Part shown: one piece after another, positions 1 through 64,000 of the stretch | Layout of the letters: the number at the start of each line of letters is the position of its first letter | How positions within the stretch are numbered: position 1 is the stretch's first letter | Assembly: GCA_036676495.1 (NCBI GenBank) | Contig: JAKFCT010000028.1 | Coordinates: 96,001 to 160,000, forward strand | Direction: 5' to 3' | Origin: Candidatus Sericytochromatia bacterium | Lineage (GTDB): Bacteria; Cyanobacteriota; Sericytochromatia; S15B-MN24; UBA4093 | Length of the DNA stretch: 64,000 nt | The notes under the pieces: generated by a model | Database searches by the model: none | What the model was told of the DNA's origin: nothing | What the model saw: only the letters and a program-made list of their open reading frames with translations | Translations under genes and position numbers: made by a program

Positions 1-756
1 TACATCAACACCCAGGACGCCATGGGCGCCAACACCATCAACACCATGGTCGAAGGCATCGCCCCGCGCGTCGAGGAGTTGACCGGCGGCAAGGTCTACC
101 TGCGCATCCTCTCCAACTACACCGATACCTGCCTCGCCTGGGCCAAGTGCGTCGTGCCGCCCCATGTGCTCGCCACCGACGGCTGGACCGGCGAAGAGGT
201 CATCGAGGGCATGATCCAAGCCCACGCCTTCGCCGCCTCCGACCCGTACCGGGCCGTGACCCATAACAAGGGCGTCATGAACGGCATCGACGCGGTGGTG
301 ATGGCCACCGGCAACGACTGGCGCGCCATCGAGGCCGGAGCCCATGCCTACGCCGCCCGCGACGGCCACTACGGCCCGATGACCGACTGGAGCCGCGACG
401 AGAACGGCAACCTGGTCGGCTTCATCGAGCTGCCCATGCCGGTCGGCACCGTCGGCGGCTCCATCGGGATGCACCCAATGGCCCAGATCGCCCTCAAGTT
501 CGTGCGGGCCAAATCCGCGCGCGAGCTGGCCGAGGTGATCCTCGCCGTCGGCCTCGCCCAGAACATGGCCGCCATCCGGGCACTCGCCACCACCGGCATC
601 CAGCAGGGCCACATGGCCCTCCACGCCCGGACGGTCGCCGTGACGGCTGGAGCGCGCGGCGAACTCGTCGAGCGGATCGCCCAGGCCATGGTGGACGCCC
701 AGGAAATCAAGATCGAGAAGGCCCGCGAGTTGCTGGCCTCCCTCGGCGCCCAATGA
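1..756 (+). CDS. mvaA: Class II HMG-CoA reductase (5'-truncated by window edge)
   Basis: Frame open from base 1; DAMGAN, THNKGVMNG, GNDWRAIEAG and GTVGG motifs; C-terminal QGHMALH catalytic His; ATGA overlap with next gene. Confidence 0.95.
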   Translation, partial: YINTQDAMGANTINTMVEGIAPRVEELTGGKVYLRILSNYTDTCLAWAKCVVPPHVLATDGWTGEEVIEGMIQAHAFAASDPYRAVTHNKGVMNGIDAVVMATGNDWRAIEAGAHAYAARDGHYGPMTDWSRDENGNLVGFIELPMPVGTVGGSIGMHPMAQIALKFVRAKSARELAEVILAVGLAQNMAAIRALATTGIQQGHMALHARTVAVTAGARGELVERIAQAMVDAQEIKIEKARELLASLGAQ

Positions 757-1739
757 CCATGCCCGAGGAGCCGGACTGGCTCGCCTTCACCGAAGCCCGC
801 CCAGAGGCCCCCGGTGACGGGCGGGCCTTCGGCAAGCTGATCCTGGCGGGCGAGCACGCGGTGGTCCATGGACACCCGGCGATCGCCGCCCCCCTGCCGG
901 CGCTCTCCGCCCTGGCTTGGGTCAGCCCCGGCGAGGACGGGGTCCAGATCACCTCGGAAGGCTACTCCGACGCCGCCACGCTGGAGACCCGGACCGGGCC
1001 GCTCGCGCCCCTGGCCGAAGCCGCCCGCGACGCTCTCGACCGCATGGGGATCGACCCCGTGGCCCTCCCCCCGCTGCGCTTCCAGATCTCCTCGACCCTC
1101 CCCCCCGGTGCGGGCCTGGGCAGCAGCGCCGCCGTGACCGTCGCCCTGGTCCGCGGCCTCTACCAGTTCTTCGGCTTCCCGCTGGATCCCATGATCCTCC
1201 AGGAGATCGCCACCCAGGCCGAATGCATGGCCCATGGCACCTCCTCGGGCATCGATCCCGCCGCCGTCTCCGCCACCGGCCCCATCCGCTTCCAGAAGGG
1301 GCAAGTCCCGCATCCGATTCCCCTGACCGGCTCCCTGAATCTGGTCGTGGCGGACTCCGGAGAGCGCGCCCCCACCGGCAAGATGGTCGGCCATGTGCGC
1401 GAGCTGATCACGACCGACGCGGCCGCCCGCGTCCAGCTCGACGCCCTCGGCGGCATCGCGCCGCGCATGGAGCGCGCCCTGATCGACCACGACCTCGCCA
1501 CGGTCGGCGCCCTGATGAACGAGGCCCATGCAGGCCTCGCGGCGCTCGGCCTCTCCACCCCCAAGCTCGACGCCCTGGCCCAAGCCGCCCGCGACGCCGG
1601 AGCCCTGGGCGCCAAGCTCTCCGGATCCGGCGGAGGCGGCGTCGTCGTCGCCCTGACCACGCCGGACACCGCCCCCGCCGTCGCCCGACGCATGCAGGAG
1701 GCCGGAGCCAAGGCCGTCACCTACACCCGAATCCCCTGA
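753..1739 (+). CDS. mvk: Mevalonate kinase (GHMP family)
   Basis: GKLILAGEHAVVHG, PPGAGLGSSAA, HGTSSGID and GAKLSGSGGGG motifs; operon context. Confidence 0.92.
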   Translation: MTMPEEPDWLAFTEARPEAPGDGRAFGKLILAGEHAVVHGHPAIAAPLPALSALAWVSPGEDGVQITSEGYSDAATLETRTGPLAPLAEAARDALDRMGIDPVALPPLRFQISSTLPPGAGLGSSAAVTVALVRGLYQFFGFPLDPMILQEIATQAECMAHGTSSGIDPAAVSATGPIRFQKGQVPHPIPLTGSLNLVVADSGERAPTGKMVGHVRELITTDAAARVQLDALGGIAPRMERALIDHDLATVGALMNEAHAGLAALGLSTPKLDALAQAARDAGALGAKLSGSGGGGVVVALTTPDTAPAVARRMQEAGAKAVTYTRIP

Positions 1740-1758
1740 TCATCAGCCAGGAGCCCAC

Positions 1759-2793
1759 GTGGAACCCATCGAAGCCCGCAAGCACGACCATATCCGACTC
1801 AGCCTCACCGAAGACGTCCAGTTCGAGCACCAGCCCACCGGCTTCGACTCGCTGCGCTTCGAACACCTGGCCCTGCCGGAGCTCGACTTCGCCGACGTCG
1901 ACCCCTCGACCACCCTCCTGGGCAAGCCCCTGGCCGCCCCGCTGCTCATCTCCTCGATGACCGGCGGCCCCTCCCTCGGCGGAACCATCAACCAGAACCT
2001 CGCCAAGGCCGCCCAAAACGTCGGAGTCGGCATGGGCCTGGGCTCCCAGCGCATCACGCTGGTTCGCCCCGAGTCCACCGCCTCGTTCCAGGTGCGCCAG
2101 GTCGCCCCGGACATCCTGCTCATCGGGAACATCGGCGCCGTCCAGCTCAACTACGGCGTCGGCCTCGCAGAATGCCGGCAACTCGTCGAATCCGTCGGCG
2201 CGGATGCCCTCTACCTCCACCTCAACCCGTTGCAGGAGGTCATCCAGCCCGAAGGCGACACCAACTTCAAGGACCTGATCCCCAAGATCCGCCTGATCGC
2301 CCGCGACCTGGGCGTGCCCGTCCTGATCAAGGAAGTGGGCTCCGGAATCTCCGGGTCGCTCGCGAGGAAACTGGCCGATACCGGCATCTCCGCGCTCGAC
2401 GTGAGCGGCGGGGGCGGCACCTCCTGGGCCATCATCGAGGCGAAGCGGGCCCAAACCCCCATGCAGCAGTCCCTGGGAGAGCGCTTCCGCGACTGGGGCA
2501 TTCCCACCACCGTCTCGCTCATCCAGTGCCGCGACGCCCTTCCCACGATGCCCCTGATCGCCTCGGGCGGAATCCGCACGGGGATCGACATCGCCAAGGC
2601 GATCGCCCTGGGCGCCGACGCCGCCGCCCTGGCCCATCCCTTCCTGGAAGCCGCCACCCGCTCCTCCGAAGCCGTCGAGGAGGTCCTTCACCGCCTGATC
2701 CAGGAGCTCAAGATCGCCATGTTCCTGGTCGGCGCCCGCACGATCGCCGACCTCAAGGGCCGGCGCGACCTGCTCGCGGAGGTGGGACGATGA
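1759..2793 (+). CDS. fni: Type 2 (FMN-dependent) isopentenyl-diphosphate delta-isomerase
   Basis: RKHDHI, SSMTGG, GSQR, HLNPLQEVIQPEGD, KEVGSG and GGGGTSW motifs; GTG start after AGGAG. Confidence 0.95.
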   Translation: MEPIEARKHDHIRLSLTEDVQFEHQPTGFDSLRFEHLALPELDFADVDPSTTLLGKPLAAPLLISSMTGGPSLGGTINQNLAKAAQNVGVGMGLGSQRITLVRPESTASFQVRQVAPDILLIGNIGAVQLNYGVGLAECRQLVESVGADALYLHLNPLQEVIQPEGDTNFKDLIPKIRLIARDLGVPVLIKEVGSGISGSLARKLADTGISALDVSGGGGTSWAIIEAKRAQTPMQQSLGERFRDWGIPTTVSLIQCRDALPTMPLIASGGIRTGIDIAKAIALGADAAALAHPFLEAATRSSEAVEEVLHRLIQELKIAMFLVGARTIADLKGRRDLLAEVGR

Positions 2794-3773
2794 TCAAGAC
2801 GGCCACGGCCCAGGCCTGCAGCAACATCGCGCTGATCAAGTACTGGGGCAAGCGCGACGCCGCCCTCAACCTTCCTCAGAACGGCAGCCTCTCGCTCACC
2901 CTGGACGGCATGACCACCAAAACCACGGTTCACTGGGATGCCGGCTACGAGCAGGACGCCGTTTCGCTGAACGGCAAGGTCCTGGCGGATTCCGAACTCG
3001 CCAAGATGAGCAAGTTCCTGGATCTCATCCGCCAGGAAGCCGGCATGAGCCTCAAGGCCAAGGTGGAGTCGCAGAATAACTTTCCGACCGCCGCGGGCCT
3101 CGCGTCCTCGGCCTCCGGCTTCGCCGCCCTCGCCTTGGCCGCGAGCCGGGCCGCCGGCCTGGAACTGGAGCCCAAGCCGCTCTCGATGCTGGCCCGGCAG
3201 GGTTCCGGCTCGGCCAGCCGCTCGATTTACGGCGGCTTCGCGGAGTGGAAGAAGGGCGATCGCCCGGACGGTCTCGACTCGTACGCCGAGCAACTGATGC
3301 CCCCCGAGGCCTGGCCCGAAGTGCGCATGCTGGTGGTCGTCCTGGAGCCTCGTCCCAAGCCGATCTCCTCGCGCTCCGGCATGACCCAGACCGTCGCGAC
3401 CTCCCCCATGTATCCGGCCTGGCTGGAAACCGTGGGAGCCGATCTCGACACGGCCCGCAACGCCCTCTTCGCCCATGACCTCGAAGCCCTGGGGACGGTG
3501 GCCGAGGCCAACGCCCTGAAGATGCATGCCACCATGCTCACCACGCTTCCGACCATTCTCTACTGGCAGCCGACGACGGTCGCTCTCATGCACCGGGTCT
3601 GGGAGCTGCGGCGCGACGGGATTCCGGGGTGGTTCACGATCGACGCGGGCCCCAACGTGAAGGTGCTCACCGATGCCGTCCATGCCACCCAGCTCGCCGA
3701 GGCCCTGGGAGCAGTCGAAGGCGTCGAGCGGGTGCTGATCTGCGCGCCCGGCCCCGGAGCCGAAGTTTGCTGA
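2790..3773 (+). CDS. mvaD: Diphosphomevalonate decarboxylase
   Basis: Start re-set to ATG 2790 (ATGA overlap); NIALIKYWGK, PTAAGLASSASGFAAL, GSGSASRS and TIDAGPNV motifs. Confidence 0.95.
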   Translation: MIKTATAQACSNIALIKYWGKRDAALNLPQNGSLSLTLDGMTTKTTVHWDAGYEQDAVSLNGKVLADSELAKMSKFLDLIRQEAGMSLKAKVESQNNFPTAAGLASSASGFAALALAASRAAGLELEPKPLSMLARQGSGSASRSIYGGFAEWKKGDRPDGLDSYAEQLMPPEAWPEVRMLVVVLEPRPKPISSRSGMTQTVATSPMYPAWLETVGADLDTARNALFAHDLEALGTVAEANALKMHATMLTTLPTILYWQPTTVALMHRVWELRRDGIPGWFTIDAGPNVKVLTDAVHATQLAEALGAVEGVERVLICAPGPGAEVC

Positions 3774-4864
3774 CGCCGATCGTCGTCTCCGCCCCCGCCA
3801 AGCTGGTGCTGACCGGGGAGTACGCGGTCCTGGAGCCCGACCGCCTGGCCGTGGTCGCCGCCGTGGACCGCGCCACGGAGGCCAAGGTCGAACCGGACCC
3901 GATCGGGCGGCTCACGGCGCCCGCGCTCGACCTGGATGCGGCTCCGGCTGCCTATGCGGATGGGCGCTGGTCGCTTCGCGAGGCGCATCCCCAGGCCGGC
4001 TTCGTCTCGGAGGCCCTGAGCGTCACCCTGCGCTACCTGGAAGAAGGCGGCACGGAGCTCGCACCGTTTCACATGACGCTTTCCCCGGCCCTGGCCGAGG
4101 GAGGCATCAAGGTCGGGCTCGGGGGCAGCGCGGCGACGACCGTCGCCGCCGTCGCGGCCGTGCTCGCAGCCTTCGGGGCAGCGATCGATCCGGGCGTGGT
4201 GTACCGGCTGGGGGCGATCGCCCATCTGCAGGCGCAGGGCTCGGGCTCGGGGATCGACGTGGCCGCGTCGGCGTACGGAGGCTTGCTCGCCTTTTCCAGC
4301 CACCATCCCGAGTGGCTGAAGGCACGGCTCGAGGCCGTGCGCTCCGTCCGGGAGCTGGTCGAGGGCCCATGGCCCCACCTCCGGATCGAGCGACTGCCCT
4401 GGCCGTCGAATTGGGAGCTCATGGTGGGCTGGACCGGCAAGAGCGCCTCGACGCCGGCCTACCTCCAGCGGGTGGCCGGCCTCAAGGAGGCAGGCGATCC
4501 GCGTTATCCGGAGTTCGTGGAGGCGATGCAGGCCTCCAGCCGCTTGCTGATGCGGGGGCTGGAAGCCTGCGATGCGGGACTCTGCCTGCAGGCCATGGAG
4601 CAGGGCCGCGAGGCCATGCTGGACCTGGGGCAAGCCCTGGGAGTCTCGCTGGAAACTCCGATGCTCACCCGCCTTGCCGAAGCCGCTGCCGGCTGCCAGA
4701 CCGCCGGAAAGCCCTCGGGTGCCGGCGGAGGGGACTGTGGCATCGCCCTGGCCTTCGATCCCACACAGGCGGCATGCCTTCGTGAGGCCTGGCAAACCCG
4801 TGGCATCCGCCCGCTGGCCCTCGGCATCGCCCCGAACGGCGTTCAGCGCGTGCTGAACGGCTAA
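3767..4864 (+). CDS. Phosphomevalonate kinase (GHMP family)
   Basis: APAKLVLTGEYAVL, KVGLGGSAA, GSGIDVAAS and KPSGAGGGDCGIA motifs; likely TTG start overlapping the end of mvaD. Confidence 0.88.
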   Translation: MLTPIVVSAPAKLVLTGEYAVLEPDRLAVVAAVDRATEAKVEPDPIGRLTAPALDLDAAPAAYADGRWSLREAHPQAGFVSEALSVTLRYLEEGGTELAPFHMTLSPALAEGGIKVGLGGSAATTVAAVAAVLAAFGAAIDPGVVYRLGAIAHLQAQGSGSGIDVAASAYGGLLAFSSHHPEWLKARLEAVRSVRELVEGPWPHLRIERLPWPSNWELMVGWTGKSASTPAYLQRVAGLKEAGDPRYPEFVEAMQASSRLLMRGLEACDAGLCLQAMEQGREAMLDLGQALGVSLETPMLTRLAEAAAGCQTAGKPSGAGGGDCGIALAFDPTQAACLREAWQTRGIRPLALGIAPNGVQRVLNG

Positions 4865-4890
4865 AACGAAACGCCCACGCCCTCCTTCAC

Positions 4891-4930
4891 AAACTGTACT
4901 GCCCGAAACTGCCCTGATCTGCTGCTGTTT
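4891..4930 (+). promoter_or_regulatory. Putative MocR-family operator (ACTG/CTG direct repeats)
   Basis: AAACTG at 4891 and 4906; ACTGCCC at 4898 and 4908; TCTGCTGCTGT follows; lies upstream of the small ORF and MocR gene. Confidence 0.4.
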
Positions 4931-4987
4931 GGCACGTCCTTCGGAGCGTAATCTGAGCCATGCAGGTATTCAGAAGGGAGGTGCCCC

Positions 4988-5173
4988 ATGCAGCCGTGGA
5001 AAATTCAAACCCTTACTCATTGGGAAGATGCCCCCGAAGCGCGATTCGGGTACAAAGGCGCAAGCAAGACGATTCTACACTCGCTGATCCGGCTCAGTAA
5101 GATGGCCGGGCGTGGAGCGGCGCTGATTCCGCTCGTGGGCCCCGTGCGGGGCGAAGAGCGAGGTATCGAGTAG
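4988..5173 (+). CDS. Small hypothetical protein (61 aa)
   Basis: Strong SD (GGGAGGT) before ATG; fills the gap between putative operator and MocR gene; no recognisable domain. Confidence 0.5.
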   Translation: MQPWKIQTLTHWEDAPEARFGYKGASKTILHSLIRLSKMAGRGAALIPLVGPVRGEERGIE

Positions 5174-5197
5174 GCCGAAGGCGACGGAGGAATCCGC

Positions 5198-6655
5198 ATG
5201 CAGAATCCCAGCGACCTTCCCTCAGTTCCGCGCCCCCTTTCGGAAGCCCTCTATCTTTGGGTGGCCGAGCACGTCGAGGGGGCGATTCGCTCGGGAGGCT
5301 TGCGAGTTGGAGAGCGGATTCCCTCCATTCGCCACTTCAGTCGCCAACTCAACGTCAGCGCCAGCACGGTGAATCTCGCCTACCAGGTCTTGGAGCAGAA
5401 GGGGCTGCTCGTGGCCCGCGAACGCTCCGGCTTCTACGTCGCCGAGCGGCGCCTTCCGCCCGAGCCCGTCGTCATGCTCCCGCAGCCCTACGTGGGAGAC
5501 GTCACCGTGGGCGACCTGATCGCCCAGGTCCACCATGCGGCGAAGGATCCCAAATTCGTTCCGCTGGGCGTGGGGTCTCCCAGCCCCGATCTTTTCCCGC
5601 AGCAACGGCTGACTCGAATCCTACGCCAGGTCTGTCTGGAGCACCCCGAAACCTTCACCGGCTACGACCTCGCTCCCGGCTCCCCGGAGCTGCGCAAGCA
5701 GATCTCCCGGTACGCCCTCGATGTGGGCTACCACGTGGCTCCGGACGAGATCGTGACGACCTGCGGGGCGATGGAGGCGATCTTCCTCTGTCTCCGGGCC
5801 GTCGCCGAGCCGGGCGACGCCATCGCCATCGAATCTCCCGGCTACTACGGCTTCCTTCAAGCCCTCGAAGCGCTCGGAATGCGCGCCGTCGAGGTTCCGT
5901 CGCATCCCGTGGACGGGCTCCAGTTGGACGACCTCGAAGCGGCCATCGTGACGCACGGCGTCAAAGCCTGCTTGCTGATGCCCAACTTCAACAACCCGAC
6001 CGGAGTCCTGCTTTCCGAAGCGAAGAAGCGCGCGCTGGTCGCCCTCGTCAGCCGCTACCGCGTCCCCTTGATCGAGGACGACCTCTACGGCGACCTCGCC
6101 TTCGACGGCTCGCGGCCGAAGCCTTGCAAGGCGTTCGACACCCAGGGCTTGGTCTTGCTCTGCTCGTCCTTCTCGAAGACCCTCTCCCCGGGCTTGAGGG
6201 TGGGATGGTGCACGCCCGGCCGCTTCCAGCAACGGGTCGAGCTGCTCAAGGTCGCCAGCACCCTTGCTGGCCCCGGCCTCTCTCAGATGGCGATCGCCCG
6301 CTACCTTCAGCAAGGTGGCTACCGGCACCATGTGAAAGGCGTGCGGAGCACCTTCCGCAACAACATCGAACGCGCCGTCCAGACGATCTTCGACTCCTTT
6401 CCCGACGGAACCAAGGTGGGGAGGCCGCAGGGTGGCTTCTTCCTCTGGCTCGAGCTGCCGGAGTCCGTGGATGCCAAGACCTTGTTTCGCCTCGGCCTTC
6501 AGCATGGAATCTGCACCACGCCGGGCCCCATGTTCTCCGCGAGCGGGAGCTTCCAGAGTTGCCTACGGCTCAGTTGTAGCCATACATGGTCTCCGCGGAT
6601 CGAAGCGGGCATCAAGACACTCGGGCGCCTCACAACCCAGCTTCTCGAAGCCTAG
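5198..6655 (+). CDS. MocR/GntR-family PLP-dependent transcriptional regulator
   Basis: N-terminal GntR wHTH (GERIPSIR...VSASTV..AY..LE..G) plus class I aminotransferase-like domain (IEDDLYG, SSFSKTLSPGLRVGW). Confidence 0.95.
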   Translation: MQNPSDLPSVPRPLSEALYLWVAEHVEGAIRSGGLRVGERIPSIRHFSRQLNVSASTVNLAYQVLEQKGLLVARERSGFYVAERRLPPEPVVMLPQPYVGDVTVGDLIAQVHHAAKDPKFVPLGVGSPSPDLFPQQRLTRILRQVCLEHPETFTGYDLAPGSPELRKQISRYALDVGYHVAPDEIVTTCGAMEAIFLCLRAVAEPGDAIAIESPGYYGFLQALEALGMRAVEVPSHPVDGLQLDDLEAAIVTHGVKACLLMPNFNNPTGVLLSEAKKRALVALVSRYRVPLIEDDLYGDLAFDGSRPKPCKAFDTQGLVLLCSSFSKTLSPGLRVGWCTPGRFQQRVELLKVASTLAGPGLSQMAIARYLQQGGYRHHVKGVRSTFRNNIERAVQTIFDSFPDGTKVGRPQGGFFLWLELPESVDAKTLFRLGLQHGICTTPGPMFSASGSFQSCLRLSCSHTWSPRIEAGIKTLGRLTTQLLEA

Positions 6656-6665
6656 CCTTTCCCGC

Positions 6666-7529
6666 TCAAGCCGAGTTCCTGGACATCCGGCGGCCATGGG
6701 ATCGCGCGGTGCTTTCATAGCGTGAGGCCGGGTAAGGGACGCTGACTCCGGGCTCGCCGCGCTGGTAGAGCACCGTGATGGCCGAGCCGACCGGGAGGTC
6801 CAAGGGAGGAGCCGGGTGCCAGACGCGCCCCTCGTGTGGCCTGCCCTCCGCATCCAGGTAGCGGTAGCGCAAGCGGCGCCCCCCATACCAGGGCGCTTCG
6901 ATCTTCAAGACGTTACCGAGCGCGAGGCGGCCATGGGCGGCCAGCCGCTGATGGCGCCAGTCCTCCAGGGTGATTCGCAGCGGGCGGACGGCCAGCAGCA
7001 TGACCCCGATGGCGACGAACCCGATCAAGGCCCGGCGCTCCCAGGGCGCCACCGGCAGCAGCATGGCCATGAGGCCCAGCGCCGCCACTCCGACGCCCAT
7101 GCGCGCCACGGCATGCATGGGGCGCTCGAAGCCTTCCCGCCGCGCCACCTGACGCGGAGCCGCATGGGCCAGTTCCGGCGGACACCAGCCCGGAGGGACC
7201 TCATCCGGCTGCGGCACGCCGTGCAGCCTCAGGAACTCCCACGCGAGCAAGCTGCGATCCACCGCCAGGATCAGGCCGGCGACTCCGATCAGCCCCAGGA
7301 TCTCGGCCTGGATCGACTCGAAGAGCACGCCGACGATGCCCAGCACGACCATGCCGGCGCTGCCGGCGCAGAGCGCCAGGGTGCCAAGCAGATCGCGGCG
7401 CCCCTCCTCGCGCGCCTCGAAGACGCCCCAGCCACAGTCGGGGCAGACGCGGGGAGCATAGAAACTCAAGGCATGCACGGCGATCGCCGCCTGGCAATCC
7501 GGACAGTGAGTGGGAGAATCGAGCCGCAT
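6666..7529 (-). CDS. Hypothetical membrane protein with N-terminal zinc ribbon
   Basis: SD GAGGAGG before ATG 7529; CPDC...CPDCGW; about four hydrophobic segments; C-terminal beta-rich segment (LRYRYLDAEGR...GSAITVLY). Confidence 0.7.
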   Translation of the reverse strand: MRLDSPTHCPDCQAAIAVHALSFYAPRVCPDCGWGVFEAREEGRRDLLGTLALCAGSAGMVVLGIVGVLFESIQAEILGLIGVAGLILAVDRSLLAWEFLRLHGVPQPDEVPPGWCPPELAHAAPRQVARREGFERPMHAVARMGVGVAALGLMAMLLPVAPWERRALIGFVAIGVMLLAVRPLRITLEDWRHQRLAAHGRLALGNVLKIEAPWYGGRRLRYRYLDAEGRPHEGRVWHPAPPLDLPVGSAITVLYQRGEPGVSVPYPASRYESTARSHGRRMSRNSA

Positions 7530-7670
7530 GGGTTCCTCCTCGGCGGAATGCAAGCATCTGGAACGGGGCCTATACGCCTAAGCTTGCCAGGGCCACGTCC
7601 TCACCGCATTTCCTGCCCGTTAAGGGCTTGTAAAATCGTTCGAATCGCCGGCAGGACCAGCCTCTGCGGC

Positions 7671-7720
7671 TTGACAGGCTCTCGGAGGCGAATTAAGCTT
7701 ATTGCAGAGTTATTACATTA
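7671..7720 (+). promoter_or_regulatory. Sigma70-type promoter with overlapping Fur/Zur-type operator
   Basis: TTGACA(7671)-N17-TAAGCT(7694), followed directly by AT-rich imperfect palindrome TATTGCAGAGTTATTACATTA. Confidence 0.7.
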
Positions 7721-7729
7721 AGGAAGACC

Positions 7730-9010
7730 ATGCCTCCGAAACGCTGCCTGAAAGCCCTTTCCATCTCGCTCCGGCCCTCGGGCCTGTGGCCCTTTGCCCT
7801 GTTTCCGCTGGCCGTGCTGGCCGTGCTACCGCTGTCCATCCTTCCGGCCGTGGCTCAGGAGCGCGTCCTGCTGAGCCAGGCCGCCCCGAACCCGGACGGG
7901 GACGCGCAGGCCGACGAGGATCGCGCGATCTGGGAGGCGCTCCAGGAGCCCGCTCCGGCCGCTCCAGCGGCGCCGCGCGCGGGTCAGGGCATGAACCCGG
8001 ACATCAGCGTCATCCTGGACGTGGCGGGCGCCGGCTTCAGCGCCCCCCCCGACCAGCGCGGAGGCCACGACCCCAGCAAGAACGGCTTCAACCTCCAGCA
8101 ACTCGAACTCAGCATCGGCTCGGCCGTCGATCCCTACTGGCGTTTCGACGGGAACCTGGTCTTCAGCCAGTACGGAGTCGAGGTCGAAGAAGCCTACGCC
8201 ACCTCCACGGCCCTGCCCTCCAACCTCCAGCTCCGCGCAGGCCAGTTCCTGACCCGCTTCGGCCGCCTCAACTCCACCCACCCCCACTCCTGGGAGTTCG
8301 TGGATCAGCCGCTGGTCCTGGGCAAGTTCTTCGGAGGCGAGGGAAACCGCGGGCTGGGGACTGAACTCTCCTGGCTATCGCCCCTGCCGTGGTACTTGGA
8401 AGTCGTCGGCTCCGCCTCGGAAGCCCAAGGAGCCTCGACGGCCCGCAGCTTCTTCGGCTCAAACGACCTGGGAGTGCTGGGGCCCGCGGATCTGCAGCTG
8501 ACCGGAGCGGTCAAGCAGTTCTTCCCCTTCGGCCCGGACTGGTCGCTCGCCTGGGGCCTCTCGGGGGCCTTCGGCCCGAACCCCACCGGCCGGACCAACC
8601 GCAGCGAGATCTACGGCACCGACCTCTACCTCAAGTATCGCCCCCTGCGCGACGGGGATTGGACCACCGTCTCGCTTACCACCGAGGCCATGGCCCGGCG
8701 GCGCCAGGTCCCGGGCGGAGTCCTCAGTGACGAGGGGCTTTACACCACGCTATTCTGGCGCTTCGACCAGCGCTGGGGAGTCGCCGCCCGCCATGAGGCC
8801 GTCACCGGGATCGCCGGAGACACGCTGGATCCCGAATGGACCGGCATGCGGCAACGCACGAGCGCCAACCTGACCTACTGGCCGACCGAATTCTCGCGCA
8901 TTCGCCTCCAGGCCAGCGCCGACGCCCCCGAATGGAAGGCCGCGCCGGTCTACGGCGTCTTCCTCGCCTTCGAGACGGTCATCGGGGCGCACGGCCCCCA
9001 CCACTTCTAG
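7730..9010 (+). CDS. Outer-membrane beta-barrel, zinc-regulated receptor/porin-like
   Basis: Signal peptide; MNPDISVILD, ELSIGSAVDPY, FGRLNSTHPHSW motifs; alternating beta pattern; C-terminus GAHGPHHF; first gene of metal ABC operon. Confidence 0.8.
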   Translation: MPPKRCLKALSISLRPSGLWPFALFPLAVLAVLPLSILPAVAQERVLLSQAAPNPDGDAQADEDRAIWEALQEPAPAAPAAPRAGQGMNPDISVILDVAGAGFSAPPDQRGGHDPSKNGFNLQQLELSIGSAVDPYWRFDGNLVFSQYGVEVEEAYATSTALPSNLQLRAGQFLTRFGRLNSTHPHSWEFVDQPLVLGKFFGGEGNRGLGTELSWLSPLPWYLEVVGSASEAQGASTARSFFGSNDLGVLGPADLQLTGAVKQFFPFGPDWSLAWGLSGAFGPNPTGRTNRSEIYGTDLYLKYRPLRDGDWTTVSLTTEAMARRRQVPGGVLSDEGLYTTLFWRFDQRWGVAARHEAVTGIAGDTLDPEWTGMRQRTSANLTYWPTEFSRIRLQASADAPEWKAAPVYGVFLAFETVIGAHGPHHF

Positions 9011-9021
9011 GAGCTCTCCTG

Positions 9022-9954
9022 ATGAACACCCTCCGGAATCACGCCCTGTTCTGGCTCTTCTTCCTGAGCGTCGCGCTCGTCCCGTCGCTTGCCGAGGCGA
9101 AGGTTCGCGTGGTCGCCACCCTTCCCACCCTGGCGTCCATCGTCCGGGAAGTCGGAGGCCAGGAAGTCGAGGTCACCTCGCTTGCCTACCCGACCCAGGA
9201 CGCCCACTTCGTCGATGCGCGCCCTCACCTGGTGCTGCAGCTCAACAAGGCGGACCTACTCGTCATCAACGGCTCCAACCTGGAGGTCGGCTGGCTCCCC
9301 GTGCTGCTGACCGGAGCGCGGAACTCCCGCATCCAGCCCGGCTCCCAGGGTTACCTCGATGCCTCGACGCTCGTCACGCTCAAAGAAATCCCTCACGGAC
9401 AGGTCGACCGCAGCAAGGGCGACATCCATCCCGGCGGCAACCCGCATTACCTCACCGATCCCCGGAACGGCGGAAAGGTGGCCCTCGGCATCGCCCAGAG
9501 GCTCGGAGCCATCGATCCGGCGAACCGTAACGGTTACCTCCAGCGCGCCAAGGCCCTCGATCAGAAGGCCGTCGCCTTGGCTGAGCGGGAGCGCAAGCGC
9601 TTCCTGGCCATTCCGGCCGTTCGCCGCCATGTCGTGACCTATCACCAGTCCTGGGTCTACTTCCTGGATTGGCTGAGCCTCGAAGAGATCGGCACCATCG
9701 AGCCCAAGCCGGGGATTCCGCCCGATCCCCCGCATGTCTCGCGCCTGCTCACCCACATGCGCAAGGTGCATACCGACGCCATCCTCCAGGAGGCTTACTA
9801 CTCCTCGCGCATCGGCAAGCTGCTGGCCGAGAAGGCCGGAGTCCCCCTGGTCGTGCTTCCGGGCGGCGCGGACTTCGAGCGCGGACAGAGCTACCAGGAC
9901 TACCTGGAAACGCTGACGGGCAAGGTCCATGCGGCCATGACGGAGGTCAACTAG
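9022..9954 (+). CDS. znuA: Metal ABC transporter substrate-binding protein (ZnuA/cluster A-I)
   Basis: Signal peptide; QDAHF, DIHPGGNPHY, TYHQSW and IEPKPGIPP motifs; start re-set to ATG 9022. Confidence 0.88.
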   Translation: MNTLRNHALFWLFFLSVALVPSLAEAKVRVVATLPTLASIVREVGGQEVEVTSLAYPTQDAHFVDARPHLVLQLNKADLLVINGSNLEVGWLPVLLTGARNSRIQPGSQGYLDASTLVTLKEIPHGQVDRSKGDIHPGGNPHYLTDPRNGGKVALGIAQRLGAIDPANRNGYLQRAKALDQKAVALAERERKRFLAIPAVRRHVVTYHQSWVYFLDWLSLEEIGTIEPKPGIPPDPPHVSRLLTHMRKVHTDAILQEAYYSSRIGKLLAEKAGVPLVVLPGGADFERGQSYQDYLETLTGKVHAAMTEVN

Positions 9955-10787
9955 TGAATCTCCCCTTGAAGGCGGCCCTGCCAGCCGCCATGATCCTGGC
10001 GGGCTGCACCTTCCAGCCCGGCGTCTCCTTCGGAACGCTCGCGGATGCGACCCTCGATGCCCGCTTCCAGCCTCCGGCCTCACGCATGGATGCGGAAGGA
10101 CGCCTCAAGACGGCTTCCGGCTACCGGATCCGGATCGACTCCCTGAAGCTCATGCCCAAACAGCTCGATTTCCAGTCGACGACCGGAAAGGCCGGCACCG
10201 GGGGAAGCTTCGACCCCGCCGACCCGCCTGCGGGCTACTCGCTCTGCCACGGCGGCCACTGCCACCGGGACGACGGCGCCCTGATCTCCTACGAGGAGAT
10301 CGAGGCCGAGCTTTCTGGAGGATCCCTCAAGACGGCCACCGTCCTGAGCCTCCCGGTCGTCAGCGCGTTCGACCTGCTCACGGGCTCGGCCACGGCCTCG
10401 CTCGTCCAGAACCAAGCAGGCCGTCAGCTGGACCGCAGCCAATGGTCGAAAGCCTCGCTACAGTTTGCCAGCCTCACGGCCAGCGGCTCGGTCGAGGATC
10501 CCTCGTCCTTCAACCGTCTCGGCGGTCAGACGCGCACCTGGTCCCTGACGCTGAGCCCTTCGGCATTCAGCCAGAAAATCGAGGTGAACATCGATCGCGA
10601 TCAAGGCGATCGCCTCGCCATCGCCGCGACCTTCACCCTCAGCGAGAAGCTCTGGGACGAGGTCGACTTCCAGACCCTCGCCAGCAGCACCCCCGGCACG
10701 CTCGTCCTCGACCAGGACGCGGCCACCCGGGACCACCTGAACGAGAACCTGGCGAAAAGCCTGTTCACCGTCAACTTCAGCCAGTAA
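9954..10787 (+). CDS. Uncharacterised lipoprotein with CHGGHCH motif
   Basis: GTG start after GGAGGT; lipobox ILAGC; PPAGYSLCHGGHCHRDDG. Confidence 0.8.
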   Translation: MNLPLKAALPAAMILAGCTFQPGVSFGTLADATLDARFQPPASRMDAEGRLKTASGYRIRIDSLKLMPKQLDFQSTTGKAGTGGSFDPADPPAGYSLCHGGHCHRDDGALISYEEIEAELSGGSLKTATVLSLPVVSAFDLLTGSATASLVQNQAGRQLDRSQWSKASLQFASLTASGSVEDPSSFNRLGGQTRTWSLTLSPSAFSQKIEVNIDRDQGDRLAIAATFTLSEKLWDEVDFQTLASSTPGTLVLDQDAATRDHLNENLAKSLFTVNFSQ

Positions 10788-10820
10788 CCGTCCCGTCCCT
10801 CGCATACAAGGAGCCCTCGC

Positions 10821-11375
10821 ATGTCTCGCCTTCGCCCCTTTGCCGCCCCACTCGCGGCGCTCACGCTCACCTCCGGCCTCGTCCTGGCCGGTTGCCAGCT
10901 TCTGACCGGCAGCCCCACCCATCCGACTCCCAGCCCCAGCGCAAGCACGAGCGCCGAGCCGATCCCGCAAGCGGACGTCGAGGCCTGCGAGCACATGAAC
11001 ACCGGGACCGCCACCGCCGTCACCGCTTTGCAGGGAGACGGGACGCCTCCGAGCGTGAGCGCGGGGCACACGCGCTACACCATCACCCTCCCGGCCCAAA
11101 ACGAGCAGTACGCGGGCAAAGTCCTGTACAATAGCAGTGAAGAGACTGACTACGTCTTGTTCTTCGACCAAGACGTGAAGCTCGTGATTCGAGACGGCGA
11201 CCAGAAGGTCATCGAGCCCGAAGAAAGCGCCAGCGCCTCGGTCGTTTGCAGCAGCGTCAAGGCTCGCCATGTCGTCCACCTGGGCGTCGGCCTCTATACC
11301 CTCCAACTGGGTCCCACGGCCGCTTCGACCGTGAGCCTGGTCATCGAAGAAACCGCCCACGAGGAGCATGATTAA
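10821..11375 (+). CDS. Uncharacterised lipoprotein (EACEHM motif, C-terminal HEEHD)
   Basis: SD AAGGAG; lipobox VLAGC; Pro/Ser/Thr linker; beta-rich domain; overlaps next gene. Confidence 0.8.
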   Translation: MSRLRPFAAPLAALTLTSGLVLAGCQLLTGSPTHPTPSPSASTSAEPIPQADVEACEHMNTGTATAVTALQGDGTPPSVSAGHTRYTITLPAQNEQYAGKVLYNSSEETDYVLFFDQDVKLVIRDGDQKVIEPEESASASVVCSSVKARHVVHLGVGLYTLQLGPTAASTVSLVIEETAHEEHD

Positions 11376-12153
11376 GTCCACCCGCCCTCTGACCCCCTCC
11401 AAGGCCGTGCTGTCGACCGACTCGCTGTCGGTCGGCTACGGAGGAGTCCCGGTCCTGCCCCCGCTCTCCTTCGCCGTGAGCCCGGGAGAGCTCTGGGTGC
11501 TCGCCGGCCGGAACGGCTCCGGCAAGTCCACCCTCTTGCGCACGATCCTGGGATTGCTCCCTCCGGTCGGCGGCACGCTCTCGCGCCCCCCCAGCACGAG
11601 CATCGCCTACCTGCCCCAGGTTCAGAGCCTGGATCCCATCGTCCCGATGCGGGTCTGGGACATCGTGGCCGAAGGGGTCGAATCGGGCTGGTCGTTCCTG
11701 AAGCCGCGCATCACGAGCACCCAGAAGCAGCGAATCGCCGAGGCCCTGGAGCGCACGGACACGCTATCCCTCGCCAAGCGCTCGTTCGTCGAGCTCTCAG
11801 AGGGCCAGAAGCAACGCGTGCTGTTGGCCCGCGCCATCGCCGCCTCTCCCCAGCTCCTGCTGCTCGACGAGCCCACCTCGGCCATGGACCTCAAAGCCGA
11901 GGAAGAAGCCATCCGGCGGATCGACGATCTCCGTCGCGAGCTGGGCACCGCCGTGATCCTCGTCAGCCACCACCTGCCGGCCGCCATCAAGGCCGCCGAC
12001 CACATCCTCTTCGTGGATGCCGAACACCAGGGCGTCGCCGCCGGAGGCGTCCGGGAGGTCCTCGCCGATCCCATCTTCCACCGCCAGTTCGCCGGTCTCA
12101 CCGGCGACCTCTGCGTGGACATGCTGAAAGACGGACACCGCCATGACCCCTAG
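11368..12153 (+). CDS. znuC: Metal ABC transporter ATP-binding protein
   Basis: Walker A GRNGSGKST; signature LSEGQKQR; Walker B LLLLDEPT; H-loop VSHH. Confidence 0.9.
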   Translation: MIKSTRPLTPSKAVLSTDSLSVGYGGVPVLPPLSFAVSPGELWVLAGRNGSGKSTLLRTILGLLPPVGGTLSRPPSTSIAYLPQVQSLDPIVPMRVWDIVAEGVESGWSFLKPRITSTQKQRIAEALERTDTLSLAKRSFVELSEGQKQRVLLARAIAASPQLLLLDEPTSAMDLKAEEEAIRRIDDLRRELGTAVILVSHHLPAAIKAADHILFVDAEHQGVAAGGVREVLADPIFHRQFAGLTGDLCVDMLKDGHRHDP

Positions 12154-13018
12154 CTGGCTCGATTTCATCGCGGGATGGGAGCTCTTCCGCGACCCCATCC
12201 TCTGCGGCCTCGTCGCCGGAGCCGCCCTCGGCATGCTCGGCGTCTTCATCGTGCTCCGCCGGATGGTCTTCATCTCCGCGGCACTCTCTCAAGCCGCCGG
12301 TCTGGGGGTCGCGCTCTCCTTCTTCGCCCAGATCCACCTCGGTCTTGCCGGCTTCCTCGTCGATCCCCGCCTGGGCGCCCTCGTGATGACGTTTCTGGGG
12401 GCGTGGATGCTCCGACTGGAGCCGCGCGGCAGGTTGACGCGGGAAGGAATGCTCGGCCTGGCCTATCTGGTGGCCTCGGCCGGCACGCTCATGGTCGGCA
12501 CCCGTATCTCCCAGGAAGCGCATGACATCCAGGCCATCCTCTTCGGGACCGGCGTGCTGGTGCGTCCGAGCGACACCGCCTGGGTGCTCACCTCGGCGGC
12601 CCTGGTCTTCGGCATGGTGATCTGGTGGCGGCGCGGGCTGATTTTTGCCAGCTTCGATCCGGACGGGGCTCGAGTCCGAGGGTTGCCGACCACGCTCTTG
12701 AGCCTCGCCATCCTGGGGGCGATCGCCCTGATGGTCTCCATCGCCACGCGGGCGCTGGGGGCGCTGCCGGTCTTCGCGTTCAGCATCCTGCCGGCGATCG
12801 CCGCCATTGCCCTGGCCCCCAGCCCCACCGGAGCCCTGATCCTGGCAGCATGCTTCGGCGCCCTGGGCGGCGTCGGCGGCTACCTCCTGGCCTTCTTCGG
12901 GCAGTTCCCGGTGGGCGCCAGCCAGACCCTGGTCTGCGCCATCCTCGCCGGCACCGCCTGGATCGTGCGCACGCTGATCAGCCCGAAGTCAGCCCGCCTC
13001 GCCGTACCCCGCTCCTAG
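12143..13018 (+). CDS. znuB: Metal ABC transporter permease (ZnuB/ABC-3)
   Basis: LGVFIVLRRMVFISAALSQ, ILFG and SFDPDGARVRGL motifs; multiple TM segments. Confidence 0.9.
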   Translation: MTPSWLDFIAGWELFRDPILCGLVAGAALGMLGVFIVLRRMVFISAALSQAAGLGVALSFFAQIHLGLAGFLVDPRLGALVMTFLGAWMLRLEPRGRLTREGMLGLAYLVASAGTLMVGTRISQEAHDIQAILFGTGVLVRPSDTAWVLTSAALVFGMVIWWRRGLIFASFDPDGARVRGLPTTLLSLAILGAIALMVSIATRALGALPVFAFSILPAIAAIALAPSPTGALILAACFGALGGVGGYLLAFFGQFPVGASQTLVCAILAGTAWIVRTLISPKSARLAVPRS

Positions 13019-13121
13019 AGCGATCTTCGTTGCTGCAGGACAGCGAGCTTTGACTTTCAGCCTCTATCCATGCGGTTCTCGGTTAACGCTCGCTGCCTTT
13101 CGCAACAGCCGCGGGCGCTAG
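13015..13121 (-). repeat. Dispersed 107-bp palindromic element, copy A
   Basis: CTAG...CTAG bounded; internal IR CAGCGAGC/GCTCGCTG and GTTGC/GCAAC; reverse complement aligns ungapped to 59715-59821 at 89/107 by hand count. Confidence 0.9.
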
Positions 13122-13274
13122 AGTAAGTGGCGCACGCATCCTTGCCTGCGCCACGGGTTCGCCGCCATCTCGCTTTACCGTCCCCCCGCTAGCGCCAACA
13201 GCGAAGACCACGACTGAAACACGGCCCTCGTCATTCCCGCCTTCGCGGGTACGACGGAAGGGCGGACGAAACGG

Positions 13275-13306
13275 GAAGGGGCCACCTCGATTGAGGCGGC
13301 CCCTTC
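13275..13306 (-). terminator. Hairpin terminator downstream of PLD gene
   Basis: GAAGGGGCCACCTC-GATT-GAGGCGGCCCCTTC; the single mismatch is a G-U pair on the minus strand. Confidence 0.65.
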
Positions 13307-13314
13307 GGATTTGG

Positions 13315-14637
13315 TTAGAGGTAGTAATCGAAGATATCGAGGAGACGATTGAACGGCTGAGCGTACCAGGGATATTCCTTGAATTCGAAGACCTTGGAGG
13401 CGTTGTTCCAGTCATGGTCGAAGAGACGCGTGCGCAGGCCGCCGACGAGCGCCGGATCCGTCGTCGCGAGGCTGATTTCCTGGTTGTCGAAGAGCGCGCG
13501 CGTGTCGTGGTTCGTGGAGCCCACGGTGGCCCAGTTACCGTCGACCGCCATGTACTTGGTGTGGACATGGGCGTCGGCCGGCGTGCCGTGGTAGAGGCGG
13601 AACTCCGCGCCCAGCTTGCTCAGGGCGTTCAGCTTCACGGTGTGAAGGCGCTTGAAGACCTTGGCACTCGACTCGCCGGGAACGATGGCCTTCAGCTTGA
13701 CCCCGCGCCGCACGGCGGCGTCGAGGCGCGACAGGACGCCGTCGTCGGTCAGGTACTGCTGCTCGATGACGATCTCGGACTGCGCCTGCTCGATGGCCCG
13801 GTAGGTCATGCCGCGCGCCTCGAAGCGGCCCTCGGGGGCGCTGGTGACGTAAATCGCGGCATCCGTCCCGCCGTACTGCACGCCGGGCTGGAGGCTCGGA
13901 TACTCGAGCTTGCCGCCGCGGGCGAGCTTCCAGTCACGGGCGAACTCGCCGTGGAACTGCTGCGCCACCTCGCCCCGGAAGTCGATCAGGACGTCCTGGT
14001 CCTTGGTGTCGAAGTCGGACATGAGGTTCATGCCGCCGACCAGACCGCGATCGCCGTCCGCCAGGTAGAGCTTGCGATGCGTGATGTTGACGCCCAGGCG
14101 CTTGTCGTCCTTGCGGATACCGCGAACCGGGTAATAGCGGAACTCGACCCCGGCCTCGCGAAGCTCGGCGGCCATGGCCTTGGCTCCGGGCAGGAAGCGC
14201 GAGCCCACGTAATCCGCCAGCACCTTGACCTCGACCCCTTCCTGGGCCTTGGCCTTCAGCAAGGGAACGATGCGCTGGCCCATCGAGTCGTTTCCGAAGT
14301 TGAACGTCTCGAGGTAAAGGGTCTTGGTCGCCCCCTTGATCAGCGACTCGAGGGCCGGGACGTTTTCACGGGGCCCCACGCTCAGCGACGCCGAGTTGTT
14401 GCGCGTCCGGGGGTTGGCGTTGCGCATGGGGCGGACCGGAAGCTGGAACGTCTCCCGGGGAGCCTCGTTGAGGGACGGCCCGTCGTCGTTGAGGGAGGCC
14501 TCTCGCGAGGCTCCGCTGAAGAGGTCTTCAGCGGTCGTCGGTACGGTCTGGGGCTGCACGCCGCAGCTCGCCAAGAGCATCACCGAAAGGGCAGGGGCCA
14601 CCCAACGCGCCGCGGGCTTGAAGGGCTTGGTCGTCAT
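13315..14637 (-). CDS. Phospholipase D/cardiolipin synthase-like lipoprotein
   Basis: Two HKD motifs (HRKLYLAD, HTKYMAVD); GGMN and GSTNHD; lipobox LLASC. Confidence 0.88.
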   Translation of the reverse strand: MTTKPFKPAARWVAPALSVMLLASCGVQPQTVPTTAEDLFSGASREASLNDDGPSLNEAPRETFQLPVRPMRNANPRTRNNSASLSVGPRENVPALESLIKGATKTLYLETFNFGNDSMGQRIVPLLKAKAQEGVEVKVLADYVGSRFLPGAKAMAAELREAGVEFRYYPVRGIRKDDKRLGVNITHRKLYLADGDRGLVGGMNLMSDFDTKDQDVLIDFRGEVAQQFHGEFARDWKLARGGKLEYPSLQPGVQYGGTDAAIYVTSAPEGRFEARGMTYRAIEQAQSEIVIEQQYLTDDGVLSRLDAAVRRGVKLKAIVPGESSAKVFKRLHTVKLNALSKLGAEFRLYHGTPADAHVHTKYMAVDGNWATVGSTNHDTRALFDNQEISLATTDPALVGGLRTRLFDHDWNNASKVFEFKEYPWYAQPFNRLLDIFDYYL

Positions 14638-14837
14638 CAACTTCTCCCTCATTCAAGAGCCAGAGATCCTGCTTCACATGGCCACGGGGACCGGGCCGGT
14701 TCGTACTAGATTAACAGGCAAACGAACAAAAGTAAAGATATCCTTAAGGCGAGGTTAACGATCCAGTCCTGGTGCCTGTCGAGCGGGGTTCACCTCTGGT
14801 ATACTGGGAAGAGCCCCCGCTTCCGAGAGGAAAAATC

Positions 14838-15284
14838 ATGCCTTACGCCGAGGACGCCCTCCGCATCCTCAAGAGCCGCGGATACCGGATCACCCAACCT
14901 CGCCGCAAGGTCCTCGAACTGCTCGAAAAGACCGAGACGGCGCTTTCACCGTACGAGATCAAGGATCTCCTGGACGCGGCGGGCGAGCGCGTGGACACGG
15001 TCAGCATCTACCGCATCCTCGAATGCCTCGAGGACAACCACCTGATCCACCGGGTCCTCACCTCGGGCAAGGTCCACAAATGCGACCTCGAAAGCGAGGA
15101 CCACTGCCACCTGGAGCAGGAGGACCACTGTCATCACAACCTCATCTGCCGCTCCTGCGGCGCGATCGAGGAGGTCCACTGTCCCGGCCTGAGCCCCATG
15201 GAAGCCGAGCTGGCAAAGCAGGCAGGCTTCACGATCGAGGCGCATCACCTGGAGTTCAGCGGCCTCTGCCGGAAATGTAGCTGA
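14838..15284 (+). CDS. Fur-family metalloregulator (probable Zur)
   Basis: GYRITQPR, VSIYRIL, HHNLICRSCG and GLCRKC motifs; extended -10 TGGTATACT at 14797-14805; metal-uptake context. Confidence 0.9.
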   Translation: MPYAEDALRILKSRGYRITQPRRKVLELLEKTETALSPYEIKDLLDAAGERVDTVSIYRILECLEDNHLIHRVLTSGKVHKCDLESEDHCHLEQEDHCHHNLICRSCGAIEEVHCPGLSPMEAELAKQAGFTIEAHHLEFSGLCRKCS

Positions 15285-15391
15285 GCCCGCGAGACGGCCG
15301 GCTCCGGGAGGGTATCTCAACCCTGCTGCATCTAGGTTCGGATCCGGAGGTAGGATGAGCCCTACAGGGAGCTCCTCGGAACGGAGCAAGC

Positions 15392-15492
15392 CTAGCGCCT
15401 GCGGCTCTTCCGAAAGGCAGCGAGCGAGGGCGAAACGCACGTGACGACGACGGTCGTGCGTATCGCTCGCTGGCCTGCAGGAAGGGCGTTAG
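15392..15492 (+). repeat. Dispersed palindromic element, copy C (diverged centre, covarying stem)
   Basis: Arms match copy A at 32/35 and 17/20 in identical register; CTTCC/GGAAG replaces GTTGC/GCAAC. Confidence 0.85.
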
Positions 15493-15513
15493 CCATCGGA
15501 AAGGAGCGAGTCC

Positions 15514-15831
15514 ATGGAATGCCAGACCCATGACCAGCACTCCCACGTCCACGGCGACGCCTGTGGACATCCCGGCATCCGGCACCAGGATCACGTCGAC
15601 TACCTGCATGACGGCCACTTGCATCATGCCCATGCGGGTCACGTCGACGAGCATCGCCTGGAGGTGAACGCGGCCAATCCCGCCGACTGCAAGCCCATGG
15701 TCTGTAGGGAAACCCACGACATGGCGATTCCCCATGGGGATCACGTCGACTATCTCAGCAACAACGGCCATCTTCATCGTCGCCACCTCGACCACTGCGA
15801 TGATCATGGCCCGGTCACGCTGCTCCAGTAA
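15514..15831 (+). CDS. His-rich small protein (22 His, 5 Cys in 105 aa), putative metal storage/chaperone
   Basis: SD AAGGAG; internal duplication HxDHVDYL..GHLH..H..H.D.H. Confidence 0.85.
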   Translation: MECQTHDQHSHVHGDACGHPGIRHQDHVDYLHDGHLHHAHAGHVDEHRLEVNAANPADCKPMVCRETHDMAIPHGDHVDYLSNNGHLHRRHLDHCDDHGPVTLLQ

Positions 15832-15839
15832 GCGCCAAA

Positions 15840-15875
15840 CGAAAGGGGCGGCCTCGAACGAGGCCGCCCCTTTCG
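15840..15875. terminator. Bidirectional hairpin terminator
   Basis: CGAAAGGGGCGGCCTCG-AA-CGAGGCCGCCCCTTTCG between convergent genes. Confidence 0.8.
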
Positions 15876-15887
15876 ACTTTGAAGGGC

Positions 15888-16733
15888 TTAGTGACCGTGA
15901 TGCACCAGTTGCTCGATGAGCCAGAAGCTTCCGCCGCCCACCAGGACGAGCCATGCGCCGGCCGAGGTCGTCGCCGCAGCCGGGATGAGCTGGGCCAACG
16001 CGACGAAGAGCAGGATGCCGGCTGCGAAGGGGAGGGCGAAGGGGACCAACGGCCCCATCAGGAAGGGCATGAGGGCTCCGAGCAGCAAGGCGACACCGAC
16101 GATGATGACCGCCCGGCGGGCCATCCGCTGGCTGGCGCCGGCGGCCAGCGTCACGGACGCCGCGAGGATGCCCTCGGGAAGCAAGTGCAGGAGCAGGCCG
16201 ACCATGACCAGCCAGCCAAGGGTCGATCCGGCCGCGAAGGAGGCCGAAAGCGCGACTCCGTCGAAGAACGTGCAGACCGCCAGGCATCCAAGAGCCGAGC
16301 AAGCGGCTCCGTGGCCCAGGATCGGGTGGCCGCAGGCGGCGTGCGCGTGATCCGGGTGATCGCCATGGCCGTCACCGTGGTCGTGACCGTGATCATGCGA
16401 GTAGTCATGGTGATGGGCGCAGCCGTCGTCATGGTGCGACACGTCGAGGAAGGAGAGTCGGGGGGCGATCCAGCGGTCAAAGGCGAAAACGGCCGCTGCC
16501 GCGGCCAGGACGAGCGCGAAGACCTCATGCGCCTCTCCACCGGCTTGCTCCACCGAAGCCGGCAGCAGTTCGAGCAGCACCAGGGCCACCAGGAATCCGG
16601 CGCCCAGCGCCATGACGCCGCGGAGGCGGGAAGGAGTCAGCCAGTCCCGCGAGAGGTTCGCAAACCAGAGCCCGCCGGCCATCGTCACCGAGGCCGCCAG
16701 CAAGCCATAGGTCAAGTTCAACGTGTTTTCCAT
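15888..16733 (-). CDS. ZIP-family metal transporter
   Basis: GAGFLVALVLLELLP; His-rich cytoplasmic loop; CTFFDG and HLLPEG metal-site helices. Confidence 0.88.
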   Translation of the reverse strand: MENTLNLTYGLLAASVTMAGGLWFANLSRDWLTPSRLRGVMALGAGFLVALVLLELLPASVEQAGGEAHEVFALVLAAAAAVFAFDRWIAPRLSFLDVSHHDDGCAHHHDYSHDHGHDHGDGHGDHPDHAHAACGHPILGHGAACSALGCLAVCTFFDGVALSASFAAGSTLGWLVMVGLLLHLLPEGILAASVTLAAGASQRMARRAVIIVGVALLLGALMPFLMGPLVPFALPFAAGILLFVALAQLIPAAATTSAGAWLVLVGGGSFWLIEQLVHHGH

Positions 16734-16760
16734 GGGGATGGGCGATCCTCTCGGGAAGCT

Positions 16761-16809
16761 TTTTGCAATAACATTACTATAGAGTAAGGTTTCTCTCCCC
16801 GGGCGTCAA
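16761..16809 (-). promoter_or_regulatory. Sigma70-type promoter with Fur/Zur-type operator (ZIP gene)
   Basis: Minus strand TTGACG-N17-TACTCT followed immediately by ATAGTAATGTTATTGCAAAA, similar to the motif at 7700-7720. Confidence 0.7.
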
Positions 16810-16855
16810 GCAGGAAAGCCGCTGGGCGAGCAGGTTACTGGCTTCCCGCTTCATG

Positions 16856-16894
16856 CGAGAAGGCCCTCGGAGCGATGCTCCGAGGGCCTTCTCG
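16856..16894 (-). terminator. Hairpin terminator after response regulator
   Basis: CGAGAAGGCCCTCGGAGC-GAT-GCTCCGAGGGCCTTCTCG, perfect 18-bp stem. Confidence 0.7.
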
Positions 16895-16926
16895 ACACTG
16901 AGGCGCTTGCGATACCGCCGCCGGCG

Positions 16927-17640
16927 TTACTTGGCGGCGGCGGCTTCCTTGGCGCGGATGCAGCGGTACCCGACCCCACGGACGGTCTTGATCTCGACCG
17001 GGCATTCCGTGTAGCGCTCGAGTTTCTCGCGCAGGCGGCAGATATGCACGTCCACCACCCGGTCGTCCCCGAAGAAGTCGTCTCCCCAGACCCGGTAAAG
17101 GATGGTGTCGCGGCTGATCGCCTTGCCGACGTTGCTGACGAGCAACTGCAGGAGCGAGTACTCCTTGAACGGCAGCTCCAGCAGCTCGTCGTTGATGGTC
17201 ACCGTGTGCTGATCGGTGTCGATCACGAGGCTGTCGATGGCGAGGCGGTTGGGGGACTCGTCCATGTGGCGCTTGATCCGGTCCACCCGGCGCAGGTTGG
17301 CCTTGACGCGCGCGGTCAGCTCGATGAGGCTGAACGGCTTGGTCATGTACTCGTCGGCGCCGATGGCGAGCCCGACGACCTTGTCGGTGTCGGTGCCCTT
17401 GGCGGTCAGCATGATGATCGGCATGACCGATTCCGGGCGCATGGTGCGGCAAACTTCCAGCCCGTCCACGTCCGGCATCATGAGGTCCAGGATCATCAGG
17501 TCGGGGCGTTCCCGGCGGGCCGTGTCAATGGCGGCCTTGCCGCTCGCGACGGTCAGCACCGAATAACCTTCGTACTCCAGCTGCTTCTGCAGCAGGAGCC
17601 GGATGTTCGGGTCGTCGTCAGCGACCAAGATCTTCGCCAT
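16927..17640 (-). CDS. OmpR/PhoB-family response regulator (no adjacent kinase)
   Basis: ILVADDD, DLMMP, MLTAK and KPF receiver motifs; wHTH VDVHICRLREKL..TVRGVGY. Confidence 0.95.
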   Translation of the reverse strand: MAKILVADDDPNIRLLLQKQLEYEGYSVLTVASGKAAIDTARRERPDLMILDLMMPDVDGLEVCRTMRPESVMPIIMLTAKGTDTDKVVGLAIGADEYMTKPFSLIELTARVKANLRRVDRIKRHMDESPNRLAIDSLVIDTDQHTVTINDELLELPFKEYSLLQLLVSNVGKAISRDTILYRVWGDDFFGDDRVVDVHICRLREKLERYTECPVEIKTVRGVGYRCIRAKEAAAAK

Positions 17641-17893
17641 GGGTACGTCCTCCTTCGAGCGGGGGGTTCGTGGTTACTGCTTTTTTACCCCGCGGCACCG
17701 GCGTTCTCACGCCTCGGGCCAAGGGCTTCACATACTTTGAACCCCGACGCTCTTACGGGGGGCTTTCGCAAAGGTTGCAGGATTGTGAACCCGCTCTTCC
17801 ACCTCACTCAAGAGCAAGGACGCTCACCAAACGGCGAAATTCCGCTATACTGAGTGCTGTGCCATCCAGACGACGGTGTCAAAAGGACCACGC

Positions 17894-19264
17894 ATGTTCA
17901 ACAAGATCCTGATCGCCAACCGCGGCGAGATTGCCCTGCGCATCCTGCGCGCCTGCGAAACGCTCGGCATCCCGGCCGTCACGGTCCACTCCGAGGCCGA
18001 CGCCGATGCCCCTCACGCTCGACTGGCGAGCGAGACCTACCTGATCGGACCCGCTCCGGTCTCTCAGAGTTACCTGTCGATCGCGGCGATTCTCGACGTG
18101 GCGAAGCGCTCGGGAGCCGATGCGATTCACCCCGGCTACGGCCTCCTCTCCGAGAACGCCGACTTCGCCGAGGCCTGCGCCCGCGAAGGCATCACCTTCA
18201 TCGGGCCCCGGCCCGAGTTGCTCCGCATGATGGGGTCCAAATCCGCTGCCCGCGAAGCGATGGCCCAGGCGGGAGTGCCGATTCTGCCGGGTACCGCGGA
18301 GCTTCCGGACGTCGAGACCGCCATCCAGGAGGCCAACCGTTTCGGCTACCCGGTCATGTTGAAGGCCACCTCCGGCGGGGGCGGGATTGGCATGCAGGTG
18401 GTCCACTCCGACGAGGATCTCGCCAAGGCGTACAAGACCTGCTCGGCCCGTGCCAAGGCTTACTTCGGCGACGGGGGCATGTACCTCGAGAAGTTCCTCG
18501 AGTCGCCGCGCCACATCGAGATCCAGGTGCTCGCCGACGCGCATGGCCATGCCGTTCACCTCAACGAGCGGGAATGCTCCATCCAGCGGCGCCACCAGAA
18601 GGTCGTCGAGGAGGCTCCGAGCCCCGCGCTCGACGCCGGCTTGCGCCAGCGCATGGGGGAGGTCGCCCTCCAGGCCGTGAAGAGCCTCGGCTACACCAAT
18701 GCCGGCACCTTCGAGTTCCTCATGGACGCCGAGCGGAACTTCTACTTCCTCGAGATGAACACCCGCCTCCAGGTCGAGCATCCGGTGACCGAGATGACCA
18801 CCGGGGTCGATCTCGTGGCGTGGCAGATACGGATCGCCGCCGGCGAGGCGCTCGCGCTTCGGCAGGAGAGCCTGGCTCCCCAGGGCCATGCCATCGAGGT
18901 GCGCCTTTATGCCGAAGACCCCGTGACCTTCTTCCCGGCTCCGGGAACCCTCGGCACGGTGACCTGGCCCGAAGCGCCGCATATCCGGATCGACACCTGG
19001 GTGGGCGACGGCACGGTCGTCTCCCCGCACTACGATCCGATGCTGGCGAAGCTGATCGTCCACGGCGCCACCCGCGCGGAGGCCATCACGCGTCTGCAAG
19101 AAGCCCTGGAGGCGACCGCCTTCGAGGGCCTCAAGACCAACCTGCCCTTGTTGAAGCAAGTGGCTGGGACGCCGGCCTTCGCCGAAGGCGCGCTCCACAC
19201 CGGTTTCATCGCTGTCCACTGCACGCCCCAGCCCGCGGTCCCGTCCGCCGGCGGCGCCCGCTAG
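17894..19264 (+). CDS. Biotin carboxylase subunit of acyl-CoA (probable methylcrotonyl-CoA) carboxylase
   Basis: KILIANRGEIA, HPGYG, GGGGIGM, ERECSIQRRHQK and EMNTRLQVEHPVTE motifs. Confidence 0.92.
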   Translation: MFNKILIANRGEIALRILRACETLGIPAVTVHSEADADAPHARLASETYLIGPAPVSQSYLSIAAILDVAKRSGADAIHPGYGLLSENADFAEACAREGITFIGPRPELLRMMGSKSAAREAMAQAGVPILPGTAELPDVETAIQEANRFGYPVMLKATSGGGGIGMQVVHSDEDLAKAYKTCSARAKAYFGDGGMYLEKFLESPRHIEIQVLADAHGHAVHLNERECSIQRRHQKVVEEAPSPALDAGLRQRMGEVALQAVKSLGYTNAGTFEFLMDAERNFYFLEMNTRLQVEHPVTEMTTGVDLVAWQIRIAAGEALALRQESLAPQGHAIEVRLYAEDPVTFFPAPGTLGTVTWPEAPHIRIDTWVGDGTVVSPHYDPMLAKLIVHGATRAEAITRLQEALEATAFEGLKTNLPLLKQVAGTPAFAEGALHTGFIAVHCTPQPAVPSAGGAR

Positions 19265-19300
19265 GCGCCCGCGGCATTCCCTGAAACGAAAGGAACTCCC

Positions 19301-19513
19301 ATGGCCACCATCACCTCCAACATGGCAGGAACCATCATCGAGATCCCCGTGAACGTCGGCGACTCCGTCTCGGAAGGCCAGGACGTGGCTTGCCTCGAGT
19401 CGATGAAGATGCAGATGTACATCCAGGCCGAGACCGGCGGCAAGGTCAAGGAGATCAAGGTCAACCCCGGCGACTTCGTCAACGAGGGAGACGCGATCCT
19501 GGAGCTGGAGTAA
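19301..19513 (+). CDS. Stand-alone biotin carboxyl carrier protein
   Basis: 70 aa biotinyl domain with ESMKM. Confidence 0.9.
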   Translation: MATITSNMAGTIIEIPVNVGDSVSEGQDVACLESMKMQMYIQAETGGKVKEIKVNPGDFVNEGDAILELE

Positions 19514-19514
19514 G

Positions 19515-20429
19515 ATGCCCCTGCGGCTGCCTGAAAAGGTCCGGATCGTCGAGGTCAGCCCGCGCGACGGCCTGCAAAACGAGAAGGCGGTCGTTCCGAC
19601 CGAGGACAAGATCAGGCTGATCGACGCCCTCTCGGAGACCGGGCTGTCGCACATCGAGGTCTCGTCCTTCGTCAATCCGCGCTGGATTCCGCCGCTGGCC
19701 GACGCGTTCGACGTCTTCCAAGGCATCCGGCGCCAGCCCGGAATCGTCTACTCGGCCCTCGTCCCCAACCTCAAGGGCTACGAGCGGGCGGTCGAGGCCG
19801 GGATCGACGAGGCCGTGATCTTCATGTCCAGCTCGGAGACCCACAGCCGCAAGAACATCAACAAGAGCATCGACGAGACCCTCCCGGTCCTCCGGGAGGT
19901 CGCCGAGCATGCCCTCGCGGACGGCAAGACCGTCCGCGCCTACATCTCGACCGTTTTCGGCTGCCCTTACGAGGGTCCGGTCGATCCCCAGCGCGTGCTG
20001 GAGATCGTCCGGGAGCTCAAGGACATGGGAGTTCGCGAGATCTCCCTGGGCGACACGGTCGGCCTGGCCAACCCGCAGCAGGTCACCCGGATGGTGGAGC
20101 TCATGGCCGAGCACTTCGACCTGGAGTTCTTCGCCCTGCACTTCCACGACACCCGTGGGACGGCCCTGGCCAACGTGCTCGCGGGACTCATGGCCGGCAT
20201 CACCACCTTCGACAGTTCGCTGGGCGGCCTCGGCGGCTGCCCCTACGCCCCCGGGGCCACGGGCAACGTGGCCACCGAGGACATGGTCTACATGCTCGAG
20301 GAGATGGGAGTCGCCACCGGCGTCGACCTGAACCGGCTCGTGGAGGCCTCGCGCTTCATGCAGGGAGTGCTCGGCCGCGAACTGCCCAGCCGCTACCTCA
20401 AGAGCCGCCTTTCGGCCTGCGAAGTCTAA
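19515..20429 (+). CDS. Hydroxymethylglutaryl-CoA lyase
   Basis: EVSPRDGLQNE, HFHDTRG and GLGGCPYAPGATGNVATED motifs. Confidence 0.93.
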   Translation: MPLRLPEKVRIVEVSPRDGLQNEKAVVPTEDKIRLIDALSETGLSHIEVSSFVNPRWIPPLADAFDVFQGIRRQPGIVYSALVPNLKGYERAVEAGIDEAVIFMSSSETHSRKNINKSIDETLPVLREVAEHALADGKTVRAYISTVFGCPYEGPVDPQRVLEIVRELKDMGVREISLGDTVGLANPQQVTRMVELMAEHFDLEFFALHFHDTRGTALANVLAGLMAGITTFDSSLGGLGGCPYAPGATGNVATEDMVYMLEEMGVATGVDLNRLVEASRFMQGVLGRELPSRYLKSRLSACEV

Positions 20430-20443
20430 TTCAAGAGGAAGCC

Positions 20444-21235
20444 ATGACCTCCATGACCACGAGCCCCATCCTGACCGAACGCCGCGGGCACGTCGCCCTC
20501 ATCACCCTGAACCGCCCGGACGCCATGAACGCCTGCAACCAGGCGCTCCTGGCGAGCCTGCGCGAGGCCCTGGACACGCTTCGCTTCGACCCGGAGGTCC
20601 GGGTGATCCTCGTGACCGGAGCGGGCGAGAAGGCCTTCTGCGCGGGAGCCGATCTCAAAGAACGCGCCGGGATGACTCCCATGGAAGTGAAACGCTTCAT
20701 CGTGACCATCCGCGACACGTTCTCGTTGCTGGAGGCCATGGGCAAGCCCGTGATCGCCGCCATCAATGGCGTGGCGCTGGGAGGCGGCACCGAGCTCGCC
20801 CTGGCGTGCGACATCCGGATTGCCGCGGAAACCGCCGTGCTCGGCCTCACCGAGACCGGGCTGGGGATCATCCCCGGAGCCGGCGGCACCCAGCGGCTGC
20901 CCCGACTGGTCGGCAAGGGGAAGGCCAAGGAGCTGATCTTCACGGCGCGGCGCCTCTGCGCGGCGGAAGCCCATGCCATCGGCATGCTCGAGCAGGTCGT
21001 CCCTCCCGGGGACTTGCTCGAGACGGCGCTGCAGATGGCCGAGCGGATCGCGGAGAATGGCCCGCTCGCCGTCGAGCAGGCCAAGTACGCCATCAACGCC
21101 GGCATGGAGACCGATCTCGCCACCGGCCTCGTCCTCGAGTCCCGGTGCTACGACGTGATCATCCCCACCCAGGACCGGCTCGAGGGGCTTGCGGCCTTCC
21201 GGGAGAAGCGCAAGCCCCAGTACCGCGGCGAGTAG
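20444..21235 (+). CDS. Enoyl-CoA hydratase (methylglutaconyl-CoA hydratase-like)
   Basis: LNRP, AFCAGADLKE, GGGTELALACD and PGAGGTQRLPRL motifs. Confidence 0.92.
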   Translation: MTSMTTSPILTERRGHVALITLNRPDAMNACNQALLASLREALDTLRFDPEVRVILVTGAGEKAFCAGADLKERAGMTPMEVKRFIVTIRDTFSLLEAMGKPVIAAINGVALGGGTELALACDIRIAAETAVLGLTETGLGIIPGAGGTQRLPRLVGKGKAKELIFTARRLCAAEAHAIGMLEQVVPPGDLLETALQMAERIAENGPLAVEQAKYAINAGMETDLATGLVLESRCYDVIIPTQDRLEGLAAFREKRKPQYRGE

Positions 21236-22144
21236 CTAGTTGACGGTGATCGTCCCGTAACTGCCCTCGCCCATGCCGGAGATGACCGTGTAGAGGCCCC
21301 GCTCGGTCATGAGCACGCTGAACGGCACCTCCACCTGCTGAGGAATCGGTCCCATGACGGCCCGCGTGTCCGGCAACGATAAGCCGGTCACGCGGATTTG
21401 CCGATCCTGCACGTACGCGTCCACCGAGGACTTGCCCAGGCCGTTGGTCCAGAACCGGGCGACCATCTGCACCCGTTGGCCCACGCGGGCGCTCGTCGGC
21501 AGTTGGACGCTGGTGATCTGGCGTGAGACGAGCTTGGGATTGCCCAGCAAGGCCTCATCAGCCGGGAAAGCGGCCGGCTTGATGCTTCCCCAGAGTTCGG
21601 GCATCGGACTGGGGGCCGGGCTGGCCGCGCCGGGACGGGGCCAGGTCCCCGCCGTGCCGCGGGCCGCGCTCACCATGATCGAGAGCCTCCGGGGCTGCAG
21701 GTCGAAATGATAGGTGCCGGCCGACGGCGGGGTGAAGGCCACCTCGAAGTCGACGGGCGTCTCGGCCGCGTCGGGATGCGGCACATCGGCCTCGGCCCGC
21801 AGGGTGTAAGTGATGGGGGCGGGCGTCCCGAAGCCTCCCCCGAACGGCGAGCGCGGCGTCGGGGTGGGGGACGGAGCCAGTGACTGGACGTCCAGGCCGA
21901 CGACCTGGCTGCCGGCCGGGAGCATGGCGCGGCCCTTGAGGGTGGCGGTCTGGCCCGCCTCCATGGTGTCGGGACCGCTCAGGAACAGGAGCGGGGCGAG
22001 GACCGTTCGGGGATCCGGGGGGAAATCGGGAGGGCCTGGCACCGGGGACTGCGTCGCAGGCGGCGATGGAGGTGCGGCCGGCGGGGTGAACTGGCACGCG
22101 GCGAGCACCGCCGCGGCGAGGCCCCAAGGCAACAACCGTCGCAT
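21236..22144 (-). CDS. Hypothetical Pro-rich lipoprotein with two beta-rich domains
   Basis: SD GAGGAGG before ATG 22144; lipobox VLAAC; PSPTPTP linkers. Confidence 0.75.
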   Translation of the reverse strand: MRRLLPWGLAAAVLAACQFTPPAAPPSPPATQSPVPGPPDFPPDPRTVLAPLLFLSGPDTMEAGQTATLKGRAMLPAGSQVVGLDVQSLAPSPTPTPRSPFGGGFGTPAPITYTLRAEADVPHPDAAETPVDFEVAFTPPSAGTYHFDLQPRRLSIMVSAARGTAGTWPRPGAASPAPSPMPELWGSIKPAAFPADEALLGNPKLVSRQITSVQLPTSARVGQRVQMVARFWTNGLGKSSVDAYVQDRQIRVTGLSLPDTRAVMGPIPQQVEVPFSVLMTERGLYTVISGMGEGSYGTITVN

Positions 22145-22366
22145 GACAACCTCCTCTCTGAAGCATGCCCAGTCTAAGCCTTGCTCAGATGCCTGGGTAT
22201 CGTCTGCTTGAATGGAAGTTTTTGGGTCCCCCCGTTGCCTGGCGCAGAAGCGCTCGGGGAGGCAGGGCTCGGCCCTTGAGGGCCTGGTCTTGCTTCTCGG
22301 TACAACCGCCAAAGCTCCTTGCCATCCCAGACAAGCGTAACCCTTGGCTTCAAACTTCCGATTCAA

Positions 22367-22391
22367 TGTTTGACCGGATCCGGGTCAAACA
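22367..22391. promoter_or_regulatory. Palindromic putative TF site between divergent lipoprotein genes
   Basis: TGTTTGACC-N7-GGTCAAACA perfect 9-bp inverted repeat. Confidence 0.45.
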
Positions 22392-22578
22392 AGCCGCCAT
22401 TAGCAACACCGAGCGGTAGAGCGTTGTGCCAAGACCAGGCCCCCCCTACAATCCCCCTTGCGAGTCGGAACTGAAAGCCCGAATCGCAAACAGGTCAACA
22501 CCCCCTCATCCGACGATTTGGCAAGCGTGGGTCCCGATCGCGGAAGAGACGGAGGGGGCGTTTGAAAAGGAGGATCAA

Positions 22579-23475
22579 ATGGCAGCGAAACGCACGTTGG
22601 GTTGGATTTCCGGGTTGACGCTGGCGACCATGATGGCGGGCTGCGCCTCGCAAACCCCCACGGTGACCACCCCGAATCCGACGCTCCCGAACACCGGTCC
22701 GGCGATCATCGATGGCGACACGATCATCGTTCGGAGCGACCTCTCGGTGATGGGAGTGTCCGGCGAGAACCTCGAGACCCGCTTCAACGCCAAGGAGTTC
22801 GAGTCCTTGCCCGGGCGCATCGCGGTGGACAGCCCTGAGGCGAAGACCCTGATCCCCAGTGGAGGCATGGGCGCCCCGGCTCCGGCTCCCGTCCCTGGCC
22901 CCGGTCCGGGGATCTGTCCCCCGGTGGGGGCCGCCCTGGGTCCCTTCAACCTGAACTTCCCTGGCCTCTGGGCGGGCTCATTTGCGGGCGGCCCCGGTTA
23001 CTGTCCGGCGCCCTACGGCTTCGCGTTCGGTACCCCGGCCGTCTTCCCCAAGACCTTGTTCATTCACCCTGACGTCTACTACTTCCGTCGTAACGCCCTG
23101 TACTTCCCGTACTCGCGTCTGGGCGGCTACTTCTATCCCATCTCGGTCCCGTACGGCGCCCGCTTCTACACCCCGTTCCTAGCCTACGGCTACGGTAGCT
23201 TCGCCCCGTACACCTACACGTCCGCGACCTGTCCGCTACCTGCTCCCTTCCCCGGTCAGCTGCCCTGTGGCCCTGGCATTGGTGGCCCCGGCATCGGTGC
23301 TGGAGCTCCCGGCGGCTACATCCCGCCCGGCGCGGGGGGTCCTGGCATGGGCAACGGCGGTGGCTACGACCAAGGCCAGCAGCAGCAATACGGCAAGCAC
23401 CAGAAGCATGACAAGCAAATGGGCTACGGCCGGCAGATGGGCCGGCAGATGGGCACGGGTGCCCGCAGCTACTAA
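22579..23475 (+). CDS. Hypothetical Gly/Pro/aromatic-rich lipoprotein
   Basis: SD AAGGAGG; lipobox MMAGC; Tyr/Phe/Pro-rich core; Gly/Gln/Met-rich tail. Confidence 0.85.
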   Translation: MAAKRTLGWISGLTLATMMAGCASQTPTVTTPNPTLPNTGPAIIDGDTIIVRSDLSVMGVSGENLETRFNAKEFESLPGRIAVDSPEAKTLIPSGGMGAPAPAPVPGPGPGICPPVGAALGPFNLNFPGLWAGSFAGGPGYCPAPYGFAFGTPAVFPKTLFIHPDVYYFRRNALYFPYSRLGGYFYPISVPYGARFYTPFLAYGYGSFAPYTYTSATCPLPAPFPGQLPCGPGIGGPGIGAGAPGGYIPPGAGGPGMGNGGGYDQGQQQQYGKHQKHDKQMGYGRQMGRQMGTGARSY

Positions 23476-23620
23476 CGACTAACCGGTTCCAGTCAGTGCA
23501 GGGAGCTCCCTGCACAAAGGTGGCGGCTCGGTCTCGAGCCTACGTGGCCCACGCGCCGCTGCCAGGGGGGCCCCCACCCGGGGGCCCCTCATTCCACCGT
23601 CCATGACCAAAGGAGGCGTC

Positions 23621-24172
23621 ATGCTGGCTCACCTCTCTCCCCCTCTCGGCATCTCCATCCTCTCCAACGCCGCCCTGCACATTCCACGCCCGAGCGATCG
23701 CCCCCAGCGAGAGACCCGCAGCAAACTCCCGTCCTCCCTCGGCCACTGCGTCACGCGGGAGGACATCCACAACCTCCCCGCCACCCTCCCCTACGGCCCG
23801 GACTCCGGGCTGATCGCCTCCCACGACCTCGAGGTCCGCTACAAGGGGCTCTGGCACGGCATGCTCGCCTCTCCGGATCAACCGCTCCCCGACACCGAGG
23901 GCTTTCATCCCGGCACCACTCCCGCCCTCCCGAAGCCACTCCTGATCCATCCCGACATCCGCTACCTGCGCCGCGACGTGCTCTACGCCCCCTACCTCCG
24001 GCGCGGAGACGAGGAATACCTGCTCTGCCTGTCCTTCCAAAAGCGTACCCACACCCCCTTCCTGATCGGCATCGACGGGCTCTTCGTCCCCTTCGTCTAC
24101 GTCTCCGAGGAAAACTCCCATCAGCCGACCTTTCCCGGGGACCCGGCCCGCTGCTGCGGCCTCAGGAAGTAA
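23621..24172 (+). CDS. Hypothetical protein, paralogue of the core of the upstream lipoprotein
   Basis: SD AAGGAGG; shares GLWxG..GF..GT...PK.L.IHPD..Y.RR..LY.PY.R.G...TPFL...FPG with 22579-23475. Confidence 0.8.
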   Translation: MLAHLSPPLGISILSNAALHIPRPSDRPQRETRSKLPSSLGHCVTREDIHNLPATLPYGPDSGLIASHDLEVRYKGLWHGMLASPDQPLPDTEGFHPGTTPALPKPLLIHPDIRYLRRDVLYAPYLRRGDEEYLLCLSFQKRTHTPFLIGIDGLFVPFVYVSEENSHQPTFPGDPARCCGLRK

Positions 24173-24192
24173 CTCAACGCCCGGCATGACGC

Positions 24193-24223
24193 AAGCCCCC
24201 CGCGGCCATTCCGCGGGGGGCTT
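24193..24223. terminator. Bidirectional hairpin terminator
   Basis: AAGCCCCCCGCGG-CCATT-CCGCGGGGGGCTT between convergent genes. Confidence 0.75.
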
Positions 24224-24247
24224 TCAACGACGTCGTGAGGCGGGAGG

Positions 24248-25594
24248 TTACTTGCCGGCGATCGCCAGATCCGCCACCAGCACCGACGGACACGCCACCG
24301 CCGAGGACTGGTACTCCACGTCCGAACCCACCGCCTCCACCGACTCCAGCAACCGGTACCAGTTCCCCGAGACCGTGAAGTTGTGGATCGGAGCGACCCG
24401 CTTGCCGTGCTCGTAGAGGAAGCCCTCCGCCTGCAGCGAGAAATCCCCCGAGATGGCGTTGGCGCCCGCATGCAGCCCCGTCACGTGCGTGACGTAGAGC
24501 GTCCGCTCATGCCGCGACAGCAGCGCTTCAGGTGTGGCCTCGCCCGGCACCAAAATCAGGTTGCTCGGCGCCACCCCCAGGATCCCCTTGTAGCCGCCCC
24601 GAGCCGCATGACCGGTCGACTCCACGCCGTCCTTGCGCGCCGTCTCCGCGTTGTAGAGGAACGTCTTGAAGACGCCTTCCTCGATCAAGCTGACGCGCCG
24701 CGAGGGGCAGCCCTCATCGTCGAAGGGACGCGCGCCCCAGCCTTCCAGGTGCAGCGGATCGTCCACCAGGGTCACGACCGACGACGCCACCCGCTCCCCG
24801 ACCTTGCCGCGCAGCAGGCTCTTGCCCTCCTGGGCCGTCTTCGACGAGAAGATCCCGCAGAAGACGCTGATCAAGTCCCCGAAGGTCTCCGGGTCGAAGA
24901 CCACCGGGTACGTCCCCGAGGCCACTTCCTGCGAGCCCAGCTTCTCCAGCGCGCGCTCCACGGCTTCCTTGGCGATCGCCTCGGGATCGATATGGTCGAA
25001 GTCCCGCGTCACCTTGATCTGGTAGTAGGTCTTGTGCTCGCCGTCCTGCGTCACCAGCGGCACCGTCGCGACGTACGCGCTCGACGACCGGTACATCCGA
25101 TCGATCCCCTTCGTCGAGACCACCCGCAGGAAGCCATGCGCATCCGAGTAGCCCGTCGAGGTGACGTTCTTGATGCGCGGATCCGCCGCCTTGGCAATCC
25201 GCTCCAGGCTCATGGCCGCCTCGATCTTCCGCGGCAGCGGTACTTCCGCGAGGTCGGGCCGATACAGCTCGGGCATCTCCGGAGTCTCCCCCGGGAAGTC
25301 GGCCAAGCCCCGCTCCGGAGCCGCCTCCAGCAGCGCGGCGTTATGGGCCGCTTTCTCCAGCGTGCGCTCCAAGGCCTCCGCGGAGAGATCCTCCGAGTAG
25401 GCGTAGCCCACCCGGCCGTCCCGGATCACCCGGATGCCCGCTCCGCGGGAGTCCGAGAGCGAGAACTGATCGATCTCGCCGTCCTGGACCCGGATGGTCG
25501 TGGCGGTGGAAGCGCGAAGGTAGACCTCGGCCTCGAGGCCGAGTCGGCGCGCCTGCGCGATGACGCCCTGGGTTTCGTTGGTATAGGTATTCAC
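24248..25594 (-). CDS. pmbA: TldE/PmbA family protein
   Basis: GIRVIRDGRVGYAY, PFDDEG, STGHA and GDFS motifs; lacks HExxH; downstream of tldD. Confidence 0.9.
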   Translation of the reverse strand: MNTYTNETQGVIAQARRLGLEAEVYLRASTATTIRVQDGEIDQFSLSDSRGAGIRVIRDGRVGYAYSEDLSAEALERTLEKAAHNAALLEAAPERGLADFPGETPEMPELYRPDLAEVPLPRKIEAAMSLERIAKAADPRIKNVTSTGYSDAHGFLRVVSTKGIDRMYRSSSAYVATVPLVTQDGEHKTYYQIKVTRDFDHIDPEAIAKEAVERALEKLGSQEVASGTYPVVFDPETFGDLISVFCGIFSSKTAQEGKSLLRGKVGERVASSVVTLVDDPLHLEGWGARPFDDEGCPSRRVSLIEEGVFKTFLYNAETARKDGVESTGHAARGGYKGILGVAPSNLILVPGEATPEALLSRHERTLYVTHVTGLHAGANAISGDFSLQAEGFLYEHGKRVAPIHNFTVSGNWYRLLESVEAVGSDVEYQSSAVACPSVLVADLAIAGK

Positions 25595-25612
25595 TGAACT
25601 CTCCTTCAGGCG

Positions 25613-27025
25613 CTAGCGTCCGCCGACCACGATCTCGCTCACCCGCAGGGGCGGCTGACCGACCGTGACCGGAATGGATCCCGAGATCGACCCGCACATC
25701 CCCTCGGCCAGGGCCAGGTCGCGGCCCACCATGTCGATCTTCATGAGGATGTCCGCCCCGTTCCCGATCAGGGTGGCGCCGCGCACGGGCTCGGCGATCT
25801 TGCCGTCGCGAATCATGTAGGCCTCGCGCACGGAGAAGTTGAAGTCTCCCGTGCCCGGCGAGACCGAACCGCCTCCCATCCGCTTGGCGTAGAGGCCGTA
25901 AGGCACCGAGGCGAGCAGCTCGTCGAGGCTGTACTCGCCCGGGGCGATGAAGGTGTTGCGCATCCGCGAGGTCGGAGCGTAGCGGTACGACTCGCGCCGT
26001 CCCGAGCCGGTGGGCGTGTAGCCCGTCTTGCGCGCGCCCAGCTTGTCGACCATGTAGGAGGTCAGGATGCCGTTCGAGATGAGGGTGGTCTTCTGGGTGG
26101 GAGCTCCCTCGTCGTCGATGGCCAGCGAGCCCCAGGCGCCGTCGATGGTCCCGTCGTCGAGCGCGGTCACCGCCGAGTGTGCGATCTGCTGGCCGAGCTT
26201 GCCCGCCAGCACCGAGGCTCCCGTCGCGACCGAGGTCGTCTCCAGCAGGTGCCCGCAAGCCTCATGGAAGATCACTCCCCCGAAGCCGTTGTCGATCACC
26301 ACGGGCATCTTGCCCGACGGCGCGTAGCCGGCCTTCAGCATCGTGAGGGCGACCTGGGCCACCCGCTCGGCGAGGTCCTCGACGTCGAGCCCCTCGATGA
26401 ACTCGAAGCCCTGAAGGGCACCGGGGCTCTCGGAGGCCGTCTGGAACTCGCCGTCCCCGGTGGCGATCGCCGACAGGTTGAAGCGGATGTAAGGCCGCAC
26501 GTCCGTCGCCCAGAGCCCTTCCGAGTTGGCGATCAGCACGTGCTGAAGCTGCTCCGACAGGGAGATGTCCACCTGGGAGATCTCGGCCCCCACCGCCCGC
26601 GCGGCCTTGTCGGCCCGCTCGAAAAGCGCGATCTTGCGCTCGGCGCTGATCCCGAAGGGACTCTTGTAGAGCGCCAGCGTCCGCTCGGGGGCAGGCTCGG
26701 CCAGAGGGGCGCGGGTATGGCGCTCCGGGGCCTGATGGGTCTGGCTCACGGCTTTCGCGAGCGCCAAGAGGCCCTCGCGCGACAGGTCGTTGGTATGGGC
26801 GTACACCGCGCGGGTGCCGTAGAAGGCCCGCACGCCGGCCCCGCGGGAATGCCCCGAGGCCGCGTTCTTGATCCGGCTGTCCAGGAAGCTCAACCCCGCG
26901 GTCTGGCGATCCTCGACGAAGATCTCGGCGAAGTCCGCGCCACCCGTGAGGGCCATGTCGATCACGTCCCCGGCGAGTTGCCGATCGATCAACGCCTCCG
27001 CCAGGCTCGTGGATTTTGCGGTCAT
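25613..27025 (-). CDS. tldD: TldD metalloprotease
   Basis: GADFAEIFVE, FHEACGH, DDEG, TGSGRRESY..P.SRMRNT and GMCGS..G.IPV..GQP motifs; SD AAGGAGG before ATG 27025. Confidence 0.93.
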   Translation of the reverse strand: MTAKSTSLAEALIDRQLAGDVIDMALTGGADFAEIFVEDRQTAGLSFLDSRIKNAASGHSRGAGVRAFYGTRAVYAHTNDLSREGLLALAKAVSQTHQAPERHTRAPLAEPAPERTLALYKSPFGISAERKIALFERADKAARAVGAEISQVDISLSEQLQHVLIANSEGLWATDVRPYIRFNLSAIATGDGEFQTASESPGALQGFEFIEGLDVEDLAERVAQVALTMLKAGYAPSGKMPVVIDNGFGGVIFHEACGHLLETTSVATGASVLAGKLGQQIAHSAVTALDDGTIDGAWGSLAIDDEGAPTQKTTLISNGILTSYMVDKLGARKTGYTPTGSGRRESYRYAPTSRMRNTFIAPGEYSLDELLASVPYGLYAKRMGGGSVSPGTGDFNFSVREAYMIRDGKIAEPVRGATLIGNGADILMKIDMVGRDLALAEGMCGSISGSIPVTVGQPPLRVSEIVVGGR

Positions 27026-27135
27026 GAGGGCCTCCTTTGCTCCGAACATCACTGAAAACCCCATGTTACCACGCCCTGCCGGACCCTTGGCTGATTGGCT
27101 AACTTGGGGTTAAGATGATCCCTGAAGGAGTCACC

Positions 27136-28641
27136 ATGATGCAGATTCAGGCCACCCAATCCCCGGTAAACACCCTCGCCACCGATGCCCTCCTCGTGGG
27201 CGTCTTCGCCGAAGCCCCCCTGGAAGGCGCGATCGCCGCTCTCGACGAAACCCTGGGAGGTGCCATCGCCGCCCTGAGCCGAGACCTCCCCTTCAAGGCC
27301 GAGGTCGGCGAATCCGAGACCCTCTTCCGCCCCAGCGGCATCAAGGCCAAGCGACTCATCGTCGTCGGCCTCGGCAAGCAGCCGGATCTCACCTCCGAGA
27401 CCCTTCGCAAGGCCTTCGGTGAAGCCATCCAGGGCCTGATCGGCACCCCGGTCTCCAAGGCCGCCCTCCTCCTGGACGGCGTCGGCCCGCTCGGCTGGGA
27501 GAAAGCCGCCTCGGCCGCCATCGAGGCCGTCGTGCTCGGCAGCTACCGCTACAAGCGTTACCTCACCTCCGGCAAGGACGAGCACCGGGCTCCCGAAGCC
27601 CTCACCCTGCTCGTCCCCAAGAACGGGGACCTGAAGGCCGCCAAGGCCGGCGCCGAACGGGCCCGCCTGGTCTGCGAAGCGGCCAACTGGGTTCGCGACC
27701 TGGTGAACACCCCCGGCGGCGACCTCACGGCCTCCGACCTGGCCGCCGAAGCCCGCGGCATGGCCGAATCGCGCGGCATCACCTGCAAGGTGCTCGGCAA
27801 GAAGGAGCTTGAAAAGCAAGGCTTCGGCGCCCTCCTCGGCGTCAACCAGGGCTCGACCGAGCCTCCCGCCTTCATCATCCTGGAGTATCGGGGTGGCAAG
27901 AAGTCGGACAAGCCCGTCGTGCTCGTCGGCAAGGGCGTGACCTTCGATACCGGCGGCCTCTGCATCAAGCCCGCCAAGGGCATGGAAGAGATGAAGACCG
28001 ACATGGGCGGCGCCGGCGCCGTGCTCGGCACCCTGCGGGCCGCCGCGGACCTCAAGCTCCCCGTCAACCTCGTCGGCCTCATCCCCTCCACCGACAACAT
28101 GCCCAGCGGCAGCGCCCTGAAGCCCGGCGACGTCGTCAAGACCTACAACGGCATGACCATGGAGATCGTCGATACCGACGCCGAAGGCCGCGTCATCCTC
28201 TCGGATGCCCTCGGCTACGCCGCCAAGAACTACGACGCCAAGGCCATCATCGACCTGGCCACCCTGACGGGCTCGATCATCGTCTCCCTCGGCATGCACG
28301 TCACCGGCATGTTCGGCAAAGACAAGGATCAGGCCCTCCTGGACCGGATCTACGCCATCGGCCAGGAGACCGGCGAAAAGGTCTGGCAGATGCCCACCTG
28401 GGACGTCTACGAGGACCTGGTCAAGTCCGAGATCGCCGACGTGAAGAACTCCGACCCGCGCCGGGGGGATGCGATCGCCGCCGCCATGCTGCTCGGCAAG
28501 TTCGTGGGGGACCAAACCTGGGTCCACCTCGACATCGCGGGCCCTTCCTGGGCTGAATCCCCCAAGGCCTACTATGATGCCGGGGCGACGGGGCACGGAG
28601 TGCGCCTGCTGACCGAGCTCCTGCGGAACTGGGAAGCCTAG
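27136..28641 (+). CDS. pepA: Cytosol leucyl aminopeptidase (M17)
   Basis: VGKGVTFDTGG, MKTDMGGA, DTDAEGR, IDLATLTG and WVHLDIAG motifs. Confidence 0.95.
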   Translation: MMQIQATQSPVNTLATDALLVGVFAEAPLEGAIAALDETLGGAIAALSRDLPFKAEVGESETLFRPSGIKAKRLIVVGLGKQPDLTSETLRKAFGEAIQGLIGTPVSKAALLLDGVGPLGWEKAASAAIEAVVLGSYRYKRYLTSGKDEHRAPEALTLLVPKNGDLKAAKAGAERARLVCEAANWVRDLVNTPGGDLTASDLAAEARGMAESRGITCKVLGKKELEKQGFGALLGVNQGSTEPPAFIILEYRGGKKSDKPVVLVGKGVTFDTGGLCIKPAKGMEEMKTDMGGAGAVLGTLRAAADLKLPVNLVGLIPSTDNMPSGSALKPGDVVKTYNGMTMEIVDTDAEGRVILSDALGYAAKNYDAKAIIDLATLTGSIIVSLGMHVTGMFGKDKDQALLDRIYAIGQETGEKVWQMPTWDVYEDLVKSEIADVKNSDPRRGDAIAAAMLLGKFVGDQTWVHLDIAGPSWAESPKAYYDAGATGHGVRLLTELLRNWEA

Positions 28642-28649
28642 ACACCCCC

Positions 28650-28677
28650 GACGGGCGACGCGATGGCGTCGCCCGTC
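28650..28677 (+). terminator. Hairpin after pepA
   Basis: GACGGGCGACGC-GATG-GCGTCGCCCGTC; no U-tract. Confidence 0.45.
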
Positions 28678-28779
28678 ACCGTTCAAGGGGTGGGCCGGAT
28701 CGCCCCCCTCCCCGAGCCAACGCCCGTGGCCCCGCTGCGAATCGCGGTGACCCGGGTAAATAGGCCCCAGGGGGAATGT

Positions 28780-30042
28780 ATGCCGCAAAACACGCCGACC
28801 CAGAAACCGATCGCCGCTCCGCCCGGCACCCGAAACGCCGCCACCGGAACGGAGCCAGCAGACACGCGCATCCTGAGCCTCGACGTCCTGAGGGGGGTGG
28901 CGCTTCTCGGCATCCTGATCGTCAACATGCGCCACTTCGCCACTCCGGCGCTCTACCTGGCCGGAGCCCCGCGAGACGGCGCCTTGCCGCTCGATCGCCT
29001 CGTGGACGGCCTGATCGCCGTCTTCGCACAAGGCAAGTTCTTTCCCCTGTTCTCGTTTCTCTTCGGGCTCGGACTCGCCCTTCAACTGATCCGCTGGGAA
29101 GCCAAGGGCATCCCCACCACGCGCCGCTTCATCCGACGCCTTGGCGTCCTGCTCGGCATCGGCCTCCTCCACGCGACCGTCATCTGGTCCGGCGATATCC
29201 TCGCCAAGTATGCCGCCCTGGGCCTGATCTTCCTGGTCGCGCTGAAACTCCCCCCACGCCTCTTGCTCGCAGGCTCCGCCGCCCTCCTCGCGATCCCGGT
29301 GCTCCTCACCGGCTCGGGACTCGAGGACCGCCTGGCGTCCCTCGCCGGCTTCTCCACCGCCCCCGCGGACCTCCAGGTGCTCGCCGACCGCTCCATGGCC
29401 GCCTACGGAAGCGGCTCCTTCGCCGAGATGACCCGCCAGCGCCTGACGGACTTCACCTTCCGTCTCGTCCACTGGCCCTACCTCTCCGGACTTCTCACCA
29501 TCCTCAGCATGTTCTGCCTGGGCGCCTACGCCGGACGCCGGGGCCTCTTCGAGCCCCCGCTGGCGGGACGCTTCCGCACGATCCTGCTCGCGAGCCTGGG
29601 AGTCTTCGCGGCCTCCCTGGCAGCCTTCGCCGCGTCGCGCGGCCTGCCGGCGCTCGCCGTCCCCCCGGTCCTTAAGACCCTTCACCTCGCCGGAAACCTC
29701 TCCATGACCGCGTTCTACGTCGCGGGGCTGGTCCTGCTGCTCGAAAGCGCCCCCTGGCGCTCATGGCTCAGCCCCTTTGCTTCGGCCGGACGCATGGCGC
29801 TCACCAACTACCTGCTCCAATCGCTGCTGGCCACGGCCATCTTTTATGGCACCGGCCTTTACGGCCGGCTCGGCTCCGCCGCCTGTCTCGGCTTGACCCT
29901 CGCCATCTTCGTCTTTCAAGTCCTGTTGAGCCGCTATTGGCTCGAACACTTCCGCTTCGGCCCCCTCGAATGGCTCTGGCGCTGGGCGACCTACGGCGAA
30001 CGGCCCGAGATGCGCCGCAAACAGCCGACAAGCGCCGCATGA
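28780..30042 (+). CDS. DUF418/YeiB-like membrane protein
   Basis: RILSLDVLRGVALLGIL, GKFFPLFSFLFG, GRMALTNYLLQS and FRFGPLEWLWR motifs. Confidence 0.9.
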   Translation: MPQNTPTQKPIAAPPGTRNAATGTEPADTRILSLDVLRGVALLGILIVNMRHFATPALYLAGAPRDGALPLDRLVDGLIAVFAQGKFFPLFSFLFGLGLALQLIRWEAKGIPTTRRFIRRLGVLLGIGLLHATVIWSGDILAKYAALGLIFLVALKLPPRLLLAGSAALLAIPVLLTGSGLEDRLASLAGFSTAPADLQVLADRSMAAYGSGSFAEMTRQRLTDFTFRLVHWPYLSGLLTILSMFCLGAYAGRRGLFEPPLAGRFRTILLASLGVFAASLAAFAASRGLPALAVPPVLKTLHLAGNLSMTAFYVAGLVLLLESAPWRSWLSPFASAGRMALTNYLLQSLLATAIFYGTGLYGRLGSAACLGLTLAIFVFQVLLSRYWLEHFRFGPLEWLWRWATYGERPEMRRKQPTSAA

Positions 30043-30047
30043 ACGAG

Positions 30048-30075
30048 GAAGACCCGCCGGAGCCGGCGGGTCTTC
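30048..30075. terminator. Bidirectional hairpin terminator
   Basis: GAAGACCCGCCGG-AG-CCGGCGGGTCTTC between convergent genes. Confidence 0.7.
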
Positions 30076-30101
30076 GTGTGAAAGTGGATCGGCCTTGGAG
30101 G

Positions 30102-30494
30102 CTAGAGCGGGGTCGGCTTGCCGGAGCCATCGATCGCCACGAAGATCGTCTCCGCCTCGGTCACCTTGACCACGATATCCGGATTCGAGGCGCGCTGGGC
30201 CTCGACGCAGACCGCCACCGTGATGGACGTCCGCCCCTTCTTGACCAGCGTGGCGTAGAAGCTCACGGTATCCCCCACGAAAACCGGCTCATGGAAGACA
30301 ATCTCCCGCATTGCCACGGTCACGATCTTGTTTCGGGTATGCCGCTGGGCCTCCACGGCCCCCGCAAGGTCGATGTAGCTCATGATGACCCCACCGAAGA
30401 TGGTTCCCTGAGCATTGGTATCCTTGGGAAGCAGCATGACGCGGATGGCGGGCTGCAATTCGGCATTACGGCTGGATGGCGACGACTCGGACAT
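30102..30494 (-). CDS. Acyl-CoA thioesterase (hotdog fold, YciA-like)
   Basis: PKDTNAQGTIFGG..MSYIDLAG, VTVA, F.EPV.VGD and GRTSI motifs. Confidence 0.9.
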   Translation of the reverse strand: MSESSPSSRNAELQPAIRVMLLPKDTNAQGTIFGGVIMSYIDLAGAVEAQRHTRNKIVTVAMREIVFHEPVFVGDTVSFYATLVKKGRTSITVAVCVEAQRASNPDIVVKVTEAETIFVAIDGSGKPTPL

Positions 30495-30599
30495 GGATTC
30501 CCTCCGTTTCTGGTTGAACGCCCCCATGATAGCAAATCGGCGCCGTAACGCCATTCTCCGGCGGATGCGCTAGAATGATCCTCCAGGAAAGGAGTCCCC

Positions 30600-31226
30600 A
30601 TGATCGTCGAAACCCTGGCCGTCGGACCTCTCGGCTGCAATTGCACCATTCTCGGCTGCCCCGAAACCCGCAAAGCCATCGTGGTCGATCCCGGGGGGGA
30701 CGCCGAGCGGATCGCCGCCGTGCTCGACCGGCACGGCCTCAAACCGGTCGCCGCCTTCCACACGCATGCGCACTTCGATCACGTGCTGGCCACTCCCGAG
30801 CTCAAAGCACGCTACGGGCTGGAAATATACCTCCATGCCGACGACCTCCCCCTCTACGAGAACCTCGCCATGCAGGGCGCCTTCTTCGGCTTCTCGCTTC
30901 CCGACCCCCTTCCGGTCGATCGCTTCGTCGCCGACCGGGAGGACCTGGCCGTCGGCTCCGAGCACGGAGAGGTGATCCACACGCCGGGACACACGCCGGG
31001 GTCGATCTGCTTCCACGTCGGTTCCGAAAAGCTGCTGCTCACCGGGGACACGCTCTTCGCCGGAGGCGTCGGCCGCACCGACCTCTGGGGCGGCTCGGAA
31101 GCCTCCCTGATGCGCTCCATTCACGAGCGCCTGCTGACGCTGGATCCCATGACCCGGGTCATCCCCGGCCACGGCCCCGAGACCACCCTGGGCGAAGAAG
31201 CCCGGAGCAATCCCTTCCTCCGCTGA
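30600..31226 (+). CDS. MBL-fold metallo-hydrolase (glyoxalase II/YcbL-like)
   Basis: THAHFDH, HTPGHTPG, TGDTLF and PGHGPETT motifs. Confidence 0.92.
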   Translation: MIVETLAVGPLGCNCTILGCPETRKAIVVDPGGDAERIAAVLDRHGLKPVAAFHTHAHFDHVLATPELKARYGLEIYLHADDLPLYENLAMQGAFFGFSLPDPLPVDRFVADREDLAVGSEHGEVIHTPGHTPGSICFHVGSEKLLLTGDTLFAGGVGRTDLWGGSEASLMRSIHERLLTLDPMTRVIPGHGPETTLGEEARSNPFLR

Positions 31227-31246
31227 ATCTGGGCGAGCCGCGTCCC

Positions 31247-31693
31247 TCAGGGGGCGACGCGGCTCGACTCGCTCACCTCGACGATGGCCTTGAAGCGCTT
31301 CAGGTCATCGTCGATGGCATGGGAGGGATCGCGGCGGAAGGCCTTCGCGACGAGATCCCCGACCACTCCGGCCGGCGTGTGGTAGTACATCGAGACATGA
31401 ACCCGGGTCCGCTGCGGCCCCAGCTCGACGAAGCGAACGACCCCGTCGTTGCGCAACTGCCCGCCGGTCGAGCGCCATGAGATATGATCGTTCTCCACGT
31501 CCTCCATGACTTCGGCGTCCCAATGGACGTTCACTCCCAGGGGAGCATCCGCGATCCAGTGGTAGCGGCCCTCCTCGCCGCGGACCTCCTTCACGTGGCT
31601 CATGAAGCGTGGGAAGTTCCCGAAGTTGGCCCAGAAACGGTAGACGCGCCCGATGGGGGCGTCGACGTCGATCGTCTTATCCACCCGCGACAT
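31247..31693 (-). CDS. SRPBCC/cyclase-dehydrase family protein
   Basis: IDVDAPI..VY.FW.NF.NFPRFM.HV..V; WDAE; ISWRS; DLKRFK. Confidence 0.85.
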   Translation of the reverse strand: MSRVDKTIDVDAPIGRVYRFWANFGNFPRFMSHVKEVRGEEGRYHWIADAPLGVNVHWDAEVMEDVENDHISWRSTGGQLRNDGVVRFVELGPQRTRVHVSMYYHTPAGVVGDLVAKAFRRDPSHAIDDDLKRFKAIVEVSESSRVAP

Positions 31694-31869
31694 GGTTCTC
31701 TCCCTTGCCCGCCTCGCGGGACATGCCCAGCGCCCCCATCTTAGCGCGGGGCTCGGAGATGACAACGGCGCCCCGGCGGGTGTAGCATGGCGTGAATCCA
31801 GCCGCGGGCGCCCATTCAAGCCGCAAGCGCGCCGCCCGCGCGTCCCGCAAGCAATACCAGGAGGAAGCC

Positions 31870-32052
31870 TTGACTCACGTCCACGGTCCCAACTGCAACC
31901 ACGATCACGGCCATTCCCACGGCCATTCGCACGCCCCCTACGTCGCCCCGCCCAAGGTGGGCCGCAACGATCCCTGTCCCTGTGGAAGCGGCAAGAAGCA
32001 CAAGGCCTGCTGCCTGTCCAAGCCTGCCGCCGCCGGGACGCCCCAGGCCTAG
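31870..32052 (+). CDS. Small His-rich SEC-C motif protein
   Basis: SD AGGAGG plus TTG start; [19 protein letters not shown] then [20 protein letters not shown]. Confidence 0.85.
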
Positions 32053-32059
32053 ATCCGCC

Positions 32060-33583
32060 ATGCAACCGAGCGTCGCCGAGTTCTACCACGAAGCCACCAA
32101 GTACACGCCTGAAGGCTTGGCATCCCATCGACCGAAGATCGACTGGGAGCATCCGCCGCTGCCGTTCAAGCCTTACACGACGGGGAAACGGGTCGATCTC
32201 GCGCAGTACCTTCCCTTCGCCGAGCTGGAGCGCTCCGAGGACGTCCAGGAGGAATGGGAGGCGCTGACCTTCGAGGAGCGCTCCATGGCCGATCTCTCCC
32301 ACTTGCTGTACTTCAGCAACGGGGTGACGGCGGTCGTCCCGTACCCCGAGCGGGAGTTCCTGATGCGCGCGGCCCCGTCCGCCGGGGGGCTCTACCCCAC
32401 GGAGATCTACGTGGCCGCGCGGAACTACCCCGGCCTGTCCGACGGCCTCTACAACTACCAGGTACGCCAGCACGAGCTGATCGGCTTCTGGGAGGGGGAC
32501 GTGCATCGCCGGCTGGCCGACCTCAGCTTCGAGCACCCGGCCGTCGAAGCCTCTGATTTGCTTTTGATCTATACCGGCGTCTTCTTCCGCAGCGCGTGGC
32601 GCTACCAGGACCGCGCCTACCGGCGCATCCTCCTCGACACCGGGCACGTCTGGGGCAACACCGCCATGATGGCACCGTTCTTCGGGCGCGAGGCTTTCCC
32701 CCTGGGAGGCTTTCAGGATGACGCCCTGGAAGATTTGCTCTTCCTGGAACGCCACGTGGAGTCCGGGCTGCTGATGCTCTCCCTGCCCCGCCAGGAGCGC
32801 GTCACCGCGGCCGTGCGCGAGGCGGCCCCGGCGCTGCCCTCGCCGGTACGCCGCGACCCCCGCCACGCTCCGGAAGGGGAGCGCCACTGGGACCTGCATG
32901 ACGCCTCCCGGATCACGGCGCCCCCGTCGAAACACGACGCCCCGGCCCCCGCGACCACGCGGCCCTCATTCGGATTTGCCGAAAGCCTCGAAGCCCCGGC
33001 CATCAACTGGAACGAGGCCCTGGGAGACACGATCGTCCTGCGCCGCTCGACGCGGGCCTACTCCGGCCGGGAAATCGCCCGCGAACAACTCGCTCAGGTG
33101 CTCGACTTCGCCTACCGCCCGGAAGGCGCGAGCGATCCCCGGATCGCGACGCCTCCGCGCCTTTTGGCCCCCGAGTTGCTGCAGACCTACGTGGCGGTCA
33201 ACGCCGTCGAGGGACTGGACCCGGGGTGTTACCACTACGATCCGACGCGGCGCGAGCTGCGCCAGGTGCGCTTCACGGGGCTGGCCATGGAGATCGAGTA
33301 CCTCTGTCTCGGCCAGGAGCTCGGGGGGAAGGCGGCGGCCGTGGTCTTCCACACCACCCACCTCCCGCGCGCCGTCGCCCGCTACGGGGAGCGCGCCTAC
33401 CGTTACGTTCACCTCGATGCCGGCCACCTGGGCGAGCGCATGAGCATCGCCGCCATGCGGCTGGGGCTGGGTGCCAGCGGCATCGGCGGCTTCTTCGACG
33501 ATCGCGTCAACGATCTGCTCGGGATTCCCGCCGAGGAAGCGACCGTTTACCTCACCACCTTGGGGCAGCCCAGCGCCATTTGA
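32060..33583 (+). CDS. SagB/ThcOx-family double nitroreductase-fold dehydrogenase
   Basis: YHEATK, RAAPSAGGLYP, RSAWRY..RAYR...LDTGH; second domain RRSTRAY...YGERAYRY.HLDAGH...GIGGFFDD. Confidence 0.88.
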   Translation: MQPSVAEFYHEATKYTPEGLASHRPKIDWEHPPLPFKPYTTGKRVDLAQYLPFAELERSEDVQEEWEALTFEERSMADLSHLLYFSNGVTAVVPYPEREFLMRAAPSAGGLYPTEIYVAARNYPGLSDGLYNYQVRQHELIGFWEGDVHRRLADLSFEHPAVEASDLLLIYTGVFFRSAWRYQDRAYRRILLDTGHVWGNTAMMAPFFGREAFPLGGFQDDALEDLLFLERHVESGLLMLSLPRQERVTAAVREAAPALPSPVRRDPRHAPEGERHWDLHDASRITAPPSKHDAPAPATTRPSFGFAESLEAPAINWNEALGDTIVLRRSTRAYSGREIAREQLAQVLDFAYRPEGASDPRIATPPRLLAPELLQTYVAVNAVEGLDPGCYHYDPTRRELRQVRFTGLAMEIEYLCLGQELGGKAAAVVFHTTHLPRAVARYGERAYRYVHLDAGHLGERMSIAAMRLGLGASGIGGFFDDRVNDLLGIPAEEATVYLTTLGQPSAI

Positions 33584-33675
33584 TCGCTCCGAGTTGGGCG
33601 GGGAGGTTGCGGTTGCCGCTTGTCACGCCCCGCCCCTCCGCCTAGAGTCGAGTCAGAGCGAAAGGAGGGGGCCCC

Positions 33676-33987
33676 ATGGAGAACGTCTTGGTTCCAATCT
33701 GGATCGCGATCGTGGGGGGCTTCGCCTTGGCGGGAATCTTCATCCTCGGGGTCATGGGCGTGGTCTCGTTCTTCCGCGCATGGGAGCGCGGCGAGCCCGA
33801 GTTCAGCTCGTCGATGCCGCTCCAGGGTCCCGAGCGCTCTCCCTTGCACAGCGTGGAGGCTCGGATCGCCCGCGGGGATCTCAGCGAGCGCGACATGCAG
33901 GAGATGCGCGAGCACGTCGAGGGCTTGGTTCGGCGTCGCGAGGCGGATCGGCAGCGCATCGAGGGGCGCAACCCGCCCAGGGGCTAG
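33676..33987 (+). CDS. Hypothetical single-pass membrane protein
   Basis: SD AAGGAGG; N-terminal TM; charged helical tail. Confidence 0.65.
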   Translation: MENVLVPIWIAIVGGFALAGIFILGVMGVVSFFRAWERGEPEFSSSMPLQGPERSPLHSVEARIARGDLSERDMQEMREHVEGLVRRREADRQRIEGRNPPRG

Positions 33988-34041
33988 GCGGACGATCGTT
34001 CGTGATCAGCGCACTTGTTCATGCCGCGGTCCTGACCGAGA

Positions 34042-35298
34042 ATGGATCGCATGCGTGAACCTGCGAAGCTCTCTCCGTCTCAAGCCTCTCCGCTGGTTTG
34101 GCGCCTCGCCGGCGCCAGCCTCGGCTACCTGCTGCTCGCGCGCACGCTGACCTGGACCGGCTTGCCGAGTGAGTCCGCATGCTGGCTGGCGGGCCTGGGC
34201 ATGACCCTGGGCATGACGCTCCTGCCAGCGGGCAAATTCCTGCGTCCGAGCTCTCCCGGCGCCAAGCATGCCCGGCGCTTCGCGCAGCTCGCGCGGCGCA
34301 GCGCCGACCTGCCCAGCCTCAACCTGGCGATTATCGAGGCTTTCCGCCAGGCGACAAAGGCCGATCGGCTCTTTCTCTGGCTTCCTCCTGCCGGCGACGC
34401 CAGCTTCCATCTGACGGCCGGCATCGGCCCGACGCCGGAAACCATGGTCATCCCCGAATTCTCCCTGCGGTCTTGGCTGGAGGCGGGTCCCGCCCGCCCG
34501 AGACTCGTCCCTCCCATGGGCAGTCCGGATCTGCTCGATCAGCTGCTCATCAGCCTCGGGGCCAGTGCGTGCATCCCCCTGGTCTTGCACGGCCGTCCCA
34601 TCGGCTTGCTCACCTTGGGCCGCCAGTCGGGGCGACCGTTTCAAGCGCGAGAGCTCAAGGACGTCGAGGCTCTGAGCGCACAGGCGGCCTTCGCCCTGGG
34701 GCCGTACCAGCTGCACGAAGAGCAAAAGCTCCATCTCTCCAAGCTGGAGGCCGTTTCCCGGCTCTACCTCGACGCGCAAAAGAAGGCCGTCACCGACGGT
34801 TTGACCGGCCTCATCACCCATGCCCACTTCAAGGAGCAGCTCGCCAGCCGCTTCTACGAGGCGCGCCGGTTCAACCAGCCCTTGTCCCTGATGTTCATCG
34901 ACATCGACCATTTCAAGCGCATCAACGACACGTACGGTCATCAGACCGGCGACGAGGTCCTGCGGCAGGTTTGCCGGGTGATCCAGGAGCGCGTTCGGGC
35001 CTGTGACGTCGCGGCCCGCTACGGCGGCGAAGAGATCGCCGTGCTCTTGCCCCAGACCGACCTGCCCGGGGCGATGATCCTCGCGGAGCGGATGCGGGAG
35101 GCCATCAGCGATCTCTCGGTCACGGATCTTCGGGGTCAAGCGATCGTTTCGGTGACCGCCTCGCTGGGGGTCTCCGAACTCGAGCCCGACGATCAGGCGC
35201 CCGCCGACCTGATCGAACGCTCTGACCAGGCGGTCTATCGGGCCAAGCACCGGGGACGCAACCAAGTCGTCCAGTGGGCCCCCTCCTTGCTCGTCTAG
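34042..35298 (+). CDS. Membrane-anchored GAF-GGDEF diguanylate cyclase
   Basis: Two N-terminal TM segments; GAF-like segment; TDGLTGL, DIDHFKRINDTYGH, RACD I-site and RYGGEEI. Confidence 0.9.
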   Translation: MDRMREPAKLSPSQASPLVWRLAGASLGYLLLARTLTWTGLPSESACWLAGLGMTLGMTLLPAGKFLRPSSPGAKHARRFAQLARRSADLPSLNLAIIEAFRQATKADRLFLWLPPAGDASFHLTAGIGPTPETMVIPEFSLRSWLEAGPARPRLVPPMGSPDLLDQLLISLGASACIPLVLHGRPIGLLTLGRQSGRPFQARELKDVEALSAQAAFALGPYQLHEEQKLHLSKLEAVSRLYLDAQKKAVTDGLTGLITHAHFKEQLASRFYEARRFNQPLSLMFIDIDHFKRINDTYGHQTGDEVLRQVCRVIQERVRACDVAARYGGEEIAVLLPQTDLPGAMILAERMREAISDLSVTDLRGQAIVSVTASLGVSELEPDDQAPADLIERSDQAVYRAKHRGRNQVVQWAPSLLV

Positions 35299-35343
35299 CC
35301 GCCAGGCTGTAGACTCTTGGAGCTTCATTCAAGGAGGGTCATC

Positions 35344-35664
35344 ATGTTCGGATCCGATCCCGGAATTCCCGAGGTCTCGCCGCAAGAGGTCCAGTCGCGC
35401 CTCGCCTCCCCGGAGCCCCCCATGGTGCTCGACGTCCGCGAGCCGGACGAGTACCAGGAAGGCCATATCCCGGGCAGCAAGCTGATCCCCTTGGGGACGC
35501 TGGGCAATCACCTCGACGCGCTGCCCAAGGACCAGCCGATCATCGTCGTTTGCCGCTCGGGCGGACGCAGCGGCCAGGCCACCCAGTACCTCGTCCAGGC
35601 CGGTTATCAGCCCTTCAACATGGTGGGCGGCATGCTGAGCTGGCAAGGTCCCGTCGAGCGCTAA
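35344..35664 (+). CDS. Rhodanese-like sulfurtransferase
   Basis: LDVREPDEY..GHIPG; CRSGGRS active loop; GGMLSW. Confidence 0.9.
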   Translation: MFGSDPGIPEVSPQEVQSRLASPEPPMVLDVREPDEYQEGHIPGSKLIPLGTLGNHLDALPKDQPIIVVCRSGGRSGQATQYLVQAGYQPFNMVGGMLSWQGPVER

Positions 35665-37277
35665 ATTCCCGGATTCACCGCCGGGAGTCGATGAGGCTCG
35701 CAGCGAACCACCGTCACCACCGGGGGCCTTGGCTCCCGGTGGAACGTTTCTGCCCGGCGCACGGCCTCGCCGTCCATCCGGGTCATGCGCGCGTAACTGC
35801 GCATGAGCGCCGTTCCCGAACTCAACTCGAAGCGTTCCACGCAAGCCCCCGCATCGGCATCCATTTGCAGGTCCCAGCGCCTCGCGCCGTTTCTCAGGCG
35901 CATGAGGCGCAGTTCCTGCATGGCGCTTCGAAATTCGGCCTCTTCGGCCGGGTCGATCCGGTAGGCGATGCTGACGCGGATCGCCGCCGGCTCGTCTCGC
36001 CATGCCTCGGCTTCGAAGGGCAGCTCGGCCTGGGTCTCCAGGTGCATGGGGCCCGGTTTCGAGAGACCGTAGCGCTTCACGAGCCCCAAATTCAGCAAGA
36101 GTCCGACTCCGCAGATGCCCAGCGTGGTCCAAAGGCCGAACCAGCCGACGGAAGCGCCCCAGAAGGCGGATCCCAGGGCCTGGCCGCCGAAGGCCACGAG
36201 CAGGTAGGCGGCCAGCGCGCGCCCGCGCACCCAGGCGGGGGCGGTGGCCTGGACGGTGGCGTTGAAGTTCGCGAGCAGGACCAGCCAGGCGAGGCCGGCC
36301 GCGGCCAGGGTGACGCAGACGGCCGCCACGTGGTGAACGGTGGCCGTCACGAGGGTGGCGAGGGCATAGAGCAGGGTGGCTCCCGCGAGCAGGTGATTGA
36401 GCGGGAAGGCTTGACGCAAGCGTGAGAGCAGAAGTGCGCCCATGACGGCTCCGAAGCCGAGACAGCCCATCAGCAAGCCGTAGCCCGTGGGCCCGAGGCC
36501 CAGTCCGAAGCGCGAGATCAGGGGCAAGAGCGCCCAGATGGCCGTCCCGAAGACCATGAAGGCTCCGGTGCGAATGAGCACCGCCCGGACGTTCGGGGCG
36601 TAGCGAACGTAGCGAATGCCGGCGCCCAGGGCTTCCGAGAGGGGCTCTGCGGGGAGGCGGGGGGTCGTGGCGGGGCGTTTCCAGCGGAAGAGCACGACGA
36701 GGACGCCCACGAACGAGGCGGAATTCAACAAGAAGGCGGCGCCGGGACCGGCCGCCGCCACCAGGAGGCCGCCGAAGGCGGGGGCGATGGCACGGGCCAG
36801 GTTCAAGCCCATGGAATTGAGGGCGACGGCCGAGGGAAGATCCGAGCCGGGCACCAGTTCCGAGACGATGGCCTGCCATGCAGGGGCGTTCAGTGCCGCT
36901 CCCAAACCCAGGGCGAAGGTCAGTCCCAGGAGGGTCCAGGGGTCAGCCCATCCCATGAGCGTGAGGGCGGCCAATAGGAAGGAGATGGCGCACATCCACC
37001 CCTGGGTGAGCAAGAGCAGCTTGCGGCGGTCGAAGACGTCGGCCAGGGCTCCGGCCAGCATGGCGAGCAGGAAGACGGGAAGGGTATTGGCGGTTTGGAC
37101 GAGGGCGACGAGGAGGGGGGAGGGGGCCAGGGTGGTCATGAGCCAGGCGGCGCCGACGTTTTGCATGAGGGTGCCCATGTTGGAGGCGAAGGTCGCGATC
37201 CAGAGCGCCCGGAAAACCGGCTGGCGCAGGGGCGCCCAGGGGCTTTCAGGGGGGGTGAGGGTGGTCTCAAGTGGCAT
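35661..37277 (-). CDS. MFS transporter with C-terminal soluble domain (DUF894/MFS_3-like)
   Basis: WAPLRQPVFRALW, GALADVFDRRK, PAWQAIV and AVALNS..NLARA motifs; start overlaps EamA stop. Confidence 0.88.
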   Translation of the reverse strand: MPLETTLTPPESPWAPLRQPVFRALWIATFASNMGTLMQNVGAAWLMTTLAPSPLLVALVQTANTLPVFLLAMLAGALADVFDRRKLLLLTQGWMCAISFLLAALTLMGWADPWTLLGLTFALGLGAALNAPAWQAIVSELVPGSDLPSAVALNSMGLNLARAIAPAFGGLLVAAAGPGAAFLLNSASFVGVLVVLFRWKRPATTPRLPAEPLSEALGAGIRYVRYAPNVRAVLIRTGAFMVFGTAIWALLPLISRFGLGLGPTGYGLLMGCLGFGAVMGALLLSRLRQAFPLNHLLAGATLLYALATLVTATVHHVAAVCVTLAAAGLAWLVLLANFNATVQATAPAWVRGRALAAYLLVAFGGQALGSAFWGASVGWFGLWTTLGICGVGLLLNLGLVKRYGLSKPGPMHLETQAELPFEAEAWRDEPAAIRVSIAYRIDPAEEAEFRSAMQELRLMRLRNGARRWDLQMDADAGACVERFELSSGTALMRSYARMTRMDGEAVRRAETFHREPRPPVVTVVRCEPHRLPAVNPGI

Positions 37278-38166
37278 TGGCGAGGGTCGGGGCCGGTACG
37301 GGGCGGTTGGCGATCGCCACTCCCAGCAGGACGAGGGCCCCTCCGAGCAGCTGGAAGAGTCCGGGACGCTCGTGAAGGAAGACCACGGACATCCCCAGGG
37401 CGAAGACGGGGACCAGGTAGGTGTAGCTCGCCGCTTTGACGGCCCCGAGGCGCGCCAGGCCGCGGTTCCAGAGGACGAGCGCCAGGACCGTGCCACCGAG
37501 CGCCATGAAGGAGATGGCCAGCCAGAAGCGCATGCCCGCGTCTCCGGATGGAACGTCCAGGATGCGGGGGCCGGTGACCAGGAGCAGCAGGAGGGCGCCG
37601 ATGAGGCTGGAGTAGGCGGCCGTGGTGATGGGGCCCAGTCGCCGGGAGGCCAGGCGGCCGAGCAGGGTGAAGGCGGACCAGCAGACGGCTGAGGCCAGGT
37701 AGAAGAGGTCTCCCCAGAGGCGTTCGGGGTGGGCGTGCATGCCGAGGAGGGCGTCCTGGAAGACCAGCAGTTCTCCGACGATGGCGACGGCGATGCCGAG
37801 GACGCGCCGGCGGGTGATCGCCTCCCCGAAGAGCCAGCCGGCGAGGATCATGGTCAGGATCGGGTTGAGGGTGGGGCTGATCATGGCGCCGTCGGCCGCG
37901 GAGGCGAGCCGCATGCCCTCGAAGGCCAGCCAGTTGTAGGCGAAGATCCCGGTGGCTCCCAGGCCTACCAGGATGGGCAGGTCGCGCAGGGTGGGGCGGG
38001 CCTCGTGTCGCCGCACGGCGAGCAGGAGGAGCACGAAGAAGGGCGCGGCGACGAGAAAGCGCCACGTTCCGACCACGAGGGGAGCCACGTCGTGAACGGC
38101 GAGCTTGCCGACGACGAAGAATCCGCCCCAAAGGGCCGCCACCAGGACCATCGAGAGGCTATCCAT
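37267..38166 (-). CDS. DMT/EamA transporter
   Basis: Two EamA repeats (LWGG.F..., LNPILT...FGE, LVPVFA...LHER). Confidence 0.9.
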   Translation of the reverse strand: MDSLSMVLVAALWGGFFVVGKLAVHDVAPLVVGTWRFLVAAPFFVLLLLAVRRHEARPTLRDLPILVGLGATGIFAYNWLAFEGMRLASAADGAMISPTLNPILTMILAGWLFGEAITRRRVLGIAVAIVGELLVFQDALLGMHAHPERLWGDLFYLASAVCWSAFTLLGRLASRRLGPITTAAYSSLIGALLLLLVTGPRILDVPSGDAGMRFWLAISFMALGGTVLALVLWNRGLARLGAVKAASYTYLVPVFALGMSVVFLHERPGLFQLLGGALVLLGVAIANRPVPAPTLANAT

Positions 38167-38256
38167 GCCCTCAGTGTAGGGGATAATTCGGGGATTGGCT
38201 AAGGCCAGCCTAGCGACGCATCGTTCCGGAGCCAGGGGCCTTAGCCAAGTTGCGGC

Positions 38257-38883
38257 CTATTTCAGTTCGGCGAGGATCGCCTGGGCTTTTTCCAGGTGCT
38301 GCTGGATGACCGGCAGGGTCTTCGTGGCGTAGCCGGTCACGGCGGGGTGCATGCCCTTTTCGGTCTCCATGGTGAAGAGTTTGACGGCCTTCTCGTGGCC
38401 TTTCACCATGACCTTCATGAACTCGCGGTCGAATTCCATGCCCGAGAGCTTGGACAGGCGCTGCATGGTCGCCTTGGCGTCGGGGGGGAGCTCCATCGGA
38501 GCGGTCAAGCCGGCCTCTTGGGCGGCGTTCAGCAGCTCCTGCTCGGACTTGGAGTGATCGGTCTGCATCATGCCGGCGAACTCCTTGACGCTGGCGGATT
38601 GGGCCTTTTGCATCCCCAGCCCCCCGAGGGCGACCTCTTCGAGGTTGGCTTGCGAGGCCTTGGTGACGAACTGCCGGTCCATGGCGTTGACTTGCGCATC
38701 ATCGGGCGCGGTGGGGCTCGGTTCGGGCATCGGGGCCTCGGAGGCCATCGGCTGGGGGGCCATGCCTCCCCATGTAGCGAACGGGGTGGCGGGGCCGTGA
38801 CGGCCCGGGTCCGAGCAGGCGGAAACCAGCATGATACCGGCGAGGGCCCCGGCGGCCCCGAGCTTGCCAAAATACTTAGACAA
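38257..38883 (-). CDS. DUF4142 (ferritin-like) lipoprotein
   Basis: Lipobox LVSAC; DRQFV..A...EV..G; VKEFA.MM..DH; FDREFM..MV.GH; LPVIQQHL. Confidence 0.85.
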   Translation of the reverse strand: MSKYFGKLGAAGALAGIMLVSACSDPGRHGPATPFATWGGMAPQPMASEAPMPEPSPTAPDDAQVNAMDRQFVTKASQANLEEVALGGLGMQKAQSASVKEFAGMMQTDHSKSEQELLNAAQEAGLTAPMELPPDAKATMQRLSKLSGMEFDREFMKVMVKGHEKAVKLFTMETEKGMHPAVTGYATKTLPVIQQHLEKAQAILAELK

Positions 38884-39174
38884 GACGCAGTCCCCCTTTC
38901 ATGCGAGCGGCACGCTCCATCGCGAACCCCGGGAGTATGGCGCAGCGTCCGGCCCTTCTCAACGTTCCCATGACTGGTTTGAACCCCGGCATCCGCATGC
39001 CGCTTGCCCGAAGGAAAGGGCGCGTCCAGGGGGCTTCAGGCCGGCAAACGAGACTCGCCGCGAGAAAGCGGCCAAGGTTTTCCGGCGGATTCGGCCAAGG
39101 CCCCGGGTATAGTCCTCATGACGCGCTCATGCTTCCGCTCGCCACCCTCGTCGATATCGTTCAAGGAGCCTTTC

Positions 39175-39813
39175 ATGACCGACCTCATCCCCGGCCGCTT
39201 GATCACCTGGACAGCCAAGGGGCTGCTCGGGATGCCGCTGCGATCCTACGCCTACCGTCAGGGAGACGTGGTCGTCTGGATCGACCCCGCGCTGCCCGAG
39301 GACGCCTCGGAGGTGCTGGCCTTCGGCACGCCGCAGCATGTCCTCTTGACCACGGGGCTGCATGATCGCGATGCCGAGCGGATCCGGGAGCGCTTCGGGA
39401 GCCCGATCTGGGTGCCCGAGAAGGGGGGAGACCTCTTCATCTCGCGGCCCGACCACCGCTATACCTGGCAGAGCGACTTGCCGGCCGGCCTCAAGGCCGT
39501 CTCCATCCCCGGTATCGGAGGAGGCGAGCATGCGCTGGTGGGGGACGTGGAGGGGAGGCGCTTCGCCTTCGTGGGGGATGCGCTCTTCCACATCCCCGCT
39601 CCCGATCCCATCAGCAAGTTGCTGATCCTGCGCCAGCCCAAGGGGGAGTTCCAGCACAAGACGGTTTACTGGGGGGGAGGCGACAAGAAGGTGGCGCTCA
39701 AGGAGGCCAAGCGGCTGATCTCGCTGGAGCTCGCGATGGTGCTGCCCATGCACGGGACTCCGGTGCTGGAGGACGCGCACGCCAAGATTCGCGAGAGCCT
39801 GAGCGCCTGGTGA
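39175..39813 (+). CDS. Degenerate MBL-fold hypothetical protein
   Basis: SD AAGGAG; WIDP, LLTTGLHDRD, FVGDAL and LPMHG motifs. Confidence 0.7.
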   Translation: MTDLIPGRLITWTAKGLLGMPLRSYAYRQGDVVVWIDPALPEDASEVLAFGTPQHVLLTTGLHDRDAERIRERFGSPIWVPEKGGDLFISRPDHRYTWQSDLPAGLKAVSIPGIGGGEHALVGDVEGRRFAFVGDALFHIPAPDPISKLLILRQPKGEFQHKTVYWGGGDKKVALKEAKRLISLELAMVLPMHGTPVLEDAHAKIRESLSAW

Positions 39814-39828
39814 GCGGGTGGTTGAGGA

Positions 39829-40623
39829 CTAATACTGGTTGAGGGTGCCCCAGTCGCGGGCCTTGCGCTCGGCGACCACGAAGGTGGCGAGCCCCAGACC
39901 GAGGAAGATGACCGTGGTCATGGCGAGGCCGGCGATCGAGCCGTCGGCGAGGAGTTGCGAGAGCGGGACTCCCTGGATGGCGTTCTGTCTGAGCAGGATC
40001 AGGGCCTGGGTGAAGGGGAAGTGGTTGACGAAGCCTTCCATCCAGCTCGGCAGCGAGTCCAGGGGCATGACGGCGAGTCCGAAGACCAGCATCACGGCGA
40101 ACTGCGCGAGGGTGGCGATCTTCTTGTAAAGGAGGGCCGCGCCTCCCAGCATCATGCCGATGCCCTCGAGGCCGAGGTACATCAGGGTCAAGAGGAGGGT
40201 GAAGGAGGCGACGTCGAGGTGGAAGCGGGCGCCGGTGAGGCCCATGGCGATCGCCATGACCAGCACGAAGCGGACCAGCATCTCGACGAACGAGGCCAGG
40301 TCGCGCATGAGCATGATGACGACCAGCGGGGGCGGGCTGAGGGCGGCCTGCTCCAGGGTGCCGGTCTGGGTCTCCTCGGCCAGCAGCTCGGTGGCGTTGT
40401 TGATGCCGTTGATGGCGATGAAGGTGATGAGCAGGCCCAAGAGGCGGCCGAGCTGGCCTTCCTGGAAGCCCGGCAAGGCGTTGCCGACCGCGCCGAAGCC
40501 GTAGTAGATCATCAGGGCGAAGCCGAGGTTCCAGATCAGCCGGCTCACCAGCTCGAAGGGGTAGCGGAAGGTCAGGATGAACTCCCGCTTCAGTTCGGCC
40601 CAGAACAGGGCGGGCAGGTTCAT
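39829..40623 (-). CDS. ABC-2 type exporter permease
   Basis: Six TM segments; EETQTGTLEQ motif; follows ATPase. Confidence 0.85.
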   Translation of the reverse strand: MNLPALFWAELKREFILTFRYPFELVSRLIWNLGFALMIYYGFGAVGNALPGFQEGQLGRLLGLLITFIAINGINNATELLAEETQTGTLEQAALSPPPLVVIMLMRDLASFVEMLVRFVLVMAIAMGLTGARFHLDVASFTLLLTLMYLGLEGIGMMLGGAALLYKKIATLAQFAVMLVFGLAVMPLDSLPSWMEGFVNHFPFTQALILLRQNAIQGVPLSQLLADGSIAGLAMTTVIFLGLGLATFVVAERKARDWGTLNQY

Positions 40624-41615
40624 GTGCGGCCTCCAATCACCCGACGGTAGATCTCTTCGAGGTTGACGTCCTGCTGCCGGACGGAGACGAGCTCGAGGCC
40701 CGCCAAACGCAGGGGATCGAAAGCCTGGTAGAGGCTCTGGGCATTGCCTTCCGGCAGGGTAAAGCGCGACAACGCCCCTTCCTCCTCGAAACCCTGGGCT
40801 CCGAGCGCCTGGAGGGGCTCATGCAGGGCGGGCGGCAGGGTGCCGCGGACGGTGATCTCGTAGCCCGGAGCGCGATAGGAGGCTTGCAGCTGCTCGAGGG
40901 AGTCCATGACGGCCAGTTTTCCGCCAGCGATGATGGCGATCCGGTCGGAGAGCTCCTGGGCGACTTCCATCTGGTGGGTGGTGAGCACGATGCCGCACCC
41001 GTCCTGGGCGATCGCCCGGACGATGTCCTTGAAGGTGGAGGCGGAGACGACGTCGAGGCCCAGGGTAGGCTCGTCGAGCAGGAGAAGCTGGGGGGAGTTG
41101 AGGAGGGCGATGGCGATCGCCACCCGCTGCTGGAGGCCGCGCGAGAGCTCACCGACGCGCTTCGAGTGGTGGGAGGCGAGGTCAAGGCGCTCGACGAGGT
41201 CCTCGGCCCGGCGCTTCACGGCGGAGACGCCCTTGAGGGTGCCGAAGTACTCGAGGTTCTCGCGGACGGTGAGCTTCCAGTGGAGGTTGCGGTTTCCTTC
41301 GAGCACGGCTCCGAGGCGGGAGGCGGCGCGGGTGCGATCGCGCGCGACGTCCTGGTCCCCGACGGTGATCTGGCCGGTGGTCGGGCGCAAGAGCCCGGCG
41401 ATCATCTTGATGGTGGTGGTCTTCCCGGCGCCGTTGGGGCCCAAGAGGCCGAGAATCTCGCCGCGGTTCAGGCCGAAGCTGACGCCGCTGACCGCGGTGA
41501 GGGGCGGACGCCCCCAGCGCGCAGGGTAAACCTTGGTCACGTCCTTGACCTTGAGGGCGTCCCAGGTGGGAGTCGGCGTGAGTTGCGGGGGTGCGGCGGT
41601 TTCGATCGGGTTCAT
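40620..41615 (-). CDS. ABC exporter ATP-binding protein
   Basis: GPNGAGKTT, LSRGLQQR, LLLDEPTLGLD and TTH motifs. Confidence 0.93.
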   Translation of the reverse strand: MNPIETAAPPQLTPTPTWDALKVKDVTKVYPARWGRPPLTAVSGVSFGLNRGEILGLLGPNGAGKTTTIKMIAGLLRPTTGQITVGDQDVARDRTRAASRLGAVLEGNRNLHWKLTVRENLEYFGTLKGVSAVKRRAEDLVERLDLASHHSKRVGELSRGLQQRVAIAIALLNSPQLLLLDEPTLGLDVVSASTFKDIVRAIAQDGCGIVLTTHQMEVAQELSDRIAIIAGGKLAVMDSLEQLQASYRAPGYEITVRGTLPPALHEPLQALGAQGFEEEGALSRFTLPEGNAQSLYQAFDPLRLAGLELVSVRQQDVNLEEIYRRVIGGRT

Positions 41616-41718
41616 ACGGATCCAGAATCCGGGATCTCGCTAAGCCTGTCAAGCTTGATGAGGACGTTGGTGCGTGCGGCTAGTTTCGAGACCGGGGGAG
41701 TCGTGGCATGATGAGGGC

Positions 41719-43008
41719 ATGACGAACGAGCAAGGGATTCACGCGGACCGTCCGGAGGGGCTTGGCGAGGTACGGGTCCAGCTGGAGCGGGCGCAGCATG
41801 AGATTGTCCGCCTCAAGGCGATGCTCGCCACGGTGGAGCGGCGCCTCTCCGAGCGGGAGCGGGTCGACTTCGCGATCAGCGAGGAGAACGCGCTTTACAA
41901 GGCCATCTTCGGCGCGCAGAGCGATCTCGGGGAGGGGTTCTTCATCGTGGACGGTCGCAAGATCGTGCAGGTGAACGAGGCCTTCACGCGGATCTCGGGT
42001 TACCGCCAGGATGAGCTTCAGGCGCTGGGATCCTTTTTCGAGCTGATTCCCGACGGGGAGCGCGAGTCGCTGCAGCGGCGCATGGCGAGCCGGCTATCGG
42101 GCGCCGACGTGCATGATCACTACGAGACGGTGATCGTGCACCAGCAGGGCCACCGGGTGAACCTGGAAGTGGCGGTCAAGGTGATCCACCTGGGCAGTCA
42201 GCCCCGGATCCTGGCGATCGCGCGGGACATCACGGGGCGCAAGCGCATGGAAGCCGCGCTGCACGAGCAGAACTCCCGGCTTCAGGAGCTGGATGCCCTC
42301 AAGAGCAACTTCATCAGCACCGTCTCGCATGAGCTGCGCACGCCTCTGGCGACCATCATGGGCTACACCGAGTTCCTCGAGGAGCAGATCGGCGGGCACC
42401 TCTCGCCCGATCAGCGGAGCTTCGTCTCGCAGATCCTGCTTGGCGCCCGGCGCCTGGAGCTGCTCGTAGACGATTTGCTCGACTTCGCCCGCCTGGAGTC
42501 GGGCTCGCTGCGCATGAACTGCCAGGAGTCGGACCTGGTGCAGAATGTCCGGGAGGTCGCGGAGAGCTTCGTCCCGCTGGCCCGCGCGAAGTCCATCGCG
42601 CTGCATGTCCGCTTGCCGGAACAGCCGTTGCCGCTGCGGGTGGATGGAGTTCGCATCGCCCAGGTGATCACCAACCTGCTCTCCAATGCGTTGAAGTTCA
42701 CGCCGCCGGGCGGGGAAATCAGCCTTTCCCTCGCTTGCACGGCGGAAGCGGCCTGCCTCGAGGTCCAGGACTCCGGCATCGGCATCAGCCGCGAGCATCA
42801 TCCCTACATTTTCGAGCGCTTCTACCAGGTCGATCCGAGCACGACGCGCATCCATGGAGGGGCGGGCCTCGGGCTCCCCATCTCCAAGGCCCTGATCGAG
42901 GCCCACGGAGGCCGGATCGGCGTCCGCAGCCAGGAGGGCCAGGGCTCCACGTTCTGGTTCACCCTGCCGCTGCAAGGCGCGTCGCCCGATCCCGCCGCGA
43001 GGGTGTGA
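41719..43008 (+). CDS. Cytoplasmic PAS-domain sensor histidine kinase
   Basis: Coiled coil; PAS (VNEAF..ISGY...RDIT.RK); SHELRTPL; [10 protein letters not shown]; DSGIGI; GAGLGL. Confidence 0.93.
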
Positions 43009-43067
43009 TTCGGGCGGGGGGCGGGTAGGAGATCCGGTGGCCCGCACATCGTAAAGGAGACTTCCCT

Positions 43068-43520
43068 GTGACGCAGCAACTGATCGGCCTTCCGCCTTCC
43101 GTCGACCCGGACGCCTGGCGGGGCTTGCTCGCCCTCGGAGAGCGCCAGACCTTTCAGCGCGGCGAGACCATCTTCGAGGATCGCTCCGTGGGCGACCGGA
43201 TCTACCTGATCCTCGAGGGCCCCGTCGAGATCCTCAAGGAGACCCATCCAGGCCAGAACGTGCGGCTCGCCATCCTCGAAAACGGCGCCATGTTCGGCGA
43301 GCGCTGCCTCTTCGGAGACGGCCGGCGCTCCGCCACCGCGCGCGCCTTCGGTCCGGTCTCGCTCCTGGGGATCCCGGCTGCGGACGTCAAGGAGTACCTC
43401 GACGGCCATCCCGCTTTCGCCGTGCAGTTCTACCGCTCCCTATGCGAGCAGTTCAGCCAGCTGGTCTTCGACCTCGACTCCGACCTGCGGGTCCTGCATC
43501 AGCGGCTCTCCTTCTTCTAA
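43068..43520 (+). CDS. Stand-alone cyclic-nucleotide-binding domain protein
   Basis: GETIF, YLILEG.V, G.MFGE and RSATARA motifs; no HTH. Confidence 0.85.
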
Positions 43521-43544
43521 ACCGCTCGCGCCCGCAAGCCTCCG

Positions 43545-44360
43545 TCAACCGTTGCCCTCCGGGCCGAACACGCGCTCCGGATCCGCCATGAGGGCGGTGA
43601 AGGCCTGGGCCAGGCGGCTGGCCTGAGCCCCATCCAGCATGCGGTGGTCGAGGGCCACGCCCAGCGTCAGGATCGGCCGTACGACGACCTGTCCATCCAC
43701 CACCCAGGGCTTCTCCGTCACGCGGCCGAGCGCCATCACCAGCGAGCAGCGCGCGAGCGGCGGCACGGGAGGGAAAGCCAGGTCCAGCCCCAGGCTGCCC
43801 ACGTTGGTCACCATGGCGGCCCCGAAGGGATCCGGGAAGATGCCCAGCGCCGGAATCCCGATGCCGAGGTCGTGCGCGAGCAGGTCCTGGATCTTCAGGG
43901 CCAGCGGCATCAAGACCATCGGCACGCGATCGGTCACGGAGGTCGACCGGCGCAGGCGCTCCGAGCTCGTCTCCGCCCGCACTGCCCCCGCCCGCTGGGA
44001 GAGCTCGTTGGCGAGGCCCAGGATGCCCTTCGCGGGCACGTTTTCCAGTTTGATGCCCGAGAGGTCTTGCCCCCCGCGATCCACCTGCACGAAAAGATCC
44101 AGGTGCGGCCGCTCGACCCAGCGTCCGAACCTCAGCATGCGGGTGGATGCCGGCTCTTGAGCCATGACATGGGCGAGCGCCTTGATCACCAGGGCCAGCA
44201 TGGTGACGGGAACCCCCGTTCGCACGCGAAGGGCTTCCAGGTAGCGCAGGGCCGCCGTGGCATCGAGCTCGAGCATGCCGTAAGTGGTGGGATCATGGGG
44301 CTTCGGCCAGGAGGCGATCGCCACCTTCCGCCAGCCCCGGGGCTTGAACATCCGCGCCAT
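43545..44360 (-). CDS. 2-oxoacid dehydrogenase E2-like acyltransferase, catalytic domain only
   Basis: SD AGGAGG; TNVGSLG and DHRMLDG motifs; no lipoyl domain. Confidence 0.8.
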   Translation of the reverse strand: MARMFKPRGWRKVAIASWPKPHDPTTYGMLELDATAALRYLEALRVRTGVPVTMLALVIKALAHVMAQEPASTRMLRFGRWVERPHLDLFVQVDRGGQDLSGIKLENVPAKGILGLANELSQRAGAVRAETSSERLRRSTSVTDRVPMVLMPLALKIQDLLAHDLGIGIPALGIFPDPFGAAMVTNVGSLGLDLAFPPVPPLARCSLVMALGRVTEKPWVVDGQVVVRPILTLGVALDHRMLDGAQASRLAQAFTALMADPERVFGPEGNG

Positions 44361-44548
44361 CTCCCCTCCTTTGGCGCTATTATGCCGTATCCCTCGCTCG
44401 CATGAAACCCAAACAAACCGTTTCTCCAGACCTGCCCCGGAGTGCTGGCGCTCGCCCTCCGAGCGATCCGTGGCGGTGGAGCATGCGTTTACCCGGCAGG
44501 CTCCCCCCTCCATACTGAGCGCGTCCACTCGACAGGAGGAGGAGCAAG

Positions 44549-46060
44549 ATGCGCAGACGATCGTTCGGGAGCGAGGCAGGAGGTACGGCGGACGCGACGA
44601 TCGGAAACGCGGCGCGACGTTCCCGGCTGCTGAAGCCCTTGCTGCTGGCCTCCATGGCCCTGGCTTCGTGCCATGTCCCCGGAAACGGAGGCATGTCGAT
44701 CGCCCAGACCCCCGCGCGCTGGGAAGGTCTCCCCTTCCGCCAGGCAACGACGACCGCCTACGCCCTGACCCTATATGCGGACGGCTGGGCGCTGGTGAAC
44801 GAAACCGCTCAGGTCGCGCTGGAGCCCGGCGAGCAGATCGTGAGCCTCTCTCCGGTGGCTCCCCAGGTCGAGCCGAGAGGGGCCTACCTCCAGATCCCGG
44901 GGATGGTGAGCGATCGGCGCTTCCGCTACGATCTGCAAACCCGGGAACGGCTCATGGAGCGCTATCACAACCGCACGGTCGAGATCGAGACCGCGACGGG
45001 CTCGATCAAAGCGACCCTCTTGATGACCGAAACGGGGCCGATCTACCGGATCGGGGAGCGCCTCACGACCGATCCCGGCGGCCGCGTGGTCTTCCCGCCT
45101 CTGCCGGAGCTGGCCGTCGAACCCACCCTGGAATGGCGGGTACGGATGGCGTCCCCTTGGAGTGGCTCGGCGACCGCATCCTATGTCGTCAACCGGCTGG
45201 GATGGGAGAGCGAGTACACGCTCAGGACCGATGCCGAGCAGACGCGCGGGGTCTGGACCCAATGGGCGGCTCTTAGCAACCAATCGGGCGGGCGCTACCC
45301 GGATGCGCAGGTGACCCTGGTTGCGGGTGACGTGCGGCGCGACGTCTACCGTCCGATGCCGCTGGACCACGGCGGGGCGCGCGCCTACTCGGAGGTGGCC
45401 CCCGCAGAACCTTACGCCGCCCGCTACCAGTACCGTCTGCCGGACAGGACGACCCTCGAGCGCAACAGCGAGGTCCGCAAAAACCTGGCCACGGCGGAGG
45501 GAGTGCCCGTGACGCGAAGCTATCGGATCACGAGCGCGGTGAACCTTTATCGCTCCGTCGAGCCCGAGCTTCCCCGCAAGGCCCAGATCCGGCTCACGAT
45601 TCCCAACACGGAGGCCGCCAACCTCGGCAGGCCCCTGCCGCGCGGCAAAGTGACGGTCTACACCCCGAACCGGCAAGGCGAGCAAGCCATCGCCGGCGAA
45701 CCCATGATCCCCGATACCCCCAAGGGACAGCTCATCCTCCTCCCGCTGGGAGAGGCCTTCGACGTCACGGCCGAACGCAAGCAGACCCAGTACGAGGTCA
45801 CCGAGGACGGCGCCCGGATCGGCTACGCGATCACCCTGAAAAACCAGCAAGCGCAAGCCGTGACCGTCGAGGTCTCGGAGCTCGTGCCGAACGACTGGAG
45901 CGTGCTCAGCCACTCGCACCCGTACGAACGCGTCTCGGCCTCCGAACTCCGCTTCAAGCCCTCGGTTCCGGCCGGCGGTGAAGTCACCGTCACCTACGTG
46001 ATCCGCATCCGCACGCCGAACGCGCCGCAGCGCGTGCCGCCAAGCCCTGAGCCCCGGTAA
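44549..46060 (+). CDS. DUF4139/DUF4140-like lipoprotein
   Basis: Lipobox ALASC; LTLY..G.ALV.E, SY....GW...Y, N.SG..Y....V.LVAGDV and LGRPLP.G motifs. Confidence 0.8.
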   Translation: MRRRSFGSEAGGTADATIGNAARRSRLLKPLLLASMALASCHVPGNGGMSIAQTPARWEGLPFRQATTTAYALTLYADGWALVNETAQVALEPGEQIVSLSPVAPQVEPRGAYLQIPGMVSDRRFRYDLQTRERLMERYHNRTVEIETATGSIKATLLMTETGPIYRIGERLTTDPGGRVVFPPLPELAVEPTLEWRVRMASPWSGSATASYVVNRLGWESEYTLRTDAEQTRGVWTQWAALSNQSGGRYPDAQVTLVAGDVRRDVYRPMPLDHGGARAYSEVAPAEPYAARYQYRLPDRTTLERNSEVRKNLATAEGVPVTRSYRITSAVNLYRSVEPELPRKAQIRLTIPNTEAANLGRPLPRGKVTVYTPNRQGEQAIAGEPMIPDTPKGQLILLPLGEAFDVTAERKQTQYEVTEDGARIGYAITLKNQQAQAVTVEVSELVPNDWSVLSHSHPYERVSASELRFKPSVPAGGEVTVTYVIRIRTPNAPQRVPPSPEPR

Positions 46061-46179
46061 CGTTGTCACGCTGACAGGGTATCCGACCTGGCGATTTATC
46101 TTCACCACCTATCGAACACTCCAACAACAATTCAACATGATGGGTCAGCAGGGACGCTCCAAACGGACTCGACAACGTT
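46059..46179 (-). ncRNA. Candidate structured non-coding RNA (~121 nt)
   Basis: Four nested helices; all mismatches in them are C-A on plus (G-U on minus); lower GC than flanks. Confidence 0.45.
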
Positions 46180-46248
46180 GCAGCAAGACAACCCCTCGTC
46201 TTTGCCCGGCGATAGAGATCTGGCCAGGAACCGGGTAGAATCAAAGGC

Positions 46249-46989
46249 ATGAAACGACTGATCTTATTCGACATCGACGGGACGCTGCTCTCCCTTCGCG
46301 GCGCGGGGAAGGGCTCCTTTCGACGGGGCCTCGAGGACGTCTACGGCACGGCCGGCCCCATCGAAGGCTGGGACTTCGGAGGCAAGACGGATCGCCTACT
46401 CTGCCACGAGCTGCTTGGAGCCGCGGGCCTTCCCGCCCATGAGATCGAGGCGGGGGTCGACCAAGCCATCTCGCGATACCTCGGCTACCTCGAAGAAGCG
46501 CTCGCCGACCATCCCGTGCACGTGCATCCGGGTATCCCCGAGCTGCTGGACCACCTGGCGGCCGACACCCGGGTCACCCTTGGCCTGCTCACCGGAAACG
46601 TCGCCGCGGGAGCAAAGCTGAAACTTGCGGCCGTCGGGCTCGCGGATTACTTCCGGCTCGGCTCGTACGGCTGCGACTCGGCCAACCGTCGCGACCTCCC
46701 GGCCGTGGCGATCGCCCGGGCCGCGGCGCTCACCGGCACCACGTACGCCGGCAAGGAAGTCGTCATCATCGGGGACACCCCCCATGACATCGACTGCGGC
46801 AAGGTGCTATCCAACCGGACCATCGCGGTGGCAACCGGCAGCTTCTCGCAGGAGGCCCTGCAGGTTCACGCCCCCGATTTTCTCTTCGACACCCTGGAAC
46901 GCACCGACTCCGTGCTCCAGGCCATTCATTGCGATTTCCCCGAACGGGAGCCGAAGTCCCGGACGTCCCACCTCCAACCCGCTCCATGA
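46249..46989 (+). CDS. HAD-family hydrolase (phosphoglycolate phosphatase-like)
   Basis: LFDIDGTLL, LLTGN and IGDTPHD motifs. Confidence 0.9.
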   Translation: MKRLILFDIDGTLLSLRGAGKGSFRRGLEDVYGTAGPIEGWDFGGKTDRLLCHELLGAAGLPAHEIEAGVDQAISRYLGYLEEALADHPVHVHPGIPELLDHLAADTRVTLGLLTGNVAAGAKLKLAAVGLADYFRLGSYGCDSANRRDLPAVAIARAAALTGTTYAGKEVVIIGDTPHDIDCGKVLSNRTIAVATGSFSQEALQVHAPDFLFDTLERTDSVLQAIHCDFPEREPKSRTSHLQPAP

Positions 46990-48188
46990 CCCCAGCCGTC
47001 CTCACGCTCATGGTGGCGCAGTTCGTCACCTTCGTCGGAGTCTCCTTCGTCTTCCCGCTGCTTCCGCTCTACGTCGCCGAGCTCGGCGTGACGGATCCGG
47101 GGCAGGTGGCGGCCTGGTCGGGCTTCCTCGGAGCCCTCACTCCCCTCTGCTCGGGGATCTTCATGCCGTTCTGGAGCCATCATGCCGAGCGCATCGGGCT
47201 CCGCCCGCTGATCCTCTGGACGATGCTCGCCTACGCGGTAATCATCGGGGCCATGGGCTTCGTCGGCTCGGTCTGGCAACTGGCGGCGCTCCGCGCCATG
47301 TACGGCATCATGGGCGGCCTCTCGGCCATCGTCGCGGGAGCCCTGTCCAAGCTCGTGCCCGAAGAGAAGATCGGCCGAACGCTCGGCCTCATGCAAACCG
47401 TCAGCAGCGTCGCCTTCGCCATGGGCCCCTTCCTGGGGGGCATCACCAAGGATGCCTTCGGCTACAAAGCCACCTTCGGAGTCGTCGCGGCGCTTTGCCT
47501 GCTCGGCGCCCTCCTGGTCGCGCTCGGCTTCCGTGAGCCCGCCAAGGCGGCCAGCGCTCCCAAGCCGAAGACGACGGGCCGGGAACGCTTCCAGCGGGCG
47601 ATCGCCCTCGTCGGCCCCATGATGATCCTCATGGCCGTGGCCCAGCTGGCCGTGAACTCCTTCGAGGTCCTCCTTCCCCTGGCCGTCCAGCGCTACCCGT
47701 CCGCCGCCGGCTCGACGGCCTCGTGGGCGGGGGCTGCCCTTTCGGTCATCGGGCTCGGAACCATCGCCTCGTCCCTGCTCCTGGGCTGGCTCTCGGATCG
47801 CTTCGGCTCCGCCAAGATCCTGGCACTGGCCTTCGGGGGCGGTATCGTGAGCGCCGCGGGCCTCGCGATGAGCGCCAGTCCCGGCAGCCTCACCCTCTGG
47901 TGCGGTATCTGGGGCCTCTTCACCGGAGGCATTCCCGCGGTGGCGTACGCCCTGGGGGCCAGCCGCGTCGCGGCGGACGAACGGGTCGCCATCATCGGCT
48001 GGATCGGCTCCGCCTCGGCCTTCGGAATCGCCGCAGGCCCGCTCGTCGGAGGCCTGCTCGGAACGTTCAGCCTGGGGGCCGTCTTCGGCTTCTCGGCCGC
48101 GCTTTGCCTGCTGGGCGCGGCAACCGCCTGGCTCTCGACCTCACTCCGCCCCGTGGCACGGCCTACTCCGGAACCAAACGGGGTATAG
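46986..48188 (+). CDS. MFS transporter (MdtG/DHA1-like)
   Basis: PLLPLYV..LG; 12 TM segments; GWLSDRFG; ATGA overlap with HAD gene. Confidence 0.88.
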   Translation: MTPAVLTLMVAQFVTFVGVSFVFPLLPLYVAELGVTDPGQVAAWSGFLGALTPLCSGIFMPFWSHHAERIGLRPLILWTMLAYAVIIGAMGFVGSVWQLAALRAMYGIMGGLSAIVAGALSKLVPEEKIGRTLGLMQTVSSVAFAMGPFLGGITKDAFGYKATFGVVAALCLLGALLVALGFREPAKAASAPKPKTTGRERFQRAIALVGPMMILMAVAQLAVNSFEVLLPLAVQRYPSAAGSTASWAGAALSVIGLGTIASSLLLGWLSDRFGSAKILALAFGGGIVSAAGLAMSASPGSLTLWCGIWGLFTGGIPAVAYALGASRVAADERVAIIGWIGSASAFGIAAGPLVGGLLGTFSLGAVFGFSAALCLLGAATAWLSTSLRPVARPTPEPNGV

Positions 48189-48220
48189 AGAGTTGCCCGC
48201 TTCTCGCGAAAGGAACCCAC

Positions 48221-49657
48221 GTGACCGCTGACTTCGACCTGCTCGTGGTCGGAAACGAGACCGAAGCCTGCCTCTCCGCCGTTGCCGCCGCCCGAGCGGG
48301 CGCGCGTACCGCCCTGGTCATCCCGCCCCAGGCCATGTTGGGGGGCCTGCTCACGGAGGACGGCCTCAGCTTCGTCGATCGCGACTCGCGCCATCTCATC
48401 CCCCCCGGCGAGTCGCCCCACGACGGGCTCTTCGGGCAATTCCTCGCCCGCGCCGACGTGAAGCTGGTCGCCCTGGAGCCCGACACCGGAGCTCGCGCCC
48501 TGGGAGAGATGCTCGACGCATCAGGCGTCACCGTGATCCGTTCGGACTGGCAAGGTGTCGTTTTGGAAGGCGATCGCCTTCGCGCCCTCGTCCTTGCCAA
48601 CGGCGAAGCACTCGGTGCCCGCCACTTCCTCGACGCCACGCCGGACGGGGACCTCGCGGAAGCGGCAGGAGTCCGCTTCACCTTCGGCTTCCACGAATAT
48701 GGCATCCCCAAGATGCTGGGGATCAGCCCGCTGCCGATCGTGAAGGGCGTGAGCCCCGAACGCATCGTGGAAACCTGCCGTCAGCTGGCCGAGGTCCCTG
48801 AGTTGGAGGCGCTGCGGATGCAGGTCTTCGGCGAACGGCGCTTCCTGGAGCTCGATCACGGCATCGACTACGTGCTCGTCGGGCCGCCTCACCTGGGTTT
48901 GGCCTACCAGCGCTGGCGGGAAGCGCAGGGGATCACGACGCCTTATCGCTTCGAGGCGGATGGGTTCAATGTGGCGGTCATCGCTCCGGACACCACCTCC
49001 TGGAATGGCCTGATGTACTTCAGCGAGGATACGGACACGCTCCTGCGCCTCTCGCGGGAGGGGGCGGATGCCGTGTTCAAGGAAGAGGCCCGGCGCTTCG
49101 AGCGGTTCTTGCAGTCGGAGCTCGGCTGGACCGATGCCAGGGTCGAATTGCCGTGGGGGGTCTACGTGCGTCAGACCCGGCATGCCCTGACGGTCCGGCG
49201 CCGGCTCACGCTGGAGGCGATCGCCCGAGCCGACGCCCCCGACCGCATCGGGACCGACCGCGTCGGAAGCTTCTGCTACTACCCGGATTTCCGGGGCTTC
49301 CATGCCCCCAAGCTTCCCGGCCCGCTCACCGCCCCGATCCTCATGGCCTCCGGGCTCGCCTCGAACGTGATCAATCTGGGGATCGCCAGCCGAGCGGGAG
49401 GTTACACCCCGTTTGCCCACTCTCTCTGCCGCCTGGTGCAGTACAACGCGACCCTGGGAACGGCGCTCGGGGTCTCTGCGGCCATGGCGGAACGCGACCT
49501 GGGGAAGGTCTCGGTCGCCGAGGTCCGCGGCGAACTCGAACGACTCGCCATGCTCGCGGATGATCCCGTGGGATTCGAGCGCAATGCCCCGGTCCGGACG
49601 GCCATGCAAGCCGACCCGGTGATTTCCCTGGAAAGCGCCCCTGTCGCGACGGGATAA
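48221..49657 (+). CDS. FAD-dependent oxidoreductase (FAD_oxidored-like)
   Basis: FDLLVVG...AVAAARAGAR, LGGLLT, FLDATPDGDLA..AG and YVRQTRH motifs; GTG after AAGGA. Confidence 0.75.
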   Translation: MTADFDLLVVGNETEACLSAVAAARAGARTALVIPPQAMLGGLLTEDGLSFVDRDSRHLIPPGESPHDGLFGQFLARADVKLVALEPDTGARALGEMLDASGVTVIRSDWQGVVLEGDRLRALVLANGEALGARHFLDATPDGDLAEAAGVRFTFGFHEYGIPKMLGISPLPIVKGVSPERIVETCRQLAEVPELEALRMQVFGERRFLELDHGIDYVLVGPPHLGLAYQRWREAQGITTPYRFEADGFNVAVIAPDTTSWNGLMYFSEDTDTLLRLSREGADAVFKEEARRFERFLQSELGWTDARVELPWGVYVRQTRHALTVRRRLTLEAIARADAPDRIGTDRVGSFCYYPDFRGFHAPKLPGPLTAPILMASGLASNVINLGIASRAGGYTPFAHSLCRLVQYNATLGTALGVSAAMAERDLGKVSVAEVRGELERLAMLADDPVGFERNAPVRTAMQADPVISLESAPVATG

Positions 49658-49665
49658 CGCGGGCG

Positions 49666-50319
49666 CTAGTGCGGCTCTTCGCCGAGACTGTTCCAGGTGA
49701 CGCGGGAGGCTCCGGCCTCCGTGAGCCGCTCGACCCAGACGAGGATGTCGTCGCCGGTCACGCCACTCAGGACGACGCTGAAATGAAGCACGGGGCCCTG
49801 GTCTCCCGTGGAGCGCTCCCCTCGCCTCAGGACTCCGCGGGCCTCGTCGAGCAACTCCCGGATCCGCGGCCCTCCCTCGGGAGGCACGAAGACGTCGAGG
49901 TAGACGCGCTGCCGCTCGGGAGTGGGAAGCAGATCGGCGATATAACTGAGCAGGAGCAAAGCGCCCAGCGCAAAGGCGGTGGCGATCAGGGCAATCGATA
50001 TCCAACCCACGCCAACCGCCATGCCGATGGCCATGGTCATCCAGAGGGTCGATGCGGTCGTCAGGCCTCGCACCAGGTAGCCCCTGTGCAGGATCACCCC
50101 CGCCCCGATGAAGCCGATGCCCGTCACCACCTGGGCCGCGATCCGAGACGGGTCGCCCGAGGGAAAGCCATGCTCGGACAAGAGCGTCAGCAAGGTCGTC
50201 CCCATGCCCACCAGCACATGGGTGCGAAATCCCGCCGCCTTGTTCCTCCACTCCCGTTCGAGCCCGATCAGTCCCGACAGCACCGCGCTCAAGAGCAGGT
50301 AGAGCACGCTCAATAGCAT
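49666..50319 (-). CDS. MgtC/SapB family protein
   Basis: IGLERE...K.AGFRTH.LV, DPSRIAAQVVTGIGFIGAG and GLTTAST.W motifs. Confidence 0.93.
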   Translation of the reverse strand: MLLSVLYLLLSAVLSGLIGLEREWRNKAAGFRTHVLVGMGTTLLTLLSEHGFPSGDPSRIAAQVVTGIGFIGAGVILHRGYLVRGLTTASTLWMTMAIGMAVGVGWISIALIATAFALGALLLLSYIADLLPTPERQRVYLDVFVPPEGGPRIRELLDEARGVLRRGERSTGDQGPVLHFSVVLSGVTGDDILVWVERLTEAGASRVTWNSLGEEPH

Positions 50320-50322
50320 CGG

Positions 50323-51381
50323 TTAGCTTTTTTTCGGAAGGAGCCTCGCAGGCTGCGCGAAACCTTGGATGCGATGGTAGAACGACAGGCCGCGGGCTGA
50401 AAGTCGCGGAAAACGCCCTTGCAACCAGAACCCCATGCGGTTGTGCCAAAGATCGAGGTCGTAGTGGGTGTGCACCAGCATCCCGTTGACTTCCCGGCTA
50501 GGCAGCCGGAGCACGTTCGAGCGCAACGCGAGGAACGCTTGCTCCAGTGGGATGTAATGGGCGGTGACCGCGCTACGCGAGTACTCCGGGGTCAGGGTCG
50601 GCAGGCTGCCGTGGATGGTCTTGCCCGACCATAGGATCGCATCTCCCTTGCGCATGGCGGGCGCCCAGCACTCCAGGCCGCTCTCGGAGATCATGCGCAC
50701 GACGTGGTCCTTGTACACCTGATGGTTGGGATCGCTCGGCGGCTTGGAGGGTACCTCCAGGCGGTGGCTCCGGGGATAGACGTAGAATCGGCCCGCCCCT
50801 GGCAGGATATCCTCCAGGGCGATCCAGATGCCGACCATCCGGCCGAACTCCTCGGCATCGATGTAGTAGGAATCCTGGTGCGCCCAGGTCGCTTGATTGC
50901 CCTCGAAGTACATGGTGTGCATGAGCTTGCCGGGACCGTCGAAGAGGGCCATGACGACCTGCTGGACGTTGGCATGCGTCAGGACGTTGACTCCGAATTG
51001 CCGGAAATCAGGGTAGCGGGAGGACGGGAGGTCCTGGAGGTTCATGATCGGGTACTGCATGTAGCCGTGCTCGGTGAAGACATGGCGCTCGGGGCGCGAG
51101 GAGGCATGCCGCATGAAGTAGTCCCGGCTGGGCGCCACCTCCCGCTTGAAGGCGGAGCGCAAGGAGTCGCACGCGTCCGCTGGGAGGACGTTGCGGACCA
51201 CGACGTACCCTTCTCGATCATAGTAGGCGCGGATCGCCGCATGATCCCCGGGCCCCGGATACGGGTCCGACGCGGGATCGTAGCGGACCGGGATAGCGAT
51301 CTCACGGCCGTCCGGTGCCTGGATGGGGTAACCGCGGTCTTGCGCCTTCTGCATCATGCGAGACTCCTTCACCAGCGTCAT
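50323..51381 (-). CDS. Phytanoyl-CoA dioxygenase (PhyH)-family Fe/2OG oxygenase
   Basis: Y.REGYVV, HQDSYY, WIALED, GDAILW..KTIHGS and R.AVT.HY motifs; exact start uncertain. Confidence 0.88.
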   Translation of the reverse strand: MTLVKESRMMQKAQDRGYPIQAPDGREIAIPVRYDPASDPYPGPGDHAAIRAYYDREGYVVVRNVLPADACDSLRSAFKREVAPSRDYFMRHASSRPERHVFTEHGYMQYPIMNLQDLPSSRYPDFRQFGVNVLTHANVQQVVMALFDGPGKLMHTMYFEGNQATWAHQDSYYIDAEEFGRMVGIWIALEDILPGAGRFYVYPRSHRLEVPSKPPSDPNHQVYKDHVVRMISESGLECWAPAMRKGDAILWSGKTIHGSLPTLTPEYSRSAVTAHYIPLEQAFLALRSNVLRLPSREVNGMLVHTHYDLDLWHNRMGFWLQGRFPRLSARGLSFYHRIQGFAQPARLLPKKS

Positions 51382-51688
51382 GCGGTCGCGTCATGGGAGC
51401 GATTCGTTCGAGCGGTTCATTCGAGTGCTTCAAAGATGAGGGCCCGCCATTCTCCCGGAGGAAAGGGCATGTCCTTATCCTAAGCAAGCGACCTTGCCTC
51501 ACCTATGGCCGTGCGGAAGGGGTTTTTCGTAACTTTCGCCCAGGCTTCACGGGTGGCGCGCATCCAACGTCACCTCCCGAGTCGCCAGCGCCTCTCCTGA
51601 GGCGTAATCCTCCTTGGCGGCCATCGCGGAGAGGCCGGCCTACGGGTAGGCTGGAGTCGTGCCGCGGCGCCGGCCGAAGGAGGTGCCC

Positions 51689-52009
51689 GTGTCCCCGCGC
51701 TTCGAGAGCTTCGAGGAGTTCTGGCCTGATTACCTGGATCAACACCGCAATCCCGTTTGCCGCGCCTTCCACCTCGCAGGAACCCTGCTCGGGCTGGCCT
51801 GCCTGGGCTTGGGAGTCGTGGCATCGCCGGTTTGGCTGCCCGCAGCCCCCCTCAGCGGCTATGGGCTGGCATGGATCGGGCACTTCGCCTTCGAACGCAA
51901 TCGGCCCGCGACCTTCCGGCACCCCCTCTGGTCCTTGAGGGCGGATTTCCGAATGCTGGGGCTGATGCTGACGGGGCGGCTAAAGGGCGGGGCTAGGCGT
52001 CGAGAGTAG
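51689..52009 (+). CDS. DUF962/Mpo1-like membrane protein
   Basis: FEEFWP.YL.QH....R.FH..GT; GYGLAWIGHF.FE.NRPATF.HP.WSL.AD. Confidence 0.88.
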   Translation: MSPRFESFEEFWPDYLDQHRNPVCRAFHLAGTLLGLACLGLGVVASPVWLPAAPLSGYGLAWIGHFAFERNRPATFRHPLWSLRADFRMLGLMLTGRLKGGARRRE

Positions 52010-52018
52010 GTGGCAAGA

Positions 52019-52888
52019 CTAGGCGGGAGCGGTCTCGCGGCCCCGAAGGTCACGCAGGGCGTCGATCGCTTTTTTCATGCGATCCGTGGTGAGATCCCAG
52101 ATAGGGCCCATGAGCCGCTCGGCGGCCTCTCCGGGCCACGCCTTCAGCGTGATCAGCCCCTCCCTCAGCGACTGTTTGTTCTCGGTCGTGGCCAAGAGGT
52201 TGGCGACGTCCTTCACGAGGTCCGGCGATGTCTTGAGGGCGTTCAGGAGCTCCTGAGCCGTTTCCGAGGGAGCGTCCATGGCGACGGCCAGCTTGTCACG
52301 AGCCACCTCTTCGGCGGTCTCGGCGATCACCGCGAGGCCGGTCGGATTGAGCGTGTCCTTGAGATTGGGGGTCACGGCCACCCGGATCAGGTCGTCGATC
52401 GGCAGCTTGGTCAGCCCCGCATCCAGGTAGGCGCGGCTATGCGTGGCATAGGCGAACGCCGTGAAGGCCTGATCGTTCAGCTCGATGCCGGGATTTCGGG
52501 CCAACTCGGTTTCGATGGCCACTTGCAGGTTCTTCCGGGCCCGAACCATCCACTCTTGGCCCTCCCGAGAGAGCTCCGGGCTCAAGACCTCGGTGAAGCG
52601 GCGCACGTAAACATCTCCGTAGCCCAGGTAGTAGGTGGGCGGGGAGGCTTCAGGGTATCGCGCCTGGAAATCGCGGTGGCGCTGCTGGTAGTAGTCGAGG
52701 TTGCCGTCCGGAGCGAGGGGGGTCGGGCGCCGCGGCGGGACGTTGCGTTCGAGGCCTTCTCCCAGGAGCAGGCGATCGCCCCGAGGGGACGCTTGCGGGG
52801 CGTCCTCCACGGGAGGCTTGCTGGCAGCGGGGAACTTCGGGGAGCGGTTCGGAGCCGTCCGCCCGAGCGGCTTCAAGCTATCGACCAT
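52019..52888 (-). CDS. Hypothetical protein with disordered N-terminus and conserved-looking helical domain
   Basis: SD-like AAGGCG; PPTYYLGYG..Y..RF...LS.EGQ.W...LQ...FAYATH..AY..AGL. Confidence 0.75.
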   Translation of the reverse strand: MVDSLKPLGRTAPNRSPKFPAASKPPVEDAPQASPRGDRLLLGEGLERNVPPRRPTPLAPDGNLDYYQQRHRDFQARYPEASPPTYYLGYGDVYVRRFTEVLSPELSREGQEWMVRARKNLQVAIETELARNPGIELNDQAFTAFAYATHSRAYLDAGLTKLPIDDLIRVAVTPNLKDTLNPTGLAVIAETAEEVARDKLAVAMDAPSETAQELLNALKTSPDLVKDVANLLATTENKQSLREGLITLKAWPGEAAERLMGPIWDLTTDRMKKAIDALRDLRGRETAPA

Positions 52889-53009
52889 GACATCGCCTTT
52901 CGGAACGCGAAGCGCCTGCAACGACGAGCAGGCCCTGGAATCGACCGAGGGTATTGTACCCGCGCGTCCCGGCATTCTTGCGTCGGAGGAAGGCCCGACG
53001 GCGGCCCCC

Positions 53010-53067
53010 GAGCGATCGTCGTTGCTACAGGACAGCTAAACTTTCTCAAGCCTAGCGCGGGCGCTAG
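53010..53067 (-). repeat. Dispersed element, copy D (internally deleted)
   Basis: 53010-53036 matches copy A 13018-13044 at 25/27; 53057-53067 GCGGGCGCTAG equals the other end of copy A. Confidence 0.75.
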
Positions 53068-53630
53068 CGCTTCAATCGATCGACGAAGAGCTTGCGGAAC
53101 TTCGCGACCTTGGGGGCCACGACGGCCGTGCAGTAAGGCTGGTAGGGGTTCCGGGCGAAGTACTCCTGATGGACCTCCTCGGCGGGGTAGAAGCGGTCGA
53201 GCGGCTCCACCTGGGTGACGATCGGCGCGTCGAAAAGGGCTTCCGCGGTGAGGGCGCGGATCACCTCTCTGGCCGTCGCTTCCTGCTTCGGGGACTGGGT
53301 GAAGATGACCGAGCGGTACTGGGTTCCCACATCGGCGCCCTGGCGGTTGAGGGTGGTGGGATCGTGGATGCTGAAGAAGACCTTCAAGAGGTCGGCATAA
53401 GAAAGCTCGGCCGGGTCGAAGTCGACCTGGACGACCTCGGCATGGCCCGTCCGACCGGTGCAGACCTGCTCGTAGGTGGGATCGGGCACCTGACCGCCCG
53501 CATATCCCGACTGCACGCGGGTCACGCCCTTCAGTTCGAGAAAGACCGCCTCCAGGCACCAGAAGCACCCGCCCCCCAAGGTCGCTTGCTCCAAGCCCCG
53601 ACCCACGCCCTGATCGCTGTCCGTCTCCAT
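53064..53630 (-). CDS. msrA: Peptide-methionine (S)-S-oxide reductase
   Basis: [41 protein letters not shown] and AE..HQ.Y motifs. Confidence 0.96.
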
Positions 53631-53863
53631 GCTTCCTCCCTCGGCGCCCGGCGCCTGAAAAGCGCATCCATGCTCGGCTTTCGAGCCTCGAAGCCCTAGC
53701 CCGCTCGCCTTTTCCTCGGGCCCATGAGCATCCTTCGTCCAGTGTAGCGCATTGCTGGACGGCCATCCTCCGGAAGATCAGTAGAACGCCGAAATGGGCA
53801 CCAAGTGCCAACTTGGAGGTATAATCGGGACCGAAACCCGCACCCCTTCGAAAGGACCGCCCC

Positions 53864-55309
53864 GTGACTCCCGAGGTTCTCTGTACGACAGCCAGTTACA
53901 GCATCACCATTCGGCTTCGTGTCTCCAATCGACCCGGCATGCTCGGGGCGATCGCCACCCGCATCGGCGAGGCCGGCGGGGATATCGGAGCCGTGGATAT
54001 CGTCGAGGTCGAGCCGGAAAGCCTGATCCGCGACCTGACGGTGAACTGCCGCGACGAGCGGCATGGCGACCTGATCGTGGAGGCCCTGAACGGCCTCGCG
54101 GGCGTGGAGGTGCTCCACGTTTCGGATCTGACCTTCCTCGCGCACCTGGGCGGCAAAATCGAGATCAAGAACCGGGTGCCCCTCAAGACGCGCAACGACC
54201 TCTCCCGCGTCTACACTCCGGGCGTGGCGCGAGTTTGCCAGGCCATCGCCACCGATCCCGGCAAGGCCTACACGCTCACCATCAAGCGCAACTCGGTCGC
54301 GGTGATCACCGACGGCTCGGCGGTGCTGGGCCTGGGAGACCTCGGTCCCGAGGCGGCGCTGCCGGTCATGGAGGGCAAGGCCATGCTCTTCAAGGAGTTC
54401 GCGGGCGTGGACGCGTGGCCCCTCTGCCTGGACGGCCGGGACGTCGACGGGCTCGTGGCGGCAATCAAGGCGATCGCCCCCGGCTTCGGCGGCATCAACC
54501 TCGAGGATATCGCGGCGCCCCGCTGCTTCGAGATCGAGGAACGCCTCCGCCAGGAGCTGGATATCCCGGTCATGCACGACGACCAGCACGGCACGGCCGT
54601 GGTGGTGCTCGCGGCCCTCTTCAACGCCCTCAAGCTCACGGGGCGCAAGATCGACGAGATCCGCGTGGTGGTCAACGGGATCGGCGCAGCCGGAACGGCG
54701 ATCGCCAAGATGCTCATGAACGCCGGCGTCCAGAACCTGATCGGCTGTGACCGGCACGGCATCCTCAACCGCGACCAGCTCGAGGGGCTCCCCCCTCACC
54801 AGCGCTGGCTCGCCGAGAACTCCAACCCCGAGCGGCGCCAGGGCGGCCAGCGCGAAGCCCTCCTGGGGGCGGACGTCCTGGTCGGCGTCTCAGGGCCCGG
54901 CACCATCCAGCCCGAGTTCCTCGCCGGCATGCGACCGGGAGCCATCGTCTTCGCGATGGCCAACCCCGACCCGGAGATTCACCCCGAGGACGCCCATGCC
55001 TTCGCGCGCATCGTCGCCACCGGACGCTCGGACTACGCCAACCAGATCAACAACGTGCTCTGCTTCCCCGGGATCTTCCGCGGCGCGCTCGATTGCCGAG
55101 CCACCGAGATCAACGAGGCCATGAAGCTGGCGGCCGCCCGGGCGATCGCCGACATCATCCCCGAGCATGAGCTCCGCGACGACTACATCATCCCGAGCGT
55201 CTTCAACCGGAAGGTCGCCCCCGCGGTTGCCGAAGCCGTCATCCAGGCCGCCTACGAAACCGGAGTGGCCCGCCGGGAGCGCCGCAACCTGGAGCTCGAA
55301 CGCGCGTAA
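53864..55309 (+). CDS. NAD(P)-dependent malic enzyme with N-terminal ACT domain
   Basis: ACT (NRPGMLG); YTPGVA, VMEGK, INLEDI, HDDQHGTA, GIGAAG and NQINN.L.FPG motifs; TATAAT at 53820. Confidence 0.93.
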   Translation: MTPEVLCTTASYSITIRLRVSNRPGMLGAIATRIGEAGGDIGAVDIVEVEPESLIRDLTVNCRDERHGDLIVEALNGLAGVEVLHVSDLTFLAHLGGKIEIKNRVPLKTRNDLSRVYTPGVARVCQAIATDPGKAYTLTIKRNSVAVITDGSAVLGLGDLGPEAALPVMEGKAMLFKEFAGVDAWPLCLDGRDVDGLVAAIKAIAPGFGGINLEDIAAPRCFEIEERLRQELDIPVMHDDQHGTAVVVLAALFNALKLTGRKIDEIRVVVNGIGAAGTAIAKMLMNAGVQNLIGCDRHGILNRDQLEGLPPHQRWLAENSNPERRQGGQREALLGADVLVGVSGPGTIQPEFLAGMRPGAIVFAMANPDPEIHPEDAHAFARIVATGRSDYANQINNVLCFPGIFRGALDCRATEINEAMKLAAARAIADIIPEHELRDDYIIPSVFNRKVAPAVAEAVIQAAYETGVARRERRNLELERA

Positions 55310-55359
55310 CCGCGCGCCGCAACCTCCTCGGCAGGACCGGGCGCCCGCCCGGTCGCATC

Positions 55360-55405
55360 GAAACAGGCTCAGGTGCCGCTAGATAGCGGCACCTGAGCCT
55401 GTTTC
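55360..55405. terminator. Long perfect hairpin between convergent genes
   Basis: GAAACAGGCTCAGGTGCCGCT-AGAT-AGCGGCACCTGAGCCTGTTTC, 21-bp perfect stem. Confidence 0.65.
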
Positions 55406-55445
55406 AGCAGACCCAACAGCGGGGGCGAACGCCCTGTGTTGGGCG

Positions 55446-55925
55446 CTAACCCTGGAAGACGGGAAGGCTTCCAGGGTGCCGGTACACCTCCAGGCAGTTG
55501 GTCACGCCTCGTACGCCGCGCACGCCTTGCACGCAACGGATCACGGCGTCCACCTCCCGTGCCAGGATCGGCCCCGCCACGGTCACCATGCCATCCTGCA
55601 CCGTCACCAGGATGTTTCGGGGATGATCACTGCAATGGCCGATCTGCGAGCGAATCCGCTCGATCAAGACCTCGTCGGAGACCGCCTCGTCGCGCAGCGC
55701 CGCCTGAGCCTCGGCGATCCGGCCGCGCATGCGGTTGCGGAGGTGCCGCGAACGGGAAGCCATGCGGCCGCTCACGACCCGCTGCTCCCACGTCGCCCGG
55801 CTCGCCTGGATCCGGGCCACGCGTCGGCGCCGCCGGCCCCGCTCCACCTCTCGAGCGAAGACCATGCCCGCTCCCAAAAGCGCTCCAAGGACAAAGCCAA
55901 CGCCTACGGCGATCCCCCGTCTCAT
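55446..55925 (-). CDS. YtxH-like anchor plus BON domain protein
   Basis: SD AAGGAGG; G.VLGALLGAG TM; VSD..L..RIR...I.V.V.DG.V...G...V.GV.GV.N.L. Confidence 0.8.
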   Translation of the reverse strand: MRRGIAVGVGFVLGALLGAGMVFAREVERGRRRRRVARIQASRATWEQRVVSGRMASRSRHLRNRMRGRIAEAQAALRDEAVSDEVLIERIRSQIGHCSDHPRNILVTVQDGMVTVAGPILAREVDAVIRCVQGVRGVRGVTNCLEVYRHPGSLPVFQG

Positions 55926-56036
55926 CCTTCCTCCTTCGCTCGGCGAGCCGACGCGGCCGAGCAAACCCTCAGCGTCCGACCCGGCATCCCCATGCGGTGC
56001 ATCCGCCCTTCATCAAGACGCCTGATCAGCAGGATA

Positions 56037-57560
56037 TCACATAAAGCTTTGTAAAGGGAGGGGGTTGTAGAGCCGTTGATGCTGATCCCTGAGCAAATTC
56101 TTCTGGATCTTGCCCATGGCGTTGCGAGGCAGCTCGTCCGCGAAGAAGACGCGCTTGGGAACCTTGTAGTTGGCCAGCCGCGCCTTGAGCGCCGCCAGGA
56201 TCTCGGCCTCCTGCAGCGAGCCGTCCGCCTTGACGATCGCCACGCCCACCTCCCCGAAGTCCGGATGCGGCACGCCCACCACGGCGCTCTCCACCACCCC
56301 AGGCAGATCGTCGATCAGGGCCTCGATCTCCTTGGGATAGACGTTGAAGCCTCCCGAGATGATCATGTCCTTGGCCCGTCCCACGATGGAGAGGTAGCCG
56401 CGCGCGTCCAGCCGGCCGACGTCCCCGGTCTTGAAGAAGCCGTCCGACGTGAACTCCGCCGCCGTCTTCTCTGGAAGGCGCCAGTAGCCCGCCATGACGT
56501 TCGGGCCCTTGACCTGGATCTCGCCGACCTCCCCTTGCGGCAAGGCCGCCCCATCCTCGCCGACCACCCGGACCTCGACGCCCGCAAACGGCCTTCCGAC
56601 CGAACCCGGCACGCGCGGGCCCTCGTAGGGGTTCCCCGTGTTCATCCCAGTCTCGGTCATCCCGTAGCGCTCCAGGATGACGTGGCCCGTCCGGGCCTCG
56701 AACTCCCGGTGCGTCTCGGCCAGCAGCGGAGCCGACCCCGAGACGAACAGGCGAATGCGGCGACACGCCTCGCGTCCGAAATCCGCTCCGGCCAGCAGGC
56801 GCGTGTAGTAGGTGGGCACCCCCATGAAGACCGTCGCCTCGGGCAAGAGGGCCATGACCCGCTCTCGCTCGAAGCGAGGCAACCAGAGCATGCGCGCCCC
56901 GGAGAGCAGGGCGCAATGCGAGGCCACGAAGAGGCCGTGCGTATGGAAGATGGGCAAGGCATGCAGCAGGACGTCGTCAGCGGTGAAGCGCCAGGCCTCC
57001 ACCAGGGCGAGCGCATTGGTCGCCAGGTTGCGATGCGTCAGCATGGCACCCTTGGGCTTGCCCGTCGTTCCCGAGGTGTAGAGCATGGCCGCCAGATCGT
57101 GCTCCCGGCACTCCGCGATCCCGGCCGCCGCCGCCGTCTCTGCCTCCCGGCAGAACGACCCCTGCCCCTCCTCGCCGAGGCTGTAGACATGCCTCACGCC
57201 TCGGCGCTGGGCGATCGCGCGGCTCGTCGCCTCGGTTTCCGGGCGGTGAATGAAGGCGGCCGGTTCGGCGTCTCCCAGCAGGAAGTCGACCTCGTCGTCC
57301 TGATAGGCGGCATTCATGGGCATGAAGACGAAGCCCGCACGCAGGCAAGCCAGGTACACCATGAGCGCCTCGGGAGACTTGTCCACCTGGACCGCCACGC
57401 GATCCCCCTGCCGAACCCCGAGCCCGCTCAAGAAACCCGCGTACCGCGACGTGCGATCCAGCACCTGGGCGCCGGTAAGCAGGGGGCCTCCCGGGATCTC
57501 CAGAATCGGCGCGTCGGGAGCCGAGGTGAGGCGATCGTGAATCAGGCGGTAAAGGGACAT
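56037..57560 (-). CDS. matB: Malonyl-CoA synthetase-like acyl-CoA ligase
   Basis: YTSGTTGKPKG, ALPIFHTHGLFV, MGVPTYYTRL, ILERYGMTET and PRNAMGK motifs; SD AGGAGG before ATG 57560. Confidence 0.85.
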   Translation of the reverse strand: MSLYRLIHDRLTSAPDAPILEIPGGPLLTGAQVLDRTSRYAGFLSGLGVRQGDRVAVQVDKSPEALMVYLACLRAGFVFMPMNAAYQDDEVDFLLGDAEPAAFIHRPETEATSRAIAQRRGVRHVYSLGEEGQGSFCREAETAAAAGIAECREHDLAAMLYTSGTTGKPKGAMLTHRNLATNALALVEAWRFTADDVLLHALPIFHTHGLFVASHCALLSGARMLWLPRFERERVMALLPEATVFMGVPTYYTRLLAGADFGREACRRIRLFVSGSAPLLAETHREFEARTGHVILERYGMTETGMNTGNPYEGPRVPGSVGRPFAGVEVRVVGEDGAALPQGEVGEIQVKGPNVMAGYWRLPEKTAAEFTSDGFFKTGDVGRLDARGYLSIVGRAKDMIISGGFNVYPKEIEALIDDLPGVVESAVVGVPHPDFGEVGVAIVKADGSLQEAEILAALKARLANYKVPKRVFFADELPRNAMGKIQKNLLRDQHQRLYNPLPLQSFM

Positions 57561-57814
57561 GCAGCCTCCTTGGGAGCCATCAGCGGCAGCGAGGGACGGG
57601 AGCCATTGTAGCTCCCGCTCGGATCCTCCCGCCATGCCCACGGCCCGCTCCCTGACCTCTCGGCGATAGGACAATTTATCGGTCCTTGTGGATTATTTTT
57701 CGAACTTTCGCAAAACCTCACAGGAAAACCCGTTTCCCGGGAATGAAAAGCTAGGCCCCTGCGCCAATCAGCTCAGGCGAAAACAGGGACGCTCGATGCG
57801 AAGGAGGAAGCGGG

Positions 57815-58522
57815 ATGTCCGTTCCAAGCTACCCGTTTCGCGCGGTACTCTTCGACTTGGACGGAGTGATCGTCGAAACCATCCCCCTGCTCCGGCAGGT
57901 CTGGATGGCGTTCGTCCGTGAGCAGGGCATCACGCCCTCCGAAGATCGGATTCGGAGCTTCTATGGCCGACGGGGAGTGGACATCGTGCGGGAACTCTTC
58001 GGCCTCCCCGGCCCCGAAGCGGAGGACCTGGCCGCAGTCTGCGAAGCGCGCTACCAAGAGCAGTTGACGGAAGCGGTCCTTCCGACCGTTCCGGGAATCC
58101 AGCCCTACCTCGATGCCCTCGGCGCGCTCGGGGTCAGGCGCATCCTGACCACCAGCGCCACGGAAGCGGTGGCTCAGGTGGTCTTGCGGCGCGTTGGCTT
58201 GGAGGAGTGCTTCGACGGCATGGTGACCGCCGATCTCGTCCGCCGCGGCAAGCCCCATCCAGAGCCTTACCTGGCGGCCGCCATGCTGGCCGGAGCCCCT
58301 CCCGGTGATTGCCTGGTGGTCGAGGATGCCGTCGCCGGAGTCCGCGCCGCCACGGCGGCCGGATCGCCTTGCCTCGGGATCGCCAGCAGCGAGCCGCCCG
58401 AGACCCTGCTGGCGCACGGGGCACGGTGGTGCGTCCCGAATTTCGAGCAGCTTCCCGAAGCCTTGCGCGTTCCCGGCATGACGTCCGGGGACGCGAAAGT
58501 CGAAGGGTCTTCCTCACGATAA
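57815..58522 (+). CDS. HAD-family phosphatase (beta-PGM/YqaB-like)
   Basis: FDLDGV, GKPHPEPY and VEDAVAG motifs. Confidence 0.9.
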   Translation: MSVPSYPFRAVLFDLDGVIVETIPLLRQVWMAFVREQGITPSEDRIRSFYGRRGVDIVRELFGLPGPEAEDLAAVCEARYQEQLTEAVLPTVPGIQPYLDALGALGVRRILTTSATEAVAQVVLRRVGLEECFDGMVTADLVRRGKPHPEPYLAAAMLAGAPPGDCLVVEDAVAGVRAATAAGSPCLGIASSEPPETLLAHGARWCVPNFEQLPEALRVPGMTSGDAKVEGSSSR

Positions 58523-58614
58523 TCGGATGAGCGGGCCGCGCGGCCCCGCGCGAGGTTTTCCGCGCACCGTTGCCGGAAAACCATGCCCGCTTGCATGTGA
58601 CGAGGAAGGCCCCG

Positions 58615-59676
58615 ATGGATCTCTCGAGCATCCCGCCCCAATCGAAGCCCCCGATCCAGGTGGAAGTTCGCGTGGCGGACGAACTGGCGTACCGCGTGGA
58701 GAATCCCCCCGTCTCCCAGCAGGAGCGGGACCAGGCCGAGTCGAAGCGCCAGAGCAAGCGTGCCGACATCGCCCCGGGGCAGATGCTGGCGCGAAAGTCC
58801 GACGGAGGCAAGCGCGGCATCCGGCAACTCCGCCAGGAATCCGCCGCCGAGACGAATCAGCCCTTCACCGGCCTCCAGAAAGCCGGTAAGGTCTGGCAAA
58901 CCCCGGCGATCCGCAACCCCGACGATCCCCAGGGCAAGTTCGACCCTTACGCCTACCTGCCTCACATGGTCTTCGCGGCCAATGAGGACTCCTTCCCGAT
59001 CCTGCCGGACTTCGACCGGGACGGCAAGACCAAGACGGATGCCGCGGCCTATCGCCACGGGATCATCGGGGGCAAGCAACCCCTTCACGGCAGCGTCTCC
59101 GTCGCCCAGAAGGGCGAGTTCACCGTCCTCACCTACAGCCACTACTACGTGGACAACAAGTTCACGAATTACCACGCGACCGATTCGAGCACCATGGCCG
59201 TCTACCTCAAACCCGGCAAGAACGGCAAGCTCGAGCCCGCGTACCTCTACACCTCCTGGCATTACGGGGCGACCATGACTCCCTGGGCGGATCTATCGAA
59301 GGACGAGCAAGGACGGCCCGTCGTCCTCGTCGAACGAAGCAGCCATGCGCTTCACCCCTACGGAAAAGACGAGGCGATCCCCAGGTCGGGGCTCCACATC
59401 TCCGGGGACGGCTCGGCCTCCTTGGATGGCAAAGCCCTCTCCAACCGGATGGAATGGGTGAGTCCGCAAGACTCCTTCACGCACGCCACGGTGCTGGATC
59501 TTGCGACGCCGCGCGACCAGGACCTGATGATGTTCTTTTACGAGCGCTACCCCGAGCGGACCGATCCCATCCACCCCGTCCTCTTCGGCCAGGTCTATCC
59601 CGCCAAGGAGTCGCTCTCGCCCGTATCGAAGCTTCTCGACAGGGCGAAGGCGCTTCTCACCCAGCTCTTTTCTTGA
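58615..59676 (+). CDS. Hypothetical protein with NPP1/Vps62-like domain
   Basis: Disordered N-terminus; LTYSHYYVDN..NYHATD, YLYTSWHYG and PVVLVERSSHAL motifs. Confidence 0.7.
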   Translation: MDLSSIPPQSKPPIQVEVRVADELAYRVENPPVSQQERDQAESKRQSKRADIAPGQMLARKSDGGKRGIRQLRQESAAETNQPFTGLQKAGKVWQTPAIRNPDDPQGKFDPYAYLPHMVFAANEDSFPILPDFDRDGKTKTDAAAYRHGIIGGKQPLHGSVSVAQKGEFTVLTYSHYYVDNKFTNYHATDSSTMAVYLKPGKNGKLEPAYLYTSWHYGATMTPWADLSKDEQGRPVVLVERSSHALHPYGKDEAIPRSGLHISGDGSASLDGKALSNRMEWVSPQDSFTHATVLDLATPRDQDLMMFFYERYPERTDPIHPVLFGQVYPAKESLSPVSKLLDRAKALLTQLFS

Positions 59677-59680
59677 AGGA

Positions 59681-59710
59681 AATCGCCGGCCCCCTCGGGG
59701 GCCGGCGATT
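59681..59710. terminator. Hairpin terminator
   Basis: AATCGCCGGCCCCC-TC-GGGGGCCGGCGATT. Confidence 0.7.
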
Positions 59711-59714
59711 CGTC

Positions 59715-59821
59715 TTAGCGCCCGCGGCTGTTGCGTAAGGCAGCGAGCGTTTGCCGTGAAAGGCATGAACAGGGCCTTAAAGTCAAAGCTCGCTGACCTG
59801 TAGCAACGTTTTTCGCTCTAG
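59715..59821 (+). repeat. Dispersed 107-bp palindromic element, copy B
   Basis: TTAG...CTAG bounded; ungapped 89/107 match to the reverse complement of 13015-13121; overlaps the PII-like stop codon. Confidence 0.9.
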
Positions 59822-60096
59822 AAGTGTCGGTAGCCTTCCAGGCTTTGCCAGAAGACCACTCCGTCCTCGGGATGACCGGTCGTCAGGATCGACTCCAGCA
59901 GGTCGAGCACGGGATCGAGCTGCGCGTCGGGGAGGATCAGCTCCACCCGGCAGCGCTCGATCAGCCCGAGGGGGCCGGACTCCCTGCCGAAGCCCTCGAC
60001 CCGGCTGAGGCTCAGCCCCGGAACCGGGTGATCCGCCAGGGCGCGAACCACCTTCTCCCGGCGCGAAACCGGAAAGATCACCGTCACCAACTTCAT
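59818..60096 (-). CDS. PII-like protein with shortened T-loop
   Basis: MKLVTVI, V..AL, GLSLSRVEGFGR, VELI and TGHPEDG.VF motifs; overlaps czcA stop. Confidence 0.85.
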   Translation of the reverse strand: MKLVTVIFPVSRREKVVRALADHPVPGLSLSRVEGFGRESGPLGLIERCRVELILPDAQLDPVLDLLESILTTGHPEDGVVFWQSLEGYRHF

Positions 60097-63000
60097 ACCA
60101 GGACCTCCTCAGGCTGGGCGATCGCCGGCTTCTGGCGGCGGCCCAGGGCGCGATATAGAACCGGCAGCAGGAAGAGCGTCAGCGCGGTCGACGAGAACAA
60201 CCCGCCGATGACGACCCACGCCAGCGGCCGTTGGATCTCGGAGCCGATGCCCGTCGAGAGCGCCAGCGGCATGAGGCCCAGGCTGGCCACCATCGCCGTC
60301 ATCAGGACGGGACGCAGACGGATGAGACAGCCTTCCCGGACCGCCAGGTCGATGGGCATCCCTTCGGCCACCAGCTTGTTGAGCGTGCTGACCAGGATGA
60401 CGCCGTTCTGCACTGCGACCCCGAAGAGGGCGATGAAGCCGACCGAGGCGCTTACGCTCAGGTGCTGACCCGAGAGGAACAGGGCCGCGATGCCGCCGAT
60501 CAGGGCGAACGGGATGTTCAGGATGATCAGCGCCGCATGGGGCACCGACCCGAAGGTCCCGAAGAGCAGCAGGAAGATCAGGCCGATGACCACCGGGACC
60601 ACCACGGAGAGGGTTCCCATGGCTCGCTGCTGGCTCTCGAACTGGCCGCCCCAGGTGGTCCAGTAGCCGGCGGGAAGCTCGATCTCCGCGTCGATGCGCT
60701 TGCGCGCGTCCGCCACGAAGGAGCCGATGTCCCGGCCGTGCACGTTGGACTCGATGACGATCCGGCGCTGGCCGTTCTCGCGGCTCACGACCGCCGGCCC
60801 GCTCTCCACGGCGATCCGGGCCACCTGGGACAGGGGAACCTGGTAGCCCGAGGGAGTCGGGACCCGAACCGCCCCGATCTTGAGGGGATCGTCCCGGTAG
60901 GTCGCGGGAAGGCGGACGGCCACGCCGATGCGGCGCTGGCCCTCCTGGATATGGGTGACCACCTGGCCGCCGATGGCCGCCCCGATGACCTCGCCGAGAT
61001 CATCCGAGGAGAGGCCGTAGCGCGCCATGGCCGCCCGGTCGTACGCGACCTGGACCATCGCGAGGCCGGCGGATTGCTCGGCCTTCACGTCGATCGCCCC
61101 GGGGATCTCCTGGAGGATGGCCTGAGCGGCGGCGGCCTTCTCGGCCAGCACGTCCAGGTCGTCTCCGAAGATCTTGAGCGCCACCTGGCTCTTCACGCCG
61201 GAGATCAGCTCGTCCACGCGGACGGCGATGGGCTCGCCGAACGCCAGGCCGATGCCCGGCACGTGGCTGGTCGCCTCCTCCATCTTCTCCACGAGCTCGT
61301 CCTTGGTCTTGGCCGTGGTCCATTGCTCATGCGGCTTGAGCTTGATGAAGATGTCCGACATGCTCACGTCCATGGGGTCGGAGGCCACCTCGGCGCGGCC
61401 CGTCCGGGAGACGACCGACACGACCTCCGGGAACCCCAGCAGGATTTTCTCGACCGCGTTGGCCTGCTCGTTGGCTTTTTCAAGCGAAACGCTCGCGAGG
61501 CGCGAGGCCGAGATGACGATCGACCCCTCATCCATCTTGGGAAGGAACTCGGAGCCCAGGCGCGGCACCAGTGCCAGCGCGGCGACCAGGGCCACGACGG
61601 CGCCGGCGAAGATCGCCTTGCCATGGTCGAGCGACCAGTTCAGGGCCCGGGAATACCCCCGGCGAAGCAGGACCAGCAGCGGATTCTCTTTCTCGACCAG
61701 CTGGCCCTTGAGCCAGAAGGACGACAAGACCGGCACCAGGGTCAGCGCCAGGACCAGCGAGCCCAGCATGGCGAAGGAGATGGTGAAGGCCATCGGGCTG
61801 AACATCTTCCCTTCCATGCCCTGAAGGGTGAAGAGGGGAAGGAAGACCACGATGATGATGGCGATCGCGAAGACCACCGGACGGCCCACTTCCGTCGCCG
61901 CATGGAAGATCGTCTGGAGGGTGGGATGCTTTCCGTGATCCTCGGAGAGGTGGCGGAAGATGTTCTCGACCATGACGATGCTGGCGTCCACCATCATGCC
62001 CAGGCCGATCGCCAGGCCTCCGAGGCTCATGAGGTTGCCCGGCAGGTTGAAGAGCTTCATCATCCCGAAGGCGAAGAGCATCGCCAGGGGGATGGTCAGC
62101 GCCACGATGAGGCTGGAGCGCAGGTTCCAGAGGAAGAAGAGCAGCACCGCGACGACCAGGACGCCGCCCTCGATCAGGGATTTCTCGACGGAGCCCACGG
62201 CCTTCGAGATGAGCTCGTTCTGGTCGTAGAAGGGCACGAGCTTGACGCCGTCGGGAAGGGCCTTGCCGGCTTCCGCCATGCGGTCCTTGACCCGGTCGAT
62301 GACCTCGCGGGTGTTCTCGCCCTTGAGCTTCATGACGATGCCGATCACGGTCTCGGTGCCGTTGCGGGTGGCCGCGCCCTGGCGCGGAGCTGCTCCCATG
62401 ACGACCTGGGCCACGTCCCGGAGATAGATGGGCTTGCCTTGCCGCATGGCGACGACGCTGGCCTCCAGCTCCTCGGGAGTCGCGGCGAGCCCCAGGCCGC
62501 GGATCAGGTACTGTTCGTCCCCGTGATTCAGGTAGTTGCCGGCCGCGTTCGCATTGCTGCGGGCGACGGCCGTCATCACGTCATGCAGGGTCAAGCTGTA
62601 GGCCGTGAGACGATCCGGAAGCACCTCGACCTGAAGCTGCTTGAGCTCTCCGCCCAGGCTGTTGACCTCGGTGACACCGGGGACCGAGCGCAGGAAAGGA
62701 CGGACGATCCAGTCCTGGAGGCTCCGACGCTCGGCAAGCGAAAGGGGCCCCTCGACGGTGTACTGGAAGATCTCGCCCATGCCCGTGGCGATGGGCCCCA
62801 TCGCGGGCTTCACGCCCTCGGGCATCTCGCTCGCGACGTTCGAGAGGCGCTCGCCGACCAGTTGACGGGCGAGATAGATGCTCACGTCGTCGTGGAAGAC
62901 CACCGTGATGACCGAGAGGCCGAACTTGGAGCTGGAGCGGACTTCTTGCACTTTCGGCAGGCCGCTCATCTCCATCTCGATGGGGTAGGTCACCAGACGC

Positions 63001-63185
63001 TCGACCTCCACCGGGGCCATGCCGTCGGCTTCGGTGAGCACCTGGACCTGGACGTTGGTGACGTCCGGCAGGGCGTCGATGGGTAGCGAGGTGAAGGCCC
63101 AGGCTCCCCAGCCGCCGATGAGCAGGCTGAGAACGATGACCAGGAGGCGTTGCGACAGCCCGAAGCGTAGAAGCTTGTCGATCAT
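60093..63185 (-). CDS. czcA: CzcA/CusA-family heavy-metal RND efflux transporter
   Basis: LPIDALPDVTNVQVQ, GPIATGMGEI, MVDASIVMVEN, GFIALFGVAVQNG and RLRPVLMTA motifs. Confidence 0.93.
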   Translation of the reverse strand: MIDKLLRFGLSQRLLVIVLSLLIGGWGAWAFTSLPIDALPDVTNVQVQVLTEADGMAPVEVERLVTYPIEMEMSGLPKVQEVRSSSKFGLSVITVVFHDDVSIYLARQLVGERLSNVASEMPEGVKPAMGPIATGMGEIFQYTVEGPLSLAERRSLQDWIVRPFLRSVPGVTEVNSLGGELKQLQVEVLPDRLTAYSLTLHDVMTAVARSNANAAGNYLNHGDEQYLIRGLGLAATPEELEASVVAMRQGKPIYLRDVAQVVMGAAPRQGAATRNGTETVIGIVMKLKGENTREVIDRVKDRMAEAGKALPDGVKLVPFYDQNELISKAVGSVEKSLIEGGVLVVAVLLFFLWNLRSSLIVALTIPLAMLFAFGMMKLFNLPGNLMSLGGLAIGLGMMVDASIVMVENIFRHLSEDHGKHPTLQTIFHAATEVGRPVVFAIAIIIVVFLPLFTLQGMEGKMFSPMAFTISFAMLGSLVLALTLVPVLSSFWLKGQLVEKENPLLVLLRRGYSRALNWSLDHGKAIFAGAVVALVAALALVPRLGSEFLPKMDEGSIVISASRLASVSLEKANEQANAVEKILLGFPEVVSVVSRTGRAEVASDPMDVSMSDIFIKLKPHEQWTTAKTKDELVEKMEEATSHVPGIGLAFGEPIAVRVDELISGVKSQVALKIFGDDLDVLAEKAAAAQAILQEIPGAIDVKAEQSAGLAMVQVAYDRAAMARYGLSSDDLGEVIGAAIGGQVVTHIQEGQRRIGVAVRLPATYRDDPLKIGAVRVPTPSGYQVPLSQVARIAVESGPAVVSRENGQRRIVIESNVHGRDIGSFVADARKRIDAEIELPAGYWTTWGGQFESQQRAMGTLSVVVPVVIGLIFLLLFGTFGSVPHAALIILNIPFALIGGIAALFLSGQHLSVSASVGFIALFGVAVQNGVILVSTLNKLVAEGMPIDLAVREGCLIRLRPVLMTAMVASLGLMPLALSTGIGSEIQRPLAWVVIGGLFSSTALTLFLLPVLYRALGRRQKPAIAQPEEVLV

Positions 63186-63186
63186 G

Positions 63187-64000
63187 CTACTCGCCTCCGA
63201 ACTGGGCCTTACGGGCCTGCGAGCGCAGGTCGAAGCTGCCCTGGGTCACGATGGGCGTCCCCGGCTGGGGACCGGCGAGCAGCTCGACGAATTCGGAGTT
63301 GCTCTCGCCCGAGCGCACGACGACTTCCTCGTACTGGCCCTGCTCCCGGGGCACGTAGATGAAGGCCCGGTCTCCCTCGCGCTGGAGGGCGGCCGTGGGA
63401 ACCGTGGCGACGCCGGGGCGGCTGAGCCCCAGGGAGACCGTCACGGACATGCCGGGCCGGAACTTCCCGTCCGGATTGGGAAGGTCGATCAGGACCTGCC
63501 CCGTGCGGCTGGAAGCCTCGACGGTGGGCGAGAAGCCGACGACCTTGCCCGTGAACGGACGCCCGGGAAGGGCCGACAGCGTGACCTTGGCCACCACGCC
63601 CCGGGTGAGGGCGAGGAAATCCCGCTCGGGGAGATTGGCCTGGACCCGCACGAGACGCAAGTCGAGCAGCTCGAACAGGGGCTCTGTCGAATCCGGAAGG
63701 ACGTACTGGCCGACCGCCGCGTGACGCTCGACGATGGTGCCGGCCATGGGAGCGCGAAGCACGACCTTGGGGTCGATGCGCTTGAGGGAAGCAATCTCGC
63801 CGTCCTCAAGGCCCAGAACCCTCAGCTCCTCCTTGGCCTGAGCCAGCGAGAGCTGGGCCGCCGCGTCGCGCTGCTCGGCCGTATCGAGCTCCTGCTTGGA
63901 GCCGAGATCGGCATCCAGCAGGCCGCGCTGGCGGTTGCGCTCGCGGCGGGCGAGATCGGCCTCGCCCTTGGCTTTCAGGTAAGCCGATTGGGCCGAGCCC
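63187..64000 (-). CDS. czcB: CzcB-like RND periplasmic adaptor (5'-truncated by window edge)
   Basis: Frame open to window end; alpha-hairpin then LRAPMAGTIVER, LPNPDGKFRPGM, VPTAALQ and IVTQGSF. Confidence 0.88.
   Translation of the reverse strand, partial: GSAQSAYLKAKGEADLARRERNRQRGLLDADLGSKQELDTAEQRDAAAQLSLAQAKEELRVLGLEDGEIASLKRIDPKVVLRAPMAGTIVERHAAVGQYVLPDSTEPLFELLDLRLVRVQANLPERDFLALTRGVVAKVTLSALPGRPFTGKVVGFSPTVEASSRTGQVLIDLPNPDGKFRPGMSVTVSLGLSRPGVATVPTAALQREGDRAFIYVPREQGQYEEVVVRSGESNSEFVELLAGPQPGTPIVTQGSFDLRSQARKAQFGGE

Follow-up and report, generated by a model that had tools for sequence, protein, structure and literature searches.

The window (the whole 64,000-nucleotide stretch of DNA that was analysed) carries a Fur-family regulator gene followed on the same strand by a short open reading frame (ORF) for a His-rich protein (Table 1). 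The ORF starts with an ATG at 15514 behind a Shine-Dalgarno sequence (SD; AAGGAG, 15501-15506). Pfam, NCBIfam and PDB sequence searches with the His-rich protein gave no match, its Atlas neighbours are unnamed clusters and the automatic label is unreliable; homologues occur in 11 of the 21 related genomes searched. One ZnuBC-like transporter and one ZIP transporter lie near the Fur-family gene. The fur, His-rich and ZIP genes are syntenic in both congeners compared, which we call G001 and G002; G000 denotes the window's own assembly (4.14 Mb, 106 contigs, 66% GC). All genomes used were draft MAGs, with G000 being 91.9% complete at 6.7% contamination.

Table 1. Features of the locus and further members of the repeat family in the window
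Feature	Positions	Strand	Basis or description
Fur-family regulator gene	14838..15284	+	PF01475, 76.8 bits; Fur/Zur/PerR subfamily unassigned
Native fur/His-rich spacer	15285..15392	+	alignable in part with congeners
Copy C of the repeat family	15393..15491	+	alignment, BLAST, nhmmer, folding
His-rich ORF, 105 aa	15514..15831	+	repeated DHVDYL..GHLH motif
Copy A, long form, TA to TA	13016..13120	-	BLAST of region against window
Copy B, long form, TA to TA	59716..59820	+	BLAST of region against window
Fourth family copy	53010..53066	-	5' box + short linker + 3' arm

Between the two genes lies copy C, one member of a dispersed repeat family; where it is called a 'leader', this refers only to its position upstream of the His-rich gene. 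In the native part of the spacer, TAGGAT (15351-15356) is invariant in the alignment with the congeners and stands 37 nt upstream of copy C. It could be a -10 box, and copy C would then lie inside the 5' UTR. A search for RNA runs covering 14700-15900 listed none. A consensus promoter and terminator scan of 14600-15950 returned 0 and 0, and no U-tract follows the copy C hairpin on its 3' side. The small upstream hairpins listed in the earlier note (CTCCGG/CCGGAG, GTAGG/CCTAC and GCTCC/GGAGC) are indeed present in the spacer and are mostly not kept in the congeners, GCTCC/GGAGC being the only one kept, in one of the two. As a whole, the 236-nt spacer folded no better than its shuffles (z -1.57; 16 of 200 shuffles equally good).

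Copy C consists of a TA (15393-15394), the element itself (G15395..T15489) and a second TA (15490-15491), from which we infer that its target was C-TA-G. Folding recovered the structure that had been drawn for it earlier. CTTCC (15406-15410) faces GGAAG (15480-15484) where copies A and B have GTTGC...GCAAC, which amounts to two G-C to C-G swaps (alignment columns 41/119 and 44/116). The central hairpin ACGCAC (15435-15440)/GTGCGT (15456-15461) is found in the minimum-energy fold, as is, on the plus strand, an outer helix of CTAGCGCC (15392-15399) and GGCGTTAG (15485-15492) with one G-U pair; this outer helix is not in the centroid fold. The reported distance of 8 nt between the end of the helix and the SD was confirmed. 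Copy C alone reached -53.2 kcal/mol (z -3.1), with 1 of 200 shuffles equally good, and its opposite strand forms a mirror hairpin of nearly equal stability (z -2.3).

The syntenic locus of the congeners offers a view of the site without the element: nhmmer found no family copy at the fur/His-rich/ZIP locus of G001 or G002. The G002 spacer there reads ...GGAGCCAGCC|GGAAAGGAGCGAG..., and G000 has 104 extra bases at this point (15393-15496), so that relative to the congeners copy C is an insertion of 99-104 nt. Copies A and B are also absent from the orthologous sites of G001 and G002. Run X1, the probable source run, includes a contig of a co-occurring relative, 26 differences apart over 199 nt, in which only 83 other letters separate the counterparts of 15286 and 15497. 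Run X2, which comes from another study, contains contigs with copy C at the same locus at about 94-95% identity. Apart from its variable centre, copy C has no part that is unique to it, and in this centre the X2 strain has four listed differences. Those at 15437 and 15458, both in the hairpin stem, each break a pair and do not compensate one another. Because the site is filled in the X2 strain and empty in the X1 relative and the congeners, the insertion is real, older than the strain divergence and younger than the species split.

The family itself was missed by a repeat-finder scan at default-like settings and was recovered by BLAST, whose queries matched most contigs of G000, and by nhmmer. 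A profile HMM built from 43 BLAST-seeded copies gave 126 nhmmer matches in G000 (cut-off E up to 0.01), which merged into about 99 loci. Units occur in forms of ~52, 70, 95-105 and 125 nt, plus 55-nt tandem arrays. The 5' constant part reads T-A-GCGCCYGCGGCT-GTTKC-G.AAGG-CAGCG... and the 3' constant part ...GCTG-W-CCTG.A-GMAAC-G......GCTC-T-A. Four discrete spacings separate the 5' core from its complement in the 3' part, 23, 41-42, 67 and 87 nt, and they correspond to the short (~52-67 nt), medium, long (~95-105 nt) and long-plus-insert units. Copies A, B and C are all of the long form, in which the arms are at least 90% conserved and the centre is variable. Its outermost ~12 nt (GCGCCCGCGGCT vs the reverse complement of ...GATCGCTC) are not inverted repeats, whereas the long subterminal arms are. 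Head-to-tail arrays, for example at G000:C47:50525-50812 and C10:4079-4319, have a period of 55 nt, equal to a 53-nt unit plus TA, and the 13-nt 5' box is also found solo or in tandem units of 19-22 nt. BLAST matches numbered 29 in one congener and 27 in the other; two further genera of the taxonomic family had 6 and 1, and the 16 remaining relatives had 0. Across 185,579 species genomes (one each), an exact 27-nt pattern was found in 40 stretches, all in two Candidatus Sericytochromatia MAGs.

Placement of the 99 loci was analysed against gene calls from a crude, purpose-written codon-usage caller, to which the His-rich ORF was added by hand. By these calls, 87 loci are intergenic, 8 partly overlap genes and 4 lie inside called genes. 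Among the intergenic loci, in orientation classes that may hold errors, 30 stand between convergent genes, 47 between tandem genes (27 antisense, 19 sense and 1 mixed), 7 between divergent genes and 3 at a contig edge. With 537 convergent, 531 divergent and 2247 tandem spacers genome-wide, convergent-gene spacers are enriched twofold for the family (30/87 vs 537/3315). Neither GC skew nor the strand of local genes was associated with the orientation of the family (Fisher p 1.0 and 0.83), a test that does not discriminate between mechanisms and for which GC skew is possibly weak here. The family is therefore extragenic, with a preference for gene ends and none for either direction of transcription.

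Seven sites contain one TA when empty and TA...TA when filled (C47:12566, C59:51136, copy B, L039, L048, L051 and L055). At G000:C47:12566, the congeners read ...GCTGGA-CTAG-AAGTCG... and G000 reads ...GCTGGA-C-TA-[52 nt]-TA-G-AAATCG...; at G000:C59:51136, G001 is empty (...CGC-TA-GCGC...), and G000 and G002 are both filled, with a TA on each side. At the copy B site, the P-II-like orthologue of G002 ends in TAA and no element is present. Further sites came from reverse mapping, in which the flanks of 40 copies from two Sericytochromatia MAGs were placed on G000, with both flanks for 24 copies and not for 16. Inspection by eye identified four clean single-TA empty sites (L039, L048, L051, L055), two loci filled with a full element of different form (L040, L042) and about three with remnants or solo boxes (L023, L025, L054), the rest being too diverged to call. 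The family is polymorphic between congeners.

For 31 well-bounded units, the targets deduced from the flanks were CTAG (16), TTAG (9), CTAA (4), TTAA (1) and ATAG (1), so that 30 of 31 are YTAR, compared with 11.8% YTAR among all genomic NTAN. Insertion occurs at a single TA, which afterwards flanks the element on both sides, and the target is nearly always YTAR and mostly CTAG. Alternatively, an element with a terminal TA of its own could have inserted 3' of a TA, and the two flanking TAs would then not be a duplication. We rejected a duplication of 4 bp (YTAR), since the two junction tetramers of non-CTAG targets (copy B, L048, L051) differ from each other and the TA is what they always have in common. 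The flanks of copy C, C-TA...TA-G, fit the rule. At the corresponding empty site of G002 and G001, the junction (AGCC|GGAAAGG) contains no TA, so the TA reading there needs an extra 8-nt difference (TAGCCATC).

The element begins with G and ends with C, and both junctions therefore read TAG on the outward-facing strands. As a consequence, it can occupy a TAG or TAA stop codon and leave the neighbouring protein unchanged. A stop codon was abutted exactly by 29 of the 87 units, with the 5' end in 11 cases, the 3' end in 21 and both ends in 3, and 30 of 110 5' boxes supply the TAG with which the upstream same-strand gene stops. CTAG is rare, with 2427 occurrences in the 4.1 Mb of G000. The accumulation at gene ends and between convergent genes thus follows from stop-compatible ends together with CTAG rarity and the purging of intragenic insertions. 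The 55-nt arrays have the pattern that repeated insertion into a flanking TA would give.

The other copies in the window are also joined to stop codons. The terminal TA of copy A plus G forms the TAG stop (13016-13018) of an ABC-3 permease ORF (12143-13018), the 3' CTA of copy B (59818-59820) is the TAG stop of a P-II-like ORF on the minus strand (59818-60096), and the TAG of the fourth copy (53064-53066) is the stop of another minus-strand ORF (53064-53630). At 99 loci in 4.1 Mb, about 1.5 copies would be expected in 64 kb, and the four observed are no convincing excess. That A, B and C stand near 'metal genes' is therefore best read as coincidence.

Covariation was counted on 37 long-form copies, 33 from G000 and 4 from relatives; copies with a 5'-arm insert, irregular copies and array copies were left out. 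RNAalifold predicted 16 pairs, 5 of them with double-sided changes. The statistics were computed on an 18-pair structure that we specified ourselves, over all 37 sequences. Standard pairs were formed by 94.3% of the cells (shuffles 86.7 +/- 0.7) and 40 cells were changed on both sides (shuffles 13.9 +/- 2.3), values that 0 of 500 shuffles reached in either case. The covariation score was 0.176, compared with 0.050 in shuffled alignments and at most 0.076 with slid partners. In counts that refer to sequences, not to independent events, and with variants that track subfamilies, pair 44/116 was G-C in 19 copies, U-A in 16 and C-G in 2 and was never unpaired, pair 41/119 was G-C in 33, C-G in 2 and A-U in 1, pair 59/100 was C-G in 22, A-U in 12 and G-C in 1, and pair 53/106 was A-U in 28 and C-G in 5. 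Mismatches comprised a handful each of G-U and A-C, with no clear strand asymmetry. Stem covariation across the family is real.

The C-G cells at 41/119 and 44/116 belong to copy C and to one copy in G008, a genome of another genus, and the unusual 3' tail GGGCGTTAGC is common to these two copies. In a pattern search of the taxonomic family's 10 genomes, the CTTCC/GGAAG variant had one occurrence each in G000 and G008. The G008 copy has neither a fur nor a His-rich homologue next to it, the His-rich homologue of that genome being on another contig. Since the same variant stands in another context in G008, the paired swaps of copy C appear to be a subfamily trait that is older than its landing at the His-rich gene. 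The proposal that selection acts on the fold is partly supported, in that the helix is preserved by paired changes and many copies have conserved the hairpin. Selection on a regulator of the His-rich gene is not supported.

The search for a mobilising enzyme covered the DDE_3, DDE_Tnp_1, DDE_Tnp_1_2 and Y1_Tnp loci of G000, G001, G002 and G008 or of the taxonomic family's genomes and found no autonomous element with the family's ends. DDE_3, the IS630 type, had 0 matches in G000; one match in G001 and four in other genera lacked the family's ends, as did the DDE_Tnp_1 and DDE_Tnp_1_2 loci. At G001:C47, an IS abuts a family copy exactly at its terminal CTAG, and the TIRs of this IS are unrelated. 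A Y1 transposase of G000 scored 81 bits with the NCBIfam model for REP-associated tyrosine transposases (RAYTs; cut-off 80 bits). A different REP (GGGGCGGGCC...GCCCGCC), and not the repeat family, flanks this RAYT (G000:C48) and its orthologue in G002. Draft MAGs commonly lose IS copies, and the missing parent transposase is for this reason weak evidence.

Taken together, these results point to copy C as an insertion of a small non-coding mobile palindromic repeat of the MITE/REP-like kind, found, among the genomes searched, in only a few of Candidatus Sericytochromatia, and we put the probability of this reading at about 0.85. A transposase would move the family in trans, most likely a TA-duplicating DDE enzyme of IS630/Tc1-mariner type; a double-strand, dimeric enzyme of this kind is what the symmetry of the YTAR preference speaks for. 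Matching arms would be needed for mobility, so that subfamilies would come to differ by paired changes on both arms, and the 'compensatory' pattern of copy C would have been inherited from its subfamily. Several observations fit this reading less well. No autonomous element with matching ends was found, mismatched outermost ~12 nt are atypical for a TIR-type MITE, the flanking TAs could also derive from a TA-ended element without duplication, and the empty C site of G002 and G001 has no TA. Copy C is probably transcribed with the His-rich gene, either from the possible -10 box in the spacer or together with fur from a promoter of that gene, and both routes would place a hairpin of -53 kcal/mol 8 nt before the SD. 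As with Correia and ERIC elements, the hairpin could act as an RNase target, stabiliser or roadblock, as a by-product of the insertion, and a passive effect on processing, stability or translation of the His-rich mRNA is possible.

The earlier note had seen in copy C a possible cis-regulator, a metal-responsive leader or a processing or stability element, and this proposal is disfavoured. A dedicated regulatory RNA for the His-rich gene, whether a metal-responsive leader, a riboswitch or an element evolved for processing or stability, with selection on the fold at this locus, would account for a stable hairpin that ends 8 nt before the SD, for paired changes that keep the stem and for the retention of copy C in the ~95% identical strain of another study. 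It would also suit the invariant TAGGAT as a candidate -10, with the element in the 5' UTR. We consider it very improbable nonetheless, as the element is absent from the syntenic locus of both congeners and of the co-occurring relative, is one of ~99 dispersed loci beside unrelated genes in both orientations, and has a variant stem in common with a copy in another genus and another context. In addition, the two X2 changes in its central stem break pairs without compensation, and Rfam had 0 matches at gathering score in the whole window, metal riboswitches included, and nothing relevant at E up to 10 in 12900-15900. There is no indication of metal sensing by copy C; the metal link is one of neighbourhood only. 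A different kind of host function would apply to the whole family, kept to bind a protein, to stabilise mRNA 3' ends or to serve between convergent genes as a bidirectional terminator or insulator, with mobility secondary. The twofold enrichment between convergent genes, arms far better conserved than the centre, the same hairpin on both strands and copies kept at orthologous congener sites (C59:51136, L040, L042) speak for such a role. Yet most orthologous sites differ between congeners, most copies have no U-tract after them, no terminator was called at C, and the scarcity of YTAR outside stop codons, illustrated by the CTAG count, explains the placement. We regard this host role as decidedly unlikely.

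Mobilisation through a single-stranded DNA hairpin by an HUH/Y1 enzyme (RAYT or IS200/IS605-like) would place the element 3' of a TA target without duplication, and stem covariation would reflect recognition of hairpin shape. The mismatched tips and the conservation of shape keep this route open, and strong stem covariation, conserved bulges and internal loops, asymmetric extreme ends, mosaic and tandem arrangements resembling BIMEs and the single Y1 transposase that passes the RAYT cut-off all agree with it; REPs, moreover, are reported mostly downstream of genes (PMC3733652). We nevertheless hold it to be unlikely. In both G000 and G002 the RAYT is flanked by another REP, the GTAG or CGTC tag is absent from units that measure 52-125 nt and not 20-40, and the base after the right TA mirrors the base before the left TA (the YTAR pattern), for which a symmetric double-strand target is a better fit than a one-strand guide. 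Orientation was also not linked to GC skew or gene strand, with the skew possibly weak. In a bolder and quite doubtful reading, the family would be more than a decaying MITE, namely a mobile element that depends on its hairpin. A putative TA/YTAR-specific enzyme would recognise the conserved asymmetric loops and covarying stems as structure in single-stranded DNA or RNA, and the TAG ends would serve to enter stop codons, separate overlapping convergent genes and form arrays head to tail. Copy C might then work in this species as a co-opted gate on the processing or translation of the His-rich mRNA.

The reading of copy C as a mobile repeat removes a false lead, in that its fold and paired changes are traits of a repeat family and do not mark a metal-sensing leader; copies A and B call for equal caution. 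None of the papers listed in our literature searches pairs Sericytochromatia with a repeat or MITE study, and the family is apparently undescribed in these non-photosynthetic relatives of cyanobacteria. Because both of its ends recreate TAG, it can reside harmlessly in stop codons. Repeats of this kind break MAG assemblies and can mislead the annotation of RNA motifs and gene ends, and they are markers for strain typing and the dating of insertions.

The family is a new example of a TA-targeting palindromic MITE/REP-like repeat. Like MITEs in general, it has small, non-coding, dispersed copies (52 to ~125 nt), filled and empty orthologous sites and, at seven sites, a pattern of target-site duplication for which an element-borne terminal TA is the alternative; a parent IS with the same ends was not found in the transposase loci searched. 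Metal riboswitches and leaders such as NiCo and yybP-ykoY are recognised by a curated RNA match and by conserved position and orientation, neither of which was found in the window or at the syntenic locus of G001 and G002. IS630 elements prefer CTAG targets and duplicate the TA. The family resembles IS630/Tc1-mariner elements and their MITEs in its insertion at TA, with a TA on both sides consistent with duplication, and in its preference for CTAG. It differs from them in that no DDE_3 transposase recognising its ends was found: G000 has no DDE_3, and those of G001 and other genera lack the family's ends.

Correia insertion also duplicates TA, and Correia elements have 26-bp inverted repeats at their very tips and an IHF site. 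The family is similar to this Neisseria MITE (Correia/NEMIS) in being non-coding, dispersed and gene-adjacent, with a length comparable to ~100-150 bp and long transcript hairpins, and unlike it in its mismatched outer 12 nt, subterminal arms, 55-nt arrays and nested forms; there is no sequence similarity. RNase III cleavage of Correia hairpins and promoter effects are reported in PMC10969869, which also describes effects of MITE hairpins through promoters and IHF. The bcr1 repeats of the Bacillus cereus group and ERIC of enterobacteria (~127-155 bp) are further MITE-like counterparts. Compensatory base changes keep the RNA hairpin of bcr1, which unlike the family has 5-bp direct repeats (PMC3184786), and ERIC hairpins alter mRNA decay through RNase E action (PMC10969869). 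Both belong to other taxa and are not similar in sequence, and the family is known here from DNA alone.

REP/BIME/REPIN-RAYT systems of E. coli and Pseudomonas, as portrayed in PMC3733652, are likewise extragenic palindromes that stand mostly after genes, in both orientations and in mosaic clusters or arrays, and G000 carries a RAYT as their hosts do. In the same source, REPs are palindromes of 20-40 bp tagged with GTAG or CGTC, whereas units of the family measure at least 52 nt, have the ends YTA-G...C-TAR and carry no such tag; the RAYT of G000 is flanked by another REP and not by the family's repeats. Nezha, a MITE of Anabaena/Nostoc and hence of the wider cyanobacterial lineage, has filled and empty orthologous sites and a stable fold, as the family has (PMC3184786). 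Nezha shares its TIRs with ISNpu3, whereas the repeat family is without a known parent IS, and the two sequences are unrelated. Ends that suit stop codons, the arrays and the host lineage give the family a modest interest of its own.

In both congeneric genomes (loci L130 and L131), two convergent genes share a single CTAG, so that their stop codons overlap, one TAG on each strand. In the genome of the window (G000), a 52-nt unit of the family was found inserted into the TA of that CTAG, and the two convergent genes now lie apart, each retaining its TAG stop. TAG is the commonest stop codon in the whole of G000, with 1333 occurrences, followed by TGA (1057) and TAA (976), as counted on our own crude gene calls. 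The genome is 66% GC and holds only 2427 CTAG sites.

The family's 5' box, 13 nt long (AGCGCCYGCGGCT) and preceded by T, was also found solo or as two to three tandem units of 19-22 nt each. Often these boxes begin at a TAG stop codon and finish just ahead of the following gene's SD and ATG. At the orthologous site L023, a congener carries a full long element, whereas G000 has two solo boxes. Comparison of loci L040 and L042 with contigs C19 and C79 of G000 showed two orthologous sites that are filled in each genome but by elements of different form: short versus medium, and long versus long with an insert of ~20 nt. This indicates that the forms interconvert in place. The insert includes a second box-like motif, and nested insertion is a possible route for such interconversion.

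In the congener G001, an IS sits precisely at a family copy's terminal CTAG and has TAG at each of its own two ends. This IS looks like a second element of the genus that targets TA/CTAG.

Features and their coordinates (G000, genome of the window; G001 and G002, congeneric genomes; C, contig; L, locus cut out for comparison)
Feature	Location	Remarks
Candidate -10 element TGGTATACT, upstream of fur	window 14805-14813	
Candidate -10 element TAGGAT, native fur/His-rich spacer	window 15351-15356	
His-rich protein, 105 aa	window 15514-15831	DHVDYL..GHLH motif, twice
Solo/tandem 5' boxes	G000:C11 ~3630-3670; C28:160400; C30:32078; C28:169684	others too
Family unit inserted into overlapping stops	G000:C47:12566-12625	52 nt
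Y1 transposase, 160 aa	L073:1137-1900 (G000:C48)	single-copy; congener counterpart L075 (G002:C67)
IS with 462-aa DDE_Tnp_1 transposase	L147 (G001:C47:1-2192)	TIR GGAGCCTGTCGAG; cut by contig end

Around fur, TAGGAT is unchanged across three congeneric genomes, and the upstream motif is also retained in contigs of relatives. Both are candidate -10 elements by sequence; a consensus promoter scan called no promoter at either. The His-rich protein had no match among Pfam, NCBIfam and PDB sequences. Of 21 related genomes, 11 carry homologues; in the genus of G000 the gene adjoins fur and a ZIP transporter. This small protein probably binds metal and belongs to an unnamed family.

The Y1 transposase of G000 passes the NCBIfam model for REP-associated tyrosine transposases (81 bits against a cut-off of 80). 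Inverted copies of its own REP (GGTGTTTGTGGGGCGGGCCTC.G.GCCCGCC) lie on either side of it, and cores of this REP number ~25 in the genome. This REPtron, the transposase together with its REP, is kept in the congener G002.
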